Notes under the pieces: model-generated
What the model was told of the DNA's origin: nothing
Database searches by the model: none
What the model saw: only the letters and a program-made list of their open reading frames with translations
Shown here: in pieces, positions 1-64,000 of the stretch
Position numbering within the stretch: the stretch's first letter is position 1
Layout: each line of letters opens with the position of its first letter
Program-made: the position numbers and the translations under genes
From: Paracoccus sp. (in: a-proteobacteria)
Lineage (GTDB): Bacteria; Pseudomonadota; Alphaproteobacteria; Rhodobacterales; Rhodobacteraceae
Direction of reading: 5' to 3'
NCBI RefSeq assembly: GCF_030538655.1
Contig: NZ_JAUNTO010000009.1
Span: forward strand, 12,487 to 76,486
DNA length: 64,000 nucleotides

Positions 1-978
1 TATTCGACGTGGTTGTCGGGCTTTGCGCTGTTGGCGGTGCTGTATTGGGCGGGGGCGCATCTGTATCTGATCGACCCGGCCAAGGCTGATCTGGCCGTCT
101 GGCAGGCGATCCTGATCTCGGCCGGGTCGCTGGCGGTGGGCTGGCTGATTTATGACACGCTGTGCAAATCCCCCTTGGGCGAGCGTCCGACCGTGCTGAT
201 GTTGCTGCTGTTCGCGGCACTGGTGGTGATGGGTTGGGCTTACGATCAGGTGTTCACGGGCCGCGCCGCGCTGTTGCATCTGGGGGCGTTCACGGCGACG
301 ATCATGACCGCGAATGTGTTCCTGATTATCATGCCGAACCAGCGGATCGTCGTGGCCGACCTCAAGGCCGGGCGCACGCCTGATCCGAAATATGGCAAGA
401 TCGCCAAGCTGCGGTCCACGCATAACAACTATCTGACGTTGCCGGTCATCTTTCTGATGCTGTCGAACCATTATCCGCTTGCCTTTGCCAGTGAATACAA
501 CTGGTTGATTGCGGCGCTGGTGTTTCTGATGGGGGTGACGATCCGGCATTTTTTCAACACCATGCACGCCCGCAAGGGGCTGTTGTGGTGGACATGGGCC
601 GTTACCGCGATGCTGTTTGTGGCGATCATGGCGCTGTCATCTGCCGGGCTGCGGCAGGAAAGCTATGATGCGTCGGCGGCCCGCGCGATGACGGCGGTCG
701 AGGCGCGCTTTGCCGCGGCAGCGGGCTTTGACGATGCGGCGGCGGCGGTGATGGGACGCTGTTCGATGTGCCATGCGCGCGAAACCGGCTATCCCGGCAT
801 TCATCACGCGCCCAAGGGGGTGTTTCTGGAAACCCCCGCCGATGTCGCCCGCCATGCCCGCGCGATTTACCTGCAATCCGGCGTGACCGAGGCCATGCCC
901 CCTGCCAACCTGTCCTTTATGGAGCCGGATGAGCGGGACGCGATCATCCGCTGGTATCGTGCGGCCATGCGGGGATGA
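1..978 (+). CDS. puuD: Urate hydroxylase PuuD-like membrane cytochrome c, 5' partial (starts before the window)
   Basis: Hydrophobic N-terminal segments plus a C-terminal CSMCH (CxxCH haem c) motif. It lies next to xdhABC and guaD. The frame is open to base 1. Confidence 0.55.
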   Translation, partial: YSTWLSGFALLAVLYWAGAHLYLIDPAKADLAVWQAILISAGSLAVGWLIYDTLCKSPLGERPTVLMLLLFAALVVMGWAYDQVFTGRAALLHLGAFTATIMTANVFLIIMPNQRIVVADLKAGRTPDPKYGKIAKLRSTHNNYLTLPVIFLMLSNHYPLAFASEYNWLIAALVFLMGVTIRHFFNTMHARKGLLWWTWAVTAMLFVAIMALSSAGLRQESYDASAARAMTAVEARFAAAAGFDDAAAAVMGRCSMCHARETGYPGIHHAPKGVFLETPADVARHARAIYLQSGVTEAMPPANLSFMEPDERDAIIRWYRAAMRG

Positions 979-990
979 TCCGCCCTAAGG

Positions 991-1084
991 CCGGGGGTCA
1001 CACCCCCATTCGTCGGGGAAAAGGTCCACTGGATCTTTTCCTGACCCTCCTCATCCCGTGGGATATTTAAGGACAGAAGATGCG
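991..1084 (+). repeat. Palindromic repeat family, copy 1 (hairpin CCGGGGGTCACACCCCC, then a 45-nt insert, then tail CCCGTGGGATATTTAAGGACAGAAGATGC)
   Basis: Conserved tail shared with 7 other loci. Lies after the puuD stop and before xdhA. Confidence 0.6.
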
Positions 1085-1144
1085 GCAGGTTGTGTTCGGG
1101 GGGCGATGCGGCAAAGCTGGGCAGGTGATGGAAAGAAGCAGGTC

Positions 1145-2602
1145 ATGGGCGCGCTGAGATTTGTTCTGAATGATGATGACGTGGTGCTGGATCAGGTCGG
1201 CGCGCGCGACATGCTGCTGGATTTTTTGCGGCTGGACCGACGGCTGACCGGCACCAAAGAGGGCTGCGCCGAGGGGGACTGTGGCGCCTGCACCGTGCTG
1301 GTGGGGCGGATCACCGGCGCGGGGCTGGTTTACGAGCCGGTGAACGCCTGCATCCGGCTGCTGGCATCCTGCCATGGCTGCCATATCGTGACGGTTGAAC
1401 ATCTGCGTGGTGCGGGCGGCGGGCTGCATCCGGTGCAGCAGGCGCTGGTGGATCATCATGGCAGTCAGTGCGGGTTTTGCACGCCGGGCTTTGTCATGGC
1501 GCTGTATGCTTGGTGGCTGAGCGGCGCGGGTGGCGGTGAAACCGGGGTCGAGACCGCCTTGCAGGGCAATCTGTGCCGCTGCACCGGCTATGCGCCGATC
1601 ATCCGCGCGGCGCTGACTGTCGCGGCGGCGTGCGGGCAGGATGCGGATGCGCTGGCCAAGGGCCGCGAGTCGATGGCGGCGCGGCTGGCGGCGATCCCGC
1701 GCGGGCGGGTGGATGTGTCGCGCGGTGACGACCGGGCGATCATTCCCGCCGATACCGACGATCTGGCTGCGCTGTTGCTGGATCATCCGCAGGCGACCAT
1801 CGTTGCGGGGGCCACCGATGTCGGGCTGTGGGTGACGAAATTCCTGCGCGACATTTCCCCCGCCATTCTGATCGGCCATCTGCTGAAGGACATCGAGGTC
1901 GGTCCCGACAGTCCCGAGATCCGGCTTGGCGCGGGCGTCACCTATGCCGAGGCGCTGCCGCTGATCCTGCGCGACTTTCCCATGCTGCGGGATTACTGGC
2001 TGCGGATCGGCGGGGCGCAGGTGCGCGCCATGGGCACCATCGGTGGCAATATCGCCAATGGCTCGCCCATTGGTGACACGCCGCCGCTGCTGATGGCGCT
2101 TGGCGCGCAGATCGTGTTGCGGCGGGGTGATATGCGGCGGCGGGTGGCGGTGACGGATTTCTTTATCGACTATGGTCAGCAGGACCGTGCACCGGGCGAG
2201 TTTGTGGAACAGATCATCATCCCCCGGCCCGGCCCGGACGCGCGGCTGGCGGCCTATAAGGTCAGCAAGCGGTCGCATTCGGACATCACCTCGGTTGCGG
2301 CGGGGTTCCGGGTGGATGTGCAGGATGGTGTTGTGACCGATGCCGTGCTGGCCTTTGGCGGCATGGCGGGGGTGCCGAAACGCGCCGCGGCGGCCGAGGC
2401 GGCCCTGCGCGGCCAGCCCTTTGCCGAGGCCGCGTTTCTTGCCGCCGCCGCTGCCATCGCGGGCGATTTCACCCCGATGACCGACATGCGTGCCAGTGCC
2501 GCCTATCGCGCGCAGGTGGCGGCCAATCTGATCCGGCGGTTCTGGCTGGAGCAGTCGGGGCAAGCCATGCCGCCGGTGCGGCTGGAGGAGGTGTTGCCAT
2601 GA
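1145..2602 (+). CDS. xdhA: Xanthine dehydrogenase small subunit (2Fe-2S/FAD), XdhA
   Basis: Cys clusters CAEGDCGACTV and CGFCTPG, plus an FAD-binding region. An upstream ATG at 1082 lies inside a repeat element, so 1145 (or 1106) was preferred as the start. Confidence 0.8.
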   Translation: MGALRFVLNDDDVVLDQVGARDMLLDFLRLDRRLTGTKEGCAEGDCGACTVLVGRITGAGLVYEPVNACIRLLASCHGCHIVTVEHLRGAGGGLHPVQQALVDHHGSQCGFCTPGFVMALYAWWLSGAGGGETGVETALQGNLCRCTGYAPIIRAALTVAAACGQDADALAKGRESMAARLAAIPRGRVDVSRGDDRAIIPADTDDLAALLLDHPQATIVAGATDVGLWVTKFLRDISPAILIGHLLKDIEVGPDSPEIRLGAGVTYAEALPLILRDFPMLRDYWLRIGGAQVRAMGTIGGNIANGSPIGDTPPLLMALGAQIVLRRGDMRRRVAVTDFFIDYGQQDRAPGEFVEQIIIPRPGPDARLAAYKVSKRSHSDITSVAAGFRVDVQDGVVTDAVLAFGGMAGVPKRAAAAEAALRGQPFAEAAFLAAAAAIAGDFTPMTDMRASAAYRAQVAANLIRRFWLEQSGQAMPPVRLEEVLP

Positions 2603-4875
2603 TCGGGCGCGATCTGCCGCATGAATCCGCCGCCCTGCATGTGACGGGCCGGGCCGGATATACCGACGATCTGCCGCTGCCCGCCGATGCGCTGCACGCC
2701 TGCCTGGGGCTGTCGGATTGCGCGCATGGCCGGATCACCCGGCTTGATCTGGAGGCGGTGCGGGCTGCGCCGGGGGTGGTCGGCGTGCTGACGGCGGCGG
2801 ATGTGCCGGGTGTCAATGACGTGTCACCGGGCGGACAGGGCGACGACCCGATCTTTGCCGATGGGGTGGTGCAGTTCTGGGGGCAGCCGCTGTTTGCCGT
2901 CATCGCGCAGACCCGCGATCAGGCCCGCCGCGCGGCGCGTCTGGCGCAGGTGGATTACGACCCGCTGCCACATGTGCTGACCGCGCAAGCGGCTCGGACG
3001 GCGGATGCCGACTATGTCACCGCGCCGCTGACCCTGCGGCGCGGGAACGCCGAGACCGACATGGCCCGCGCCCCGCATCGCATATCCGGGCGCATGGAAA
3101 TCGGCGGGCAGGATCACTTTTATCTGGAAGGGCAGATCGCCCTTGCCCTGCCGGGTGAGGGGGACGAGGTATCCCTGCATGTGTCCACCCAGCACCCCAG
3201 CGAGGTGCAGCATATGGTCGCCCATGCGCTGAACGTGGCCAGCCATGCGGTAACGGTCTCGGTGCGGCGGATGGGGGGCGGCTTTGGCGGCAAGGAAACG
3301 CAGATGAACCTGTTCGCCTGCGTTGCGGCCATTGCCGCGAAGCGGTTTGGCCGGGCGGTGAAAATTCGCCCCGACCGTGACGATGACATGACCGCCACCG
3401 GCAAACGGCATGATTTCGTGGTGGATTATCAGATAGGCTTTGACGATCAGGGCCGGATTGCCGCCGTTCAGGCCGATCTGGCCGCGCGCTGTGGCTTTTC
3501 GGCGGATCTGTCGGGGCCGGTGACGGATCGGGCGCTGTTTCATGTGGATAACGCCTATTTCTATCCCTCGGTTCGGCTGTCCAGCCATCCGATGCGCACG
3601 AATACGGTCAGCAACACCGCCTTTCGCGGCTTTGGCGGCCCGCAAGGCGTGCTGACCGCCGAACGCATGATCGAGGAAATCGCCTATGCCACGGGCCGTG
3701 ACACGCTGGCGGTGCGGCGCGCCAACCTGTATCGCCCCGGCGACCTGACCCCCTATCACCAGCAGATCGAGGATGACCTGCTGCCCGGCCTGTTCGATCA
3801 GCTGGAACAGGGCTGCGATTACGCCGCCCGGCGGCAGGCGGTGCTGGACTGGAATTCACGGGGCGGAGTGATCCGGCGCGGTATCGCGCTGACTCCGGTC
3901 AAGTTCGGGATCAGCTTTACCGCGACGCATTTCAATCAGGCCGGGGCCTTGGTGCATGTCTATGCCGACGGGTCCATCGCGCTGAACCACGGTGGCACGG
4001 AAATGGGGCAGGGGCTGCACACCAAGGTGGCGCAGGTGGTGGCCGATGCGTTCCAATGCCCGCTGGACCGGGTGCGGATCACCGCCACATCCACCGGCAA
4101 GGTGCCCAATACCTCGGCCACGGCGGCGTCCAGTGGCACCGACCTGAACGGCATGGCGGCGTTGGATGCCGCTGACCAGATCAAGGCGCGGCTGGTGGCC
4201 TTTGTCGCCGAGCGCTGGCAGTGCCCGCCGGATCAGGTGCGCTTTGCGCCGGGGCAGATCATGGCGGGCGATACGGCGATTCCGTGGGAACAGGCGATCC
4301 GCGCCGCCTATATGGCGCGGGTGCATCTGTCGGCGGCGGGGTTTTACAAGACGCCAAAGATCCACTGGGACCGGGCCACGGGCAAGGGGCGTCCGTTCTA
4401 TTACTTTGCCTGCGGTGTCGCCTGTTCCGAAGTGGCGGTGGATACGCTGACCGGCGAATATCGTATCCTGCGCGCCGACATTCTGCATGATGTGGGCCGC
4501 AGCCTGAACCCGGCGCTGGACATCGGCCAGATCGAAGGGGCCTTTGTGCAGGGCGCGGGCTGGCTGACCAGCGAGGAACTGTGGTGGTCTGATGACGGAC
4601 GGCTGCGCACGCATGCGCCTTCGACCTACAAGATACCGCTGGCATCCGACCGCCCGCGCGTCTTTAACGTGATGCTGGCCGATACCGTCAATGCCGAACC
4701 GACCGTGGGCCGGTCCAAGGCGGTGGGCGAGCCGCCCTTCATGCTGGGTATTTCCGTGTTCGAGGCGATCGGCCATGCTGTGGCTTCGGTTGCGGATTAC
4801 CGCCGCGCGCCGCGTCTGGATGCGCCCGCCACGCCGGAACGGGTGCTGATGGCCATCGAACGGTTGCGCCGATGA
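2599..4875 (+). CDS. xdhB: Xanthine dehydrogenase molybdopterin-binding large subunit, XdhB
   Basis: 758 aa aldehyde-oxidase/xanthine-dehydrogenase a/b hammerhead and MoCo-binding signature. The start overlaps the xdhA stop (ATGA). Confidence 0.85.
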   Translation: MIGRDLPHESAALHVTGRAGYTDDLPLPADALHACLGLSDCAHGRITRLDLEAVRAAPGVVGVLTAADVPGVNDVSPGGQGDDPIFADGVVQFWGQPLFAVIAQTRDQARRAARLAQVDYDPLPHVLTAQAARTADADYVTAPLTLRRGNAETDMARAPHRISGRMEIGGQDHFYLEGQIALALPGEGDEVSLHVSTQHPSEVQHMVAHALNVASHAVTVSVRRMGGGFGGKETQMNLFACVAAIAAKRFGRAVKIRPDRDDDMTATGKRHDFVVDYQIGFDDQGRIAAVQADLAARCGFSADLSGPVTDRALFHVDNAYFYPSVRLSSHPMRTNTVSNTAFRGFGGPQGVLTAERMIEEIAYATGRDTLAVRRANLYRPGDLTPYHQQIEDDLLPGLFDQLEQGCDYAARRQAVLDWNSRGGVIRRGIALTPVKFGISFTATHFNQAGALVHVYADGSIALNHGGTEMGQGLHTKVAQVVADAFQCPLDRVRITATSTGKVPNTSATAASSGTDLNGMAALDAADQIKARLVAFVAERWQCPPDQVRFAPGQIMAGDTAIPWEQAIRAAYMARVHLSAAGFYKTPKIHWDRATGKGRPFYYFACGVACSEVAVDTLTGEYRILRADILHDVGRSLNPALDIGQIEGAFVQGAGWLTSEELWWSDDGRLRTHAPSTYKIPLASDRPRVFNVMLADTVNAEPTVGRSKAVGEPPFMLGISVFEAIGHAVASVADYRRAPRLDAPATPERVLMAIERLRR

Positions 4876-5612
4876 TCCGGGTGCGGATCGAGACGGCGCA
4901 GGGGTCCACCCCGCGCGAGGCGGGGGCGGTGATGATCGTCACCACCGATGCCACGCAGGGCAGCATTGGCGGTGGCGCGCTGGAATATATGGCCATCGAC
5001 CGCGCCCGGCAGATGCTGGGACAAGGCGAAACCCGCGCCCGGATGGATGTGCCGTTGGGGCCAGAGATCGGCCAGTGCTGTGGCGGCCGCCTCACCCTGT
5101 CGCTGACCGCCGTCGATGTGATGCCGCCCGAACCGCCGCGCCCCGAGGTGCTGATCTTTGGCGCCGGGCATGTGGGCCGTGCCCTGGCCCGCGCGCTGGC
5201 GCTGTTGCCGCTGGCCCCGGTGTTGATCGACAGCCGCGCCGATGAGTTGGCGCTTGCGCCCGGTCTGCCCGCGCGGCTGACCCCCTTGCCCGAGGCCGAG
5301 ATCCGCGCCGCCCGCCCCGGCAGCGCCGTGGTGATCGCCACCCACGGTCACGCGCTGGATTTTCTGCTGGCGGCCGAGGCGCTGGCCCGTGCCGACCTGC
5401 CTTATATCGGCATGATCGGCAGCGCCACGAAACGCGCCCAGTTCCACCGCTTTGCCCGCGCGCGCGGCATCGACCCGGCCCAACTGACCTGCCCCATCGG
5501 CGCGGGCGGGTCGCCTGACAAACGGCCGGCAGTCATTGCCGCGATGACCGCCGCTGAAATCATCACCACCCTGAACGCGTCTTGCCTGAAGAAATACCCA
5601 TGCGACATCTGA
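4872..5612 (+). CDS. xdhC: Xanthine dehydrogenase accessory/chaperone protein XdhC
   Basis: XdhC/CoxI family N-terminus (TPREAGAVMIV...GSIGGGALE) and a Rossmann-like C-terminus. Translationally coupled to xdhB. Confidence 0.7.
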   Translation: MIRVRIETAQGSTPREAGAVMIVTTDATQGSIGGGALEYMAIDRARQMLGQGETRARMDVPLGPEIGQCCGGRLTLSLTAVDVMPPEPPRPEVLIFGAGHVGRALARALALLPLAPVLIDSRADELALAPGLPARLTPLPEAEIRAARPGSAVVIATHGHALDFLLAAEALARADLPYIGMIGSATKRAQFHRFARARGIDPAQLTCPIGAGGSPDKRPAVIAAMTAAEIITTLNASCLKKYPCDI

Positions 5613-6877
5613 TCCGGGGCCGAGTCCTTGGCTTTCACGCCGACCCCGCCGATACGGCGGATAACCACCGTTACCACCCCGACGGGGCGGTGATCCTTGC
5701 CGATGGCCGGATCGAGGCCGTGGGTGATTACGCCGATCTGCGCGCTGACGGTCTGCCCGAAACCGATCATCGGCCGCATCTGATCCTGCCGGGCTTTATC
5801 GACCCGCATATCCATTTCCCGCAGATTCAGGTGATCGCCAGTTGGGCGCGGCAATTGCTGGACTGGCTGAACGATTACACTTTTCCGGCGGAATCGGAAT
5901 ATGCCGATCCGGTCCATGCGACGCGGATGGCGGGGCTGTTTCTGGATCAGATGATCGCCCATGGCACCACCAGCGCCGCCGCCTTTTGTTCCGTCCACAA
6001 AACCAGCGCCGAGGCGCTGTTCACCGCCGCCGAGGCGCGCAATATGGCGATGATCGCCGGTAAGGTGATGATGGACCGCAACGCCATCCCCGCCGTTCAC
6101 GACACCGCGCAAGCCAGCTATGACGACAGTGCCGCGCTGATCCGTGACTGGCACGGGCGCGGGCGGCTGCGCTATGCGATCACACCGCGCTTTGCGATCA
6201 CCTCGACCCCGGAACAGCTTGACGCGGCGGGGGCCTTGGCGCGGGAAAACCCCGCTTGCCATATCCAGACGCATCTGTCTGAAAATCACGACGAAATCGC
6301 CTATACCCTGTCGCTGTATCCGCAGGCGCGGGATTATCTGGACATCTATGACCAGTATGGCCTGCTGGGGCCGCGCAGCCTGATGGGCCATTGCCTGCAT
6401 CTGACCCCGCGTGAAATCGCCCGGATGGCTGAAACCGGCTGCCGGGCGATTTTCTGCCCGACCTCGAATCTGTTTCTGGGGTCGGGCCTGTTCGATCAGG
6501 CGGGCCTGCGTGCGGCGGGAATCACCACCGGCATTGCCAGTGATGTCGGCGGCGGCACCAGCTTTTCCATGCTGCAAACCATGGCCGAGGGTTACAAGGT
6601 GCAGCAGATGCACCGCCACCGGATGCACCCCTTTGCGACCTTCCACTGGGCCACGCGCGGCAATGCCATCGCCCTTGGGATCGAGGATCGTATCGGCACG
6701 CTGGCCCCCGGCAGCGACGCCGATCTGGTGGTGCTGAATGCCCGCGCCACCCCCGCCATGGCGCTGCGGATGGAACGGGCCGAAACGCTGGCCGAGGAAT
6801 TATTCGTTCTGCAAACCATGGGCGATGATCGTGCGGTGGCGGAAACCTATGTTGCGGGCCGGGCGATGAAGCGCTGA
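5600..6877 (+). CDS. guaD: Guanine deaminase
   Basis: PGFIDPHIHFPQ metal-binding motif of amidohydrolase-family guanine deaminases. Start chosen at MRHLIRG (5582 is an alternative). Confidence 0.75.
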   Translation: MRHLIRGRVLGFHADPADTADNHRYHPDGAVILADGRIEAVGDYADLRADGLPETDHRPHLILPGFIDPHIHFPQIQVIASWARQLLDWLNDYTFPAESEYADPVHATRMAGLFLDQMIAHGTTSAAAFCSVHKTSAEALFTAAEARNMAMIAGKVMMDRNAIPAVHDTAQASYDDSAALIRDWHGRGRLRYAITPRFAITSTPEQLDAAGALARENPACHIQTHLSENHDEIAYTLSLYPQARDYLDIYDQYGLLGPRSLMGHCLHLTPREIARMAETGCRAIFCPTSNLFLGSGLFDQAGLRAAGITTGIASDVGGGTSFSMLQTMAEGYKVQQMHRHRMHPFATFHWATRGNAIALGIEDRIGTLAPGSDADLVVLNARATPAMALRMERAETLAEELFVLQTMGDDRAVAETYVAGRAMKR

Positions 6878-7307
6878 GGGCGCGTCGGAAAGAGGCTGCT
6901 GATCGCCGGAGTGTTCGTTGTCGCTGTCGGCTGGCCTGCGCGTGGATACCGGCGACCCGATCAGCGGGATGACCGATCCCCCACCCGCGCGATTGCGACG
7001 GTCTGCCTGGCGGGGCGCGGGCCTTGCCGCAGACGGCTTGACGGATCGCCGCTGGACCCGGACGCGTCATTGCGTCTGTATCGGGCGGGGAAATACCCGC
7101 TCTATCATCCGCGGGGCGCACATGGGGATCCTGTCATCATTATGGGCCACCCGAGCGTGCCGAGGATGTGGCGCCGGTGGTCTGGCAATGTTACGACAGC
7201 ATCACCCCGGCCAGATCGCGCGTCATCTCATGCCGCCCTGATCCGCGCCCCTTGGCCTGCGCGGTGTTTTCCGTTATCGCCACCAGCGGACAATCAAAGG
7301 GCTGACC

Positions 7308-8480
7308 GTGTTCTATCCGCTGGCCACAACCACATGGGATCAGGCCGAAACCGACGCGTTGCACGACGTGATCGGCTCGGGCCGGTTCACCATGGGCGAG
7401 CGTGTCGCCGCCTTCGAGGCGGGTTTTGCCGCGCATTTCGGGGCGCGGTTCGCGGTGATGGTGTCATCCGGGTCGGCGGCCAATCTGCTGGGGCTGGCGG
7501 CGGCGTTTTATCACCCCGATCTGGGCTGGCGGACGGGGGATGAGGTGATCGTTCCGGCGGTCAGCTGGTCCACCACCTATTTCCCGGTCAGTCAGATGGG
7601 GCTGCGGCTGCGGTTTGTGGATGTGCAGCCCGATACGCTGAATATCGATGCGGATCAGGTGGCAGCGGCGATCACCCCGCGCACCCGCGCCGTGCTGGCG
7701 GTGAACCTGCTGGGCAACCCCGCCGCACTGACCCGGCTGCGCGCGATCTGCGACGATGCGGGGCTGGTGCTGATCGAGGATAATTGCGAATCCATGGGTG
7801 CGCGGCTGGACGGGCGCGCGGCGGGGACGTTCGGGCTGTTCGGCACGTTTTCGATGTTTTTCTCGCATCATATCTGCACGATGGAAGGGGGAGTTGTGCT
7901 GACCGATGACCGCCGCCTGTATGACAATATGCTGTCCCTGCGTGCCCACGGCTGGACGCGCGGCCTGCCAGCTGACACGCATCTGCCCGTTGATCCCGAC
8001 CCGTTCGCGGCGCAGTTCCGCTTTGTGCTGCCCGGCTGGAACCTGCGCCCGCTGGAAATGTCGGGCGCGGTGGGGCTGACACAACTGGCCAAGCTGGATG
8101 GCTTCGTGGCGGCGCGGCGCGCGAATGCCGCGCAGTTTCAGCGCCTGTTCGCCGGGCATCCTGATGTGGATATTCAGGTCGAAACCGGCGAATCGTCGTG
8201 GTTCGGCTTTGCCCTGTTGCTGAAGGGCGCGCTGGCCGGGCGGCGGGCGGAACTGGTTGGGGCGCTGACAGCAGCGGGCATCGAATCGCGGCCCATTGTC
8301 GCCGGAAATTTCCTGAAAAACCCGGTGATCGCGTATCTGGATCACATCGCAGCCCCTGCCCCCGTTGCCGACCGGATCGACAGCGACGGGTTGTTCACCG
8401 GCAATCACCATTACCCGATTACCGCACAGCTTGACCGGCTGGCGCAGGTGATCGACGCCGTGGCAATGGGCAGGGCATGA
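7308..8480 (+). CDS. DegT/DnrJ/EryC1 family enzyme, ColD/E1-like hexose 3-dehydratase candidate (His replaces the PLP lysine)
   Basis: Aminotransferase fold motifs [13 protein letters not shown] and [15 protein letters not shown]. The conserved Lys position is His. Followed by gmd, manC and fcl with 4-nt overlaps. Confidence 0.55.
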
Positions 8481-9550
8481 CGAAACGCGCGCTGATAACC
8501 GGCATCACCGGGCAGGACGGCAGCTATCTGGCCGAACTGCTGCTGGCCAAGGGATACGAGGTTCACGGGATCAAGCGCCGGTCCTCCAGCTTTAACACCG
8601 GGCGGATCGACCATCTGTCGATTGATCCGCATTCCGGCAGCCGCCTGCATCTGCATTACGGCGATATGGTTGACGCCACGACGCTGACCCGCATCATCGC
8701 CGACACCCGCCCGGACGAGATCTATAACCTTGCCGCGCAAAGCCATGTCCGCGTCAGCTTTGATCAGCCCGAATATACCGCCGAGGTGGATGCCATCGGC
8801 CCCCTGCGGATGCTGGAGGCGATCCGCCTGCTGGGGATGGCGGATCAGGTGCGGTTTTATCAGGCGTCCACATCCGAACTGTATGGCGGGCAACAGGGCG
8901 GCGCGCTGGACGAGGACACGCCCTTTGCCCCCCGGTCCCCTTATGCGGCGGCCAAGCTGTATGCGTTCTGGACCGTGCGGAATTACCGCGAGGGCTATGG
9001 GATGCACGCCAGTAACGGCATCCTGTTCAACCACGAAAGCCCGCGCCGCGGCGAAACCTTTGTCACCCGCAAGATCAGCCGGGCGGTGGCGGCGATTTCT
9101 CTGGGTCTGCAAGATACGCTGTATCTGGGCAATCTGGATGCGCTGCGCGACTGGGGCCATGCCCGCGATTATGCCGAAGGAATGTGGCTGATGTTGCAGC
9201 AAGATCAGCCCGGAGATTATGTTCTGGCCACCGGGGAATGTCATTCGGTGCGCGATTTCTGCCGCCTTGCTTTTGCGCAGGTGGGCATCTCGCTGGACTG
9301 GCGCGGGCAGGGCGTGGACGAGACGGGCCATGACGCCGACACCGGCGAAACCCTGATCCGCATTGATCCGGTTTACTTCCGCCCGACCGAGGTGCCACGG
9401 CTTTTAGGCAATCCGTCGCGCGCACGGGAACGTCTGGGCTGGACGCACCGCACCGATTTTGCGAATTTGGTCGCCGAAATGGTGGCCGAGGACCGGCGCC
9501 TGCTGGAATCAGAGCGGCTGGCACGCCGCACATTCGGAGTTCTGGAATGA
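8477..9550 (+). CDS. gmd: GDP-mannose 4,6-dehydratase
   Basis: [18 protein letters not shown]-terminus and the canonical Gmd short-chain dehydrogenase fold. Confidence 0.85.
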
Positions 9551-10974
9551 GTAACGATATTATCCCCGTGTTGTTGGCGGGCGGGTCTGGCACCCGTCTT
9601 TGGCCGGTGTCGCGCAAAAGTTTCCCCAAACAATTCGCCCATCTGACCGGCGATTTTTCGCTGTTTCAGGATTCGGCGCGGCGGTTGTCGGGCGTGGGCT
9701 ATGCCGCGCCGGTGGTGATGACCGGGGCTGATTTCCGCTTTATCGTGGCGGAACAGCTGGATCAGATCGGCATGACGCCCGACGCCATCGTGATCGAACC
9801 CTCGCCCCGCAACACCGCCCCGGCGGTTCTGGCGGCGGCGCTGATGGCGGCGCGGCGTGACCCCAAGGCGCTGTTGCTGGTCGCGCCAAGCGATCACGTG
9901 ATCCCTGATGCGGCGGCCTTTCGCGCGGCGGTGGAAACCGGCGCGGTGGCGGCGCGGGATGGCAAGATCGTCACCTTTGGCATCACCCCGACCCGGCCCG
10001 AGACGGGTTACGGTTATCTTGAGGTTGCAGGTTCTGGCGATGGCGCGCTGCCGCTGCGGCGGTTCGTGGAAAAGCCCGATGCGGCGCGCGCGGCGGAAAT
10101 GCTGGCCGAGGGCAATTACCTGTGGAACGCGGGGATTTTCCTGTTTGCGGCCGATACGATGATTCAGGCCTTCCGCGACCATGCGCCTGCCTATCTGGAA
10201 CCCGTGCAGGCAGCCGTGGATCAGGCGCAGACGGACTTGGGCTTTTTGCGGCTGGCGGCGGACCCGTGGAACGGGCTGGGCGATGAATCCATCGACTATG
10301 CGGTGATGGAAAAGGCCGGGAATCTGGCCGTGGTCGCCTATTCCGCGCATTGGTCGGACTTGGGCGGCTGGGATGCCGTCTGGCGCGAGGAGCAGGGCGA
10401 TACCCCCGCCGAACGCGGTGTGGTGACGGATGACCAATCGACCGCGATTGACTGTGACAATGTGCTGCTGCGCTGTGAGCATGACGATTTTCAGGTCGTC
10501 GGCATCGGTCTGCGCGATGTGATGGTCGTCGCCACCAATGACGCCGTTCTGGTCGCCGACATGAACCGCGCGCAGGATGTGCGGCAGGCGGTATCGGCAC
10601 TCAAGGCCAAGGGCGCTAAACAGGCTGAATCATTCCGCCGTGATCATCGCCCCTGGGGCTGGTTCGAAACGCTGGCGCTGGACGACCGTTTTCAGGTCAA
10701 GCGCATCGTGGTCAAACCCGGCGCGGCGCTGTCGCTGCAAAGCCATGTTCACCGCGCCGAACATTGGGTCGTCGTCAGCGGCACCGCGCGGGTGACGGTC
10801 GATGACAAGGTGACGCTGGTGACGGAAAACCAGTCGATTTATGTGCCGCTTGGCTCGGTCCACCGGATGGAAAACCCCGGCAAGGTGCCGATGGTGCTGA
10901 TCGAGGTGCAGACCGGCGCCTATCTGGGCGAGGATGACATCATTCGCTACGAAGACGTTTACGCGCGCAGCTGA
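9547..10974 (+). CDS. manC: Mannose-1-phosphate guanylyltransferase / mannose-6-phosphate isomerase
   Basis: Nucleotidyltransferase N-terminal domain with [11 protein letters not shown], plus a C-terminal cupin. Confidence 0.8.
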
Positions 10975-11888
10975 TGCGGGTCTGGCTGACCGGCGGGAAC
11001 GGGCTTTTGGGCCGCGCGATCCGGCGGCAGGCGGGCGGCGTGACCTTGCTGGCCCCAAGCCGGGCGGAGCTGGACCTGACCGACCGCGCGGCGGTGGCGG
11101 CGTGGCTGGCGGCGAACCCGGTCGATGCGGTGATCCACGCCGCCGCGCGCGTGGGCGGGATCGCAGCCAATATCGCTGATCCGGCGGGGTTTCTGACCGA
11201 TAACCTGCGCATGAACGATGCCGTCATCACCGGCGCCGATGCTGCGGGGGTGGGGCGGCTGCTGTTCATCGGGTCAAGCTGCGTCTATCCACGCGATTAC
11301 CGGCAGCCGCTGGGTGAAACCGACCTGATGGCCGCCCCGCTGGAACCCACGAACGAGGGTTACGCGCTGGCCAAGCTGGCCGGGATGCGGCTGTGCGATT
11401 ACATCTCGGGGTCGGGGTCGGGGCGGGCCTATCGCAGCCTGATCCCCTGCAACCTGTTTGGCGTGGACGATCACTTTGGCACGGCAGGCGCGCATCTGCT
11501 GGCGGCGGCGATCCATAAGATCGTCGCGGCGCAGACCGCCGGGGCCGATACGGTCGAGATCTGGGGCAGCGGCACGGCCCGGCGCGAGTTTCTGGAGGCC
11601 GACCATCTGGCCCGCTTTGTGCTGGACGCCTTGCCCCGGCTGGCCGATCTGCCGTCGGTGCTGAACATCGGCGCGGGCGTGGATCGCAGCGTGGCCGAAT
11701 GGTATGGGCTGATCGCGGAACTGGCGGGTTGGCATGGGCGCTTTACCTTTGATCTGACCCGGCCCGAGGGGATGCGGGCCAAGCTGCTGTCCAGCGCGCG
11801 GGCCGCGCAGCACGGTTACGCCCCGCCCGCCGACATCCGCCCGGCGCTGTCGCGCGCCATTGCCGCCTGCCGTGAAAAGATGACATGA
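10974..11888 (+). CDS. fcl: GDP-L-fucose synthase family 3,5-epimerase/4-reductase (Fcl, or ColC if the pathway makes colitose)
   Basis: Fcl-like motifs LLFIGSSCVYP and EPTNEGYALAK. TGATG overlap with manC. Confidence 0.7.
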   Translation: MRVWLTGGNGLLGRAIRRQAGGVTLLAPSRAELDLTDRAAVAAWLAANPVDAVIHAAARVGGIAANIADPAGFLTDNLRMNDAVITGADAAGVGRLLFIGSSCVYPRDYRQPLGETDLMAAPLEPTNEGYALAKLAGMRLCDYISGSGSGRAYRSLIPCNLFGVDDHFGTAGAHLLAAAIHKIVAAQTAGADTVEIWGSGTARREFLEADHLARFVLDALPRLADLPSVLNIGAGVDRSVAEWYGLIAELAGWHGRFTFDLTRPEGMRAKLLSSARAAQHGYAPPADIRPALSRAIAACREKMT

Positions 11889-13090
11889 GCACGGTTCTGA
11901 TTCTTGGGGCCGGCATGGTCGGCGTGTCCAGCGCGCTGGCCTTGCAGGAATGCGGGCATGAGGTCACGCTGATCGACCGGCGCGGGCCGGGGCAGGAAAC
12001 CAGCTTTGGCAATGCCGGGTTCATTCAGACCGAGGCGGTGGAGCCCTACGCCATGCCGCTGGCCCTGCGCGATCTGGCGCGCATCGGCTTGGGGCGCAGC
12101 GGCGATGTGCGCTGGACGCCTGGCGGTGTGCTGGCGCAGGCGCGTGCGTTGTTGGCCTATGCCGGGCATTCGCGATCTGCGCAATTCGCCCGCGCCGTGG
12201 CGACCTATCGCCGCCTGATCCCCGCATCCGCCACGGCCCATGCCCCATGGATTGCGGCGGCGGGGGCCGATAATCTGATCCGGCGTGACGGTTATCTGGA
12301 AATCCACCGCACCCCGGCCGGAATGGCGCGGGCGGCGGTGATGGCGGATCGGTTCTCCCGCGATTACGACGTTCCCGCCGAGGTGATGGACGCCGATGCG
12401 CTGGCTGCGGCCGAGCCGGACTTGCGCCAGCGGCTGGCCGGGGCGGTGCTGTGGGGCGGCACATGGACCTGTGCCGATCCGGGCGGGCTGGTGGCGGCCT
12501 ATGCGGCGCTGTTCGTGGCGCGCGGCGGGCAGATCGTGCAGGGCGATGCCGGTGATCTGGCGCGCGACGGTGCGGGGTGGCGCGCGGCGGGTGTTTCGGC
12601 GCAGCACGCGGTGATCGCGCTTGGCCCATGGTCGCCCGGCCTTTGCGCCCGGTTCGGGCTGCGGGTGCCGATGATCCTGAAACGCGGCTATCACCAGCAT
12701 TTTCAGGGCGCTGCACCGTTGAACCGTCCGCTGGTGGATGCCGATCATGGTGTGGTGCTGACGCCGATGCGGGCGGGGCTGCGCATCTGCACCGCCGCCG
12801 ATCTGCGCCGCACGCCGCACCCCGCGCCGCCGCAACTGGCGCGCGGGCTGTCGGCGGCGCGGGGGCTGTTGGGGGTGGGTGATCCGGCTGGCCCGGTCTG
12901 GTCGGGACAGCGCCCTTGTATGCCCGACATGCTGCCGGTTGTGGGCGCGGTGCCCGGCCAGCCGGGCCTTTGGGCGCATTTCGGGCACGGGCATCAGGGC
13001 TTTACCCTTGGTCCGGTCACAGCGGCGATTCTGGCCGAGGCGATGGACGGTGGCGGCTGGCCCGAACTTGCGCCCGCGCGGCTGGGCTGA
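11885..13090 (+). CDS. FAD-dependent oxidoreductase, DadA/DAO family
   Basis: GAGMVGVSSAL dinucleotide-binding motif, NAGFI, and a DadA-like C-terminus. The start overlaps the fcl stop. Confidence 0.6.
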   Translation: MSTVLILGAGMVGVSSALALQECGHEVTLIDRRGPGQETSFGNAGFIQTEAVEPYAMPLALRDLARIGLGRSGDVRWTPGGVLAQARALLAYAGHSRSAQFARAVATYRRLIPASATAHAPWIAAAGADNLIRRDGYLEIHRTPAGMARAAVMADRFSRDYDVPAEVMDADALAAAEPDLRQRLAGAVLWGGTWTCADPGGLVAAYAALFVARGGQIVQGDAGDLARDGAGWRAAGVSAQHAVIALGPWSPGLCARFGLRVPMILKRGYHQHFQGAAPLNRPLVDADHGVVLTPMRAGLRICTAADLRRTPHPAPPQLARGLSAARGLLGVGDPAGPVWSGQRPCMPDMLPVVGAVPGQPGLWAHFGHGHQGFTLGPVTAAILAEAMDGGGWPELAPARLG

Positions 13091-13147
13091 TAACCGGCGC
13101 GCATCTTGTGACGCGGGCGTATCCCGCGACAGCCAACCGAGGACATC

Positions 13148-13570
13148 ATGGCCACCGAACGCACCCTTTCCATCATCAAACCCGACGCCACCAAGCGCAA
13201 CCTGACCGGCAAGATCGTTGCCAAATTCGAGGACGCCGGCCTGCGCGTCGTCGCGTCCAAGCGCATCCACCTGTCGCCCGCTCAGGCTGGTGCGTTCTAT
13301 GCCGAACACAAAGAGCGCCCCTTCTACGGCGAACTGGTTGATTTCATGGCCTCGGAACCCGTCGTCGTGCAGGTTCTGGAAGGCGAAGGCGCCATTGCCA
13401 AGAACCGCGAAGTGATGGGCGCGACCGATCCGGCGCAGGCCGATGCGGGCACCATCCGCAAGGATTTCGCGCTGTCCAAGGGCGAAAACTCGGTCCACGG
13501 GTCGGACAGCCCGGAATCGGCAGCGCGCGAGATCGCGTTCTTTTTCTCGGGTCTGGAACTGGTCGGCTAA
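13148..13570 (+). CDS. ndk: Nucleoside diphosphate kinase
   Basis: Full-length Ndk signature (SIIKPDA...NSVHGSDS). Confidence 0.9.
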
Positions 13571-13597
13571 GCCCGCCTAACCCCTGAAATCTTCTGG

Positions 13598-13622
13598 AAA
13601 GGGGCCATTTGGGCCCCTTTTT
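13598..13622. terminator. Bidirectional intrinsic terminator hairpin between ndk and the merR-family gene
   Basis: AAAGGGGCC-ATTT-GGGCCCCTTTT: a GC stem flanked by an A-tract and a T-tract. It overlaps the stop codon of the MerR-family gene (13621..13977, minus strand). Confidence 0.5.
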
Positions 13623-13977
13623 ACATGCCCGACCGGACATCCTGAAGATACTGGCCGATCATATCACGGCTTTGCTGTAATTCGGCCATGCGGTCATCCA
13701 GCCGCGCGGCCTCTTGTGTCAGGGCGGCCAACAGGTCGGGGCAGGGATCGAAATCCGGTTTGCTGGTTTTGACGCAGGGCAGAAAGCGGCGGATCAGCTC
13801 AAGCCTTAACCCTGCTTCGTTAAGGGTGCGGATGCGGCGCACGGTGTCTTCGTCTTCTGGCCCGTAATCACGATAGCCCGAGGCGCGGCGGGATGGGCAA
13901 AGCAACCCTTCAGCCTCGTAATAACGCAGCATCCTGACACTGATGCCGGTGCGTTTGGATAATGTGCCGATCTGCAT
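13621..13977 (-). CDS. MerR family transcriptional regulator
   Basis: N-terminal HTH MQIGTLSKRTGISVRMLRYYEAEGLL. Confidence 0.7.
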   Translation of the reverse strand: MQIGTLSKRTGISVRMLRYYEAEGLLCPSRRASGYRDYGPEDEDTVRRIRTLNEAGLRLELIRRFLPCVKTSKPDFDPCPDLLAALTQEAARLDDRMAELQQSRDMIGQYLQDVRSGM

Positions 13978-14051
13978 GTTCAGCCCTTGACCCTGACAGC
14001 GGTGTCAGACCTTAGCTTGCCAGGCGAATCGTGCAAGCAGAAGGATAGGAC

Positions 14052-14846
14052 ATGCCGTTCGCAAGTTTCAAAAATGCTGAAATATCATGGAAAATTGATG
14101 GCAGCGGCCCGCCTTTGGTATTGGTTCACGGCACCGGCGGCGATGCAGACAGCAATTGGGGCGCAATCGTTGGCCAATTGTCCCGACACTGGACGGTGAT
14201 CCGGCCGGAATATTCCGGCTCGGGCGCGACGAAGGACGGGGGCGGGGTTCTGAGGGCAGATGATCTGGCCGGGCAGATTCTTGCGGTTGCGGATGCCGCA
14301 GGGGCGCAGAGCTTTCATCTGATGGGGTTTTCTCTGGGTGCGGCACTTGCGGCCAAGCTTGCGGGCGATGCGCCAGACCGTGTGCTGTCGCTGATCTTGC
14401 TGGCGGGGTTTCAGAATACGAAAGACCCGCGCATGCAATTGCAATTCCGCCTTTGGGCCGATCTTGCTGCGCGGGATCGGGTGACGCTGGCCCGGTTGAT
14501 CCTGCTGACAGGGTTCAGCCCGGATGCGCTGGCGGCATGGACAGCACCGATGGTCGATGAGGCTGTGGCCGGGATTGTGGCGAATACGGATTGGCGGGGG
14601 CTGGCACGGCAGGTGGCGCTGGACCTGGATATCGACGTGTCGGCCAGCATTCCGGGGATCACCGCCCCCGCATTGGTGATCGGCTGTCAATATGACCACA
14701 TGGTGCCGGTTTCGCAGTCGCGTTCCCTGGCCGCGCGGATTGCCGGGGCGGACTATCAGGAACTGCCGACGGGTCATCTGGCACCGGCAGAGCGGCCCGA
14801 CGATCTGGCTGCCTTAATCAAAGCGTTTTTGAAACGGCAACCATAA
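14052..14846 (+). CDS. Alpha/beta hydrolase
   Basis: HGTGGD oxyanion region and a GFSLG nucleophile elbow. Divergent from the MerR-family gene. Confidence 0.65.
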   Translation: MPFASFKNAEISWKIDGSGPPLVLVHGTGGDADSNWGAIVGQLSRHWTVIRPEYSGSGATKDGGGVLRADDLAGQILAVADAAGAQSFHLMGFSLGAALAAKLAGDAPDRVLSLILLAGFQNTKDPRMQLQFRLWADLAARDRVTLARLILLTGFSPDALAAWTAPMVDEAVAGIVANTDWRGLARQVALDLDIDVSASIPGITAPALVIGCQYDHMVPVSQSRSLAARIAGADYQELPTGHLAPAERPDDLAALIKAFLKRQP

Positions 14847-14969
14847 CGGTTGGTTACAGAGATCCGGGCTGTCCTGTCGGGGCAGTCTTTTCATTTGCTT
14901 GTCCTACAGGTTGCGGCGGGCCTGTGCGATGCGCTAATGCTGTGTCAAACAAGTGAAAAGGACAAGGCG

Positions 14970-15896
14970 ATGCGGGCATTCGTTTTTCCGGGCCAAGGCG
15001 CACAGACCATCGGCATGGGGCGCGATCTGGCCACCGCCTATCCGGCGGCAAAGGCAGTGTTTGACGAGGTGGACGAGGCTTTGGGGGAAAGCCTGTCGGC
15101 GATAATCTGGGACGGCGATGCCGAAACGCTGACGCTGACCCGTAATGCCCAGCCCGCGCTGATGGCCACATCCATCGCCGCGATGCGCGCGCTGGAAGCC
15201 GAAGGCTTTGCCGTGACCGATGCCGCCTTTGTGGCCGGGCATTCGCTGGGGGAATATTCTGCGCTGTGCGCAGCTGGCGCGCTGACGCTGGCCGATACGG
15301 CGCGGCTGCTGCGCCTGCGCGGTCAGGCCATGCAAGAGGCGGTGCCGGTGGGGCAGGGCGCGATGGCGGCCATTTTGGGGCTGGATTTCGATGCCGTCGA
15401 TCAACTGGCCCGCGATGCGGCGGGGGACGAGGTGTGTCAGGCCGCCAATGACAATGACCCGGCGCAGGTGGTGATTTCGGGCCACAAGGATGCGGTGGAA
15501 CGCGCCGCCGCGCTGGCCAGGGAACGCGGGGCCAAGCGGGCGCTGATGCTGCCGGTGTCGGCACCGTTCCATTGCGCGCTGATGCAGCCGGCGGCGGCGG
15601 TGATGGCCGAGGCACTGTCGGCGGTCGAGATTGCGGCGCCCGCGGTGCCTTTGGTCGCCAATGTGCGGGCGGAAGGTGTGGTGGAACCCGGCGCGATCCG
15701 CCGCCTGTTGGTCGAGCAGGTGACGGGCGTGGTCCGCTGGCGCGAGTCGGTGGCGAATATGGCCAACGGCGGCGTGACCGAGTTCTGGGAAATCGGGGCG
15801 GGCAAGGCCCTGTCGGGGATGATCCGGCGGATCGCCCCGAATGTCGCGGTTCGCAACTTTGGTGTGTCGGGCGATCTGACGGCGCTGAAGGCGTAA
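14970..15896 (+). CDS. fabD: Malonyl-CoA:ACP transacylase
   Basis: FPGQGAQ and GHSLGE motifs. RBS AAAAGGACAAGG upstream of the ATG at 14970. Confidence 0.85.
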   Translation: MRAFVFPGQGAQTIGMGRDLATAYPAAKAVFDEVDEALGESLSAIIWDGDAETLTLTRNAQPALMATSIAAMRALEAEGFAVTDAAFVAGHSLGEYSALCAAGALTLADTARLLRLRGQAMQEAVPVGQGAMAAILGLDFDAVDQLARDAAGDEVCQAANDNDPAQVVISGHKDAVERAAALARERGAKRALMLPVSAPFHCALMQPAAAVMAEALSAVEIAAPAVPLVANVRAEGVVEPGAIRRLLVEQVTGVVRWRESVANMANGGVTEFWEIGAGKALSGMIRRIAPNVAVRNFGVSGDLTALKA

Positions 15897-15958
15897 GGCC
15901 GGACCGGGGGTTTCACACCCCCGGACCCCCGTGGGATATTTGGAAACGAAAGACGAGG
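15897..15958 (+). repeat. Palindromic repeat family, copy 2
   Basis: CCGGGGGTTTCACACCCCCGG hairpin, then ACCCCCGTGGGATATTTGGAAACGAAAGACGAGG. Starts 1 nt after the fabD stop and ends 6 nt before the fabG ATG. Confidence 0.7.
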
Positions 15959-15963
15959 CAGGG

Positions 15964-16701
15964 ATGTTCGATCTGACAGGTAAGGCGGCGCTGGTAACGG
16001 GCGCTTCGGGTGGGATCGGTGGCGCGATTGCCGAGGCGCTGCATGGGGCCGGAGCGAGCGTGGGCCTGTCGGGCACGCGCGAGGCATCGCTGCGGGAACT
16101 GGCGGATCGGCTGGGCGAGCGGGCCTTTGTGCTGCCCTGCGATCTGTCCGATGCGGCGGCGGTGGATGCGCTGCCCAAGGCGGCGGCCGAGGCCATGGGC
16201 TCGGTCGATATTCTGGTGAACAACGCCGGGATCACCCGCGACAACCTGTTCATGCGCATGTCCGACGAGGAATGGCAGCAGGTTCTGGATATGAACCTGA
16301 CCAGTTCTTTCCGGCTGTGCCGCGCCGTTCTGAAGGGGATGATGCGTGCCCGCTGGGGGCGGATCGTCAATATCACCTCGATCGTGGGGGCGCGCGGCAA
16401 TCCGGGGCAGGCGAACTATGCGGCGGCCAAGGCGGCGTTGCTGGGCATGTCGAAATCACTGGCGGGTGAGGTGGCCAGCCGCAATATCACCGTGAACTGC
16501 GTGGCCCCCGGTTTTATCGGCACCGCCATGACCGACAAGCTGACCGACGATCAGAAGAACAAGATTCTGGTGCAGATCCCTTCGGGCCGGATGGGGACGC
16601 CCGCGGAAATCGCCGCCGCCGTTCTGTTCCTGTCCAGCCCCGAGGCGGGGTATGTTACCGGCACCACGCTGCATGTGAATGGCGGCATGGCGATGATCTG
16701 A
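15964..16701 (+). CDS. fabG: 3-oxoacyl-ACP reductase
   Basis: TGASGGIGGAIA and the catalytic YAAAKAA motif of FabG. Confidence 0.85.
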   Translation: MFDLTGKAALVTGASGGIGGAIAEALHGAGASVGLSGTREASLRELADRLGERAFVLPCDLSDAAAVDALPKAAAEAMGSVDILVNNAGITRDNLFMRMSDEEWQQVLDMNLTSSFRLCRAVLKGMMRARWGRIVNITSIVGARGNPGQANYAAAKAALLGMSKSLAGEVASRNITVNCVAPGFIGTAMTDKLTDDQKNKILVQIPSGRMGTPAEIAAAVLFLSSPEAGYVTGTTLHVNGGMAMI

Positions 16702-16902
16702 GCAAAGACCGGCATTCCGCCTAAAGGGTGAACTGCTTGTCTGAATTGCTTTGTTTAAGGTTGCATGGGGGGCTTGGCTTGCTATATCCCCCGCGTAAGG
16801 CCGAAGGGAAACCGCCCTCGGCTGTCGTTGCTCCGCCGGAGTCCCATGATGGGCAAAGGGGCGGCGCTGTTGGGCGGATGCCCGCGAACATGAGGAAGTG
16901 AC

Positions 16903-17136
16903 ATGAGCGATATCGCTGATCGCGTGAAGAAGATCGTGGTGGAACACCTGGGCGTTGACGAAGACAAGGTGGTTGAAACCGCCTCGTTCATCGATGATCT
17001 GGGTGCGGACAGCCTCGACACGGTTGAGCTGGTCATGGCTTTTGAAGAAGAATTCGGCATCGAGATCCCGGACGATGCAGCCGAGACCATCCAGACCTTT
17101 GGTGATGCGGTGAACTTTATCAAAGGCGCGGTCTGA
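16903..17136 (+). CDS. acpP: Acyl carrier protein
   Basis: 77 aa with the DLGADSLD phosphopantetheine site. Confidence 0.9.
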
Positions 17137-17193
17137 TTTCAGACCCGGCCTTTGGGCAAGATCGCGGCGCTTCCGGTAACGGGGGCGCCGTTT

Positions 17194-17622
17194 TCATTTG
17201 GCGCGGCGGTTTGCGGCCAGCTGCCAGATCAGCCGCAGGGCAAGCGGTGACAGCGCGGCACTGGCGGCAGCTGGCCAAACTGGCCAGTCCAGCGCGGCGA
17301 ACAGCCAGATCGCTGCGGGCAGCATCAGTATCAGCCCCGGCGTGGTTCCCGGCAGGCGATGACCTGCCCGGATCAAGGCGGAGACCTGTGCCAGCGCCCC
17401 GGCAATAGCTGCCGTGGCGATAGGGGCGACTGACAAGGGAAAGAGCATTGCCGCCAGAATCAGTAACGCAGGCAGCAAACGCGACACGGACAGCACGGCG
17501 CGCAGCCTTGTGCGACGATCCGGCGACGGAACCACGACGCCAGAGACTGCGGCCCGCCACCACGCCATTCTGCGGTGTTCTGGATCAAGAGGGCCGCGAT
17601 CAATGTGATGAGCGGCAGCCAC
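17194..17622 (-). CDS. Hypothetical membrane protein
   Basis: Hydrophobic ORF with no recognisable motif. Start uncertain. Confidence 0.3.
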   Translation of the reverse strand: MAAAHHIDRGPLDPEHRRMAWWRAAVSGVVVPSPDRRTRLRAVLSVSRLLPALLILAAMLFPLSVAPIATAAIAGALAQVSALIRAGHRLPGTTPGLILMLPAAIWLFAALDWPVWPAAASAALSPLALRLIWQLAANRRAK

Positions 17623-17628
17623 ATCGCC

Positions 17629-18447
17629 TTATCGGCCCAGTTTTGCGTGAACCTCGTCCAGATCAACCTCGTCCTTGGGCATCTTGTTGTCGGGGTTGTC
17701 GAAATCATAGCGGAACAGCTGGAAATCCTTTTTGTAGATTTCCCAGACAAGATGCTGTGACAGGTCGTCGAAATATTCGCTGACCTTATATGCCCGCTTT
17801 GGCCCGTGCCCTTCAGATTCGTTGAACTTGGGCACTTGTTCCACGTCCATGGTTACGGGGGTATCGGCGGCATCCAGAACGCGCTGCATCCCTTCGTTGA
17901 ACTTTTCGGTGAAGAAAATCTGATCGTAGCGACCGCCATTCACAATGAACGTGGCGATATGGCCCGACATGGCCGACCAGTGGATGTCGGGTTCCATCGG
18001 GCGGCGCCAGCGGATGGTGTCGCGCGCGAACAGCAGAAAGCGGCGGAAGGATTTGATCTGATCAAAGTCAAAGCCGTCATCCGGGCTGCCCACCTCGACC
18101 CCGTAGCGCTGGATCAGTTGCGGCACCAGATTGCCGCGATAGCGGCGGCCGTTGCGCTGAATCCCGGCGATCTTGTCGAAGAACGATGACAGGATGCGGC
18201 TGTAGGGGTTGCGCACGCAGGTGAACACCACGGCGTCATGTGCGCGCACGGCGCGTTCGATCGGCGCTTCGCTTTCGCGGCGTGCCCATTTGTGCAGCCC
18301 CTCCCTGGCATCGTGAATGTCGCCATCAAAATAGCTGCCATGATCGGAGTGGAACATGATTTGACCGATGGACGAACAGGCACATTTCGGGACCACGCGA
18401 TAGATCAGGCTTTCGCTTTCGGTCATCCAGACGCCGGGAAATCCCAT
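17629..18447 (-). CDS. Carbohydrate sulfotransferase (Sulfotransfer_2-like)
   Basis: 5'-PSB-like YRVVPKCACSSI and 3'-PB-like RNPYSRILSSF motifs. Low-GC codon usage. Start chosen at 18447 for its AAAAGG RBS. Confidence 0.6.
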   Translation of the reverse strand: MGFPGVWMTESESLIYRVVPKCACSSIGQIMFHSDHGSYFDGDIHDAREGLHKWARRESEAPIERAVRAHDAVVFTCVRNPYSRILSSFFDKIAGIQRNGRRYRGNLVPQLIQRYGVEVGSPDDGFDFDQIKSFRRFLLFARDTIRWRRPMEPDIHWSAMSGHIATFIVNGGRYDQIFFTEKFNEGMQRVLDAADTPVTMDVEQVPKFNESEGHGPKRAYKVSEYFDDLSQHLVWEIYKKDFQLFRYDFDNPDNKMPKDEVDLDEVHAKLGR

Positions 18448-18587
18448 GTTATTCTGCCTTTTCTGGCTGTTATGCCTGCCGGTGCTTGCCGAGACGGCCA
18501 AAATCATTCACAGACACAAAGCAAATCGGACCGGAATTTTCAACGGGTTCGGTCAAAAGCGGCTCATATTCTTGCGGATGGACCCCT

Positions 18588-20165
18588 ATGGCGCGGATTG
18601 CCTTTATCCTGCTGTGTCACAAGGACCCCGAAGGTATCGTGGCGCAGGCTCGCCGACTGACCGAGACGGGTGATTTTGTTGCGATCCATTTCGACGCTCA
18701 TGCAAAACCGGCGGATTACGCCCATATCCGCGCTGAACTGGCCGATAACCCGCGTGTGACATTCGCGCGCAAGCGGGTGCGCTGTGGCTGGGGCGAATGG
18801 TCGCTGGTTGCCGCCACGATCGAGGCGGTGCGCGTGGCGGCGGCTCATTTTCCGCAGGCCACGCATTTTTATATGCTGTCGGGCGATTGCATGCCGGTGA
18901 AATCAGCCGGGTTCGCCCGCGATCTGCTGGATCGGGATGATTGCGATTATATTGAATCTTTTGACTTTTTCGAAAGCGACTGGATCAAGACCGGGATCAA
19001 GGAAGAACGGTTGATCTATCGCCACTGGTTCAACGAGCGTCGCCAGAAAACCTGGTTCTATCGCAGCATGGAATGGCAGCAGCGCATGGGCTGGTCGCGG
19101 CCCATCCCCGAGGGTTTGCGGATGATGATCGGCAGCCAATGGTGGTGCCTGCGCCGCGAAACGATCGAGAAAATCCTGACCTTCTGCGACAGCCGCCGCG
19201 ACATCCTGCGGTTTTTCGCGACCACATGGATTCCGGACGAGACGTTCTTTCAGACGCTGGTGCCGCATCTGGTGCCGCGCGATCAGATCCGCACCCGGAC
19301 GCTGACCTTTCTGATGTTTACCGATTACGGAATGCCGGTGACGTTTTATAACGATCACTATGACCTGCTGCTGGGGCAGGATTATCTGTTCGCGCGCAAG
19401 ATCAGCCCCGAGGCGCTGGACCTGAAGGAACGGTTGGGCCAGTTATGGCAATCGGGGCGGCGCGACTTTGCCATCTCGGGCGAGGGGCGGGAATTGCACG
19501 GCTTTCTGACCCGGCAGGGGCGGATCGGTCTGCGCTTTGGTCGCCGCGCGTGGGAGGCGTCGGCGCAGGTGGGCAGCGGTAACGTGCTGCATGTCATCCT
19601 GTGCAAAAAATGGCATTTCGCTAAACGGCTGACGCAGGCAATCCGCGACCGGACCGGGATTCCGGCGGTGGATTATCTGTTCAACGAATCCGAGGCGCAT
19701 CTGCCTGATCTGGGCGGGCTGGAACAGGGCTGGGACAAGCGCAACCACCATCGCCGCGCCATGATCGCGATGCTGATGCAGCATTTTGGTGCCGGGCGGC
19801 TGGTGATGTGTCTGGACCCGGCGAATGCGGGGCTTCTGGCCGATCTGGCGGCCGACCGCGCCGATCTGCGGGTGCTGCATATCGACTGTGATTTCAGCGA
19901 CGATTACCTGCGCGGCCATGTGGCCCGCATTGGTCTGGTCGGCCCCGACACCTCGACCGAGCGGATTGATTCGCTGATCCCGGTCATGCGCCGCGATCTG
20001 GCGCATGAGGTCGAAACCCTGCGCGACATGACCTTGCCCCGGTTCGGGATGATTCGCGTAGATGCCGACAGTCAGGCCAATGCCGCCGCACTGGCGCGGT
20101 TTCTGGATGTTTCCGACGAACTGGCGCATGATCTGGCCGAAACGCCGCATCTGTTTGCCGATTGA
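18588..20165 (+). CDS. GT14 (core-2/I-branching)-like glycosyltransferase with an unknown ~290 aa C-terminal domain
   Basis: Branch-family-like N-terminus (LLCHKD...HFD...YMLSGDCMP...WWCL). The C-terminal half has no recognisable motif. Confidence 0.5.
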   Translation: MARIAFILLCHKDPEGIVAQARRLTETGDFVAIHFDAHAKPADYAHIRAELADNPRVTFARKRVRCGWGEWSLVAATIEAVRVAAAHFPQATHFYMLSGDCMPVKSAGFARDLLDRDDCDYIESFDFFESDWIKTGIKEERLIYRHWFNERRQKTWFYRSMEWQQRMGWSRPIPEGLRMMIGSQWWCLRRETIEKILTFCDSRRDILRFFATTWIPDETFFQTLVPHLVPRDQIRTRTLTFLMFTDYGMPVTFYNDHYDLLLGQDYLFARKISPEALDLKERLGQLWQSGRRDFAISGEGRELHGFLTRQGRIGLRFGRRAWEASAQVGSGNVLHVILCKKWHFAKRLTQAIRDRTGIPAVDYLFNESEAHLPDLGGLEQGWDKRNHHRRAMIAMLMQHFGAGRLVMCLDPANAGLLADLAADRADLRVLHIDCDFSDDYLRGHVARIGLVGPDTSTERIDSLIPVMRRDLAHEVETLRDMTLPRFGMIRVDADSQANAAALARFLDVSDELAHDLAETPHLFAD

Positions 20166-20176
20166 AAGGACAGCCT

Positions 20177-20557
20177 ATGACCCCGGCTTATGACGATCAG
20201 AACATCTTTGCCCGTATCCTGCGTGGCGAGATTCCCTGCGACAAGGTGGCTGAAAATGACCACGCACTGGCGTTTCGCGACATCAACCCCGCTGCGCCGG
20301 TGCATGTTCTGGTAATCCCCAAGGGGGCTTATGTCAGCTTTGACGATTTCTGCGCCCGCGCCAGCGAGGCGGAACTGGCCGGTTTTCTGCGCCTCAGCGG
20401 TCAGGTTGCCGAGGCCGAGGGCGTCGCGCTGAAACGCGGCGCGGGTTTTCGCGCGATCACCAACGCCGGGGAACACGGTGTTCAGGAAGTGCCGCATTTC
20501 CATCTGCATATTCTGGGCGGGCGCGGCATGGGGCCGATGTTGACGCGCCGCGACTGA
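20177..20557 (+). CDS. HIT (histidine triad) family nucleotide hydrolase/transferase
   Basis: C-terminal HFHLHILGG histidine triad. The RBS AAAGGA overlaps the upstream stop. Confidence 0.75.
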   Translation: MTPAYDDQNIFARILRGEIPCDKVAENDHALAFRDINPAAPVHVLVIPKGAYVSFDDFCARASEAELAGFLRLSGQVAEAEGVALKRGAGFRAITNAGEHGVQEVPHFHLHILGGRGMGPMLTRRD

Positions 20558-20734
20558 TTGCGTCCCGCGATGCCGGGGGGGCATTCTGCCCCCCCGGCCC
20601 CTGAGGGCGGTTCAGGTCGCAGCAGTGATCCACCATGGATTGCGCTTGCACTCCAATTTGGTTGCAAACGCGCGGTTTTGGTCCGGCATACTGGCCCCCG
20701 GTTGCCCATGCGTCCGGGGGCGGTCCTGTGCAGA

Positions 20735-21973
20735 TCAGCGCCGTTTCAGCATTCTGCCCAACGCCCGCACCGGCGCGGTCAGACGCCACGAGGTGCTGGC
20801 CTGCACTTCTGTCTTATAGGCGGTCAGAGCGCGTTCCTGATCGGCCAGCCGCTTGGTCAGGGTGGCGATGGTCGCGCTGCTGGTTGCACTGTCGCGCTGA
20901 TGTGCGCTTTCCGCCTCGGTCATTTGTTTGCGGATCTGCGCCAGAGTATCGGCTGACTGGCCCTCGATCTGCGCCCTTACCCGCTCCAGCTCTGCTGTCA
21001 GCGCGGCGGTTTCGAAAAAGCGGCTCTGCCGTTCCTGCGCCGCCTGTGCTTTGGCCAGATCTTGATCGGCGCGCGCCTCGTCCAGCGCGGCGGCCAGTTC
21101 GGCCAGCCGTGGATGCGGGTTTCCGGCGGCATAAAGCGCCGCCTGCGCGCGCGCCAGTTCCAGCCCGCGCGCATCCCATGACTGGCGCAGTTGGGTCAGC
21201 TCCTTGCCCATGGCCCGCGCCTTGTCGGCCTGTGTGGTTGCCCGTCGTTCGGCAATTGCGACACGGCGCGCGGTTTCCGTGGCGCTGCCCAGTTGCTGAA
21301 ACATCCAGCAGATCGCCCCGGCGGCCTGACCGTCCTGCGCATTCGCCGCCAGATCGGCCACCGCCGCAGGCAGATCGTCGCCTGCCCCCAACAGCGTCAG
21401 CCCCGCGCCGACATCCAGCCACAGCCCGGCACCCATCTGCGCCGTCAGCCCGCGCGGTGCGCCGACCAGCACCAGCAGCCCGCCGCCGACCAATCCCGCG
21501 CGCCAGTCGCGGATCCGCGCCGCAAGCGCGTCGTTGCTGGCATCGGCATCCAGCGTCACCAGCATCAGATCGGGGCGATCCGGCGCGGGGGCGGGGGCAT
21601 CGCCAACCTGAAGCCGCAGCATCGCGGGATACATCTGTTCGGCGTGGCGCAGCAGCCGGTCGGGCGCGGCGGTCAGCGCGCGGCCCGTGGCCGGGTCGGT
21701 CCAGTGGCCACAGCCGATCACCTGCGCGCCCGCTTCGGCACCCGACGCCTTGTCCATCGCTTGACAGACCGCAAACAGCGCCGCCCCATCGCCGACGTTC
21801 AGCGCCAGCACCCGCCGGGGCCGCAGCCGGTCGGCCAGCCAGAACAGTGTCGGGATCAGCGGCGTGGTTGTGCTGTCGCCCACAAGGCGGGGCTGCCACA
21901 GCAGGGCCGGGGTCCACAGGGCGGCAAGGCCATTCGAGGCGTCGTGATGGTCGGGTTCAAATATGGTCGTCAT
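20735..21973 (-). CDS. Hypothetical protein: methyltransferase-like N-terminal domain plus a long Ala/Gln-rich coiled coil
   Basis: VLALNVGDGAALF resembles a SAM-binding motif I. The C-terminus is heptad-rich and ends TSWRLTAPVRALGR. Confidence 0.4.
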   Translation of the reverse strand: MTTIFEPDHHDASNGLAALWTPALLWQPRLVGDSTTTPLIPTLFWLADRLRPRRVLALNVGDGAALFAVCQAMDKASGAEAGAQVIGCGHWTDPATGRALTAAPDRLLRHAEQMYPAMLRLQVGDAPAPAPDRPDLMLVTLDADASNDALAARIRDWRAGLVGGGLLVLVGAPRGLTAQMGAGLWLDVGAGLTLLGAGDDLPAAVADLAANAQDGQAAGAICWMFQQLGSATETARRVAIAERRATTQADKARAMGKELTQLRQSWDARGLELARAQAALYAAGNPHPRLAELAAALDEARADQDLAKAQAAQERQSRFFETAALTAELERVRAQIEGQSADTLAQIRKQMTEAESAHQRDSATSSATIATLTKRLADQERALTAYKTEVQASTSWRLTAPVRALGRMLKRR

Positions 21974-23469
21974 GAGGCGCGGGCCTTTTGCGGGTCAGAA
22001 GGGGCGGGCAGGGATATGGCAGCAGCGCCGTGACGTTCCAGCAGGATCAGCCGCCCGGTCATGCGCGGGTGATAGCCGGGGGGCAGCGCCCCGGCCGGCT
22101 GGGTCGGTGTGGCGCGGGTCAGCAGGATACGGTGGGGCGACAGGGCGGTGACAAGCGCCGCGAAGGCCGCCTCATCAGACGCCTGCGCGGGCGCGGTCAG
22201 CAGCAGCGGGCCAAGCCTGTTCATCTGGTCCCACAGGGATGCATCGGGCTGATCCTGCGCCAGAACCGTGATGGGCGATGCACTGGCCAGATCGTCATAA
22301 GACAGCGCCTGTTCGATCAGCGTCGCATCGTCAGGCAGCAGCAACAGCGACCAGCGCCCTGCCGCACAGGCAAACAGCCGCGCCAGCCCCGGATCGCGCA
22401 GATGCACCGACACGCCGCTGTCCGACCACCAGGGCATCAGCGCCTCTAGCTCGGCCTCGGTCAGCGACAGCGCGGTATCGGCGAAACGCGCCGGTTCCCC
22501 GGTGCGGGCGGCGACGCCAGCGGCCTGCCGCAGCGCGGTGGCGAACAGCGCCTGCACCGCCGGTTCGATCTGATCCGCCAGATCAGCCGCCGGTTCCGTC
22601 CCGGCATCGCCCAGGGGCAGGGGCGCATCCAGAATGCCCGCTTGCATCAGCGCCGCATTGCCCTGCGCCATCGCCTGCATCTGCCATTGCGGCATCAAAA
22701 CCGGCGGCAGGGCGGTGGCCAGCATATCGGCGGGCAGGGCCTTGGCGGTCTGGCGCAGGTGGTGTTCGACCTCCAGCCGCTCGGGCGGGGTCATGTCGCG
22801 CATCAGCGCGTTCAGGCGGCGCTTGGTCTCGATCAGGACCAGCGATTTTTCGCGTTGGTTGGCGTGGATCGCATCGGCCAGTTGCGGGTCGGTGACAGGT
22901 GTCCCGATCTCATCCAGAAAGCGGCGGACCAGCGGCGCGGCGGGATCGTGAAACGGAAGCGCCCGGACCGAGCGCGCCTCCATGATCCGCGCCAGATGCG
23001 CCAGCCGCGCATCATAGCAAACGGCACCGCGTGTGAACTCGGTATTCAGGAAGTCGTGGAAGGGCTGAACACTGGCGCGATAGCCGCCAAGCACTTCCTC
23101 GATATAGCGCGATTTCAGCCAGTCGAACTGCGGGCGCAGCACCGCGACAATCTCTACCTGCCACCCGGCAAAATGATCGCGCAGCCATTGCAGCCGGGTG
23201 TCGGACACATCGGCAATCAGGTTTTCCGCGCTGAGGATCACCGCCGTATCCGGGTGCGCGGCCAGTTCGGCGTCGAAATCCGCCGTCGCTCCGTCCTCTC
23301 GCAGACTGAGCAGCGACAGATGCCCCGGTGTCCGTTCCTGATCCCAGCGGTTCTGCCGCGACAGCACCGAGCGCGGAAACAGGAAACCATGGTCAATCAG
23401 CACATCGGCCTGCGCCTCCAGATAGTTCTGGATCGAGGTGCTGCCAGCCTTGGTCTGGCCCACATGCAA
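21970..23469 (-). CDS. Sulfotransferase-like protein with a ~250 aa C-terminal extension
   Basis: The N-terminal HVGQTKAGSTSIQ resembles a sulfotransferase PAPS P-loop, and LRPQFDWLKSRY resembles a 3'-PB motif. 4-nt overlap with the downstream gene. Confidence 0.45.
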   Translation of the reverse strand: MHVGQTKAGSTSIQNYLEAQADVLIDHGFLFPRSVLSRQNRWDQERTPGHLSLLSLREDGATADFDAELAAHPDTAVILSAENLIADVSDTRLQWLRDHFAGWQVEIVAVLRPQFDWLKSRYIEEVLGGYRASVQPFHDFLNTEFTRGAVCYDARLAHLARIMEARSVRALPFHDPAAPLVRRFLDEIGTPVTDPQLADAIHANQREKSLVLIETKRRLNALMRDMTPPERLEVEHHLRQTAKALPADMLATALPPVLMPQWQMQAMAQGNAALMQAGILDAPLPLGDAGTEPAADLADQIEPAVQALFATALRQAAGVAARTGEPARFADTALSLTEAELEALMPWWSDSGVSVHLRDPGLARLFACAAGRWSLLLLPDDATLIEQALSYDDLASASPITVLAQDQPDASLWDQMNRLGPLLLTAPAQASDEAAFAALVTALSPHRILLTRATPTQPAGALPPGYHPRMTGRLILLERHGAAAISLPAPSDPQKARAS

Positions 23470-23491
23470 AATCAGCCGGCGCGGGGCGGGA

Positions 23492-24535
23492 TTATCGGTT
23501 ATTGTCGCTGTCCAAGCGGGATTCGTCGCAGATCAGGTCGGGTTCGGCCTCGTCCGCGGTATGTGCAGGATCGCCGAATTCCGTCGCCAGATCGCCCGAA
23601 AAGAAATGCGACATCACCAAAGATACGCCGAACGGGTTCACATTGCGCAGGTCCGGTTCATAAAACATCGCCCGCGACGGATGGGCCGAGATGATCTCGT
23701 ATGAGGGGAAATAGGCCACATCATCCAGCGTCGAGGCCAGATCGCCCGCCACCGCCCGCAGCACCGATTTGGAATAGCTGGTCGCCACCATGACATGATC
23801 GCGCGAAGCCGTCGCCGCCAGTGGAACCGGCGAGACGGTCAGCAGCATCCGCGCCGACGGATTGACCGACCGCAGCCGGTCCCAGAACCCGCGCATATCG
23901 CGATCCACCCCGCCATAACGCAGATTGCGGAACCGATAGCGCGCCTTGTCATATGTGCCTGCCACGGTGCCGGGGGCCATCGGGAACATGGTGCCGTCCT
24001 CGATCAGTTCCCAGCCTTCGGTCAGGCCCATGGTGAACACGAACACGTCCAGTTCCGCGAACATCCGCCGCACCGCCGCCAGATGGGCTGCGCGCAATGC
24101 GATCACGTCTTCGGACGTGGCCTGCCCTACCGGGTCGATCCCCGGCCGCAGCGCATCGAAAAACCGCCCGTCGCGTTCCCACACCGTTTCGGCGGGGCTG
24201 CGGTTGCCATGCGCTTCGTCAAACAGCTGGATCAACTGGCGCGAGGTATAGATGTTGCCATAGCGACAGGAAAACACGCCATAGCCCCAGCGGCGAGCCT
24301 CGTTTTCCGATGCAAACACAGGCGGGGCGGGTTCCATATCCATGAATGCCGCGCCGCGGCGGGCCAGATTGTTGCCGATATGCTGGGCAAAGCAACTGCC
24401 CGCCGTCGCCACCCGGTCGGTGCGGCGCAGGGGCATCGGCTGCCACAAATCCGTCAGATCGGCGTAATGGCGGCTGCCGACGGCGGCTTTCCAGAAGGCC
24501 TTTTCCGGCTTGTTCTGATAGGGGTGACGGGTCAT
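23492..24535 (-). CDS. GSCFA family protein
   Basis: Eponymous ATAGSCFAQHI motif. Confidence 0.6.
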   Translation of the reverse strand: MTRHPYQNKPEKAFWKAAVGSRHYADLTDLWQPMPLRRTDRVATAGSCFAQHIGNNLARRGAAFMDMEPAPPVFASENEARRWGYGVFSCRYGNIYTSRQLIQLFDEAHGNRSPAETVWERDGRFFDALRPGIDPVGQATSEDVIALRAAHLAAVRRMFAELDVFVFTMGLTEGWELIEDGTMFPMAPGTVAGTYDKARYRFRNLRYGGVDRDMRGFWDRLRSVNPSARMLLTVSPVPLAATASRDHVMVATSYSKSVLRAVAGDLASTLDDVAYFPSYEIISAHPSRAMFYEPDLRNVNPFGVSLVMSHFFSGDLATEFGDPAHTADEAEPDLICDESRLDSDNNR

Positions 24536-25488
24536 TGCGCACCTTTGGGCAGAGGGGGCAGTTGCGCGTTGCGCAGCAGTGCAGCCAGTTCCAGATCAGC
24601 CGGGGCAAAGCCCGCAGCCATGTGCTGTTTCGGTGCGGCGGTGGCCGGGGCGGGGCTGGCCTTTTGCGAAAGACGGTGGCGGGTTTCGATCAGGTCGATG
24701 GCCGACCAGGATGGCGCCGTCAATGCCGCCATCAGCCATGGCGCGATGGCGGACCAAACCGGCCCATGCCCCGTTTTGCCGGGATAGACCATCTCGGTTG
24801 TGATTTTCGCCCGGTCATCATGGTTGGTGATTGCGCCCAGAAACGGGATCGCATGGTTGAACAGGTGGAACGTGTCGGTGTTGTTTTGAATAAAGACGAC
24901 GTTGTTTGGCACCTGCTTGCCATAAAGCGTCCGCAGATCGGTAACCGTGCCGGGCAGGTCGCGCACGTCATCATGCCCCGGCCAGCAGAGTGCAACATAA
25001 TCTGAAACGTGACCAGAATAATAGTTTGCAATATTGGTATGCGCGTTTGAAACGAGTGCAAGGCTTCCCGCGTGATGCCAAGAATAAAGCAGCGCCGGAA
25101 AGCCACCCGCGCTGCTGCCGAAATAGATTGCGCGATCGACTTTCAAAACTTGAGTAGCTTGCTGGCAAAATACGGAGATCAACCGTTGAGCTGCGAAATT
25201 ACTATTGCCTGCATACCATCCTATGCGCAGTTTGTCGTGCTGATTCAGGCTTGGGTCGGCCAGCATCAGGCTATGCAGGTTTTGAGTGCTGCTGGACGGC
25301 AATCCAGCAAAAGACGGCACAGTCCGCTTTTCGCGGTCAATGGCCCCGTGAAAGCCAAAGATGATCCGGCGCGCCCCCGGCGCGGGGCGCCAGTCAAGGT
25401 GAATATCGGTGCCGTCCAGATTCAGCACCAGCCGCCCTTGTGTCTGCGCCAGATCCTCGGGCGATGAAATGCGGGTGAAATCGGTCAT
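24532..25488 (-). CDS. Hypothetical protein with a GxSxG (FGSSAGG) motif, possible hydrolase/esterase
   Basis: No family recognised. It has the lowest GC in the window (visually ~50%). Confidence 0.4.
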   Translation of the reverse strand: MTDFTRISSPEDLAQTQGRLVLNLDGTDIHLDWRPAPGARRIIFGFHGAIDREKRTVPSFAGLPSSSTQNLHSLMLADPSLNQHDKLRIGWYAGNSNFAAQRLISVFCQQATQVLKVDRAIYFGSSAGGFPALLYSWHHAGSLALVSNAHTNIANYYSGHVSDYVALCWPGHDDVRDLPGTVTDLRTLYGKQVPNNVVFIQNNTDTFHLFNHAIPFLGAITNHDDRAKITTEMVYPGKTGHGPVWSAIAPWLMAALTAPSWSAIDLIETRHRLSQKASPAPATAAPKQHMAAGFAPADLELAALLRNAQLPPLPKGAQ

Positions 25489-27611
25489 GGGGCCTCGGTC
25501 GCGGTTGGGGCAGGGGATGCCTGCACTGGCAGCGCCGCCACCTTTGGCGCGGTCTGGGTGCTGTAGGCTAGATCAAGCCTCAGGCCATCGGCGACATGGG
25601 TTGTCGGACGCAGGAATTCCTCGGTCGATACTTGCCAGCTGTGCTGGGCAATTTGGCTGTAACGAACGGCGATATGATCATAGGGATCGGCAGAAAAGGT
25701 AAGACCGCCTCGCTCTCTCGCGTCGTTATAGAACGCGATATCTACAGCCTTGGGCAAATCCTGAAAGCGTAAGTCATCGAGTTTGCTGCGTGACCAGAAA
25801 ATCGTGCTGCCGAAGACACGCTCCACAATCTGGTTCGCTTTCCTTTCAGAAAAACGCAGCACCAGCGCATCCGTATCCTGCGCATAGCAATAGGCCCGTG
25901 CCCGTCCGGTTATGGCGATGTTGTCATGCCCCGACCAGGTCAAGGCCGCGATGCTGCTGCGGATATAGTCGGGACCATAAAAATCGTCGTCGTCGATCTT
26001 GGTCACAAGATCGGTATGACAGGCATCCAGCCCAAGGTTCAGCGCCCGGCCCAGTGAAACCGCCGGGTCAGGCAGATCAATCACGGTCAGTGAGGTCACA
26101 CCGTCAAATGCCGCCTCGATCCTGGCGCGATCATGGCCCGCCCCCTGCGCGACATAGACGACATGCAGGGGCCGGTGGCTTTGTGCCACCAGTTGCGCGG
26201 CGATGCGATCCAGACGGTCAGGGCGTTTTGAACAGACAATCGCTGTGACCGGCTGCTGGCAGGCGGGATCAAGCCCGGTCATGGCGGCAAAATTGCGCCG
26301 CACGACGTGATCGGGCACCACGCCGCCTTGCGGGGCGGCGAACGGGCGGGGCGCGCCGGGTTGTGGCGGGAAATGCAGCCGGGCTGCATCGGGTTGACCG
26401 GGGGACAGGGTTGCGTGCCACTGCCGCCAACCGGCTGCGTAATCTTTGCGTGTCTGGGAAAGGCCGGTTTCTGCGTTGATGCCCGATTCGGGGTGGTTGG
26501 TCAGGCTGCCCTCCATCTCGATGGCAAACATCGCCATCAGAGGAAGGCGGGTGAATTCATCGCTGATCAGGGTTTCGGTCCGGGCGATCAACTCGCTGTC
26601 GGCACCAAAGCGGGCGCAATCCCATCCGCCCAAGGTGTCGCGCAGGAAATCGGCGCGAAAAGTCGTTGCGATGGGGCAAAGCCGGGTCACGCCATCGGTG
26701 CTGTAGCTGGATTCGACCGCAAACCGCACCACCGCGCCATCCGGGTTCATCCGTGCCATCTGCGGCACACTGGCGCGCGGCGGGGTTGGTGCGGACAGGA
26801 TCGCGCCGATATGCTGTTCGATCCGCTGCGGATGCGCCCAGTCGTCGGCATCATGGCCGGTGATCCAGTCACCCCGCGCCATGGTCAGCGCGATGTTCTT
26901 GGCCACATACGGCCCCGCATTCACCCGCCCGCGCAAAATGCGCACGCGGCTGTCGCTGGCCGCGATCTGCTGCATCTCGCCCCAGGTGCCGTCGGTGCTG
27001 GCATCATCGACGATCAGCAGTTCCAGATTGCGCCATGTCTGGTTCAGGATCGAGCGCGCTGAGGCGGTGATGGTGCCTTGGGCATTCCACGCAGGCATGA
27101 TGACCGACACCAGCGGCCCGCCTGTTACCGGCGTCAGCCCTTGCGCGCCAAAACGGTCGATCAGATGCGTGCCCGCGTCCTTGGCCCATGTCACCGGGGC
27201 CGCGCCGAAATGGCCGATATAGCGGTTCAGATGCGCCAGCCAGCCCACCCGGTCGCCCGCCGCCAGCGCCCGGTTGGCGCGCAGGGTTTCAATCGTATAG
27301 GCCGTTTCCACCGGCACATGCGCCGCAGCATAGCGCACCGCCACGTCATAGCCATAGTCCTCGGCGATCCGTGCCGCCATGCGCAGCGATTGCCGCGTGC
27401 GCGGCGGCGGCAGATAGTCGGCCAGCCGGGCGGGGTTTTCGGCCAGCCCCGGCCCCGCCGCCCGCCGCATCAGCACGCCATAGCGGCGATAATGCAGCGC
27501 CGGGTCCAGCCCCGACATATCCACATCGGGATAGCGGCGGCGATAAAACTCGGCGTCGAAGGCCTGGCCTTTCAGAATGGCGTCCGCCAGCTTGGCACGG
27601 GTTTCAGGCAT
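25485..27611 (-). CDS. Multidomain glycosyltransferase: N-terminal ~45 aa conserved module, central GT2 domain and a second C-terminal GT2-like domain
   Basis: LVSVIMPAWNA...LLIVDDASTDGT...GHDADDW, then VTAIVCSKRP...KIDDDDF. Confidence 0.65.
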   Translation of the reverse strand: MPETRAKLADAILKGQAFDAEFYRRRYPDVDMSGLDPALHYRRYGVLMRRAAGPGLAENPARLADYLPPPRTRQSLRMAARIAEDYGYDVAVRYAAAHVPVETAYTIETLRANRALAAGDRVGWLAHLNRYIGHFGAAPVTWAKDAGTHLIDRFGAQGLTPVTGGPLVSVIMPAWNAQGTITASARSILNQTWRNLELLIVDDASTDGTWGEMQQIAASDSRVRILRGRVNAGPYVAKNIALTMARGDWITGHDADDWAHPQRIEQHIGAILSAPTPPRASVPQMARMNPDGAVVRFAVESSYSTDGVTRLCPIATTFRADFLRDTLGGWDCARFGADSELIARTETLISDEFTRLPLMAMFAIEMEGSLTNHPESGINAETGLSQTRKDYAAGWRQWHATLSPGQPDAARLHFPPQPGAPRPFAAPQGGVVPDHVVRRNFAAMTGLDPACQQPVTAIVCSKRPDRLDRIAAQLVAQSHRPLHVVYVAQGAGHDRARIEAAFDGVTSLTVIDLPDPAVSLGRALNLGLDACHTDLVTKIDDDDFYGPDYIRSSIAALTWSGHDNIAITGRARAYCYAQDTDALVLRFSERKANQIVERVFGSTIFWSRSKLDDLRFQDLPKAVDIAFYNDARERGGLTFSADPYDHIAVRYSQIAQHSWQVSTEEFLRPTTHVADGLRLDLAYSTQTAPKVAALPVQASPAPTATEAP

Positions 27612-28983
27612 CGAACGGCTCCTGTCGGTCAGGGCAAGTGGCGGGGATCAGCGAAGCGGGCACGATCATCGCATCCGGCGCGGGAAAGCGGCGTATCCGT
27701 TGGGGAAACCCAAGCCGTTTGTCATCGGCCCCGGCGCGGCTGTGCCAGTCGCGCCAGCTTTCGTTATAGGCTTGGCGCGGCCCCTTGGCCCCGCCCGTCT
27801 GGCGCAAGGCGCTGGCCGGGGCGTTGGTCAGGTTATCGGCCCCATCAAGGCACAGCATGGCAAAAACATCCAGATTGCGCCATGCCGGGCCAAGCAGGCT
27901 TTGGGCGCGGGCCACCATCTCGCCATCGGCACCAAAGCGCACACAGTCGAAATAGCCCAGCCGGTCGCGCAGCGTATCGGCATGAAACAGCGTCGAAACA
28001 AAGGCCCGCCGCCGGAAACCGTCGGGCGCATGGTGCAGGCTGGCCGGGATCACATTGCCGAAATGCCCCGCCGCCCCCATACGCAGCATCATCGCCGTGC
28101 TGGCCAGAATCGCGCCCTCGCTGCGTAGAACGTCGGACATGTGCCGCTCGATCCACTGTGGATGCGCCCAGTCGTCGGCGTCGTGTCCGGTGATCCATGC
28201 GCCGCGGGCCATCTGGCTGATGGCGATATTCTTGGACACGAACGGGCCAAGGTTGCGGCTGTTGCGGATCACCCGCACGCGGTCATCGGATGCCGCGATC
28301 TGCCGCAACGCGGCGGTGGTGCCATCGGTGCTGGCATCATCGACGATCAGCAGTTCCAGATTGCGCCACGTCTGGTTCAGGATCGAGCGCGCGGCGGCGG
28401 TGATCGTATCGGCGGCGTTAAAGGCTGCCATGATGACGCTGACCAAAGGCCCGCCGGTGCAGGGCGGCAGCGTTTCGGTTGTCAGCCGGTCCAACAACCG
28501 CGCGGGCTGCGGGGCAAGCCGCAGCGGTGCGATGCCCCAGGGTGACAGGTAGGCGTTCAGATGATCCAGCCACGCCAGCCGCCCGTTAACCTTGTCCCGC
28601 AAGGCCAGATCGGCGGCGATCAGATGCAGCGGGCGCAGCGCCTTGTGGCCCAGATGCGCGCGCGCCATCTGTGCGGCCTGATCCAGCCCTTCGGTCGCGG
28701 CAATCTTGCGCGCGGCGATCATCACCCGCCGCCACAGATCATCGGGCGGGCCATCCCGCAGCCAGCGGTCCAGCGTGCCCTGCGCATCATCCGTGCCATC
28801 GGCCAACAAATCCGCGCGCAGCCCCGGCCCCGGATCGCGCCCCATCAGGTGGCCCACGCGTTTGTAATGCTCCAGCGGCGACAGGCCCGAGCGCGCAACA
28901 TCGGGATAGCGTGCGGCATACCAGCCCGCATCGAACAGAGCCAGCCCGTCCAGATCCCGCCCAAGCTGATCGCTGTTCGCCAT
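27604..28983 (-). CDS. GT2 glycosyltransferase, paralogue of the GT2 domain of 25485..27611
   Basis: Same N-terminal module (RYPDV..SGL.P..HY...G.....GPG) and GT2 core. It shares a ~90-nt near-identical DNA stretch with the neighbouring gene. Confidence 0.7.
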   Translation of the reverse strand: MANSDQLGRDLDGLALFDAGWYAARYPDVARSGLSPLEHYKRVGHLMGRDPGPGLRADLLADGTDDAQGTLDRWLRDGPPDDLWRRVMIAARKIAATEGLDQAAQMARAHLGHKALRPLHLIAADLALRDKVNGRLAWLDHLNAYLSPWGIAPLRLAPQPARLLDRLTTETLPPCTGGPLVSVIMAAFNAADTITAAARSILNQTWRNLELLIVDDASTDGTTAALRQIAASDDRVRVIRNSRNLGPFVSKNIAISQMARGAWITGHDADDWAHPQWIERHMSDVLRSEGAILASTAMMLRMGAAGHFGNVIPASLHHAPDGFRRRAFVSTLFHADTLRDRLGYFDCVRFGADGEMVARAQSLLGPAWRNLDVFAMLCLDGADNLTNAPASALRQTGGAKGPRQAYNESWRDWHSRAGADDKRLGFPQRIRRFPAPDAMIVPASLIPATCPDRQEPFDA

Positions 28984-28992
28984 AACCCGGCC

Positions 28993-30255
28993 TTACAGGC
29001 GCAGATCGGATTGATCGGTCGGAAAGGCGGCCTTCATGTCAAAGAAAACCCCGCCGGGACGCAGGTAATCGCGCAGGGGTTGCGGCCCGTCAGAGACAAA
29101 GTGATTGTGTGCAACCGCCAGAATGATTGCATCATAAACGCCCCGCTGCGGATCAGTCAGCGTGACGCCATATTCATGCGCCAATTCGCTGGGGTCTGCC
29201 TCGGGGTCGGTCAGATCGACCTCCAGCCCCCAGTCACGCAGCGTGGCGATCAGATCGACAACCTTGGTGTTGCGAATGTCGGGGCAGTTTTCCTTGAAGG
29301 TCGCCCCCAGCACCAGCACATGCGCGCCACGGATCTGCATATCGCGCGCAATCATCGCCTGCACCAGCCGCCGCGCCACCTCGCGCGGCATCCCGTTGTT
29401 GATCTCGCGCGCGATGCGGATGATGTCGGGGATATGGCCTGCCTTTTCGGCACGGTGCAGCAGATAATACGGGTCAACCCCGATACAATGCCCGCCGACC
29501 AGACCGGGCTTGAGCCGCATGAAGTTCCACTTGGTCGCGGCTGCGTCGATCACCTCGGATGTGTCGATGCCAAGGCGGGCAAAGACCATCGCCAGTTTGT
29601 TAATCAGGGCGATGTTCACATCACGCTGGGTGTTTTCAATCACCTTCGCCGCCTCGGCCACGCGGATCGAACTGGCCTTAAAGGTGCCCGCCGTGATGAT
29701 CGTGCGATACAGCCCATCGACAAAATCGGCCACGGCCGGGGTGGACCCGGACGTTACCTTGACGATCATCGGCAAAGGCCGCGCCTTGTCGCCGGGGTTG
29801 ATCCGTTCGGGACTGTAACCGACATGGAAATCCTCGTTGAACCGCAGGCCGGACACCCGTTCCAGAACCGGAACGCAATCTTCCTCGGTCGCACCGGGAT
29901 AGACGGTGGATTCAAAGATCACCACATCGCCTTTGCCCAAAACCTGCCCCACCGTTTCCGATGCGCGGATCAGCGGCGTCAGATCGGGACGATGATTGCC
30001 GTCAATCGGGGTCGGCACGGCGATGATATAAACCGAACGGTCGCGAATTTCATCAACTGCACTGGCGAAACGCAGATGTGGCGACTGGCTCAGATCATCC
30101 ACCTCGCCAGTGCGGTCGGTGCCGGCGCGCAACTCGGCCACACGGAGTTCCGATATGTCAAAGCCGATGGTGTCGAAATGTTTCCCGAATTCGACAGCCA
30201 GCGGCAAGCCCACATAGCCCAATCCGATAATGGCGATGCGCGGCGCCTCATTCAT
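28993..30255 (-). CDS. Nucleotide-sugar 6-dehydrogenase (UDP-GlcNAc/GalNAc or UDP-glucose dehydrogenase family, TviB/WbpO-like)
   Basis: IAIIGLGYVGLPLA N-terminus and the UDPG/MGDP dehydrogenase three-domain layout. Confidence 0.75.
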   Translation of the reverse strand: MNEAPRIAIIGLGYVGLPLAVEFGKHFDTIGFDISELRVAELRAGTDRTGEVDDLSQSPHLRFASAVDEIRDRSVYIIAVPTPIDGNHRPDLTPLIRASETVGQVLGKGDVVIFESTVYPGATEEDCVPVLERVSGLRFNEDFHVGYSPERINPGDKARPLPMIVKVTSGSTPAVADFVDGLYRTIITAGTFKASSIRVAEAAKVIENTQRDVNIALINKLAMVFARLGIDTSEVIDAAATKWNFMRLKPGLVGGHCIGVDPYYLLHRAEKAGHIPDIIRIAREINNGMPREVARRLVQAMIARDMQIRGAHVLVLGATFKENCPDIRNTKVVDLIATLRDWGLEVDLTDPEADPSELAHEYGVTLTDPQRGVYDAIILAVAHNHFVSDGPQPLRDYLRPGGVFFDMKAAFPTDQSDLRL

Positions 30256-30441
30256 CTTGATTACCCTCGGCCTGATGGCGATCCGATACAGTTAAACCAC
30301 TGGTGGTGCAAGGCACGGGCGCATAAGGCACCCGCTGAAACCCGCCCCCGCCCCCGCCTCTGCGTGATGCGCAAAAGCCAACGTCGGTTCACCCCCATAT
30401 GCATCAGATACCGCGACATGCGACCACCCTCAGGCCGCAGC

Positions 30442-30492
30442 GCCCTGTCTTTCGTTTATAAATATCCCGGGGGTGCGGGGGCTGGCCCCCGC
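30442..30492 (-). repeat. Palindromic repeat family, copy 3
   Basis: On the minus strand: GCGGGGGCCAGCCCCCGC hairpin, then ACCCCCGGGATATTTATAAACGAAAGACAGGGC. About 95% identical to copy 6. Lies between the dinB stop and the glycan-operon start. Confidence 0.7.
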
Positions 30493-30509
30493 TTTTCAGG
30501 CGTGGCATG

Positions 30510-31619
30510 TCAGTCGAACAGGTCCAGTTGGTCATCTGGTTCCGGCACCCGAAGATGCTCAAACCCCGATAATGTAACGCCCAGCAGGCGCACCCCCTGC
30601 GGCCCCGGCAGGGCGGCGTGGATCAGCTCGCTGGTGATGTGCTGCATCTCGCCTGCGCTGACAAGGGGGCGGGGCAGGCTGCGGGCGCGGGTGATCTGGT
30701 GGAAATCCGCAAACCTGATCTTGACCGTCACGGTGCGGGCGTGCAGCCCGGCGTGGGCGGCCTGATCCCAGACCTTTCGCACCAAAGGCATCAGCGCGGC
30801 CAGGGCCGCCTCGCTGCCGTGAATATCTTCGGCAAAGGTGGTCTCGGAACCCAGCGATTTGCGGATGCGGTCGGGGCGCACCTGCCGGTGATCCACCCCG
30901 CGTGCGATGTCATAGTAATATCGCCCCGCCTTGCCGAAATGTATGGTCAGAAAGGCGGCACCCTGCGCGCGCAGATCGGCGCCGGTGCGAATCCCCAGTC
31001 GCTCCATTTTGGCCGCCGTCGCGGGGCCGATGCCGTGGAACCGGCCCACCGGCAGGCCCAGAACGAATTCTGGCCCCTCGGAGGGGGTGATGACGCACAA
31101 CCCGTCGGGCTTGTTGCGATCCGAGGCCAGCTTGGCCAGAAACTTGTTATAGCTGACCCCGGCACTGGCGGTCAGGCTGGTTTCCGCACGGATCAGGGCG
31201 CGGATATCGCGCGCAATCGCGGTGGCGCTGCTGCCGGGGGGCAGGTGATCGGTGACGTCCAGATAGGCCTCGTCCAGCGACAGCGGCTCGATCAGCGGGG
31301 TAAAGCGCGCGAAAATCGCCCGGATTTGCTGGCTGATGGCGCGGTAAACCTCGAATCGGGGGCGCACAAAGATCAGGTCCGGGCAGCGCCGCAGCGCCGT
31401 GACCGAGGGCATGGCCGAACGCACCCCAAAGGTCCGCGCCTCATAGCTGGCGGCGGCGACCACGCCGCGGCGGCTGGCCCCGCCCACGGCGACCGGACGA
31501 CCGCGCAGATCAGGGTTATCGCGCTGTTCAACCGAGGCATAAAACGCATCCATGTCGATATGGATGATCTTGCGGATGCGCTCCGCCGGGCTGGCCGGAT
31601 TGTCCGGCCCCGCCGTCAT
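30510..31619 (-). CDS. dinB: DNA polymerase IV
   Basis: KIIHIDMDAFYASVEQRDNP. The track ORF extends further upstream, but that extension overlaps ygfZ. The start at 31619 overlaps the ygfZ stop (ATGA). Confidence 0.8.
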   Translation of the reverse strand: MTAGPDNPASPAERIRKIIHIDMDAFYASVEQRDNPDLRGRPVAVGGASRRGVVAAASYEARTFGVRSAMPSVTALRRCPDLIFVRPRFEVYRAISQQIRAIFARFTPLIEPLSLDEAYLDVTDHLPPGSSATAIARDIRALIRAETSLTASAGVSYNKFLAKLASDRNKPDGLCVITPSEGPEFVLGLPVGRFHGIGPATAAKMERLGIRTGADLRAQGAAFLTIHFGKAGRYYYDIARGVDHRQVRPDRIRKSLGSETTFAEDIHGSEAALAALMPLVRKVWDQAAHAGLHARTVTVKIRFADFHQITRARSLPRPLVSAGEMQHITSELIHAALPGPQGVRLLGVTLSGFEHLRVPEPDDQLDLFD

Positions 31620-32338
31620 GCCGCGGCATAGATGCGCGCGTTGCCCGCTGACATGCCTGTGCCCATCTTGTCCAGCCGCATCAGAGCGATGGCGCGGGTG
31701 CCGCTTTGGGTGAACAGGGTGCCGATCTCGCGCCCGTCGCGCATCACCGGGGTGCCGACCGGGGCCGCGCCGTCGATGCGCACCGGCACCAGACCCCGGC
31801 GCAGTTCGGTCTTGTGCTTCATCCGGGCCGTGACCTCTTGCCCGACGTAACAGCCCTTGCGGAAATCGACGCCGTGCAGCCGCTCGAACCCGACTTCCAG
31901 GATATAGGTTTCGTTCGGGATCAGTTCGACCAGCGTTTCGGGGATGCAATGCGCCACGCGCAGCGCGTCCCAATTGGTGCCGTCGCTGCCGCTGCTGCCA
32001 TATTTCCGCCAGCCCAGACCGTAATGGCGCGGGTCCGGGATGGCACCTTCGGGAATATGGCCGCTGCCGATACCGACGGTCAGGTCGGTCATGGTGATCT
32101 CGGCATTGCTGCGCAGCCGATACATGGTCAGCCGCCGCAGCAGATCACCGGCCAGCCGCGCATCGACGTCGATCAGCAGGTTGTCGTCATCGGGGATAAT
32201 CAGGAAATCGGCCAGATACTTGCCCTGCGGTGACAGCAAGGCGGCCCAGCAGGGCGCATGGCGCACGTCATTCGTGACCAGACCTTGCAGGAACGTTTCC
32301 CGATCAGGGCCTGAGACACGGATAATCTTGCGCGACAT
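31616..32338 (-). CDS. ygfZ: Folate-binding Fe-S cluster repair protein YgfZ
   Basis: KGCYVGQE signature motif. Confidence 0.7.
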   Translation of the reverse strand: MSRKIIRVSGPDRETFLQGLVTNDVRHAPCWAALLSPQGKYLADFLIIPDDDNLLIDVDARLAGDLLRRLTMYRLRSNAEITMTDLTVGIGSGHIPEGAIPDPRHYGLGWRKYGSSGSDGTNWDALRVAHCIPETLVELIPNETYILEVGFERLHGVDFRKGCYVGQEVTARMKHKTELRRGLVPVRIDGAAPVGTPVMRDGREIGTLFTQSGTRAIALMRLDKMGTGMSAGNARIYAAA

Positions 32339-32344
32339 GTTGTC

Positions 32345-34087
32345 TTATTCCTCTCCAAACTGAAGGGCGACCAAACGGGCATAGGCCCCGCCCTGTGCCA
32401 TCAGGTCGTCATGGCTGCCCTGTTCGACAACCTGACCATTGGCAATAACGATGATTTTGTCGGCTTTTCGGATCGTGGACAAGCGGTGTGCGATCACCAG
32501 AGTGGTGCGACCTTGCGCCAATTCGTCCAGCGCCTGCTGCACCAACCGCTCGCTGGCGGTGTCCAGCGCGCTGGTCGCCTCGTCCAGCAGCAAAATGGGG
32601 GCGTTGCGCAGCACGGCGCGGGCGATGGCGATGCGCTGACGCTGCCCCCCCGACAGGTTCGAGCCGCGCGGCCCCGCCGGGCTGTCCAGCCCCTGCGGCA
32701 AAAGATCGGTGAATTCTGCCACATGCGCCGCCTGCACCGCCCGATCCAGTTCCGCCGCATCGGCGCCGGGGCGGCCCATCAGGATATTTTCGCGCAATGA
32801 ATCATCAAACAGCGCCGGTTCCTGCGCCACGGTGGAAAACTGATCGCGCAGGGTGCCCAGATCGAAATCGCGCACCGGCACATCCCCCAGCGTGACCTGC
32901 CCCCGTTCGGGGTCGATCATCCGCGTGACCAGATTGAACACGGTTGATTTACCCGCGCCGGACGGCCCGACCAGGGCAGTGGTCTGCCCGGCCTCGGCGG
33001 TGAATGTCAGCCCGCGCAGCACCGGGGTGCCGTCATAGGACAGCCACACGTCATCCAGCCGCAGCGTGGTATCGGCGGGGGCGTCGTGGCGCGGGCCGGA
33101 ATGCACGGTCGGGCGGGTGTCGAACACCTGATAGATCCGTTCCAGCGAGGCGGCGGCGATCTGCCAGCTGCCCGCCAGCATCCCCAGCCGCCGCAGCGGC
33201 TGAAAGGCCAGCGACAGGGCGGTGAAAAAGGCCATGAACTCGCCCACGGTGCGTTCGCCGCGCGTCACCTCGGCCCCGCCAAGCGCCAGCACGCCGACAA
33301 AGCCAAGCCCGGTCACGATGTCGATCATCGCCGGGATGGTGGCGCCGGTGGCGGACATCTTGATTTCATAGCGGCGGATACGATTGACGATGGCGGCATA
33401 GCGGCTGGTCTGTTCGGCCTCCATCCGGTTCAGGCGGATGGTGCGGATGCCGTGCATCACCTCGTCCAGACGGGTGGCGCGGGCGCTGGCCTGCGCGCGG
33501 CTGTCGCGCATCTTGCGGCGGATATAACGCTGCACCAGAACGGTGGGCAGGATCAGCAGCGGTGCGCCCACCAGCGCCGCCAGCGTCCACCACGGGTCAA
33601 TGGCGATGGCCACCCCGAACAGCGACAGCAGCGCCACCACATCGCGCCCGGCCCCGGTTATCAGCGTGGACCAGATGCCCTGCACCGCGATGGTGTCGCC
33701 CTGCACCCGCTCGATTACCGCGCCGGGCGGGTTTTCCTGGAAGAAGCGTTGGTCCAGCGTCAGGATGTGGCGCAGAAGGTCGGTCTGCATCCGCGTGGAC
33801 ACCGCCATCGACACGCGCGTTATCAGCGATTTGTTGATGACCAGCGTTATGGCGCGGATCACGAACAGGCTGAAGATGATGCCGCCGACCCACCAGATCG
33901 CCCCGGTGTCACCGCCGACGAACACCCGGTCGAACAGCGGTTGCAGCATCCATGACAGGACCGCCAGCGTCGATCCTTCGATGGTCATAAAGAGGAAGGC
34001 CACGGCCATGGTGGGCCAGTGGCCGCGCAGGTAATCGCGCCACATGCGTCTGAACAGGTTCTGGCGCGGGATCTGGTTCTGGCTCAT
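32345..34087 (-). CDS. ABC transporter, fused permease/ATPase (MsbA-like exporter)
   Basis: Six-TM domain followed by Walker A GPSGAGKST, the LSGGQRQR signature and Walker B LLLDEATS. Confidence 0.75.
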   Translation of the reverse strand: MSQNQIPRQNLFRRMWRDYLRGHWPTMAVAFLFMTIEGSTLAVLSWMLQPLFDRVFVGGDTGAIWWVGGIIFSLFVIRAITLVINKSLITRVSMAVSTRMQTDLLRHILTLDQRFFQENPPGAVIERVQGDTIAVQGIWSTLITGAGRDVVALLSLFGVAIAIDPWWTLAALVGAPLLILPTVLVQRYIRRKMRDSRAQASARATRLDEVMHGIRTIRLNRMEAEQTSRYAAIVNRIRRYEIKMSATGATIPAMIDIVTGLGFVGVLALGGAEVTRGERTVGEFMAFFTALSLAFQPLRRLGMLAGSWQIAAASLERIYQVFDTRPTVHSGPRHDAPADTTLRLDDVWLSYDGTPVLRGLTFTAEAGQTTALVGPSGAGKSTVFNLVTRMIDPERGQVTLGDVPVRDFDLGTLRDQFSTVAQEPALFDDSLRENILMGRPGADAAELDRAVQAAHVAEFTDLLPQGLDSPAGPRGSNLSGGQRQRIAIARAVLRNAPILLLDEATSALDTASERLVQQALDELAQGRTTLVIAHRLSTIRKADKIIVIANGQVVEQGSHDDLMAQGGAYARLVALQFGEE

Positions 34088-34133
34088 GCTACTGTCCTTG
34101 CCCGAAAAATTGCCAGCCTTGCAAGGGGTGGCG

Positions 34134-34177
34134 AGGGAGTCAGCCTCCGGCGGGGATATTTATCGGACAGAAGATGC
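34134..34177 (+). repeat. Palindromic repeat family, copy 4 (short hairpin GGAGTCAGCCTCC, then CGGGGATATTTATCGGACAGAAGATGC)
   Basis: Lies between the divergent starts of the ABC exporter and the aminotransferase. Confidence 0.55.
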
Positions 34178-34237
34178 GGGCGTCTTGACCTTGGATTGCG
34201 GTGGCGGGATGACGGAGCGTGTTATCAGGAGACCGCC

Positions 34238-35404
34238 ATGAGCCTTGCCGGAAGCCGCCCGATTGTTGCCATCCCCGGACCCTCGCCCGTGCCCGACCGG
34301 GTGCTGCGCGCGATGCACCGGGTTTCGCCCGACATCTATGGCGAGGATCTGGCGTCGGCGAATGCGGCATTGATGGACGGGCTGCGCTGGCTGGCAGGAA
34401 CCCGCGGCAAGGTGGCGGCCTTTATCGGCAATGGTCATGCCGCGTGGGAGGCGGCCTCGGCCAATCTGTTGTCGCCTGGCGATGCGGTTCTGGTGCTGGT
34501 GTCGGGCCGTTTTGGCGAGGGCTGGGCCGAATTGCTGCGGGCGCAGGGGATCGCGGTCGAGGTGATGGATTGCGAAGCCGATGCGCCCGATCCGTCGCGG
34601 CTGGCGGCACGGCTGGCAGAGGACCGCGCGCGGGCGATCCGTGCGGTGTGCGTCTGTCAGATCGACACGGCCAGTTCGGTGCAGGCCGATATTGCCGCGC
34701 TGCGACAGGCGATGGGCGATCATCCGGCGCTGTTGATGGTGGATGCTATTGCATCCTTGGGCTGTGCGCCGATGCGGATGGATGACTGGGGTGTGGATGT
34801 CTTGCTGGCCGCCAGCCAAAAGGGGCTGATGTGCCCGCCCGGCTGTTGTTTTCTGTGGCTGTCGGATCGTGCGGCGGCGATGCCCGCGACGCCGCTGACC
34901 TCGCCCTGGTGGGATATGCGGCCGCGTCTGAGGGCCGATCAGCTGTGGCAGTTCTGGGGTGGCACCCCGCCGGTGCAGCATATCTTTGGCCTGACCGAAG
35001 CCCTTGCGATCATGCGCGAGGAGGGGTTGGAGCAGGTCTGGGCGCGGCACCGGGCGCTGGCCGATTGTGTGGCGGCGGCCTTTGAATGCTGGGCGGCGGG
35101 CGGCGACATTGCGCTGAGCGTGGTGCGACCGCAGGCGCGGGCAGCCTCGGTGACGGCGGTGCGGCTGGCGGGGGCGGATGCGCTGCGCGGCTGGCTGGAG
35201 CTGCGGGCCGGGTTGACGCTGGGCATCGGTCTGGGCGCGGCAGACCCGGCCAATGCGCTGCGCGTGGCGCATATGGGCGATGCCGGGGCGGTGCAGGTGC
35301 TGGGTGTGCTGGCGGCGATGCAGGCCGGGATGGCGGCTTTGGGCATCGCGCATGGGCCGGGGGCGCTGGATGCGGCAGCGGCGGTGGTGGCGGTGCGGGC
35401 CTGA
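34238..35404 (+). CDS. Class V aminotransferase (serine/alanine-glyoxylate aminotransferase family)
   Basis: AGT-like fold (PGPSPVPDRVL...SQKGLMCPPG). RBS CAGGAGACC before the ATG at 34238. Confidence 0.7.
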   Translation: MSLAGSRPIVAIPGPSPVPDRVLRAMHRVSPDIYGEDLASANAALMDGLRWLAGTRGKVAAFIGNGHAAWEAASANLLSPGDAVLVLVSGRFGEGWAELLRAQGIAVEVMDCEADAPDPSRLAARLAEDRARAIRAVCVCQIDTASSVQADIAALRQAMGDHPALLMVDAIASLGCAPMRMDDWGVDVLLAASQKGLMCPPGCCFLWLSDRAAAMPATPLTSPWWDMRPRLRADQLWQFWGGTPPVQHIFGLTEALAIMREEGLEQVWARHRALADCVAAAFECWAAGGDIALSVVRPQARAASVTAVRLAGADALRGWLELRAGLTLGIGLGAADPANALRVAHMGDAGAVQVLGVLAAMQAGMAALGIAHGPGALDAAAAVVAVRA

Positions 35405-35423
35405 TCGGCCCGCCGCCGCCGGT

Positions 35424-35786
35424 TTAATGCGCGGCGTGACCGTGATCGGCCAGCCATTGCTGCATCCGGGCGATTTCCTGGGTTTGCGCCGTGATGACGT
35501 TTTCCGCCAGCGCCCGGATTTCCGGGTTCTGGCCATATTCCTGCACGACGCGCGCCATGTCGATGGCGCCCTGATGATGCGGGATCATGCCGCGCAGGAA
35601 ATCGGCGTCGGCATCGCCGGTATAGTCGATCATCATATCCTGATGCATCGTCTCGTTTGCGGCCATATAGGCGGCGGTCGAGGGCGCGGCATCGGCGGGG
35701 CCGGGCCGATGGGCAGAATGGTTGGTTTGCGCAAAGGCCGGCAGGGCCAGCATTATCGCAACAGCGGCAAGCAGGGGGCGGGTCAT
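35424..35786 (-). CDS. DUF305 family periplasmic protein
   Basis: Signal peptide and the [16 protein letters not shown] motif. Confidence 0.55.
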
Positions 35787-35839
35787 CGGCGGCTCTTTTG
35801 GGTTTGCTCAGTGTGCGGCTGTGTGGGGCCGGGGGCAAA

Positions 35840-36406
35840 TCACGCTGTTGGCATCACCAGCAGCGTGACCAGCGTGTCGCCATAGCGGCGCTGGTCGATC
35901 CGGGTCAGCGGTGCGGGCGGGGCAGGGGGACGGCTTTCTTCCCAGACGATGGTTGCGCCGGGGGCGATCCAGCCACCATCCAGCGCCGATTGCAGCGCGG
36001 CTTCGCCCAAGGTTCTGCCATAGGGCGGGTCGAGGAAGATCAGATCGTAAGGCGCGCCCCGGTTCGGGCCAAGCCGGGTGGCGTCGCGCCGCCACAGGTC
36101 AGTGGTGCCCATGGCGCGGGCGCGTTCGATATTGGCGCGGATCAGGGCGCGGCCTGCGGCCCCGTCCTCGACAAAGGCTGCGCGGATAGCGCCTCGGGAC
36201 AGGGCCTCTAACCCCAAGGCACCGGTGCCTGCGAACAGATCCAGCACCCGCGCGCCCGGCACCGGGTCGGGGCGTGGGCTGTTGGTCAGCAGGTTGAAGA
36301 TCGACTCGCGCACGCGGTCGGTGGTGGGGCGCAGATGCCCCGCCGCATCGCCCGCGCCGACCTCGGCCAGTTTCAGGCCGCGCAGATTGCCGCCGACGAT
36401 CCTCAT
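35840..36406 (-). CDS. rsmD: 16S rRNA (guanine966-N2)-methyltransferase
   Basis: RsmD family (RPTTDRVRESIFNLL...DPPY). Confidence 0.7.
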   Translation of the reverse strand: MRIVGGNLRGLKLAEVGAGDAAGHLRPTTDRVRESIFNLLTNSPRPDPVPGARVLDLFAGTGALGLEALSRGAIRAAFVEDGAAGRALIRANIERARAMGTTDLWRRDATRLGPNRGAPYDLIFLDPPYGRTLGEAALQSALDGGWIAPGATIVWEESRPPAPPAPLTRIDQRRYGDTLVTLLVMPTA

Positions 36407-36421
36407 GGCCGTGCCAAAAGA

Positions 36422-36472
36422 GCGGGGGCCAGCCCCCGCACCCCCGGGATATTTGGAAACGAAAGACAGAGC
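36422..36472 (+). repeat. Palindromic repeat family, copy 6
   Basis: GCGGGGGCCAGCCCCCGC hairpin, then ACCCCCGGGATATTTGGAAACGAAAGACAGAG. Overlaps the stop codon of the minus-strand reductase gene, upstream of rsmD. Confidence 0.7.
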
Positions 36473-36473
36473 A

Positions 36474-37673
36474 TCACATCAGCGCCTTGAGATCGGGGGT
36501 TGTCGGGATCAGGTCGGGGTCGGCGGTGCGCCCTGCCTCGATCAGCCGTTTGCCGATCATATAGGCGCGGGGTTCATTCAGGGCATCGACGGCGATCAAT
36601 TGCGGGCCGCGGAAATACCAGACCGAGCCGTGCCCCGGCTGATCGCCCGCGCGGGTCACGATACGGTCGGCCCCGGTGCCCAGCCCGGCGATTTGCAGTT
36701 TGGCGTCGTATTGATCGGACCAGAACCACGGTTTCGGGGTATAGGGCGTGTCAGCGCCCATGATGTTCGCCGCCACCGCCTCGGCCATGTCGATGGCGTT
36801 GCCGACGCTTTCCAGCCGCATCCAGCCGGTGTCGGTCAGCATGCTGGCGCAATCGCCCGCCGCCCAGATGGCCGGGTCGCTGCTGCGGCCATAGCTGTCG
36901 GTGGCGATGCCGTTGTCCGTGGCCAGACCGGCGGTTTCGGCAAGGTCGGTGACGGGCGTGACGCCGATCCCGGTGACGATCACATCGGCGGGGATCATAT
37001 CGCCGCTGGTCAGCTCCACGCCGGTGGCGCGGTCGGTGCCGGTGATGCGGGTGATCGCCTCGCCCTCGCGGATGGTGGTGCCGTGGCGGCGGTGCAGGTC
37101 GCGGATCAGATCGGCGGTTTCGCTTGCTGCGACGCGGCCAAGGATGCGCGGGGCGGATTCGATCAGCGTGACCGCAAGCCCCAGTTTGCGGGCAACCGCC
37201 GCCGCCTCAAGCCCGATATAGCCGCCGCCGATCACCACCAGCCGCGCGCCGGGCCTTAGCTCGGGGCGCAGCCGGTCCACATCGGACAGATCGCGGATGG
37301 TGTGGACGCCGGGCAGGTGGCCACCGATCCTGGCAGGCAGGCGGCGAGGTCGTGCGCCAAGGCACAGCGCCAGTGCGTCATAAGCGACCGGCCCGGCATC
37401 GGTTGCCACCATGCGGGCGGCGGTGTCGATGGCGGTGGCGCGGGTGCCGGTGCGCAGGTCGATGCCGTTTTCCGCCCACCATTCGGGCGCCCGCAGGGTC
37501 AGCCGGTCCAGCCCCATGTCGCCCAGCAGATAGGCCTTGGACAGCGGCGGGCGCTGATAGGGGGGCGCGGCTTCATCGCCGATCACGGTCAGTGGCCCGT
37601 CGTGCCCCAGCCCCCGCAGCTTTGCCGCCATCGAGGCCGCCGCCTGTCCTGCCCCCGCAATCACGATACGCAT
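36474..37673 (-). CDS. FAD-dependent pyridine nucleotide-disulfide oxidoreductase (ferredoxin/rubredoxin reductase type)
   Basis: IVIAGAGQAA and a second Rossmann motif, VVIGGGYIGLEAA. Confidence 0.65.
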   Translation of the reverse strand: MRIVIAGAGQAAASMAAKLRGLGHDGPLTVIGDEAAPPYQRPPLSKAYLLGDMGLDRLTLRAPEWWAENGIDLRTGTRATAIDTAARMVATDAGPVAYDALALCLGARPRRLPARIGGHLPGVHTIRDLSDVDRLRPELRPGARLVVIGGGYIGLEAAAVARKLGLAVTLIESAPRILGRVAASETADLIRDLHRRHGTTIREGEAITRITGTDRATGVELTSGDMIPADVIVTGIGVTPVTDLAETAGLATDNGIATDSYGRSSDPAIWAAGDCASMLTDTGWMRLESVGNAIDMAEAVAANIMGADTPYTPKPWFWSDQYDAKLQIAGLGTGADRIVTRAGDQPGHGSVWYFRGPQLIAVDALNEPRAYMIGKRLIEAGRTADPDLIPTTPDLKALM

Positions 37674-37749
37674 CTGTGCCCCACTGGTCTGGTCCTGCCC
37701 GGCAGCCTATATTCGCCGCCAAGCCGTTTCAATCGCAGGAGGATGCGCA

Positions 37750-38235
37750 ATGACGATCAAGGCGAATGACAAGCTGCCGCAGGGCAAGGTTCTGGTTCTT
37801 GGCGAGGATGGCCCGAAAGAGGTCGCGCTGGCTGATCTGACCAAGGGCCGCGTGGCGATCTTTGGCCTGCCGGGCGCGTTTACCGGCACCTGCACCAACG
37901 CGCATATGCCCAGCTTTATCCGCACTGCCGATGCGTTCCGCGCCAAGGGCATCGACGCGATCCTGTGCCTGACGGTGAACGACCCCTTCGTGGCCGGCGC
38001 ATGGGCCAGGGAAACCGGCGCGGATGCAGCCGGTATTCAGGTGCTGGCCGATGCCGACGGCAGCGTAACCAAGGCGATGGGTCTGAATTTCGACGCCCCG
38101 CCTGCCGGTCTGTATGGCCGCTGCAAACGCTTTGCCGCACTGGCCCGCGACGGCGTGTTCGAGGTGGTGCAGATCGAAGACAGCCCCGGCACCTGTTCCG
38201 TCTCGGCGGGCGAGGCGTTGCTGGAAAATGCCTAA
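37750..38235 (+). CDS. Peroxiredoxin (Prx5-like)
   Basis: GLPGAFTGTCT peroxidatic Cys motif. Confidence 0.75.
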   Translation: MTIKANDKLPQGKVLVLGEDGPKEVALADLTKGRVAIFGLPGAFTGTCTNAHMPSFIRTADAFRAKGIDAILCLTVNDPFVAGAWARETGADAAGIQVLADADGSVTKAMGLNFDAPPAGLYGRCKRFAALARDGVFEVVQIEDSPGTCSVSAGEALLENA

Positions 38236-40688
38236 TGTCCCCGTGGCTTGGCCCGCATCGTCGGGTCGGCCACGGTCGGGTCTTCGGGCCAGGGGTGGCG
38301 CGGGTAACGCCCGCGCATATCCTTGCGCACATCGGCATAGGATGTGGCCCAAAAGCCCGGCAGATCCATTGTGACCTGCACTGGACGTCCCGCCGGGGAC
38401 AGCAGGCTGATCCGCAGGGGGCGCCCACCCACCACCGGATGCCGGGTGACGCCGAACAGTTCCTGCAAACGCACCTCGATCGAGGGATCGGCGTGATCGT
38501 AATCAATCGGCACCTGCCGCCCCAGAGGCGTGGTAAAGGTTGCCGGAACCTCTGATTTCAGCCGCTGTTGCCCGTCCCAGCCGATGCGCGCCAGCAGTGG
38601 CTCGGTCAGGTCCAGCGCGCGCAGATCGGCCCGCGTCCGCGCCTTGCCCAGCCATGGCAGCAGCCAGTCCGCATCAGCCAGCAGACTGTCATCGTCGCAG
38701 GGCGGCAGCCCGTCCGCCAAACCAATCCGTGCCCGCAAACGCGCAGCGCGCGGAATCCAGGGCAGCCCCTCGGCCCGCAAGCCCTCAAACGCCGCCAAAG
38801 CCACCACATCTTCGGGCGCATCCCAGATGCGATCCGACAAGACCAGCGCCCCCAGCCGTTCCCGCACACGGGCCAGAACGCGCCCCTCGCGCCGGGACCA
38901 TTCGCAGACCTCGACCATTTCGATCTGATCTGCAAACAAGGCCCGCAGATCCGCTTCGGCCACAGGCGTCGCCATCCTGACCCGCGCCTCGCGCGCATCG
39001 CCGTCCAGATCAACCGCCACGATAAACCGCTGCCCGGCCAGCGGATCGGCAGCATCCAGAACCGCCCCCTTGCCCCCCGACAGCACAAAGCGGGGATCGT
39101 CCCCCTTGCGCCGCATCCCGATCCGATCCGGATAAGCAAGCGCTGCCATCGTGCCTGCATCTTTTGTCCCTAAATATCCCGCGACAGCCGGGGGGCTGGC
39201 CCCCCGGCTGTCGCGGGACGCAATCAATCGCCGCAGCCGCCGCGCTTCGTCCCGCGCCTGTGCCAATGCGCCATGATCGACGGTCCAGGGATGACGATCC
39301 GCAAAAGCGCGCGCATCGCGCAGCGCCATCAACCGCAAGCCCAGATCGGCGGGCGTGCCGCGCAAAGGGTCGCGCCCCGCCAGCAATGCCGCCAGATCAG
39401 CCGCCCCGGCACCCGCCAGCATCAGCATATGCGCCAGACGCGGATGCAGCGGCAGCCGCGCCATCGCCCGCCCGTGTTCGGTTATCCGCCCGCCCTCGCC
39501 CAAGGCCCCCAGCCCGGCCAGCAACGCGCGCGCCTCGGCCAAAGCTCCTTCGGGCGGTGGGGTCAACAGCGCCAGATCGCCCGGCTCGGCCCCCCACAGC
39601 GCCAGTTCCAGCGCCAGCCCGGCCAGATCGGCCACAGCGATTTCGGGCGGGGCAAAGGCGGGCAGGGCACCTTCCTCGGCCCGTGCCCACATCCGATAGC
39701 ACACCCCTTCGGCCACACGCCCGGCCCGGCCGCGCCGCTGATCCGCCTCGGCCCGGCTGACCCGCTCGGTTACCAACCGCGACATGCCCGAACCGGGGTC
39801 GAACCGCGCCCGCCGCGCGCGGCCTGCGTCCACCACCACCCGCACGCCCGGAATGGTCAGCGAGGTTTCCGCAATCGCCGTCGCCAGCACGATCCGTCGC
39901 CGCGAACCCGGCGGTGCAAGCGCCGCCCGCTGCGCCCGACCGTCCAGCGCGCCATACAGCGGCAGCACCTCGCAGCCCGTGCCGCCCAGCATCCCGGCCA
40001 CACGGCGGATTTCGCCTTCGCCCGGCAGAAACACCAGCACGGTTCCGCCCATATCGGCTGTTTCGGCCACGGCACGGATCACCAGCCGCGCCGCCTCGTC
40101 CGGCAGCCGCGCCCCGGCGTGCAAGGGGCGGTCCAGCCAGCGCGTCTCCACCGGAAAAGCCCGCCCCTGAGACCGCACCACCGGCGCATCATCCAGCAGC
40201 GCGGCGACGGGTTCGGCATCCAGCGTGGCCGACATCACCAGCACCGCCAGATCGGGCCGCAACAAAGCCCGCGCCTGCCAGACCAGCGCCAGCCCCAGAT
40301 CGGCATTCAGGCTGCGTTCGTGAAACTCGTCGAAAATGACGCAGCCCACCCCTTCCAGCGCCGGGTCAGACTGGATCATCCGCGTCAGGATGCCTTCGGT
40401 GACCACCTCGATCCGTGACCCCGCCACCGTCTCGCCGCGCATCCGATAGCCGACACGACCGCCCACCGCTTCGCCCAGACTCTCGGCCAGACGCTCGGCT
40501 GCGGCCCGCGCGGCCAGACGGCGCGGCTCTAGCATGATGATCCGCCCCGGCACCTGATCCAGCAAGGCCAGAGGCACCCGCGTCGTTTTCCCCGCGCCCG
40601 GCGGGGCCACCAGCACGGCACGCCCTGCCGCCGCCACGGCATTGCGCAGCGCGGGCAGAATGTCGTCGATGGGCAGGCGATCCGTCAT
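38232..40688 (-). CDS. hrpB: ATP-dependent RNA helicase HrpB, carrying an in-frame repeat-element insertion
   Basis: DEAH-box helicase motifs (GAGKTT, DEFHER) and an HrpB C-terminal region. Residues ~490-510 are encoded by a copy of the window's palindromic repeat. Confidence 0.8.
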   Translation of the reverse strand: MTDRLPIDDILPALRNAVAAAGRAVLVAPPGAGKTTRVPLALLDQVPGRIIMLEPRRLAARAAAERLAESLGEAVGGRVGYRMRGETVAGSRIEVVTEGILTRMIQSDPALEGVGCVIFDEFHERSLNADLGLALVWQARALLRPDLAVLVMSATLDAEPVAALLDDAPVVRSQGRAFPVETRWLDRPLHAGARLPDEAARLVIRAVAETADMGGTVLVFLPGEGEIRRVAGMLGGTGCEVLPLYGALDGRAQRAALAPPGSRRRIVLATAIAETSLTIPGVRVVVDAGRARRARFDPGSGMSRLVTERVSRAEADQRRGRAGRVAEGVCYRMWARAEEGALPAFAPPEIAVADLAGLALELALWGAEPGDLALLTPPPEGALAEARALLAGLGALGEGGRITEHGRAMARLPLHPRLAHMLMLAGAGAADLAALLAGRDPLRGTPADLGLRLMALRDARAFADRHPWTVDHGALAQARDEARRLRRLIASRDSRGASPPAVAGYLGTKDAGTMAALAYPDRIGMRRKGDDPRFVLSGGKGAVLDAADPLAGQRFIVAVDLDGDAREARVRMATPVAEADLRALFADQIEMVEVCEWSRREGRVLARVRERLGALVLSDRIWDAPEDVVALAAFEGLRAEGLPWIPRAARLRARIGLADGLPPCDDDSLLADADWLLPWLGKARTRADLRALDLTEPLLARIGWDGQQRLKSEVPATFTTPLGRQVPIDYDHADPSIEVRLQELFGVTRHPVVGGRPLRISLLSPAGRPVQVTMDLPGFWATSYADVRKDMRGRYPRHPWPEDPTVADPTMRAKPRGH
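39158..39217 (-). repeat. Palindromic repeat family, copy 5, located inside the hrpB coding sequence in-frame
   Basis: On the minus strand: CGCGACAGCCGGGGGGCCAGCCCCCCGGCTGTCGCG perfect 16-bp stem, then GGATATTTAGGGACAAAAGATGC. Translated as SRDSRGASPPAVAGYLGTKDAG. Confidence 0.65.
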
Positions 40689-40831
40689 CGCCCGCTTATC
40701 CCCGATCCGCGCGGTCGCGAAAAGCCCCGGCCCGCCGCTTGCTGCTTGTCCAAATACGCTGCTTGGGGCGGCCCCCTACACATCGGGGCCGCGCCTGCCT
40801 ATCTTGCCCTTGCCGTAATGAAGGAAAAAAG

Positions 40832-42202
40832 ATGAGCATTGGCAGCGATCTGATGCAGGGGCTTGGCCTTGCCGATCCGGTGATCCGTCTGGGTGTCACC
40901 GGCCTGTCCCGCGCGGGCAAGACGGTGTTCATTACCTCGCTGGTCGCCAACCTTCTGGACCGGGGGCGGATGCATGCGCTGCGCGCTGCGGCAGATGGCT
41001 CGATCAAGGCGGCGTGGCTGCAACCGCAGCCTGACGACACCGTGCCGCGTTTCGATTACGAACGCCATCTGGCCGCGATGACCGGCCCCGACCCGCACTG
41101 GCCCGAGGGCACGCGCCACGTCAGCCAGCTGCGCCTGTCGCTGCGGGTGCAGTCGCGCGGGCTGTTGTCGGGGCTGCGCGGGATGCAGACGGTGCATCTG
41201 GATATTGTCGATTACCCCGGCGAATGGCTGCTGGACCTGCGGCTGATGGACCGCGATTTTGCCGCCTGGTCGGCGGAAACGCTGGCGCGGATGCAGGGCC
41301 GCCCCGGTGCCGATGTGTTTCTGGCGGCGGTGGATGCGCTGTCGGGCAGCGCGCCGTTTGACGAAACCTCGGCGCAGGCACTGGCCGCCACCTATACGGA
41401 TCATCTGCGCGCGGCGCGTAATGCGGGTTGGTCGGATTGCACGCCGGGGCGGTTCCTGCTGCCCGGCGAGATGGCCGGATCGCCCGCGCTGACCTTTGCG
41501 CCGCTGCCCGACGGCCTGTCCGCCGCGCCGCTCTATCGTGAATTCCGGCGCCGTTTTGATGCCTATAAATCCCGTGTCGTGCGCCCGTTCTTTCGCGACC
41601 ATTTCGCCCGGATCGACCGGCAAGTGGTGCTGGCCGATGTGTTGGGTGCGATCCATTCCGGCCCGCAGGCGGTCGAGGATATGCGCCGCGCCATGGCCGA
41701 TATTCTGACCGCCTTTCGCCCCGGTCGCGCCGGTTGGCTGGCGCAATTGCTGGGCACGCGACGGGTGGATCGCATCCTGTTCGCCGCGACCAAGGCCGAT
41801 CACCTGAACCACGTTCAGCACCCCCGTCTGGCCGCGATCCTGTCGGCCATGCTGCGCGAGGCGCGCGACCGTGCCGATTTTTCCGGTGCCCGGACCGAGG
41901 CGATGGCGATTGCCGCCCTGCGCACCACGACCGAGGATGTGATCCATCAGGATGGTGTCGATCTGCCCGCCGTGCGCGGCACCTTGATGGACGGGCGGCA
42001 GGCGGCGTTTTATCCGGGCGATCTGCCCGCCGATCCCTCGGTTCTGCTGTCGCCCGCGCGGCAGGGGGCGGAACGCTGGCTGGATGGCGATTACGGGGTG
42101 ATGAACTTTGCCCCGGCAGCGGGGACTTTGCGCCCCGGCGATGGCCCGCCACATATCCGGCTGGACCGGGCGGCGGAGTTTCTGATCGGGGATCGGTTGT
42201 GA
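40832..42202 (+). CDS. ycjX: YcjX family P-loop ATPase
   Basis: GVTGLSRAGKTVFITSL Walker A and the YcjX family layout. RBS AAGGAAAAAA. Confidence 0.7.
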   Translation: MSIGSDLMQGLGLADPVIRLGVTGLSRAGKTVFITSLVANLLDRGRMHALRAAADGSIKAAWLQPQPDDTVPRFDYERHLAAMTGPDPHWPEGTRHVSQLRLSLRVQSRGLLSGLRGMQTVHLDIVDYPGEWLLDLRLMDRDFAAWSAETLARMQGRPGADVFLAAVDALSGSAPFDETSAQALAATYTDHLRAARNAGWSDCTPGRFLLPGEMAGSPALTFAPLPDGLSAAPLYREFRRRFDAYKSRVVRPFFRDHFARIDRQVVLADVLGAIHSGPQAVEDMRRAMADILTAFRPGRAGWLAQLLGTRRVDRILFAATKADHLNHVQHPRLAAILSAMLREARDRADFSGARTEAMAIAALRTTTEDVIHQDGVDLPAVRGTLMDGRQAAFYPGDLPADPSVLLSPARQGAERWLDGDYGVMNFAPAAGTLRPGDGPPHIRLDRAAEFLIGDRL

Positions 42203-42263
42203 GCGGCGGTGTCGCGCCCAAAGCCGCGTATTCGGGCAAACAGCAAGCAGGGAAGGCGTTTCA

Positions 42264-43403
42264 ATGACCGATGACAAGCGGCGCGGGCCGGTGTTGCTTG
42301 ACCTTGGCCCGGCTGAACGCGCGCCACGCCCCGACCCCCGCCCCTTTGCCGGCGAGGAGGCGGACGAACCGCCCCGCCCGCAGCCCGGCCCAGCAGTGCA
42401 GGCCGGGGCGCAGCAGGACCGTGCCGGTCCTGCCCCCAACCCCGCCGATGCGCCGCCCGTTGGCGATGCGCCCGGTCCCTTGCCGCAGCCGCGCACGATG
42501 GAGATGGTGATGCGGTTGACCTCGGGCGGGCCGTCGCGGCTGACGCGGTTCTTTTTGCAGGCCGGGGGCGCGCTGCTGACCTTTCTGCTGTCGGTGGCGG
42601 CGCTGCAATATATCAGCAATCTGCTGACCCGTTATCCTTTGCTGGGCTGGATCGGGGTGGTGCTGTTTGCGGCATTCACGCTGGCGGCCTTGGGGATGGC
42701 GTTGCGGGAATGGCTGGCCTGGCGGCGCTTTGCCCGTATCGACGGCATTCAGCGCGAGGCAGGCGCAGCCTTGGCGGCGGCTGATCTGGGCGCCGCGCGC
42801 AAGGTTGCCGACCGGCTGCAATCGCTGTTTGCCGGGCGCGACGGGATGGATTGGGGCCGCACCCGCCTGCGCGAACGGCAGGATGAGGCGCTGGATGCCG
42901 AAACCCTGCTGGCGCTGGCCGAAGCCGAGTTGCTGGCGCCGCTGGATCAGGCCGCCCGGCGCGAGATCGAGGCGGCGGCCCGCACCGTGGCCGCCACCAC
43001 CGCGCTGGTGCCGCTGGCCTTTGCCGATGTGGCGGCGGCCTTGGCGGCCAATCTGCGGATGATCCGGCGCATTGCCGAAATCTATGGTGGCCGGGCGGGC
43101 ACCGTGGGCGGCTGGCGGCTGGCGCGCATGGTGATGACGCATCTGGTTGCCACCGGCGCGGTGGCGGCGGGCGACGATCTGATCCACACCGTCGCCGGGG
43201 GCGGCATTCTGGCGCGACTGTCGAAACGCTTTGGCGAAGGCGTGGTGAACGGCGCGCTGACCGCGCGTGTCGGCATTGCCGCGATGGAGGTCTGCCGCCC
43301 GCTGCCCTTCATGCACCAGCCCCGGCCCAAGGTCGGCAATCTGCTGACGCGCGGCCTGAAGGGCCTGTTCGGAGAGGATGATTCGCCGCGTCAGGGGGCG
43401 TGA
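42264..43403 (+). CDS. ycjF: YcjF family membrane protein (DUF697)
   Basis: Pro/Ala-rich N-terminus, two TM segments and the DUF697 region. Paired with ycjX. Confidence 0.65.
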   Translation: MTDDKRRGPVLLDLGPAERAPRPDPRPFAGEEADEPPRPQPGPAVQAGAQQDRAGPAPNPADAPPVGDAPGPLPQPRTMEMVMRLTSGGPSRLTRFFLQAGGALLTFLLSVAALQYISNLLTRYPLLGWIGVVLFAAFTLAALGMALREWLAWRRFARIDGIQREAGAALAAADLGAARKVADRLQSLFAGRDGMDWGRTRLRERQDEALDAETLLALAEAELLAPLDQAARREIEAAARTVAATTALVPLAFADVAAALAANLRMIRRIAEIYGGRAGTVGGWRLARMVMTHLVATGAVAAGDDLIHTVAGGGILARLSKRFGEGVVNGALTARVGIAAMEVCRPLPFMHQPRPKVGNLLTRGLKGLFGEDDSPRQGA

Positions 43404-43509
43404 TTCGCGGCAGTCCGCCCGCAAGAGGGGTGATGATGTTCTGATCCTGTGCAGGCAGGGCGGAAGAATTTCCCCGCATTCCCGCGTTTCGCAAAACCCC
43501 ATTGGCATA

Positions 43510-43527
43510 GTCGAGATTTTTCTCGAC
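43510..43527. promoter_or_regulatory. Inverted repeat GTCGAG-ATTTTT-CTCGAC in the AT-rich leader 60 nt upstream of sbp; candidate operator
   Basis: Perfect 6-bp inverted repeat in a locally AT-rich segment. Confidence 0.25.
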
Positions 43528-43587
43528 AAACACGATTTTATCTGTCGTCATTATAACGAACGTGTCGCCTGAGGGAGAACGACGAAG

Positions 43588-44616
43588 ATGACGATCAAGA
43601 CTTTTGCCGCCGTGCTGACGCGCCGGATTTCGGTGCAGACTGGGGCGGCTGCCCTTGGGTTTGTGGTGGCCATGGGTGGCGTGCTGCCTGCCTCCGCGCA
43701 AGAGCTGTTGAACGTCAGCTATGATCCGACGCGCGAATTTTATCGTGATTACAACGCATTGTTTTCCCAGCACTGGCAGGAGCTGGGCCATGCCGCGCCC
43801 ACCATCGACACCTCGCACGGTGGGTCGGGCGCGCAGGCGCGGTCGGTGATCGACGGGTTGAACGCGCAGGTTGTCACGCTGGCACTGGCATCCGACATCG
43901 ACCAGATCGCCGCCGTGGGCAAGCTGCCCGAGGATTGGCAGACGCGGCTGCCGCATAACAGTTCACCCTATACCTCGACCATCGTGTTTCTGGTGCGTGA
44001 GGGGAACCCCAAGGGTATCGAGGACTGGGGCGATCTGACGCATGAGAACGTGCAGGTCATCACGCCGAACCCCAAAACCTCGGGCGGGGCGCGCTGGAAT
44101 TATCTGGCGGCCTGGGCCTGGGCGGAAAAGAACGGCCATGACCCGCGCGAATTTGTCGGCGCGCTGTATCGTAACGTGCCGGTTCTGGATACCGGCGCGC
44201 GCGGATCGACCACTACCTTTACCCAGCGGGGCATCGGTGACGTGCTGCTGGCCTGGGAAAACGAAGCGCATCTGGCGCTGAAGGAACTGGGTGAAGGCAC
44301 GTTCGACATCGTGGTGCCTTCGGTATCCATTCTGGCCGAACCGCCGGTTGCGCTGGTCGATTCTGGCCAGTCGGGCGACGATCAAAAGGCGCTGTCGGAT
44401 GAATACCTGAACTTTTTGTATTCGCCGCAGGCGCAGGCGCTGGCTTACAAGCACTTTTACCGGGCATGGGATGCTTCGGCGGCCGATCCGGCCGATGTGG
44501 CCCGCTTCCCCGAGGTGGATCTGGTGACGATCGCCGATTTCGGCGGCTGGCCCAAAGTGCAGCCCGAACATTTCGGCGACGGCGGCGTCTTTGACCAGAT
44601 TTATTCGCGGCGCTGA
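43588..44616 (+). CDS. sbp: Sulfate/thiosulfate ABC transporter substrate-binding protein
   Basis: Signal peptide and a Sbp/CysP family fold. Confidence 0.8.
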   Translation: MTIKTFAAVLTRRISVQTGAAALGFVVAMGGVLPASAQELLNVSYDPTREFYRDYNALFSQHWQELGHAAPTIDTSHGGSGAQARSVIDGLNAQVVTLALASDIDQIAAVGKLPEDWQTRLPHNSSPYTSTIVFLVREGNPKGIEDWGDLTHENVQVITPNPKTSGGARWNYLAAWAWAEKNGHDPREFVGALYRNVPVLDTGARGSTTTFTQRGIGDVLLAWENEAHLALKELGEGTFDIVVPSVSILAEPPVALVDSGQSGDDQKALSDEYLNFLYSPQAQALAYKHFYRAWDASAADPADVARFPEVDLVTIADFGGWPKVQPEHFGDGGVFDQIYSRR

Positions 44617-44618
44617 CG

Positions 44619-45458
44619 ATGGCAGGCGCGGCAATCTTTCAGCCCTCGCCCATGCCGGGCCGGGGCCTTTCCATGGGGATCACGCTGACCATGCTGTCGC
44701 TGATCGTGCTGCTGCCGATCTTTGCGCTGCTGGCGCATGGGGCGGCGGCGGGACCGGCGGCGGTGTGGGATGCGATCAACCGTGAACGGGTCTGGGCGGC
44801 GCTGTTCTTGTCGTTCCGGTTGTCGGCGCTGGCGGCGCTGGTCAATCTGGTGATCGGGCTGTTGCTGGCCTGGGTGCTGGTGCGCTATCGCTTTCCGGGG
44901 CGGCGGCTGCTGGATGCCGCCGTTGACCTGCCCTTTGCGCTGCCGACCGCCGTGGCGGGGATCGCGCTGACCGCGCTTTATGCGCCGAACGGGTTTTTCG
45001 GCCAGATCGCCGCCGATTTCGGGGTGCGTATCGCCTATACGCAATGGGGCATTCTGATCGCGCTGATCTTTGTCGGCCTGCCCTTTGTCACCCGCACCGT
45101 GCAGCCCGTGGTCGAGGAAATCGACCGCGAGGTCGAAGAGGCATCGGCCACGCTGGGCGCCTCGCGTTTGCGGACGGTCACGCATGTGATCCTGCCGATG
45201 CTGATGCCCGCTGCGCTGACCGGCTTTGCGCTGTCGCTGGCGCGGGCGGTGGGGGAATACGGTTCGGTCATCTTCATCGCCGGGAACATCCCGATGCAGA
45301 CGGAAATCGCGCCCTTGCTGATCGTGATCCGGCTGGAGGAATACGATTACGACGGCGCGGCAGCCATCGGCATCGCCATGCTGACCATTTCGTTCATCAT
45401 GCTGCTGGTCATCAACCTGATCCAGGTCTGGAGCCGGAGGAGGATCGGCCTTGTCTGA
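44619..45458 (+). CDS. cysT: Sulfate ABC transporter permease CysT
   Basis: CysT/CysU-type permease. Confidence 0.8.
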   Translation: MAGAAIFQPSPMPGRGLSMGITLTMLSLIVLLPIFALLAHGAAAGPAAVWDAINRERVWAALFLSFRLSALAALVNLVIGLLLAWVLVRYRFPGRRLLDAAVDLPFALPTAVAGIALTALYAPNGFFGQIAADFGVRIAYTQWGILIALIFVGLPFVTRTVQPVVEEIDREVEEASATLGASRLRTVTHVILPMLMPAALTGFALSLARAVGEYGSVIFIAGNIPMQTEIAPLLIVIRLEEYDYDGAAAIGIAMLTISFIMLLVINLIQVWSRRRIGLV

Positions 45459-46326
45459 CACAACCCTGCACACATCCGCCCGCGACTGGCGCGCCCCCAC
45501 CACCGAAGCGGGCTGGCTGCGCTGGACCCTGATCGGGCTGGCCTTTGCGGCCATGACGCTGCTGGTGTTCGCGCCGCTGGCGGTCATCTTTGCCGAGGCC
45601 CTGGCGCGCGGTTTTGCCGCCGCCGTGGCCAGCCTTGGCAACCGCGATGCGCAACAGGCGATCCGGCTGACGCTGCTGGTCGCGGCCATATCGGTGCCGC
45701 TGAATATCGTGTTCGGTCTGGCGGCGGCGTGGTTCATCACCAAGTTCGATTTCCGTGGCAAGGCCGTTCTGATAACCCTGATCGACCTGCCGTTTTCGGT
45801 GTCGCCCGTGGTGGCGGGCCTGTGCCTTGTGCTGCTGTTCGGGGCGAATACGACGCTGGGTGCGTGGCTGGTGGCTTCGGGCTATCCCATCGTCTTTGCC
45901 CTGCCGGGGATCGTGCTGGCGACGATGTTCGTCACCTTCCCCTTTGTCGCGCGCGAACTGATCCCGGTGATGATCGAACAGGGCCGGGCCGAGGAAGAAG
46001 CGGCGCTGACCCTGGGTGCATCGGGCTGGCGCACCTTCATGACCGTGACCCTGCCGAATATCCGCTGGGCGCTGCTTTACGGTGTGCTGCTGGCCAATGC
46101 CCGCGCGATGGGGGAATTCGGCGCGGTGGCGGTGGTGTCGGGCAAGATCCGGGGCAAGACCGCGACCATGCCGATCACCATCGAGATGCTGTATAACGAA
46201 TATCTGTCGGTCGCGGCCTTTTCGATGGCCGCCGTCCTTGCCGGGCTGGCGCTGCTGACGCTTGCCCTGAAAACCGCGCTGGAAATCCGCCATGCGGATC
46301 AGCTTGCCGCAACCCGCCGTCACTAA
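45451..46326 (+). CDS. cysW: Sulfate ABC transporter permease CysW
   Basis: CysW-type permease. Overlaps cysT. Confidence 0.8.
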
Positions 46327-46336
46327 GGGGAAACCG

Positions 46337-47056
46337 ATGCAGATCGAGATCGACGAAATCGCCAAGGAATTCGGGTCCACCACCGCGCTGCACCCGGTGT
46401 CGCTGTCCATCCCCTCGGGGGCGCTGGTGGCGCTGCTGGGGCCGTCGGGTTCGGGCAAAACCACGCTGCTGCGGATCTTGGGCGGGCTTGAATACCCGAC
46501 CTCGGGCCGGGTGCTGTTCAACGGCACCGACGCCACCGGCCTCAGCGTGCAGGACCGGCGTGCCGGGTTCGTGTTTCAGTCCTATGCGCTGTTTCGGCAC
46601 ATGACCGTGTTCGACAACATCGCCTACGGCCTGCGCGCCCGCCCGCGCAAATCCCGCCCGCCCGAGGCCGAGATCGCGCGCCGGGTGTCGCGCCTGCTGG
46701 CGCTGATCCAGCTGCCCGACATCGGTGGGCGCTATCCCAGCCAGCTGTCCGGCGGTCAGCGGCAGCGGGTTGCCCTCGCCCGTGCTCTGGCGATCGAGCC
46801 GCAGATGCTGCTTTTGGACGAGCCCTTCGGCGCGCTGGATGCCCGCGTGCGCAAGGAACTGCGGCAGGGCCTGCGCGACATCCACGATCAGACCGGGCTG
46901 TCCACCGTTTTCGTGACCCACGATCAGGACGAAGCGATGGAACTGGCCGATCTGGTGGTGGTCATGTCGATGGGCCGCATCGAACAGATCGGCCAGCCGC
47001 ACGAGATCAGATCGCGCCCCGCCACCGCTTTCGTGCGCGAATTCGTCAGCGGTTAG
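46337..47056 (+). CDS. cysA: Sulfate ABC transporter ATPase CysA (short form, no C-terminal TOBE domain)
   Basis: Walker [18 protein letters not shown] and Walker B. Only 239 aa. Confidence 0.75.
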
Positions 47057-47210
47057 GCCGTCGGGGCGGGGTTGAACGGCTGCGTTACCACCCTATATGC
47101 AACAGGGGCCATGTCGGCGACGGCATGGCCTGCGTGTGTTGTCAAGGCGACGAATCAGCCAAGGGGCCAGTATTCCCCCCTTTGATAACCGTGCGAAACC
47201 CGGCTGTGAT

Positions 47211-47322
47211 TGCCATGCGTTTTTTGCATGGCAGGCTTGCATTCGGGCACATACCGAATCACGACATGCGGCGGTATCCCGTCTGCACTGTCGAACAGAC
47301 AAAAAATACCTGATCCGGGATC
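47211..47322. promoter_or_regulatory. Cluster of inverted repeats in an ORF-free, lower-GC 330-bp region upstream of a small ORF
   Basis: TGCCATGC-N7-GCATGGCA, ATTCGG-N7-CCGAAT, GTCTG-N10-CAGAC and the palindrome GATCCGGGATC. Confidence 0.25.
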
Positions 47323-47385
47323 GGCATTTCGCATTCCCGGCCCGCCCCCGACTCACCGGGCAAAGACAAGAACAGGACATGACAG

Positions 47386-47706
47386 ATGCGCGATTTCGTT
47401 GATGGTTCCGCATTCAACTTTGAACAGGGGCAGCGCGCCCGTAAGCTGTTTGCAGCCGTGGTTCTGGCTGCGCTGGATGATGCCATCGCTGATGACAAGA
47501 AATACGGCAACGGCCCCGAACAGATCGCCCGCTGGGCGCGGTCACGCGACGGGCGCGAGGTGTTGTCCTGCGCCGGGATCGACCCGAATGAACGGGTGGT
47601 CAAAGGGCTGATGGAATTCGTTTCCAAGGGCGTGCGCACCTCGGTCGCGCTGTCGCGCGAAGAAAGCGAACGCCGCATGGCCGCCGAAGAGGCCGAGGCA
47701 GCCTGA
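47386..47706 (+). CDS. Hypothetical small protein (106 aa)
   Basis: ORF with an acidic, Ala/Glu-rich C-terminus. No recognised family. Confidence 0.35.
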   Translation: MRDFVDGSAFNFEQGQRARKLFAAVVLAALDDAIADDKKYGNGPEQIARWARSRDGREVLSCAGIDPNERVVKGLMEFVSKGVRTSVALSREESERRMAAEEAEAA

Positions 47707-47783
47707 TCCGCCCTCGCCCCAACGAATGCATGGCCGTCCTTGGGGGCGGCCATTTTCATTGCCGCAACCCGGCCTCATCTTTG

Positions 47784-47826
47784 GTCTGGAAATATCCTCA
47801 GGGGGTCCGGGGGCAGAATGCCCCGG
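47784..47826 (-). repeat. Palindromic repeat family, copy 8 (degenerate, truncated tail)
   Basis: RC reads CCGGGGCATTCTGCCCCCGG hairpin, then ACCCCCTGAGGATATTTCCAGAC. Lies between convergent gene ends. Confidence 0.4.
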
Positions 47827-47926
47827 TGTCGCGGGATGCAACCCATCATGGCGGGCTGGCATCGGTCCGTCACCGCCCCCCTCATGCCGCGATGCCGCAC
47901 ATTGGCTGCGGTCTCGGCAGTCGCCC

Positions 47927-48880
47927 TTACAGCCGCATCACCACCCGTTCCTCATACAGCCGCTGCACGTCGGCGGCGCGGCACAGTTCGGTCGCCGGCG
48001 TCATCACCGCGGCCGAGGCTGCCGCCGCGCCCAGGGCCAGTGCCTCGGGCACGGCCCATCCGCGCGCGGTGGCCAGCGTGAAACCGGCCACAAAGCTGTC
48101 GCCCGCGCCGACCTTGCTGCGCACCGGAACCAGCGCCGCTTCGGCGTGCCAGGCACCGTCGGGCCCCGCAATGACCGAGCCATCCTTGCCGCGCGCCACG
48201 ATCACCGATCTTGCCGCGCCGTCGCGAACCAGACCGGCGGCGAATGCGGCGCTGTCGCTGCGCAGGGGCAAGGTGTGCCCGGCCAGTGTCTCGGCCTCGA
48301 AACTGTCCATGCGCAGAACGTCAACCGGGGTTGACGATCCTGCAACGGTGCGCAGGGCCTCGCCCGAGGTATCGACGACCAGCCGGGCGGAACTGTCTTT
48401 CAGCCGCACCGCCAGCATCTGTGCGAAACCGGCCGGAACGCCGGGCGGGTTCGACCCCGACAGCACCACCCAGCCACCCGCCCGCGCGGCCTCGGCGATG
48501 GCGGACATGGCGTCGGCCACCTGCGTCTTGTGCCATTCCGGCCCCGGCATCACGAAACGGTATTGCGCGCCGCTGCTGCGGTCGGTGACGGCCAGCGATT
48601 GCCGGGTTTCGCCCGGCGCTGTCAGCCGCAGCACGTTCAGCCCGCCCGCGCGCAGCAGATCGGCGATACGCGTGCCCGTGGCCCCGCCCAAGGCGACCAG
48701 AGCGGTGGATTTGCCGTCCATCACCTTGATCGCGCGGCTGACATTGATGCCGCCGCCGCCGGGATCGACCACCGGCTTGTCGCAGCGCAGCTTGAGTTCG
48801 GGTTCCACCGTATCGGCGGCGCTGGACAGATCCAGTGCGGGATTCAGGGTAATCGTCAGGATCGGCGCCTGTTGGGTCAT
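47927..48880 (-). CDS. PfkB family sugar kinase (1-phosphofructokinase / tagatose-6-phosphate kinase-like)
   Basis: GGGGINVSR and GAGDSF motifs. Confidence 0.7.
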   Translation of the reverse strand: MTQQAPILTITLNPALDLSSAADTVEPELKLRCDKPVVDPGGGGINVSRAIKVMDGKSTALVALGGATGTRIADLLRAGGLNVLRLTAPGETRQSLAVTDRSSGAQYRFVMPGPEWHKTQVADAMSAIAEAARAGGWVVLSGSNPPGVPAGFAQMLAVRLKDSSARLVVDTSGEALRTVAGSSTPVDVLRMDSFEAETLAGHTLPLRSDSAAFAAGLVRDGAARSVIVARGKDGSVIAGPDGAWHAEAALVPVRSKVGAGDSFVAGFTLATARGWAVPEALALGAAAASAAVMTPATELCRAADVQRLYEERVVMRL

Positions 48881-48892
48881 GTCTCGATCCTC

Positions 48893-49300
48893 TTATTCCC
48901 ACCACTTGTCGATGCGGGCGATGTCATCGTCGGACCAGCCGAAATGATGCGCCAGTTCATGCGTGACGACATGGCCGACCAGATCGCCAAGGCTGACATC
49001 GCTGCGGCTGGCCCATTCATCCAGAATCGGGCGGCGGAACAGCCAGATCGTATCCGGCCCGCCCGGCTGATCGCTGACCGATTTTTCCGTCAGCGGGATG
49101 CCGTCATACAGTCCGGTCAGTTCGAACGCATCGTCGATTTCCAACTCGTCCAGCATGTCTTCGGATGCGAATTCATCGACGCGCAACGCCACATCGGCCG
49201 CGCCCGGCAGGAATTGTGGCGGCAAAGCGGCCAGCGCCTTGCGGGCCATCTCTTCGATCTCGGCGGCAGAGGGGGCGCGGGTCTCGGTCCAGTCGCTCAT
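48893..49300 (-). CDS. Zn-dependent metallopeptidase family protein (HExxH)
   Basis: THELAHHFG motif. Start moved to MSDWTE, which has an AAAGGGA RBS. Confidence 0.5.
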   Translation of the reverse strand: MSDWTETRAPSAAEIEEMARKALAALPPQFLPGAADVALRVDEFASEDMLDELEIDDAFELTGLYDGIPLTEKSVSDQPGGPDTIWLFRRPILDEWASRSDVSLGDLVGHVVTHELAHHFGWSDDDIARIDKWWE

Positions 49301-49379
49301 CTCGGTCCCTTTCGGTTTCGGCACCTCATATGGACAAAATCCGCAGCGTATGAAAGAGCGAAGCGGACAGGAGACGCCC

Positions 49380-50705
49380 ATGACCACCACTCGTTTCGCC
49401 CCTTCGCCCACCGGATACCTGCATATCGGCAACCTCCGGGCGGCGATGTTCAACTATCTGATCGCCCGCAAGGCTGGCGGCACCTTCATCCTGCGGCTGG
49501 ACGATACCGACCGCGAAAGGTCCAAACAGGAATATTCCGACGGAATCATGCGCGATCTGGAATGGCTGGGCCTGACCTGGGACCGGGTTGAGCGGCAATC
49601 CGACCGGCTGGATCGTTATGCCGCCGTGGCCGACGACCTGCGTGTCTCGGGCCGGCTGTATGAGGTGTTCGAGACCCCGACCGAACTGGACCTGAAACGG
49701 AAAAAGCTGCTGAATATGGGCCGCCCGCCGGTTTACGACCGTGCCGGGTTGGGCCTGCCCGATGAGGAAAAGGCCCGGCTGCGCGCCGAGGGGCGCGAAG
49801 GATACTGGCGCTTTCTGCTGGATCAGCAGCGGATCGAATGGGCCGATGGCATCCTGGGCGATATTTCGATTGATGCGGCCTCGGTCAGCGACCCGGTGCT
49901 GATCCGCGCCGACGGGCAGGTGCTGTATACCTTTGCCAGTTCGGTCGATGATGTGGATATGGGGGTGACCGACATCGTGCGCGGTGCCGACCATGTGACC
50001 AACACCGCCACGCAGATTCAGATCATTCAGGCCATCGGCGGCGGCTTGCCGAATTTCGCCCACCATTCATTGCTGACCGGCGCGCAGGGCGAAGAACTGT
50101 CGAAACGTCTTGGCACCCTGTCCTTGCGCGATCTGCGCGCCAATGGCGTCGCACCCGAGGCGCTGTTGTCGCTGATGGCGCGGCTTGGGTCCAGCCAGCC
50201 GGTGGAGTTGCGGATGTCTCTGGAAGAGATCGCCGAAGGCTTTGATCTGTCGCAATTCGGTGCCTCGCCGACGAAATTCGACGCCGAAGACCTGTGGCCG
50301 CTGACCCGCGAACGCAATCAGCGCCTGCCGTTCGAGGCTGTGCGTGATCGCGTGGCCGAACTGGGCGTGCCGGCTGATCTGGCCGAACGGTTCTGGCGCG
50401 TGGCCAGCCACAACATCACCAGGCTGGACGATCTGGCGGGCTGGTGGGAAATCTTCAGCAAGGGCGCCGATCCGGTGATCGACCCCGAAGATGCTGATTT
50501 CGTGGCGCAGGCAATGGCGCTGTTGCCCCAAGGGCCGTTCACCGATGCGACCTGGGGCGAATGGACCGCTGCCGTCAAAGAGGCGACGGGCCGCAAGGGC
50601 AAGGGCCTGTTCATGCCGCTGCGCAAGGCGCTGACGGGGCAGGCACATGGGCCGGAAATGGCCGATGTCATGCCACTGTTGCAGGTGGTGCGGGCGCGCG
50701 GCTGA
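49380..50705 (+). CDS. gltX: Glutamyl-tRNA synthetase
   Basis: FAPSPTGYLHIGNLR (HIGH motif) and KLSKR (KMSKS motif). RBS CAGGAGACG. Confidence 0.85.
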   Translation: MTTTRFAPSPTGYLHIGNLRAAMFNYLIARKAGGTFILRLDDTDRERSKQEYSDGIMRDLEWLGLTWDRVERQSDRLDRYAAVADDLRVSGRLYEVFETPTELDLKRKKLLNMGRPPVYDRAGLGLPDEEKARLRAEGREGYWRFLLDQQRIEWADGILGDISIDAASVSDPVLIRADGQVLYTFASSVDDVDMGVTDIVRGADHVTNTATQIQIIQAIGGGLPNFAHHSLLTGAQGEELSKRLGTLSLRDLRANGVAPEALLSLMARLGSSQPVELRMSLEEIAEGFDLSQFGASPTKFDAEDLWPLTRERNQRLPFEAVRDRVAELGVPADLAERFWRVASHNITRLDDLAGWWEIFSKGADPVIDPEDADFVAQAMALLPQGPFTDATWGEWTAAVKEATGRKGKGLFMPLRKALTGQAHGPEMADVMPLLQVVRARG

Positions 50706-50732
50706 CCGCACCCGCTGCGCCGGATTGCCCTG

Positions 50733-50770
50733 CCGGAGCCTCCGGCGGGGATATTTTACGACAGAAGATG
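50733..50770 (+). repeat. Palindromic repeat family, copy 7
   Basis: CCGGAGCCTCCGG hairpin, then CGGGGATATTTTACGACAGAAGATGC. Lies between the convergent gltX and phosphatase gene ends. Confidence 0.55.
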
Positions 50771-50774
50771 CCTG

Positions 50775-51341
50775 CTAGCTGCCGGTGATGCCGAGGGCGG
50801 GCTCCATCGCCTCCCACGTCATATCCATGGGCCAGGCGTGGCTGAGCCATGGGATGCCGACATGGCCATAGCGCGGCGACAGTTGCCATTCAGCGGCAAA
50901 TTCGCTGTGTTTTGCGATGCCCGCGACATAGAGGGCGGCGGCCAGCCCGGTGCGGTCGGCGCCGCTTTTGCAGTGGATCAGCAGCGGTTTGGGGGCGTCG
51001 CGCATCAGGGCGAGCAGGCGGTGTGCCTCGTCCGCGGTCAGTTCGCTGGCGGCTGACATGCGGAAATCGTAATGCGTGATGCTCAGGTCGGCACTGGCGC
51101 GGATTTCATCCTGATACCACGCCGTATCGGGGTTTGCGCCGCGCAGGTTGATGATGCTGGCGATACCGTGATCGCGCTGCATCTGCGCCAGATCGGCGGT
51201 GTCGGGCTGGGCCGAGCGATACAGTTCGCCCAGGATAACCGGGTGGGTATTGCCGCTGGCCAGCAGAAAGCCGAGCCAGCCGATTGCCACGGTCAATAAT
51301 GCGAGCGCCACCAAGCCCGCCCGCCGTGCCATCCGTTTCAT
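50775..51341 (-). CDS. Protein tyrosine/dual-specificity phosphatase family protein
   Basis: HCKSGADRTG CX5R catalytic loop. N-terminal TM/signal segment. Confidence 0.65.
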   Translation of the reverse strand: MKRMARRAGLVALALLTVAIGWLGFLLASGNTHPVILGELYRSAQPDTADLAQMQRDHGIASIINLRGANPDTAWYQDEIRASADLSITHYDFRMSAASELTADEAHRLLALMRDAPKPLLIHCKSGADRTGLAAALYVAGIAKHSEFAAEWQLSPRYGHVGIPWLSHAWPMDMTWEAMEPALGITGS

Positions 51342-51477
51342 CCTGATTTGCCTTTCGCTGCCGTGGCCGGTTTATCGCGCCGTGTGGCTGTGGCGCAAAG
51401 TCACGATTGCGTCGCCAGAATGGTCAGAAATGCCCTTGACGCCCCCCGCCGCTCGCCTTACATCCGCCGTCACCCGT

Positions 51478-51554
51478 GGCGGAGTAGCTCAGTTGGTTAG
51501 AGCAGAGGAATCATAATCCTTGTGTCGGGGGTTCAAATCCCTCCTCCGCTACCA
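51478..51554 (+). tRNA. tRNA with CAT anticodon (elongator tRNA-Met, or tRNA-Ile2 if lysidinylated)
   Basis: 77 nt cloverleaf GGCGGAG...CTCCGCT-A-CCA. Anticodon loop CATAAT with CAT. T-loop GGTTCAAATCC. CCA is encoded. Confidence 0.8.
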
Positions 51555-51661
51555 TTTTCCTCAATATACGATGATGTGTTCTGGCCGGGACTGTGTGACG
51601 CAGGGGCCGGGGTTTTCAGGCGGTGTGGCTGTGCCTATCTTTTCCTGAAAAGGAGACGCCC

Positions 51662-52120
51662 ATGCTGACACGTCGTAACCTGATGATGGCCGGTGCCGTG
51701 GCGGTGCTGATTCCTGCCGCGGCCCGTGCGCAAGTGCCTGCCGTTCATGTGCTGAAGGATCGCAATTGTGGCTGTTGCGGCGACTGGATCGCGGTGCTGC
51801 GACGCGATGGGTTCCACGTCACGGCCGAGGATGTCGCCCCCGAGGAGCTGGCGCGGTTCAAGGTTGCGGGCGGGATTCCGGCGCAGCTGACCTCGTGTCA
51901 CACCGCGCGGGTGGGCGGTTATCTGATCGAGGGCCATGTGCCACCCGCCGATATTCGCCGCCTGCTGGATCAGCGCCCCGATGCCGTCGGGCTGGCGGTG
52001 CCGGGGATGCCCTATGGTTCGCCGGGTATGGGGCCGGAAAACCAGCGCGAGGCGTATGACGTCTTGCTGGTCCGCCGCGATGGTCAGGCTGAGGTATTCA
52101 ACAGCTATCCCGCCGCGTAA
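51662..52120 (+). CDS. DUF411 family periplasmic metal-binding protein
   Basis: Signal peptide and a DUF411 Cys/His pattern (CGCCGDW...SCH). RBS AAAAGGAGACG. Confidence 0.55.
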   Translation: MLTRRNLMMAGAVAVLIPAAARAQVPAVHVLKDRNCGCCGDWIAVLRRDGFHVTAEDVAPEELARFKVAGGIPAQLTSCHTARVGGYLIEGHVPPADIRRLLDQRPDAVGLAVPGMPYGSPGMGPENQREAYDVLLVRRDGQAEVFNSYPAA

Positions 52121-52205
52121 TCCGTGGCGCGTGACATATCGTGTTTACGGGAATGTCACGAAATTTTTCTATGGAATCAGAGCAGTTCATCGTCGAAGGC
52201 CAGTC

Positions 52206-53996
52206 ATGACCCCACAGGACAGTCCGCAAACCCCGGCCCCGCAAGAGGTGTTCGACGATCTGGACCGGCTGGCCATGGCGGCGCTGGGGCGGTTGTCGGG
52301 CGGGCTGTCGGCTCCGGCGTTTCAGGCGGCGCTGGCCGACTGGATCACCCATCTGGCGATGTCGCCGGGCAAGCAGATGTCGCTTCAGTGGAAGGCGATG
52401 CGCAAGGCGCGGCGGCTGCTGGCGGGGCTGAACGACCCCATGGGCACCGAAGGCCAGCGGATCGAACCGTTGCCGCAGGACCACCGCTTTACCGCGCCGG
52501 AATGGCAAGAAATGCCGTTCAACGCCATCTGGCAATCGTTTCTGCTGACTCAGCAATGGTGGCACAACGCGACGACCGGGGTCAAAGGCGTGTCGCGCGA
52601 ACATGAACGCATCGTGGAATTTGCCAGCCGACAGTGGCTGGATATGCTGTCGCCGTCGAATTTCCCCTGGCTGAACCCGGTGGTGCTGAAACGTGCCCGC
52701 GAAACGCGGGGGCAAAGCCTGATGGACGGCTATGGCTTTTGGCTGCGCGATCTGGTCGGGCTGCTGACACCGCAGCGCGGCGGCCCCTTGCCGGGGTTCG
52801 AGCCGGGCAAACGGGTGGCGCTGACCCCCGGTCGCGTGGTGCTGCGCACCCGCATGATGGAGCTGATCCAATACGCGCCGACGACCGGGCAGGTGCACGC
52901 CACGCCGATCCTGCTGGTTCCGGCATGGATCATGAAATATTATATCCTTGATCTGTCACCTGAAAATTCGCTGATCCGTTGGCTGGTGGGGCAGGGGTTC
53001 ACGGTGTTCTGCATCTCATGGCGCAACCCGACCGAAAAGGATCGCGACACCGGGTTCGACGATTATCGTCAGGATGTGATGGCGGCGCTGGATGCCGTTC
53101 TGGCCACCACCGGCGCGGCCAAGGCGCATGGGCTGGGCTATTGCCTTGGCGGCACCTTGCTGACCGTGGCGGCGGCGGCGATGGCGCGTGATGGCGACGA
53201 CCGACTGGCCTCGATGACGATTCTGGCCGGGCAGGCCGATTTTTCCGAAGCGGGTGAACTGACGCTGCTGACAACCGAAGCGCAGGTCGCGCTGCTTGAG
53301 GCGATGATGTTCGAACGCGGCTATCTGGATCAGCGCGCCATGGCCGGGACGTTTTCCATGCTGCGGTCGCAGGATCTGATCTGGTCGCGTATCACCCGCG
53401 AATATCTGCTGGGCGAACGCGAAGACCCGTCCGACATCGCGGCGTGGAGCAAGGACACCACCCGGATGCCCTACCGGATGCATTCGGAATACCTGCGCCG
53501 CCTGTTCATCGGCAACGATCTGTCCGAGGGGCGGTTTGACGCGGGCGGCAAGCCGGTATTCCCCAATGACATCCGCATCCCCGCCTTTCTGGTTGGCACC
53601 GAACATGACCATATCGCGCCGTGGCGCTCGGTCTGGAAGCTGATGTATCTGCTGTCGGGGGATGTGCAGTTCGCGCTGGCCTCGGGCGGGCATAACACCG
53701 GGATCGTGGCCGCGCCGACGAATCCGCGCGCCAAATACCGGCTGGTCGGGCGCAAGGCTGGCGATCTGCAACCCGACCCGGATCAGTTTATCGCCAACAT
53801 GCCCAAGCAGCCCGGATCATGGTGGCAGGCATGGGCCGACTGGTTGTCTGCGCTGGACCCGGCGATGGGGGCGCCCCCGCCGATGGGGGGTGGAAAACTG
53901 CGCATGATGCAGCGCCGGGCCGTTATGTGCATGAATAAGTTGCGCTTTTGTCACGGCTTATGTGAAACTGTATCCGGCATGCGTTCTGTCGGGTGA
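52206..53996 (+). CDS. phaC: Class I poly(3-hydroxyalkanoate) polymerase
   Basis: PhaC N-domain and a GYCLGG lipase-box variant. The track ORF's N-terminal extension was rejected. Confidence 0.8.
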   Translation: MTPQDSPQTPAPQEVFDDLDRLAMAALGRLSGGLSAPAFQAALADWITHLAMSPGKQMSLQWKAMRKARRLLAGLNDPMGTEGQRIEPLPQDHRFTAPEWQEMPFNAIWQSFLLTQQWWHNATTGVKGVSREHERIVEFASRQWLDMLSPSNFPWLNPVVLKRARETRGQSLMDGYGFWLRDLVGLLTPQRGGPLPGFEPGKRVALTPGRVVLRTRMMELIQYAPTTGQVHATPILLVPAWIMKYYILDLSPENSLIRWLVGQGFTVFCISWRNPTEKDRDTGFDDYRQDVMAALDAVLATTGAAKAHGLGYCLGGTLLTVAAAAMARDGDDRLASMTILAGQADFSEAGELTLLTTEAQVALLEAMMFERGYLDQRAMAGTFSMLRSQDLIWSRITREYLLGEREDPSDIAAWSKDTTRMPYRMHSEYLRRLFIGNDLSEGRFDAGGKPVFPNDIRIPAFLVGTEHDHIAPWRSVWKLMYLLSGDVQFALASGGHNTGIVAAPTNPRAKYRLVGRKAGDLQPDPDQFIANMPKQPGSWWQAWADWLSALDPAMGAPPPMGGGKLRMMQRRAVMCMNKLRFCHGLCETVSGMRSVG

Positions 53997-54054
53997 TAGA
54001 CCGAAAGGTCTGGTTTACTGATTGGCGAGGCAATCTGTGCGAGGGACGAAAAAG

Positions 54055-54873
54055 ATGGATGACGGCGGCTTTGACAGACCGGCAACACCAGCCCGGTCCG
54101 CCGCGCATTTTCGCACGCTGTTTTTGTCCGACCTGCATCTGGGCGCGCTGGGCTGCAAGGCCGGGGGGCTGCTGGATTTCCTGAATGCCCACGACGCCGA
54201 GACGATCTATCTGGTTGGTGACATCATCGACACATGGCGCCCGCTGGGGGCCAACTGGCCCGAGGCGCATCATCAGGTGCTGCGCCTGCTGACGCGCCGT
54301 GCGCAGGCGGGGCGGCGGGTGGTGTATATTCCCGGCAACCACGACGCTTTTTTCCGGCATCATACCGGCACCACGATGCTTGGCTTTGACATCCTGCCGC
54401 ATGACACGCACCGCACCGCCGATGGTGTGCGCCTGCTGGTGACGCATGGCGATTGCTGCGACATCTTTTCTGATCGGCTCAGCATGTTGTCCAAGGCCGG
54501 CAGTTGGCTCGAGGCCGGTATCCGCCGCCTTGGTCATGGCATCAACGTCGTGCGTGAACGTCTGGGCCGCGATGGCTGGGACGGGCTGGAATCGGCGCTG
54601 GCGCGGTTTAACCGGCTGATCCGGTCGGGCGACAGGTTTCAGGACCGGCTGACCGACATGGCCCGTGCGCGTGGCTTTGACGGCATCGTCTGCGGCCATT
54701 TCCATAAACCGGCGCTGCACCGCAATCACGACATGCTGTATGTGAACTGCGGCGATTGGATCGAACATTGTTCCGCTGTCACCGAAAGCTTTGATGGCAC
54801 CTTGCGCCTGATCCGTTGGACTCCGCGACCCCGCCCCGAAAGCCAGACTGCGCAGGCAGAGGCCGTGGCATGA
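54055..54873 (+). CDS. Calcineurin-like metallophosphoesterase, PlcP-like phospholipase C candidate
   Basis: Motifs LSDLHLG, VGDIIDTW, IPGNHD and VTHGD. Translationally coupled to a GT21 gene. Confidence 0.55.
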   Translation: MDDGGFDRPATPARSAAHFRTLFLSDLHLGALGCKAGGLLDFLNAHDAETIYLVGDIIDTWRPLGANWPEAHHQVLRLLTRRAQAGRRVVYIPGNHDAFFRHHTGTTMLGFDILPHDTHRTADGVRLLVTHGDCCDIFSDRLSMLSKAGSWLEAGIRRLGHGINVVRERLGRDGWDGLESALARFNRLIRSGDRFQDRLTDMARARGFDGIVCGHFHKPALHRNHDMLYVNCGDWIEHCSAVTESFDGTLRLIRWTPRPRPESQTAQAEAVA

Positions 54874-56000
54874 CCATTCTGACAATCGTTCTGCTGCTGG
54901 TGGTTCTGGGCGCGCTGGGGCTGCATCTTTACAATGTTTATATGGTCGCGGACCGCCTGTCTTATCCGCCGGAAACGGTTGCGCCACAGGATATGCCGCC
55001 GGTGACGCTGCTGCGCCCGGTCTGCGGGCTGGAATATGCGCTGGAACGCAATCTGGAATCGGCCTTTCAACAGGATACGCCGGGATATGAGCTGATCCAC
55101 TGCGTCGATGATCCCGACGACGCTGCCATTCCGGTGCTGCGCCACCTGATGGAGACGTATCCGCACGTCAATGCCCGGCTGCTGATCGGGCGCAATCCGG
55201 TCTGCGGTAATCCCAAGCTGAACAATCTGGTCAAGGGCTGGGCGGAATGCACCGGCGACTGGGTGGTGATCGCGGACAGCAACCTGTTGCTGCCGCCCGA
55301 TTATTTGCGGCAGGTGCTGGCCTGCCGGGGGCCGGGGGTGGGCATGGTGTCCTCGCCCGGTGTCGGGATGGACGCGCATAACTTTTGGGCGCGGGTCGAG
55401 GCGGCCTTTCTGAACAGTTTTCAGGCCCGCTGGCTGCTAGGTGCCGACAGCATCGGCATCGGCTTTGCGCAGGGCAAGACGCTGGCCTATCCGCGCGCAT
55501 GGCTGAGCGACCGGGGCGGCATGATGGCGCTGGCTGGCAAAAAGGCCGAGGACATCGCCTCGACCCACCTGGTCCGGGGCGAAGGCTTGCGCGTGCGCAC
55601 CGTGCGCCGTCCCTTTGCGCAACTGCTGGGGCCGCGCACGGCGGGCGAGGTGTGGAACCGTCAGGCCCGTTGGGCGCAATTGCGGCGCGAGGGGTTTCCG
55701 GCGATCTACCCCTTGGAACCGCTTGGCGGGCCGGTGGCCAATGTGCTGATCCTGGCCTTTGCCTGGCCCGCCGCGATCCTGCCGTTTCTGCTGTTGTGGT
55801 ATGGCGGCGAATGGTATCTGGCCCGGCGCGCGGGCTGGGGGCACGGCGCGGCTGATCTGCTGGCGTGGATCATGCGCGATCTGTGGCAAGTGCCGATGTG
55901 GGCCATGGGCTGGCGGGATGCCCCCATCGTCTGGCGCGGCAATGCCGTGACCGAAACGCCCGGCGGCGGCGGCGCGCAAGGGGGCAAGGGGCAGGACTGA
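54870..56000 (+). CDS. GT21-like (ceramide glucosyltransferase / processive glycolipid glycosyltransferase family) membrane glycosyltransferase
   Basis: N-terminal TM segment, a D..D motif region, and RQARW (QxxRW) near the C-terminus. Confidence 0.6.
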   Translation: MTILTIVLLLVVLGALGLHLYNVYMVADRLSYPPETVAPQDMPPVTLLRPVCGLEYALERNLESAFQQDTPGYELIHCVDDPDDAAIPVLRHLMETYPHVNARLLIGRNPVCGNPKLNNLVKGWAECTGDWVVIADSNLLLPPDYLRQVLACRGPGVGMVSSPGVGMDAHNFWARVEAAFLNSFQARWLLGADSIGIGFAQGKTLAYPRAWLSDRGGMMALAGKKAEDIASTHLVRGEGLRVRTVRRPFAQLLGPRTAGEVWNRQARWAQLRREGFPAIYPLEPLGGPVANVLILAFAWPAAILPFLLLWYGGEWYLARRAGWGHGAADLLAWIMRDLWQVPMWAMGWRDAPIVWRGNAVTETPGGGGAQGGKGQD

Positions 56001-56572
56001 TGGATCTGGAAACGATCCGCGCCGTCATCCAAAGCTATGGCTTGGCGGTGCTGTTTCCCGTCGCCATTCTGGAAGGCCCGATCGTCACCGTCATTGCCGC
56101 ATGGTTCGCCCGGCAGGGCCTGATGAACATCGTCGGCGTCTATATCGTCTGCGTGGTGGCCGATGTGGTGGGCGATGCCGGGTTCTATTGGCTGGGCCGC
56201 CACGGGCTGCCGCCGCGCTGGCAGCGGCGGCTTGGCCTGACGCCGGAACGCCGCCGAGTGCTGAAACAGGTCTTTCGCGATCACGGTGCCCGCGCGCTGG
56301 TCATCGGCAAGCTGACTCACTCGGCCGGGGCGGCGGTGCTGCTGGCGGCGGGGGCCTCGCGCATGGGGTTCTGGCGCTTTGTGTGGTGGAACACGGTGGC
56401 GACCATCCCCAAGACGCTGCTGTTCACGGTGATCGGCTGGTCCTTTGGCTGGGCTGCCGAACAGGTGAACGGCTGGATCGCGGGCATATCGCTGGCCATG
56501 CTGGTGGTGATACTGCTGGCGGGCGGCTGGTGGCTGGCGCGGCGCTATGGCTCGGGCAGCGGGCTGGCGTGA
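56000..56572 (+). CDS. DedA/SNARE-associated family membrane protein
   Basis: DedA family pattern (LFPVAILEGPIVTVIAAW...). TGATG overlap with the GT21 gene. Confidence 0.65.
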   Translation: MDLETIRAVIQSYGLAVLFPVAILEGPIVTVIAAWFARQGLMNIVGVYIVCVVADVVGDAGFYWLGRHGLPPRWQRRLGLTPERRRVLKQVFRDHGARALVIGKLTHSAGAAVLLAAGASRMGFWRFVWWNTVATIPKTLLFTVIGWSFGWAAEQVNGWIAGISLAMLVVILLAGGWWLARRYGSGSGLA

Positions 56573-57246
56573 TGCGGCTGACCTGCATCATCCCCGCCTA
56601 TAACGAAGGCCCCCGCATCGCCTGTGTGGCCCATGTCGCCGCCACCCATCCCGGCATCGCGGAAACGCTGATCGTCGATGACGGTTCAACCGACGACACA
56701 GCGGCGCAGGCGGCAACCGTTCCCGGCGCACGCCTGATCCGCCGGCCGCGCAACGGCGGGAAAACCGCCGCGCTGGCCGCCGGTCTGGCACAGGCGCAGG
56801 GCAGCCATATCCTGCTGCTGGATGCCGACCTGACCGGCCTGACCCATAATCACCTGACCGCGCTGATGACCCCGGTCCTACAGGGCAGGGCGCAGGTCGC
56901 CATCAGCCTGCGCGGCAATGCCCCGGCGCTGTGGCGGCTGATCGGGCTGGATTATATCTCGGGCGAACGGGTGCTGCCGCGCGGCCTGATCGCCCCCCAC
57001 ATCCCGCATCTGAGCAGCCTGCCGCCCTTTGGGTTCGAGGTGTTCCTGAACAGCCTCATCCTCTGCGAAAGCCTGCCGCTGACGGTTATCCGCTGGCCCG
57101 ATGTCACCAGCCCGCTGAAGCATCGCAAATACGGGCTGTGGCGCGGCCTGCGCGGCGATGCCGGGATGATCGCCGACATGTTGCGCACCCACGGTCCCGC
57201 CACATTGCTGAACCAGATCAGGCAGATGCGCCGCCTGCGCCGTTGA
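56572..57246 (+). CDS. GT2 glycosyltransferase (Dpm1/GtrB-like)
   Basis: CIIPAYNE...LIVDDGSTDDT...LLLDADL motifs. Confidence 0.65.
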   Translation: MRLTCIIPAYNEGPRIACVAHVAATHPGIAETLIVDDGSTDDTAAQAATVPGARLIRRPRNGGKTAALAAGLAQAQGSHILLLDADLTGLTHNHLTALMTPVLQGRAQVAISLRGNAPALWRLIGLDYISGERVLPRGLIAPHIPHLSSLPPFGFEVFLNSLILCESLPLTVIRWPDVTSPLKHRKYGLWRGLRGDAGMIADMLRTHGPATLLNQIRQMRRLRR

Positions 57247-57301
57247 TCCCCCGCGTCCTGTTTGCCCGACTGCGCGACTTGCGGCGCGACCGCGCGACCG
57301 C

Positions 57302-57706
57302 CTATCCCAGCCGCAGCAGATAGGCCAACAGATCGGCGCGCAGCAAAAGCCCGGCCAACTGCCCGTCGCGCATCACCGGAAAGCTGCGGTGCGGGTGGTC
57401 CAGAAACGCCTCGGCGGCGGTGACGGGATCGGTGGCGGCGTCCAGCGTGACGGGATTGCGGCTCATCTGATCGGCGACGGTGCCGGACCATTGCCGGTAA
57501 TAGCTGGCGTTCAGCGCCGGGCGGAAACAATCCTTCTGCGTCAGCACGCCCACCAAGGCACCTGCGTCATCCACCACCGGCGCTGCGGCATAACCCTGAT
57601 CCAGCAGGGTCGCGGCGGCATCGCGGATCGGCATGTTGGCGGTCAGGCGCGGGAAATCGCGGCGCATGATGGTGCCGATGCTCTCGCTGCCGGTCGTCGT
57701 GGTCAT
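57302..57706 (-). CDS. CBS domain pair protein
   Basis: Two CBS repeats. Confidence 0.6.
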   Translation of the reverse strand: MTTTTGSESIGTIMRRDFPRLTANMPIRDAAATLLDQGYAAAPVVDDAGALVGVLTQKDCFRPALNASYYRQWSGTVADQMSRNPVTLDAATDPVTAAEAFLDHPHRSFPVMRDGQLAGLLLRADLLAYLLRLG

Positions 57707-57867
57707 GGGCTGTCCTTTGCGCGGTTGGGGCAGTCGGTGCAGCGCACTCCGGGCACGCAGTCCATGCTGCCGCAGGATGTGCTGACCGGGCGGCGGCCAA
57801 AGATCAGCCCAAGCGCCAGCCCGCCAGCGGCAAGACAGATGACAAGAATGGCGAACAGAAACTCCAT
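57703..57867 (-). CDS. nqrM: NqrM-like (Na+)-NQR maturation protein
   Basis: 54 aa: one TM helix, then SCGSMDCVPGVRCTDCP Cys motif. Sits immediately downstream of apbE, 4 nt after its stop. Confidence 0.5.
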   Translation of the reverse strand: MEFLFAILVICLAAGGLALGLIFGRRPVSTSCGSMDCVPGVRCTDCPNRAKDSP

Positions 57868-57871
57868 CCCG

Positions 57872-58834
57872 TCAGGCCCGGTGCGCGGCCAGATCGCCGG
57901 TTTCAAGGCGGCGGCCATCAGAGGTCAGCATCAGCGACGTCAGCCCATGCTGCCGGGCCAGTGCCATCGCCCGTGCCTCACCCGCCGCGAACAGGGCGGT
58001 GGCCCAGCCATCGGCGCTGCGGCCCGATGGCGCGATGACGCTGACCTGCGCCAGCCCGCCCTGCGCGGGCGCGCCACGGGCCGGGTCGATGATATGGCCC
58101 ACGCGCTGCCCACCCAGATCATAGCCGTTCACGCCGCTGCCGGATGTGGCCACGCTCAGCCCGCCGCGCAGCGCCAGAACCTCGGTCGCGCCGGTGGGGC
58201 CTTCAACCGCGACCTGCCATGCCCGGCCCGAGGGGTGATGCCCGCCTGCCGCCAGCTCTCCGCCAAGGTCGATCAGCCAATGCGCGCCGCGCCCGGCCAG
58301 CAGCGCGGCCAGACGATCCAGCGCGTGCCCCTTGGCGATGCCGCACAGATCGGCGGTGGCGCCGGGGGTGGCCTTGGTCACGGTCCGGCCCGCCACCGTC
58401 AGGTGCCGCCAGTCGGGGCGGTCGTCGCCCTGCCGGATCGGGCCAAAGCCCCACCGCGCGACCAAAGGCCCGACCGTCGGATCAAAGGCCCCGCCGCTGT
58501 CGCGCGCCAGCCGCAGCGCGGCGGCCAGCACCTGCGCCGCTTCATCGGGCAGATCGCGCGGGCCAGCCCCGGCCCTGTTCAGCGCGGTGATGTCGCTGTC
58601 GGCGCGCCAGGGCGACATCTGCCGGTCGATCCCGGCCAGCAGATCATCCACCGCCGCGCGCAGCCCGGCCACGGGGGCGGCATCGGGCAGGGTGATCGCC
58701 CAGCCGGTGCCAAAGGCCCACCCGGTCAGCCGCTGCGTCGCGGGGGCACCGGCCAGCACCGCAGGCGCGGCCAGCATGACGCCCGCACCAGCGATCAGCG
58801 CGCGGCGGCTTAGCAGGGATGCGGTCTGTGTCAT
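57872..58834 (-). CDS. apbE: FAD:protein FMN transferase
   Basis: ApbE family lipoprotein/Tat-type signal and conserved ApbE core. Confidence 0.75.
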   Translation of the reverse strand: MTQTASLLSRRALIAGAGVMLAAPAVLAGAPATQRLTGWAFGTGWAITLPDAAPVAGLRAAVDDLLAGIDRQMSPWRADSDITALNRAGAGPRDLPDEAAQVLAAALRLARDSGGAFDPTVGPLVARWGFGPIRQGDDRPDWRHLTVAGRTVTKATPGATADLCGIAKGHALDRLAALLAGRGAHWLIDLGGELAAGGHHPSGRAWQVAVEGPTGATEVLALRGGLSVATSGSGVNGYDLGGQRVGHIIDPARGAPAQGGLAQVSVIAPSGRSADGWATALFAAGEARAMALARQHGLTSLMLTSDGRRLETGDLAAHRA

Positions 58835-58838
58835 GGTC

Positions 58839-60059
58839 TCACGCTCCGAAATCGTCGTTAAAGATCGAGTGCGGCTCGACCCCCAGCCGGGTGAGGGTCG
58901 CGAGCACGGCGGAAATCATCACCGGCGGCCCGCAGAGGTAGTATTCGCAATCCTCGGGTGCCGGATGGCTGGCCAGCGCGCGGCGCACGGTTTCGTGGAT
59001 AAAGCCGGTCGGCCCGTCCCATTTGTCGCCCGGTGCCGGTTCGGTCAGCGCCGCCACCCAGCCAAAGTTCGGATGCGCGGCGGCCAGTGCCTGAAACTCG
59101 TCCACATAGAACAGATCGGCGGCGGTGCGCGCGCCATAGAAATAGCGGATCTTGCGCGTCGTGCCCTGCCCAAGCTGTTCGTGGATCATCGCCCGCAAGG
59201 GGGCCATGCCCACGCCGCCGCCGATAAAGATCATCTCGCGGTCGGTCGGCTGAACGTGGAATTCGCCGAACGGGCCAGATACGCCCGCCTTGTCGCCGGG
59301 TTTCAGCGCGAACAGCCAGGACGAGACGATGCCGGGCGGGATCACGCGCTCTTGCCCGGCGGGGGGCACGGCCAGACGGATGTTGAACACGGCGCGGCCT
59401 TGATCGGCGGGGCGGTTGGCGATGGAATAGGCACGCGTCACCGGGGCGGCGGACTGGCCGCGCAGCCGGTCCCACCCGGCGGCGGCCCATGCGTCGCGGT
59501 GTTCGGGGGCAACCTCGATGGTGGTGAAATCCAGATCATAGGGCGGCGCGGTCAGTTGCATAAAGCCGCCGGCACGGAAATCGAACGGATAGCCGGGCGG
59601 CAGTTCCAGCACCAGTTCACGGATCAGCGGGGCCAGCATCCGGTTCGACAGCACCCGGCATTCGGCGCTGCCTGCCGACAACACGTCGCCGCTGACCTGC
59701 ACATCCACCGGCCCGCGCAGGCTCAACTGGCAGGCCAGCCGCACATGATCGCGCCGTTCCGCCCCCGACAGAATGCCGCGTTCCGTGGCCAGAGGTTCGC
59801 CCGCGCCCTCGCCTGTGGCGGTGACGCGGCACAGCCCGCAGGTGCCCGCGCCGCCGCAGCCCGCCGGAATGGCGATCCCGGCATCATGCAGCACCGCCAA
59901 CAGCTTGTCGCCGCGCGCGGCGGTCAGGTGGTGGCTGTCGTTGACGGTGACGGTCACGGCCCCTTGCGGCACCAGCCGCCTGCGCGCCGCCAGCAGACCC
60001 AGCGTCAGCGCCAGCAGCAGCGCGATGACGATCAGCGTGCCAAGGACGATCTCGGTCAT
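58839..60059 (-). CDS. nqrF: Na+-translocating NADH:quinone oxidoreductase subunit F
   Basis: N-terminal TM segment, 2Fe-2S ferredoxin (CGGAGTCGLC) and FAD/NAD-binding domains. Confidence 0.85.
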   Translation of the reverse strand: MTEIVLGTLIVIALLLALTLGLLAARRRLVPQGAVTVTVNDSHHLTAARGDKLLAVLHDAGIAIPAGCGGAGTCGLCRVTATGEGAGEPLATERGILSGAERRDHVRLACQLSLRGPVDVQVSGDVLSAGSAECRVLSNRMLAPLIRELVLELPPGYPFDFRAGGFMQLTAPPYDLDFTTIEVAPEHRDAWAAAGWDRLRGQSAAPVTRAYSIANRPADQGRAVFNIRLAVPPAGQERVIPPGIVSSWLFALKPGDKAGVSGPFGEFHVQPTDREMIFIGGGVGMAPLRAMIHEQLGQGTTRKIRYFYGARTAADLFYVDEFQALAAAHPNFGWVAALTEPAPGDKWDGPTGFIHETVRRALASHPAPEDCEYYLCGPPVMISAVLATLTRLGVEPHSIFNDDFGA

Positions 60060-60667
60060 GGCATCACCACCTGCGCAAAGGAAGAAAAGCCCAGTGACAT
60101 CAGCCCGGTGATGAAAAAGGCGATGCCCAGCCCGCGCAGCCCGCCGGGCAGGTCGGCATAGGCCAGCCGCGACCGGATCGCCGCCAGCATGATAACCGCC
60201 AGCGCAAAACCCGCGCCGCTGCCCAGCCCGAACACCGCGCTTTCGGCCAGGCTATAGCGGCGTTCGACCATGAACAGGCTGCCCGCCAGAATCGCGCATT
60301 GCACCGCCAGCAGCGGCAGGAACACCCCGAACGAGGCATGGATGGCGGGAAACCAGCGGTCCAGCACCATTTCCAGCAATTGCACGCAGGCTGCGACCGT
60401 GCCGATAAAGGCGATCAGCGCCAGATAGGACAGGTCCAGATCGGGCATCCCGGCCCATCCCCATGCACCCGGCGCCAGCACGGCGGTATAGATCAGGTGG
60501 TTCAGCGGCACCGTGACGGCCAGCACGAACATCACCGCCAACCCCAGCCCGACCGCCGATTCCGGCCGCCGCGACAGGGCGATAAAGGTGCACAGCCCCA
60601 GAAACAGCGTCAGCGGCATATTATCGACCAGTGCCGCGCGCAGGAACAGGGCGAACAGATCGCTCAT
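60056..60667 (-). CDS. nqrE: NQR subunit E
   Basis: NqrE/RnfA family (LGLCTF...). Confidence 0.8.
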   Translation of the reverse strand: MSDLFALFLRAALVDNMPLTLFLGLCTFIALSRRPESAVGLGLAVMFVLAVTVPLNHLIYTAVLAPGAWGWAGMPDLDLSYLALIAFIGTVAACVQLLEMVLDRWFPAIHASFGVFLPLLAVQCAILAGSLFMVERRYSLAESAVFGLGSGAGFALAVIMLAAIRSRLAYADLPGGLRGLGIAFFITGLMSLGFSSFAQVVMP

Positions 60668-61323
60668 CTGCGGACCTCGCCGGGTTGCGGGGCGATGGCC
60701 TCGGGCGGTTCGATCTGTTCGGGGCGCAGGCTGCGGATGGCCCAGACCAGCCCGCCCAGCAGGAAAAAGCCGCTGGGGGCCAGCAGCATCAGGTTCAGCG
60801 GCGTGAACCAGCCACCGGCTTCGGTCGTGACCAGCACCTGCCAGCCCAGCAGATGCCCGGTGCCGAACAGTTCGCGCAACGCGCCGATGGTTATCAGCAC
60901 CAGCGAATAGCCCAACCCGCTGCCAAGCGCATCGACGGCGGAGGGCAGGGGCGGGTTGTGCAGCGCGAAGCCCTCGGTCCGGCCAAGAACAAGGCAGTTG
61001 GTGGCGATCAGGCTGACAAAGACCGACAGTTGCTGGCTGACATCATACAGCCATGCCTGCAACATCTGGTCGATCACGATCACCAGTGATGCAACGATGA
61101 CGATCTGCACAATCAGCCGGATCGAGCCGGGCACATGCCGCCGGATCGTGCTGATGATGACCGCCGCCAGCACCAGCACCACCGTCAGCGAGGCCGACAT
61201 GGTTAACGCGGTCGCGACCGAGGTTGTGACCGCCAGTGCCGAACAAATACCCAGAATTTGCAGGGTGATCGGATTTCGGGCGATCAGCGGCTCGGTCAGG
61301 ATATGCAGCAGGGGGCGGGACAT
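60664..61323 (-). CDS. nqrD: NQR subunit D
   Basis: NqrD/RnfE family. Confidence 0.8.
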   Translation of the reverse strand: MSRPLLHILTEPLIARNPITLQILGICSALAVTTSVATALTMSASLTVVLVLAAVIISTIRRHVPGSIRLIVQIVIVASLVIVIDQMLQAWLYDVSQQLSVFVSLIATNCLVLGRTEGFALHNPPLPSAVDALGSGLGYSLVLITIGALRELFGTGHLLGWQVLVTTEAGGWFTPLNLMLLAPSGFFLLGGLVWAIRSLRPEQIEPPEAIAPQPGEVRR

Positions 61324-61326
61324 GGA

Positions 61327-62097
61327 TCAGAACTCTCCCCGCCGGATGGCGTCCAGCAGCGGGCCATAGCCATCGGGACCAAGCCAGAAGCGCATCATAT
61401 TGGTGATCGCGTTCGAGGTGCGGGTGGCGCCGGTAATGCCGTCCACCTCGTATTCGGTGGCGGCGCGGCCGCGTGCCACGGCAAAGCGCACCGTGCCCCG
61501 GTCGTCCAGTGCGGGCAGGCCCGCGAATTGCGCCTGCCATGCCGGTTCGGTGATCCGCGCGCCAAGGCCGGGGGTTTCCGACTGGCTGGTGACGGTCATG
61601 CCCGCGATGCTGCGCGTGTCGCCGCGCAGGGCGACCATAGCCTGAATCACGCCGTCATAGCCCGCGCCCGCGACCGGCAGGATCACCAGATCAACCGGCC
61701 CGCTGTCGCCCCGACGGAGAATGAAGATCTGCGCGTAATCCGGGCGGCTGCCCAGATCGGCCAGATCCTGCGCCGGGGTCAGCGCGCTGTGACTGGCAGG
61801 GTTGGCCAGCGTCTCGGGCAGGGTTTCGGGGGTGATGTCGGCGGCGGCGCGGCCGGTGGTCAGATCAACGACGACGGTGGACAGCGCCGCATCGCCCGAT
61901 TGCGCCAGCAGGTCGGACATGCCGGGGATGGCGGCGATCAGCGATTCCAGCCGCGCCTGTTGTTCGGCGGCGCGGTTGGCCGTCTGAATAGGGCGCAGCG
62001 TGACGGTGGCCGCCGTCACCAGCAGCGCGCAGACAGCGGCGGTGACAAAGGCCACGGCGATGGTTTTGCCCCGGCTGTCATTGGGCTGCGCCAGCAT
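61327..62097 (-). CDS. nqrC: NQR subunit C (FMN-binding)
   Basis: DGITGAT flavinylation motif. Start trimmed to MLAQPND so it does not overlap nqrB. Confidence 0.7.
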   Translation of the reverse strand: MLAQPNDSRGKTIAVAFVTAAVCALLVTAATVTLRPIQTANRAAEQQARLESLIAAIPGMSDLLAQSGDAALSTVVVDLTTGRAAADITPETLPETLANPASHSALTPAQDLADLGSRPDYAQIFILRRGDSGPVDLVILPVAGAGYDGVIQAMVALRGDTRSIAGMTVTSQSETPGLGARITEPAWQAQFAGLPALDDRGTVRFAVARGRAATEYEVDGITGATRTSNAITNMMRFWLGPDGYGPLLDAIRRGEF

Positions 62098-62125
62098 TCG
62101 CCGCCACGCGCTGATCGGGTTGAGA

Positions 62126-62914
62126 TCAAAGGCCAAGGCGTTTCCTCCGGGCGATGCGCCAGAACAGCAGCGCGGTTTCATCCAGCAGCGGCGCGGCCAG
62201 CGACGTCAGCAGCGCCGCCGACACCGCCACCTGCACCGGGTTGCCCCCCATCCAATGCGCGGCAAAGCCCGCCATCAGCAGCGCGAACAGCCCGCCGGTC
62301 AGCCAGCGGCCCAGCCGGGTGGCGGCGCTGGCCACCGGATCGGCGACCAGCATCACCAGCACCACCAGCGCCGCGGTGGCAAAGCCGCCTGTCAGCGGCC
62401 AGCCCGCCAGCGCGGCCAGCCCCGCCCCGATCAGCGCGCCGCCGATCAGCCGGGCGCTGATGACGCCAAAGCCCATGCCGATCAGCGCCGCCGGGATCGC
62501 GGCCCAGCCGATCTGCGGGTCGGGCGTGGCCCAAGGCTCGGCCGGAAAGCCAAAGCTGACAAAGGCCAGCGTCACCGTGGCCGGGTTCAGGATGTTGCGG
62601 CCCCAGCCGCCAAAGATCAGCTCCGCCACCACCACGCCAAAGCTAACCGACAGCAGCAGCGCGACCGGCCCGATCTGCGGCGGTGCCAGCAGCGCGATGG
62701 CAATGGCCGACAGTGCCCCAGCGAACGAAGGCGGCTGCGCCCGCGCCAGCATGAAGGCCAGATGCCACAGCCCCGCCAGCACCAGCACAAAGACCAGACG
62801 CGACAGCACCGCAGGCCCCGCGGCCAGCAGCCATGTGATGACGATGGGCAGCATCGCCGCGATCAGGATCAGCGCCACGGTTTCGCGCGACCAGATGCCC
62901 TTGGTTGCGGTCAT
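62126..62914 (-). CDS. nqrB: NqrB/RnfD family subunit, unusually short (262 aa), with no canonical SGAT flavinylation motif evident
   Basis: GGWGRNILNPA signature. Shorter than the ~415 aa typical of NqrB; no SGAT-type motif was found by eye. Confidence 0.55.
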   Translation of the reverse strand: MTATKGIWSRETVALILIAAMLPIVITWLLAAGPAVLSRLVFVLVLAGLWHLAFMLARAQPPSFAGALSAIAIALLAPPQIGPVALLLSVSFGVVVAELIFGGWGRNILNPATVTLAFVSFGFPAEPWATPDPQIGWAAIPAALIGMGFGVISARLIGGALIGAGLAALAGWPLTGGFATAALVVLVMLVADPVASAATRLGRWLTGGLFALLMAGFAAHWMGGNPVQVAVSAALLTSLAAPLLDETALLFWRIARRKRLGL

Positions 62915-64000
62915 GGCGTGCCCCCCTCGGTTGCGATGCGGTCCAGCATTCCGCGCAGCATGGCGGCCAGCGGCGGGTCGGCCTGCGTGACGTAATCGGC
63001 CAGTGCAAGGTCTGCTTCCAGCAGCGACAGCACGCCAAAGCGTTGCGCGGCATCGTCATCGCCGGCCGACAGGGCGCGCAGAAACGGGATGGCGGGCAGG
63101 CTGGGGGCCAGCGCCTGTTCCAGCGCGGCGGTCGGGATCAGCGGCGCGGGGCGCGACATGCGGGCCAGCGCGGCGCGGAACCAGTGCGGCTGCGTTGCCG
63201 GGGCAGGGCGGGGCATCACCGTCACCTGACGGTCGCGCAGAAACAGAAACCGCCCCTCGGCCCCGTCCAGCGCCGAACCGGACAGGATCATCGCCGGGCC
63301 GGGCTGCATCACCGGCTGCGCCAGGCCGTGCAGATCGGCCCCCGGCTGACAGCGCAGCGCCCGCTGCGCTGACGCCGCAGGTCCGCCCACCGCCACCATG
63401 CGCGTTTCGGGCAGATAGCCGCTGGCCAGCAGGGTGCCGATGGCCGCGACCTCTTGCGCGTCGATTTCCCACAGCGGGGCGTCGAGGCGGGCGGGGAACA
63501 GGGCGTGGATATGCGTTCCGGCCAGCCCCTGCGGATGCAGCGTCCCGGCGGGCACCACGCGCAGGCGCGGCGCATCGGCCAGCGGCGGGCCGGGCGGCTG
63601 CACCAGCAACAGCGGGCCATCGGTCAGCGAGGCGAGGGCGTGCAGGCCACGGGCAAAGTCATCCTCGGCCCCGCGCAGTGCCATGGCCGGGGGCAGCGCG
63701 CCGGGGCGGGTGTCATGCGCCATCACGCAGATCGCGGCGGGGCGGGTGCCGGGCGCGGGAAAGCCGCCAAAGGGCCGCTGCCGCAGCCCCGTCCACAGCC
63801 CCGAGGCCAGCATCAGCGCCGCAACATCGCCGGTGGTGTCAAAGCGGTGCCGGTCGGCACCCTGATCGCGAAAGAACAGCACATAGCGCAGCACCCGCCC
63901 CGGCCCGGTGTCGATCCGCGCCACGCGCCCGCCCATCGGCGCGGTCACACACAGATCGGGGTGGCGGCGGTCGCGCAGAACCGGCTGCCCCTGCGCCACC
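62911..64000 (-). CDS. nqrA: NQR subunit A, partial (runs past the window end)
   Basis: Matches NqrA motifs (SGLWTGLRQRPF; HIHALFP; SAGDDDAAQRFGVLSLLEADLAL). Confidence 0.55.
   Translation of the reverse strand, partial: VAQGQPVLRDRRHPDLCVTAPMGGRVARIDTGPGRVLRYVLFFRDQGADRHRFDTTGDVAALMLASGLWTGLRQRPFGGFPAPGTRPAAICVMAHDTRPGALPPAMALRGAEDDFARGLHALASLTDGPLLLVQPPGPPLADAPRLRVVPAGTLHPQGLAGTHIHALFPARLDAPLWEIDAQEVAAIGTLLASGYLPETRMVAVGGPAASAQRALRCQPGADLHGLAQPVMQPGPAMILSGSALDGAEGRFLFLRDRQVTVMPRPAPATQPHWFRAALARMSRPAPLIPTAALEQALAPSLPAIPFLRALSAGDDDAAQRFGVLSLLEADLALADYVTQADPPLAAMLRGMLDRIATEGGTP

Follow-up and report, generated by a model that had tools for sequence, protein, structure and literature searches.

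The hrpB gene and its in-frame repeat element

The DNA analyzed here (the window) is a 64-kb stretch of Paracoccus sequence. hrpB, an intact DExH-box helicase gene encoding 818 aa, occupies positions 38232-40688 on the minus strand, as judged from the open reading frame (ORF) list, Pfam, and structure matches. Its product has the Pfam domains DEAD, Helicase_C, HA2_N, CON_HrpB, and HrpB_C, and matches the E. coli HrpB structures 6HEG and 6EUD at E values of about 8e-159; the 6HEG match (E = 7.9e-159) covers residues 4-453 and 514-814. The RecA1/RecA2 core, the WH-HB-OB accessory domains, the connector, and the HrpB C-terminal domain were all present, identifying the protein as HrpB. It is 100% identical to a protein of a Paracoccus sp. 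MAG.

A long-form member of a dispersed hairpin repeat family lies inside this ORF at 39158-39223 (minus strand). The minus strand reads ...TTGATTGCGTCCCGCGACAGCCGGGGGGCCAGCCCCCCGGCTGTCGCGGGATATTTAGGGACAAAAGATGCAGGC... and is translated as ...RRLIASRDSRGASPPAVAGYLGTKDAGTMAALAYPDR..., the repeat copy itself encoding the peptide IASRDSRGASPPAVAGYLGTKD (in the feature table, (I)ASRDSRGASPPAVAGYLGTKD). The initial annotation had described a 60-nt family copy lying in frame in the 818-aa HrpB. The frame and the intact ORF were confirmed; however, with bounds set by intergenic long-form copies, the element is 66 nt long (exactly 22 codons), because 6 further nucleotides, up to 39223, fall within a 14-nt left box. 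This box (TTGCGTCCCGCGAC; 39210-39223, minus strand), delimited by comparison with family copies, encodes ASRD.

Inverted-repeat search and RNA folding revealed a perfect 42-nt palindrome at 39177-39218. It forms a 19-bp stem with a CCAG loop (minus strand) or, described formally, 20-nt arms (39177-39196 and 39199-39218) with 2 nt between them; the perfect 16-bp stem reported initially was too short. No other perfect local inverted repeat in the 64 kb is as long (the runner-up has 12 nt), and as RNA the hairpin gave -53.1 kcal/mol (z = -5.8 relative to shuffled sequences). In the right arm of the palindrome, the ACCCCC spacer usual for the family has given way to a reverse-complemented left box. 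Motif comparison located the GGATATTT core and purine-rich tail, AGGGACAAAAGATG, at 39158-39179 (minus strand), encoding GYLGTKD. Terminal inverted repeats were absent at the hrpB element: its ends, TTGCGTCCCGCGA... and ...ACAAAAGATG, could not pair with each other, and the palindrome is internal. Neither the junctions in hrpB nor those of the intergenic copies showed an evident direct repeat that would suggest a target-site duplication, and the sequences compared contained no clean filled/empty pair.

In the predicted protein model, residues 495-507, which separate helix 472-495 from helix 511-518, had a pLDDT below 50, as against about 90 in the flanks. The alignment with E. coli HrpB skips residues 454-513. 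With the HB/OB domain boundary taken from PMC7237152, the model places the insert site in a low-confidence loop between well-modelled HB and OB domains, in line with the loop position that the initial annotation had raised for structure mapping. The inserted peptide is predicted to be disordered, and the product of the element is most likely a flexible loop of 22 residues; conservation of the ORF suggests that the element is translated. Unrelated expansions occupy the same HrpB linker site in L058 and L038.

Copies of the repeat family in the window and in other genomes

When the exact 22-nt tail was searched with up to three mismatches, only one other site was found in the window (0.00 expected by chance). 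The conserved tail of the initial annotation held in a looser form: the motif consisting of a hairpin, GGATATTT, N3-5, AC, N, and RAAGA recurred, giving eight clear copies and one decayed copy, the hrpB copy included. One of the nine (the hrpB copy) lies inside a CDS and the remaining eight are intergenic; window copies are singletons spaced kilobases apart. Intergenic status was judged from the gene calls of the closest relative, L081 (about 88-90% nucleotide identity), together with stop/start context, whereas GC3-based calling was too noisy at 66% GC.

Motif search placed two intergenic copies between convergent genes: a long-form copy with the left box TTGCATCCCGCGAC at 47774-47841 (minus strand) and another copy at 50728-50770 (plus strand). 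The copy at 15903-15957 (plus strand) lies between a TAA stop codon and the next ATG. The same search identified the copy at 1055-1082 (plus strand), with core and tail GGATATTTAAGGACAGAAGATG, and that at 34130-34176 (plus strand), of subfamily ...GCCTCCGGCGGGGATATTT. Directly 3' of a stop codon, at 20558-20610 (plus strand), is the decayed long-form copy, with a left box, a 12-bp hairpin, and a degenerate tail. The copy at 30444-30492 (minus strand; motif search) has an orthologue in L081 with a swapped tail, and where the window has the copy at 36422-36470 (plus strand), the orthologous position in L081 is taken up by a different 44-nt spacer. On the minus strand, the latter copy presents a hairpin and TCTTTT that are terminator-like for the upstream Pyr_redox gene, and it gave the only call in a scan for hairpins followed directly by a T-run, as in terminator-like repeats such as SPRITE. 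Neither a sigma-70 promoter nor an intrinsic terminator was called at the hrpB copy. The possibility that the tail (AGGGA..N..ATG) provides a ribosome-binding site and start codon was rejected; the tail ATG is out of frame with the downstream ORFs.

Outside the window, the family core (GC hairpin, ACCCCC spacer, GGATATTT, and purine-rich tail) was present in many Rhodobacterales genera, and multiple copies occurred in the flanks of many genomes. The left-box form TTGCGTCCCGCGAY was seen in Paracoccus only, where some copies carry it; among intergenic copies it was found at L091 and at about 25 metagenome loci, and in the sampled flanks it marked a minority of such copies. Most long-form metagenome copies had a stop triplet about 0-20 nt upstream (genes not formally called). 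About 14 of the 41 matches in the metagenome pattern scan were due to chance, 8 of these in one unrelated conserved gene; of the about 27 true long-form matches, two were in a CDS, in both cases hrpB. A long-form copy was present on a P. saliphilus plasmid, and in several other genera (L009, L019, L023, L063, and L069) the stop codon of hrpB was closely followed by a copy. The family is overwhelmingly extragenic.

A second in-frame CDS copy was found in putA of P. liaowanqingii, where it lengthens a variable linker by 12 aa; it is missing from PutA of P. marcusii, P. albus, and Aliiroseovarius. The family can enter other CDSs in frame. Among sampled plasmid matches, only one proved to be in a CDS, in putA. 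A Phaeobacter/Leisingera lnt match was discarded as a chance similarity lacking GGATATTT, and a Gemmobacter hmgA match was actually intergenic. In element-encoded peptides elsewhere, variable run lengths scramble the frames. Rfam scans (gathering threshold and E <= 5) returned no family for the element, the sole overlapping match being a spurious miRNA hairpin, and our literature search found this repeat family described neither for Paracoccus nor for Rhodobacter. In the partial-genome sequences sampled, neither a transposase nor a factor binding the family was identified.

Distribution and divergence of the insert among HrpB orthologues

Alignment of HrpB orthologues had been set beforehand, in the initial annotation, as the test that could refute an insertion. 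Outgroups lacked the 20-aa segment and had only a short linker: in about 70 non-Paracoccus Rhodobacterales genera and in basal Paracoccus (P. pantotrophus and others), the linker at the insert site is 8-12 aa long and variable. The segment in hrpB is therefore derived. The "~20 extra residues" described earlier do correspond to an in-frame encoded segment, of 22 codons; however, the net gain is only about 13-16 aa, because the old linker was partly lost. Of the 120 HrpBs from Paracoccus that are closest to this one, most have the insert at an identical position, with a patchy spread and decayed remnants; the insertion is neither recent nor private to this genome. The left junction (after RRL) and the frame were identical across carriers, and ASRD and GYL were nearly invariant within the otherwise hypervariable linker.

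Decay was observed in P0036/L089, in which the 3' arm and tail are deleted by comparison with L085, and tail-less forms of the insert are common to the whole P. marcusii clade. P. saliphilus DSM 18447 has an hrpB without the insert, yet carries long-form copies elsewhere. On a neighbor-joining tree of HrpB, presence or absence of the insert required 6-12 state changes (100 bootstraps), the tree being a single-gene tree and not a species tree. A clade free of the insert, with an ancestral-looking "RRMAPD" linker, was nested among carriers. Repeated gains account for this pattern no less well than losses do.

A perfect hairpin was kept in all 14 orthologous hrpB DNA copies, with stems of 7-20 bp (7-11 bp in the 13 copies other than that of the window) and with differing closing pairs and loops. 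Stems were identified by a direct stem-finding script instead of MAFFT alignment, which misaligns the 5' arm because G/C-run and loop lengths vary. The left box was exact in 13 of the 14 copies and diverged in L085. Element identity was 0.81-0.88 regardless of whether flank identity was 0.74 or 0.88. The hrpB tails had an identity of 0.78 to intergenic tails of the same genome vs. 0.64 to those of other genomes (0 of 5000 permutations as extreme), in a test that has few intergenic copies per genome and treats the QIRE01 contigs, and two Ga0181344 contigs, each as one genome. In UBA889 and L082, the hrpB copy had genome-specific variants in common with one of the intergenic copies. Divergence uncoupled from the flanks, together with tails matching their own genome, suggests gene conversion or re-insertion.

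The closest relative, L081, has the standard form GCGGGGGCCAGCCCCCGCACCCCCG. In the window form, CCGGGGGGCCAGCCCCCCGGCTGTCGCG, the right part repeats the left part, CGCGACAGCC, in reverse complement; only one MAG is known to have this perfect palindrome (P0001, one member). A single event does not suffice to explain it, because the left arm also differs from that of L081 at 2-3 positions. Combinations of loop and spacer within the family were treated as subfamily signatures. Loop-spacer complementarity (a pseudoknot) was considered as a general feature and rejected; on inspection it held only for the TTTCACA/GTG subtype.

Origin of the insert and comparison with known repeat systems

We consider it probable that a long-form REP-like copy became lodged in frame in the hrpB linker and kept evolving together with intergenic copies. 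The copy would have entered the hypervariable, length-tolerant HB-OB linker, in frame, in the ancestor of many Paracoccus lineages. The ribosome would read through it, giving a roughly 22-residue disordered surface loop, and we propose that this loop is tolerated, the peptide being selectively neutral, because the linker carries no structural constraint. As DNA, the copy is not frozen; it has a perfect hairpin in every lineage, switches among canonical hairpin/loop subtypes, and follows the tail variant that prevails in the genome around it. The best explanation of this behavior is that the numerous intergenic copies served as donors in gene conversion or template switching; excision followed by renewed insertion into this site is less likely. 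In the window, the hairpin would have been "perfected" to the 42-nt palindrome when the ACCCCC spacer was overwritten with the left box in reverse complement, as an intrastrand quasi-palindrome template switch is expected to do. Of the possible outcomes, only one that preserved the frame (+3 nt net) would have survived.

Recurrent independent insertion at a hot spot, by a mobile element such as a single-strand "peel-and-paste" transposase with target specificity, appears unlikely, although it would account for several of the above observations. The element would have entered, left, and re-entered the hrpB linker many times, each lineage receiving a fresh copy from its own genome's subfamily. 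The 6-12 changes on the HrpB tree, the ancestral-type linker of the insert-free clade inside the carriers, the different canonical hairpin subtypes in close relatives (L001 vs. L084; window vs. L081), the resemblance of hrpB tails to their own genome's family, and the copies closely following the hrpB stop codon in several other genera are all consistent with such traffic. However, one and the same left junction and frame in all carriers argues against it, and decay in situ (L089) and the clade-wide tail-less P. marcusii forms point to long vertical residence. Within-species filled/empty polymorphism was not seen, and in the partial-genome sequences sampled, terminal inverted repeats were absent, a target-site duplication was not evident, and a transposase was not found.

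Near invariance of ASRD and GYL in a hypervariable linker, and a hairpin kept in 14 of 14 DNA orthologues, could also mean that hairpin or peptide gained a function in hrpB. Candidate functions are a ribosome-pausing mRNA structure between domains, an RNase site, a partial intragenic terminator (the 19-bp stem in the window adjoins the weakly terminator-like UAUUUAGG), and a protein interaction loop. Such exaptation is quite improbable: several lineages lack the tail or most of the element and still have an intact hrpB, the terminator scan called neither strand at the hrpB copy, and the peptide is predicted to be disordered. Conservation follows the repeat family and not the protein, because intergenic copies from different genera show these very nucleotides conserved as well. 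The reverse direction, in which the family or its long form came from hrpB, and coincidental similarity are scarcely credible. The left box was seen only in the genus whose hrpB has the element, and every hrpB copy has it (exactly so in 13 of 14) vs. a minority of intergenic ones in the sampled flanks, which speaks for an hrpB origin. However, the short-form family occurs in many genera that have no such segment in hrpB, and many long-form copies lie at unrelated intergenic loci, also in P. saliphilus DSM 18447 with its insert-free hrpB; the chance expectation of 0.00 for the tail stands against coincidence. An hrpB origin of the element as a whole appears largely refuted by these distributions; for the left-box module alone, such an origin retains a small probability.

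Beyond the probable lodging and joint evolution of the copy, we tentatively suggest that the hrpB copy is an active family member, its coding stretch being repeatedly overwritten by non-coding repeats through conversion/template switching or by a trans-acting REP-type enzyme. If so, the peptide of a helicase loop would be rewritten about as fast as species diverge, with the DNA hairpin persisting throughout. Nature would thereby offer an example of selection or mechanism acting on a selfish DNA structure and dictating protein sequence over genus-level time, and the family (hairpin, ACCCCC, GGATATTT) would represent a previously undescribed REP system spanning the order Rhodobacterales.

In-frame intragenic REPs and MITEs, notably in repair/helicase genes, are documented in several phyla (PMC3733652, PMC10969869). 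The hrpB insert is thus a further case of a known phenomenon, and its earlier description as unusual outside Rickettsia was overstated. It is a clear example from a free-living bacterium, with a palindromic repeat carried, and most likely translated, in a conserved helicase gene in dozens of species. Orthologues with, without, and with decayed inserts, combined with the persistent hairpin and the apparent co-evolution of coding and non-coding copies, make a tractable system for studying how REP-like repeats stay homogeneous, whether gene conversion reaches coding DNA, and how selfish DNA is absorbed as disordered loops. For annotation, GP-rich "ASRD...GYL" loops are to be expected in Paracoccus proteins, and such hairpins can confuse assembly and alignment.

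The likeness to Rickettsia palindromic elements (RPEs) suggested by the initial annotation extends to a palindromic repeat in frame in a housekeeping gene, with the ORF kept and the peptide in a fold-compatible loop, as far as RPEs are described in Ogata et al. 2000 as cited in PMC10969869. In that description, RPEs are about 100-150 nt long, reside in Rickettsia, and are often intragenic, whereas the present element has 66 nt, resides in free-living Paracoccus, and belongs to a family whose copies are overwhelmingly extragenic, with the hrpB copy co-evolving with its intergenic relatives. We set it apart from the RPE sequence families by size and host, and not by direct comparison with RPE sequences. 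GTAG- and CGTC-tagged REPs are occasionally in frame, contributing about 20-30 aa, with DNA-repair/RNA-helicase genes over-represented (Di Nocera et al. 2013, PMC3733652). The Paracoccus family resembles REPs/REPINs in its short GC-rich palindromes (stems of 7-20 bp), its many copies (9 in 64 kb), and its mostly extragenic location near the 3' ends of ORFs. It differs in that REPINs are inverted doublets and window copies are singletons, and in its long conserved non-palindromic 3' module, ACCCCC-GGATATTT-tail; a RAYT gene, the REP-flanked partner of REPINs, was not identified in the partial-genome sequences sampled. REPs have a conserved GTAG or CGTC at one end of the palindrome; in the present family, the CGTC tetranucleotide occurs only in the Paracoccus left box (TTGCGTCC), 8-9 nt from the stem, and is missing in short-form copies. 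MITEs such as ERIC of enterobacteria and QMITE1 of Coxiella are likewise small non-autonomous repeats that form in-frame ORF fusions (PMC10969869, PMC5896051). Unlike MITEs, the hrpB element has no terminal inverted repeats, and its palindrome is internal; a target-site duplication was not evident at the sites compared. Ripley and Lovett are said to have characterized the quasi-palindrome template switch as a clustered multi-base change in which the new arm is the exact reverse complement of the other. REPs are reportedly homogenized by gene conversion, which makes dispersed copies alike within a genome, as Higgins and colleagues are said to have described in 1988. Compared with these two processes, the present case appears to be one in which both act within coding sequence under frame constraint.

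The hrpB copy and its site in the protein

The minus strand of 39149-39240 reads TTGATTGCGTCCCGCGACAGCCGGGGGGCCAGCCCCCCGGCTGTCGCGGGATATTTAGGGACAAAAGATGCAGGC, and an 818-aa ORF (38232-40688, minus strand) runs through it uninterrupted, with the local translation ...EARRLRRLIASRDSRGASPPAVAGYLGTKDAGTMAALAYPDRIG.... This ORF encodes a complete HrpB (Pfam DEAD, Helicase_C, HA2_N, CON_HrpB, and HrpB_C), matched the E. coli HrpB structures 6HEG/6EUD at E ~8e-159, and was 100% identical to a Paracoccus sp. MAG protein. The initial annotation had placed a 60-nt palindromic repeat (39158-39217) in frame within hrpB, and the unbroken ORF bears this out. Because the left box, which encodes the ASRD residues of the insert, is part of the long form of the repeat, the hrpB element is 66 nt (39158-39223), exactly 22 codons. 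The stem, previously described as 16 bp, is in fact a perfect 19 bp: TCCCGCGACAGCCGGGGGG pairs with CCCCCCGGCTGTCGCGGGA around a CCAG loop (or, counted formally, arms of 20 nt separated by 2 nt). No other perfect local inverted repeat in the window is as long, the next having 12 nt. The 86-nt region folded as RNA at -53.1 kcal/mol (z = -5.8). The frame was intact in every carrier, including DNA loci obtained independently of annotation (L001, L003, L005, L110, and L134), which suggests that the element is translated within HrpB.

AlphaFold2 modelling with 22 orthologues (mean pLDDT 71.9) gave residues 495-507 a pLDDT <50 and placed them between helices 472-495 and 511-518, whose neighbourhoods scored ~90. 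The element thus falls in a low-pLDDT linker between better-modelled helices, in agreement with the surface-loop position raised by the initial annotation. Residues 454-513 were the sole internal part unaligned to E. coli HrpB. The published domain order RecA1-RecA2-WH-HB-OB-CON-Cter (PMC7237152) assigns the site to the HB-OB junction. Unrelated expansions occupy the same linker in loci L058 (~40 aa, rich in Pro, Ala, and Arg) and L038. These expansions, the low pLDDT, and the unaligned stretch indicate that the site is a permissive, probably disordered surface linker.

Origin of the insert and of the window palindrome

HrpBs of ~70 non-Paracoccus genera have a hypervariable linker of 8-12 aa between EAKRLxR and LSPxxMAALAYPDRIG, and basal Paracoccus (P. 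pantotrophus and others) have the same short linker, e.g. RRMAGEGAGLSPGA. The ASRD...GYL segment is therefore derived; a similar ~20-aa segment in orthologues lacking the repeat, which would have spoken against an insertion, was not found in these outgroups. The insert is not private to the window genome, being present at the same position in most of the closest 120 Paracoccus HrpBs. Some HrpBs retain remnants: protein P0036 has VASCEGRGAAALSPGA, and its DNA (L089) corresponds to the sequence of its relative L085 with the 3' arm and the tail deleted; a tail-less derivative is common to the whole P. marcusii clade. On a neighbour-joining HrpB tree built with the insert masked, presence or absence of the insert changed 6-12 times in each of 100 bootstraps, indicating a patchy history. 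Losses are documented, and repeated gains may also have contributed to this pattern. Some Paracoccus HrpBs without the linker insert (P0088-P0098) have 870 aa, ~65 aa above their relatives, with the extra length elsewhere in the protein.

In L081, the syntenic locus of the nearest relative (93% HrpB identity), this region takes the standard form GACGGGCGGGGGCCAGCCCCCGCACCCCCGGGATATTT. Its window counterpart is GACAGCCGGGGGGCCAGCCCCCCGGCTGTCGCGGGATATTT, where the left box in reverse complement stands in place of the ACCCCC spacer; the stem is extended from 7 to 19 bp with a net gain of 3 nt. Intrastrand template switching in a quasi-palindrome yields such arm replacement, and the sequence comparison suggests that the window palindrome, known from a single MAG, may have arisen in this way. 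The lengthened stem adjoins UAUUUAGG; a terminator scan made no call at the hrpB element site.

The repeat family outside hrpB

Motif search of the window for GGATATTT with hairpin and tail revealed eight clear copies, with cores at 1061, 15934, 34154, 36447, and 50749 (plus strand) and at 30467, 39179 (hrpB), and 47797 (minus strand), plus a ninth, decayed copy (20558-20610). Chance expectation for the exact 22-nt tail was 0.00. The copies share the order [G/C]CGGGGG, loop, CCCCCG[C/G], ACCCCC, 1-4 nt, GGATATTT, and a purine-rich tail. All window copies except that in hrpB were intergenic, as judged from stop/start context and, for 28-50 kb, also from called genes of L081. The same core, often with at least 30 nt identical, was found in hrpB flanks and plasmids of many other Rhodobacterales, including Cereibacter, Rhodobacter capsulatus, Gemmobacter, Fuscibacter, Leisingera, Tritonibacter, and Ruegeria. 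The long form, with the extra left box TTGCGTCCCGCGAY, was seen in Paracoccus only. All hrpB copies have it, as do the window copies at 20558 and 47828, a copy that follows nadC on a P. saliphilus plasmid, and copies at ~25 distinct intergenic loci from a metagenome scan, which typically begin a few nt beyond a stop triplet. Rfam contained no family matching the element, and a literature search found no description of the repeat family.

The family element may normally lie flush with gene ends. In the metagenome loci (L095-L135), the left box of most long-form intergenic copies was preceded by a stop triplet at a distance of 0-20 nt, often a TGA directly adjoining TTGCG. The hrpB sequence in the window, L081, and L003 is TGATTGCG, with TGA out of frame. 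Five further Rhodobacterales genera had a short-form copy no more than ~130 nt past the hrpB stop (L009:12463-12528, L019:12408-12485, L023:12531-12601, L063:12392-12470, and L069:12436-12510). A spurious 393-aa ORF (36078-37259, plus strand), antisense to the Pyr_redox gene, spans an intergenic copy as ...PAPAPPGYLETKD...; in high-GC genomes, such repeats can give rise to false GP-rich ORFs.

CDS-internal copies numbered one of nine in the window, two of ~27 genuine long-form metagenome hits (both in hrpB), and one proven case (putA) among the sampled plasmid hits. In-frame residence is not typical, and the family is essentially extragenic. The P. liaowanqingii putA gene (L090:4001-4077, plasmid NZ_CP040764.1) contains a full in-frame copy in the opposite orientation, encoding ~LLHLGENIPGGPGGWPPGDAATQAI. 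A variable linker is thereby 12 aa longer, an addition that is absent from PutA of P. marcusii, P. albus, and Aliiroseovarius. Thus, the family can occasionally insert in frame where a linker is permissive.

Elsewhere in the window, 26568-27138 and 27895-28471 are tandem paralogous stretches (~71-82% identical, ~1330 nt spacing; direct repeats D1, D3, and D9), probably duplicated neighbouring genes. A tRNA gene (51478-51551, plus strand) was the sole Rfam hit above gathering threshold.

Evolution of the coding copy as a repeat

DNA of 14 orthologous hrpB copies was compared. The left box was nearly invariant, and all 14 had a perfect GC stem (7-11 bp; 19 bp in the window). The stems varied in closing pairs (GC or CG), run lengths, and loops (CCAG, CGCTG, YCGTCTG, GACGMTGTC, and others), and these subtypes were the same discrete types as in intergenic copies across genera. 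Element identity between species was 0.81-0.88 whether the 300-nt hrpB flanks were 0.87 or 0.74 identical; divergence of the element exceeded that of its flanks in close pairs and fell below it in distant pairs. Within a genome, the hrpB copy and intergenic copies had lineage-specific tail variants in common, for example AGGTATTTG.AAAGAGTGCGAG in UBA889, GGGTATTT...CAAGCAAGAA in L082, GACCAAAGATG in all four L081 copies, and TCGTGAAGAAGA in QIRE01 contigs. Among 12 hrpB and 29 intergenic copies, tail identity was 0.78 within a genome vs. 0.64 between genomes, and 0 of 5000 label permutations were as extreme. Orthologous intergenic copies of the window and L081 (~90% nucleotide identity overall) differed in patches, with hairpins identical while tails were swapped; window 36408-36472 is a full element, whereas L081:14217-14264 is a different (unrelated or diverged) 44-nt spacer. 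Stem retention, the identity pattern, shared tails, and patchy differences point to templated replacement of every copy, the coding one among them, by gene conversion or re-insertion. The 36408-36472 copy follows the Pyr_redox gene, and its minus-strand hairpin plus TCTTTT resembles that gene's terminator.

The element resembles Rickettsia palindromic elements in being in frame, apparently translated, and located in a loop, but is not one of them: it differs in size, host, sequence family, and the mostly extragenic position of its copies. The initial annotation was essentially right in its reading, its observation being confirmed; however, its remark that such behaviour is unusual outside Rickettsia is overstated. 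Di Nocera et al. described in-frame REPs that encode 20-30 aa from several species other than Rickettsia, with repair and RNA-helicase genes over-represented among the host genes (PMC3733652), and a 2024 review considered in-frame MITE-ORF fusions "not unusual" (PMC10969869). In-frame palindromic insertion is itself a known phenomenon. Beyond the textbook case, the hairpin persists genus-wide within coding sequence and appears to evolve in concert with the non-coding copies, and the palindrome has been perfected in the window genome. The element lacks the terminal inverted repeats of a MITE, no direct repeat suggestive of a target-site duplication was evident at the hrpB junctions or at intergenic copies, and REP-like elements are the closest class.
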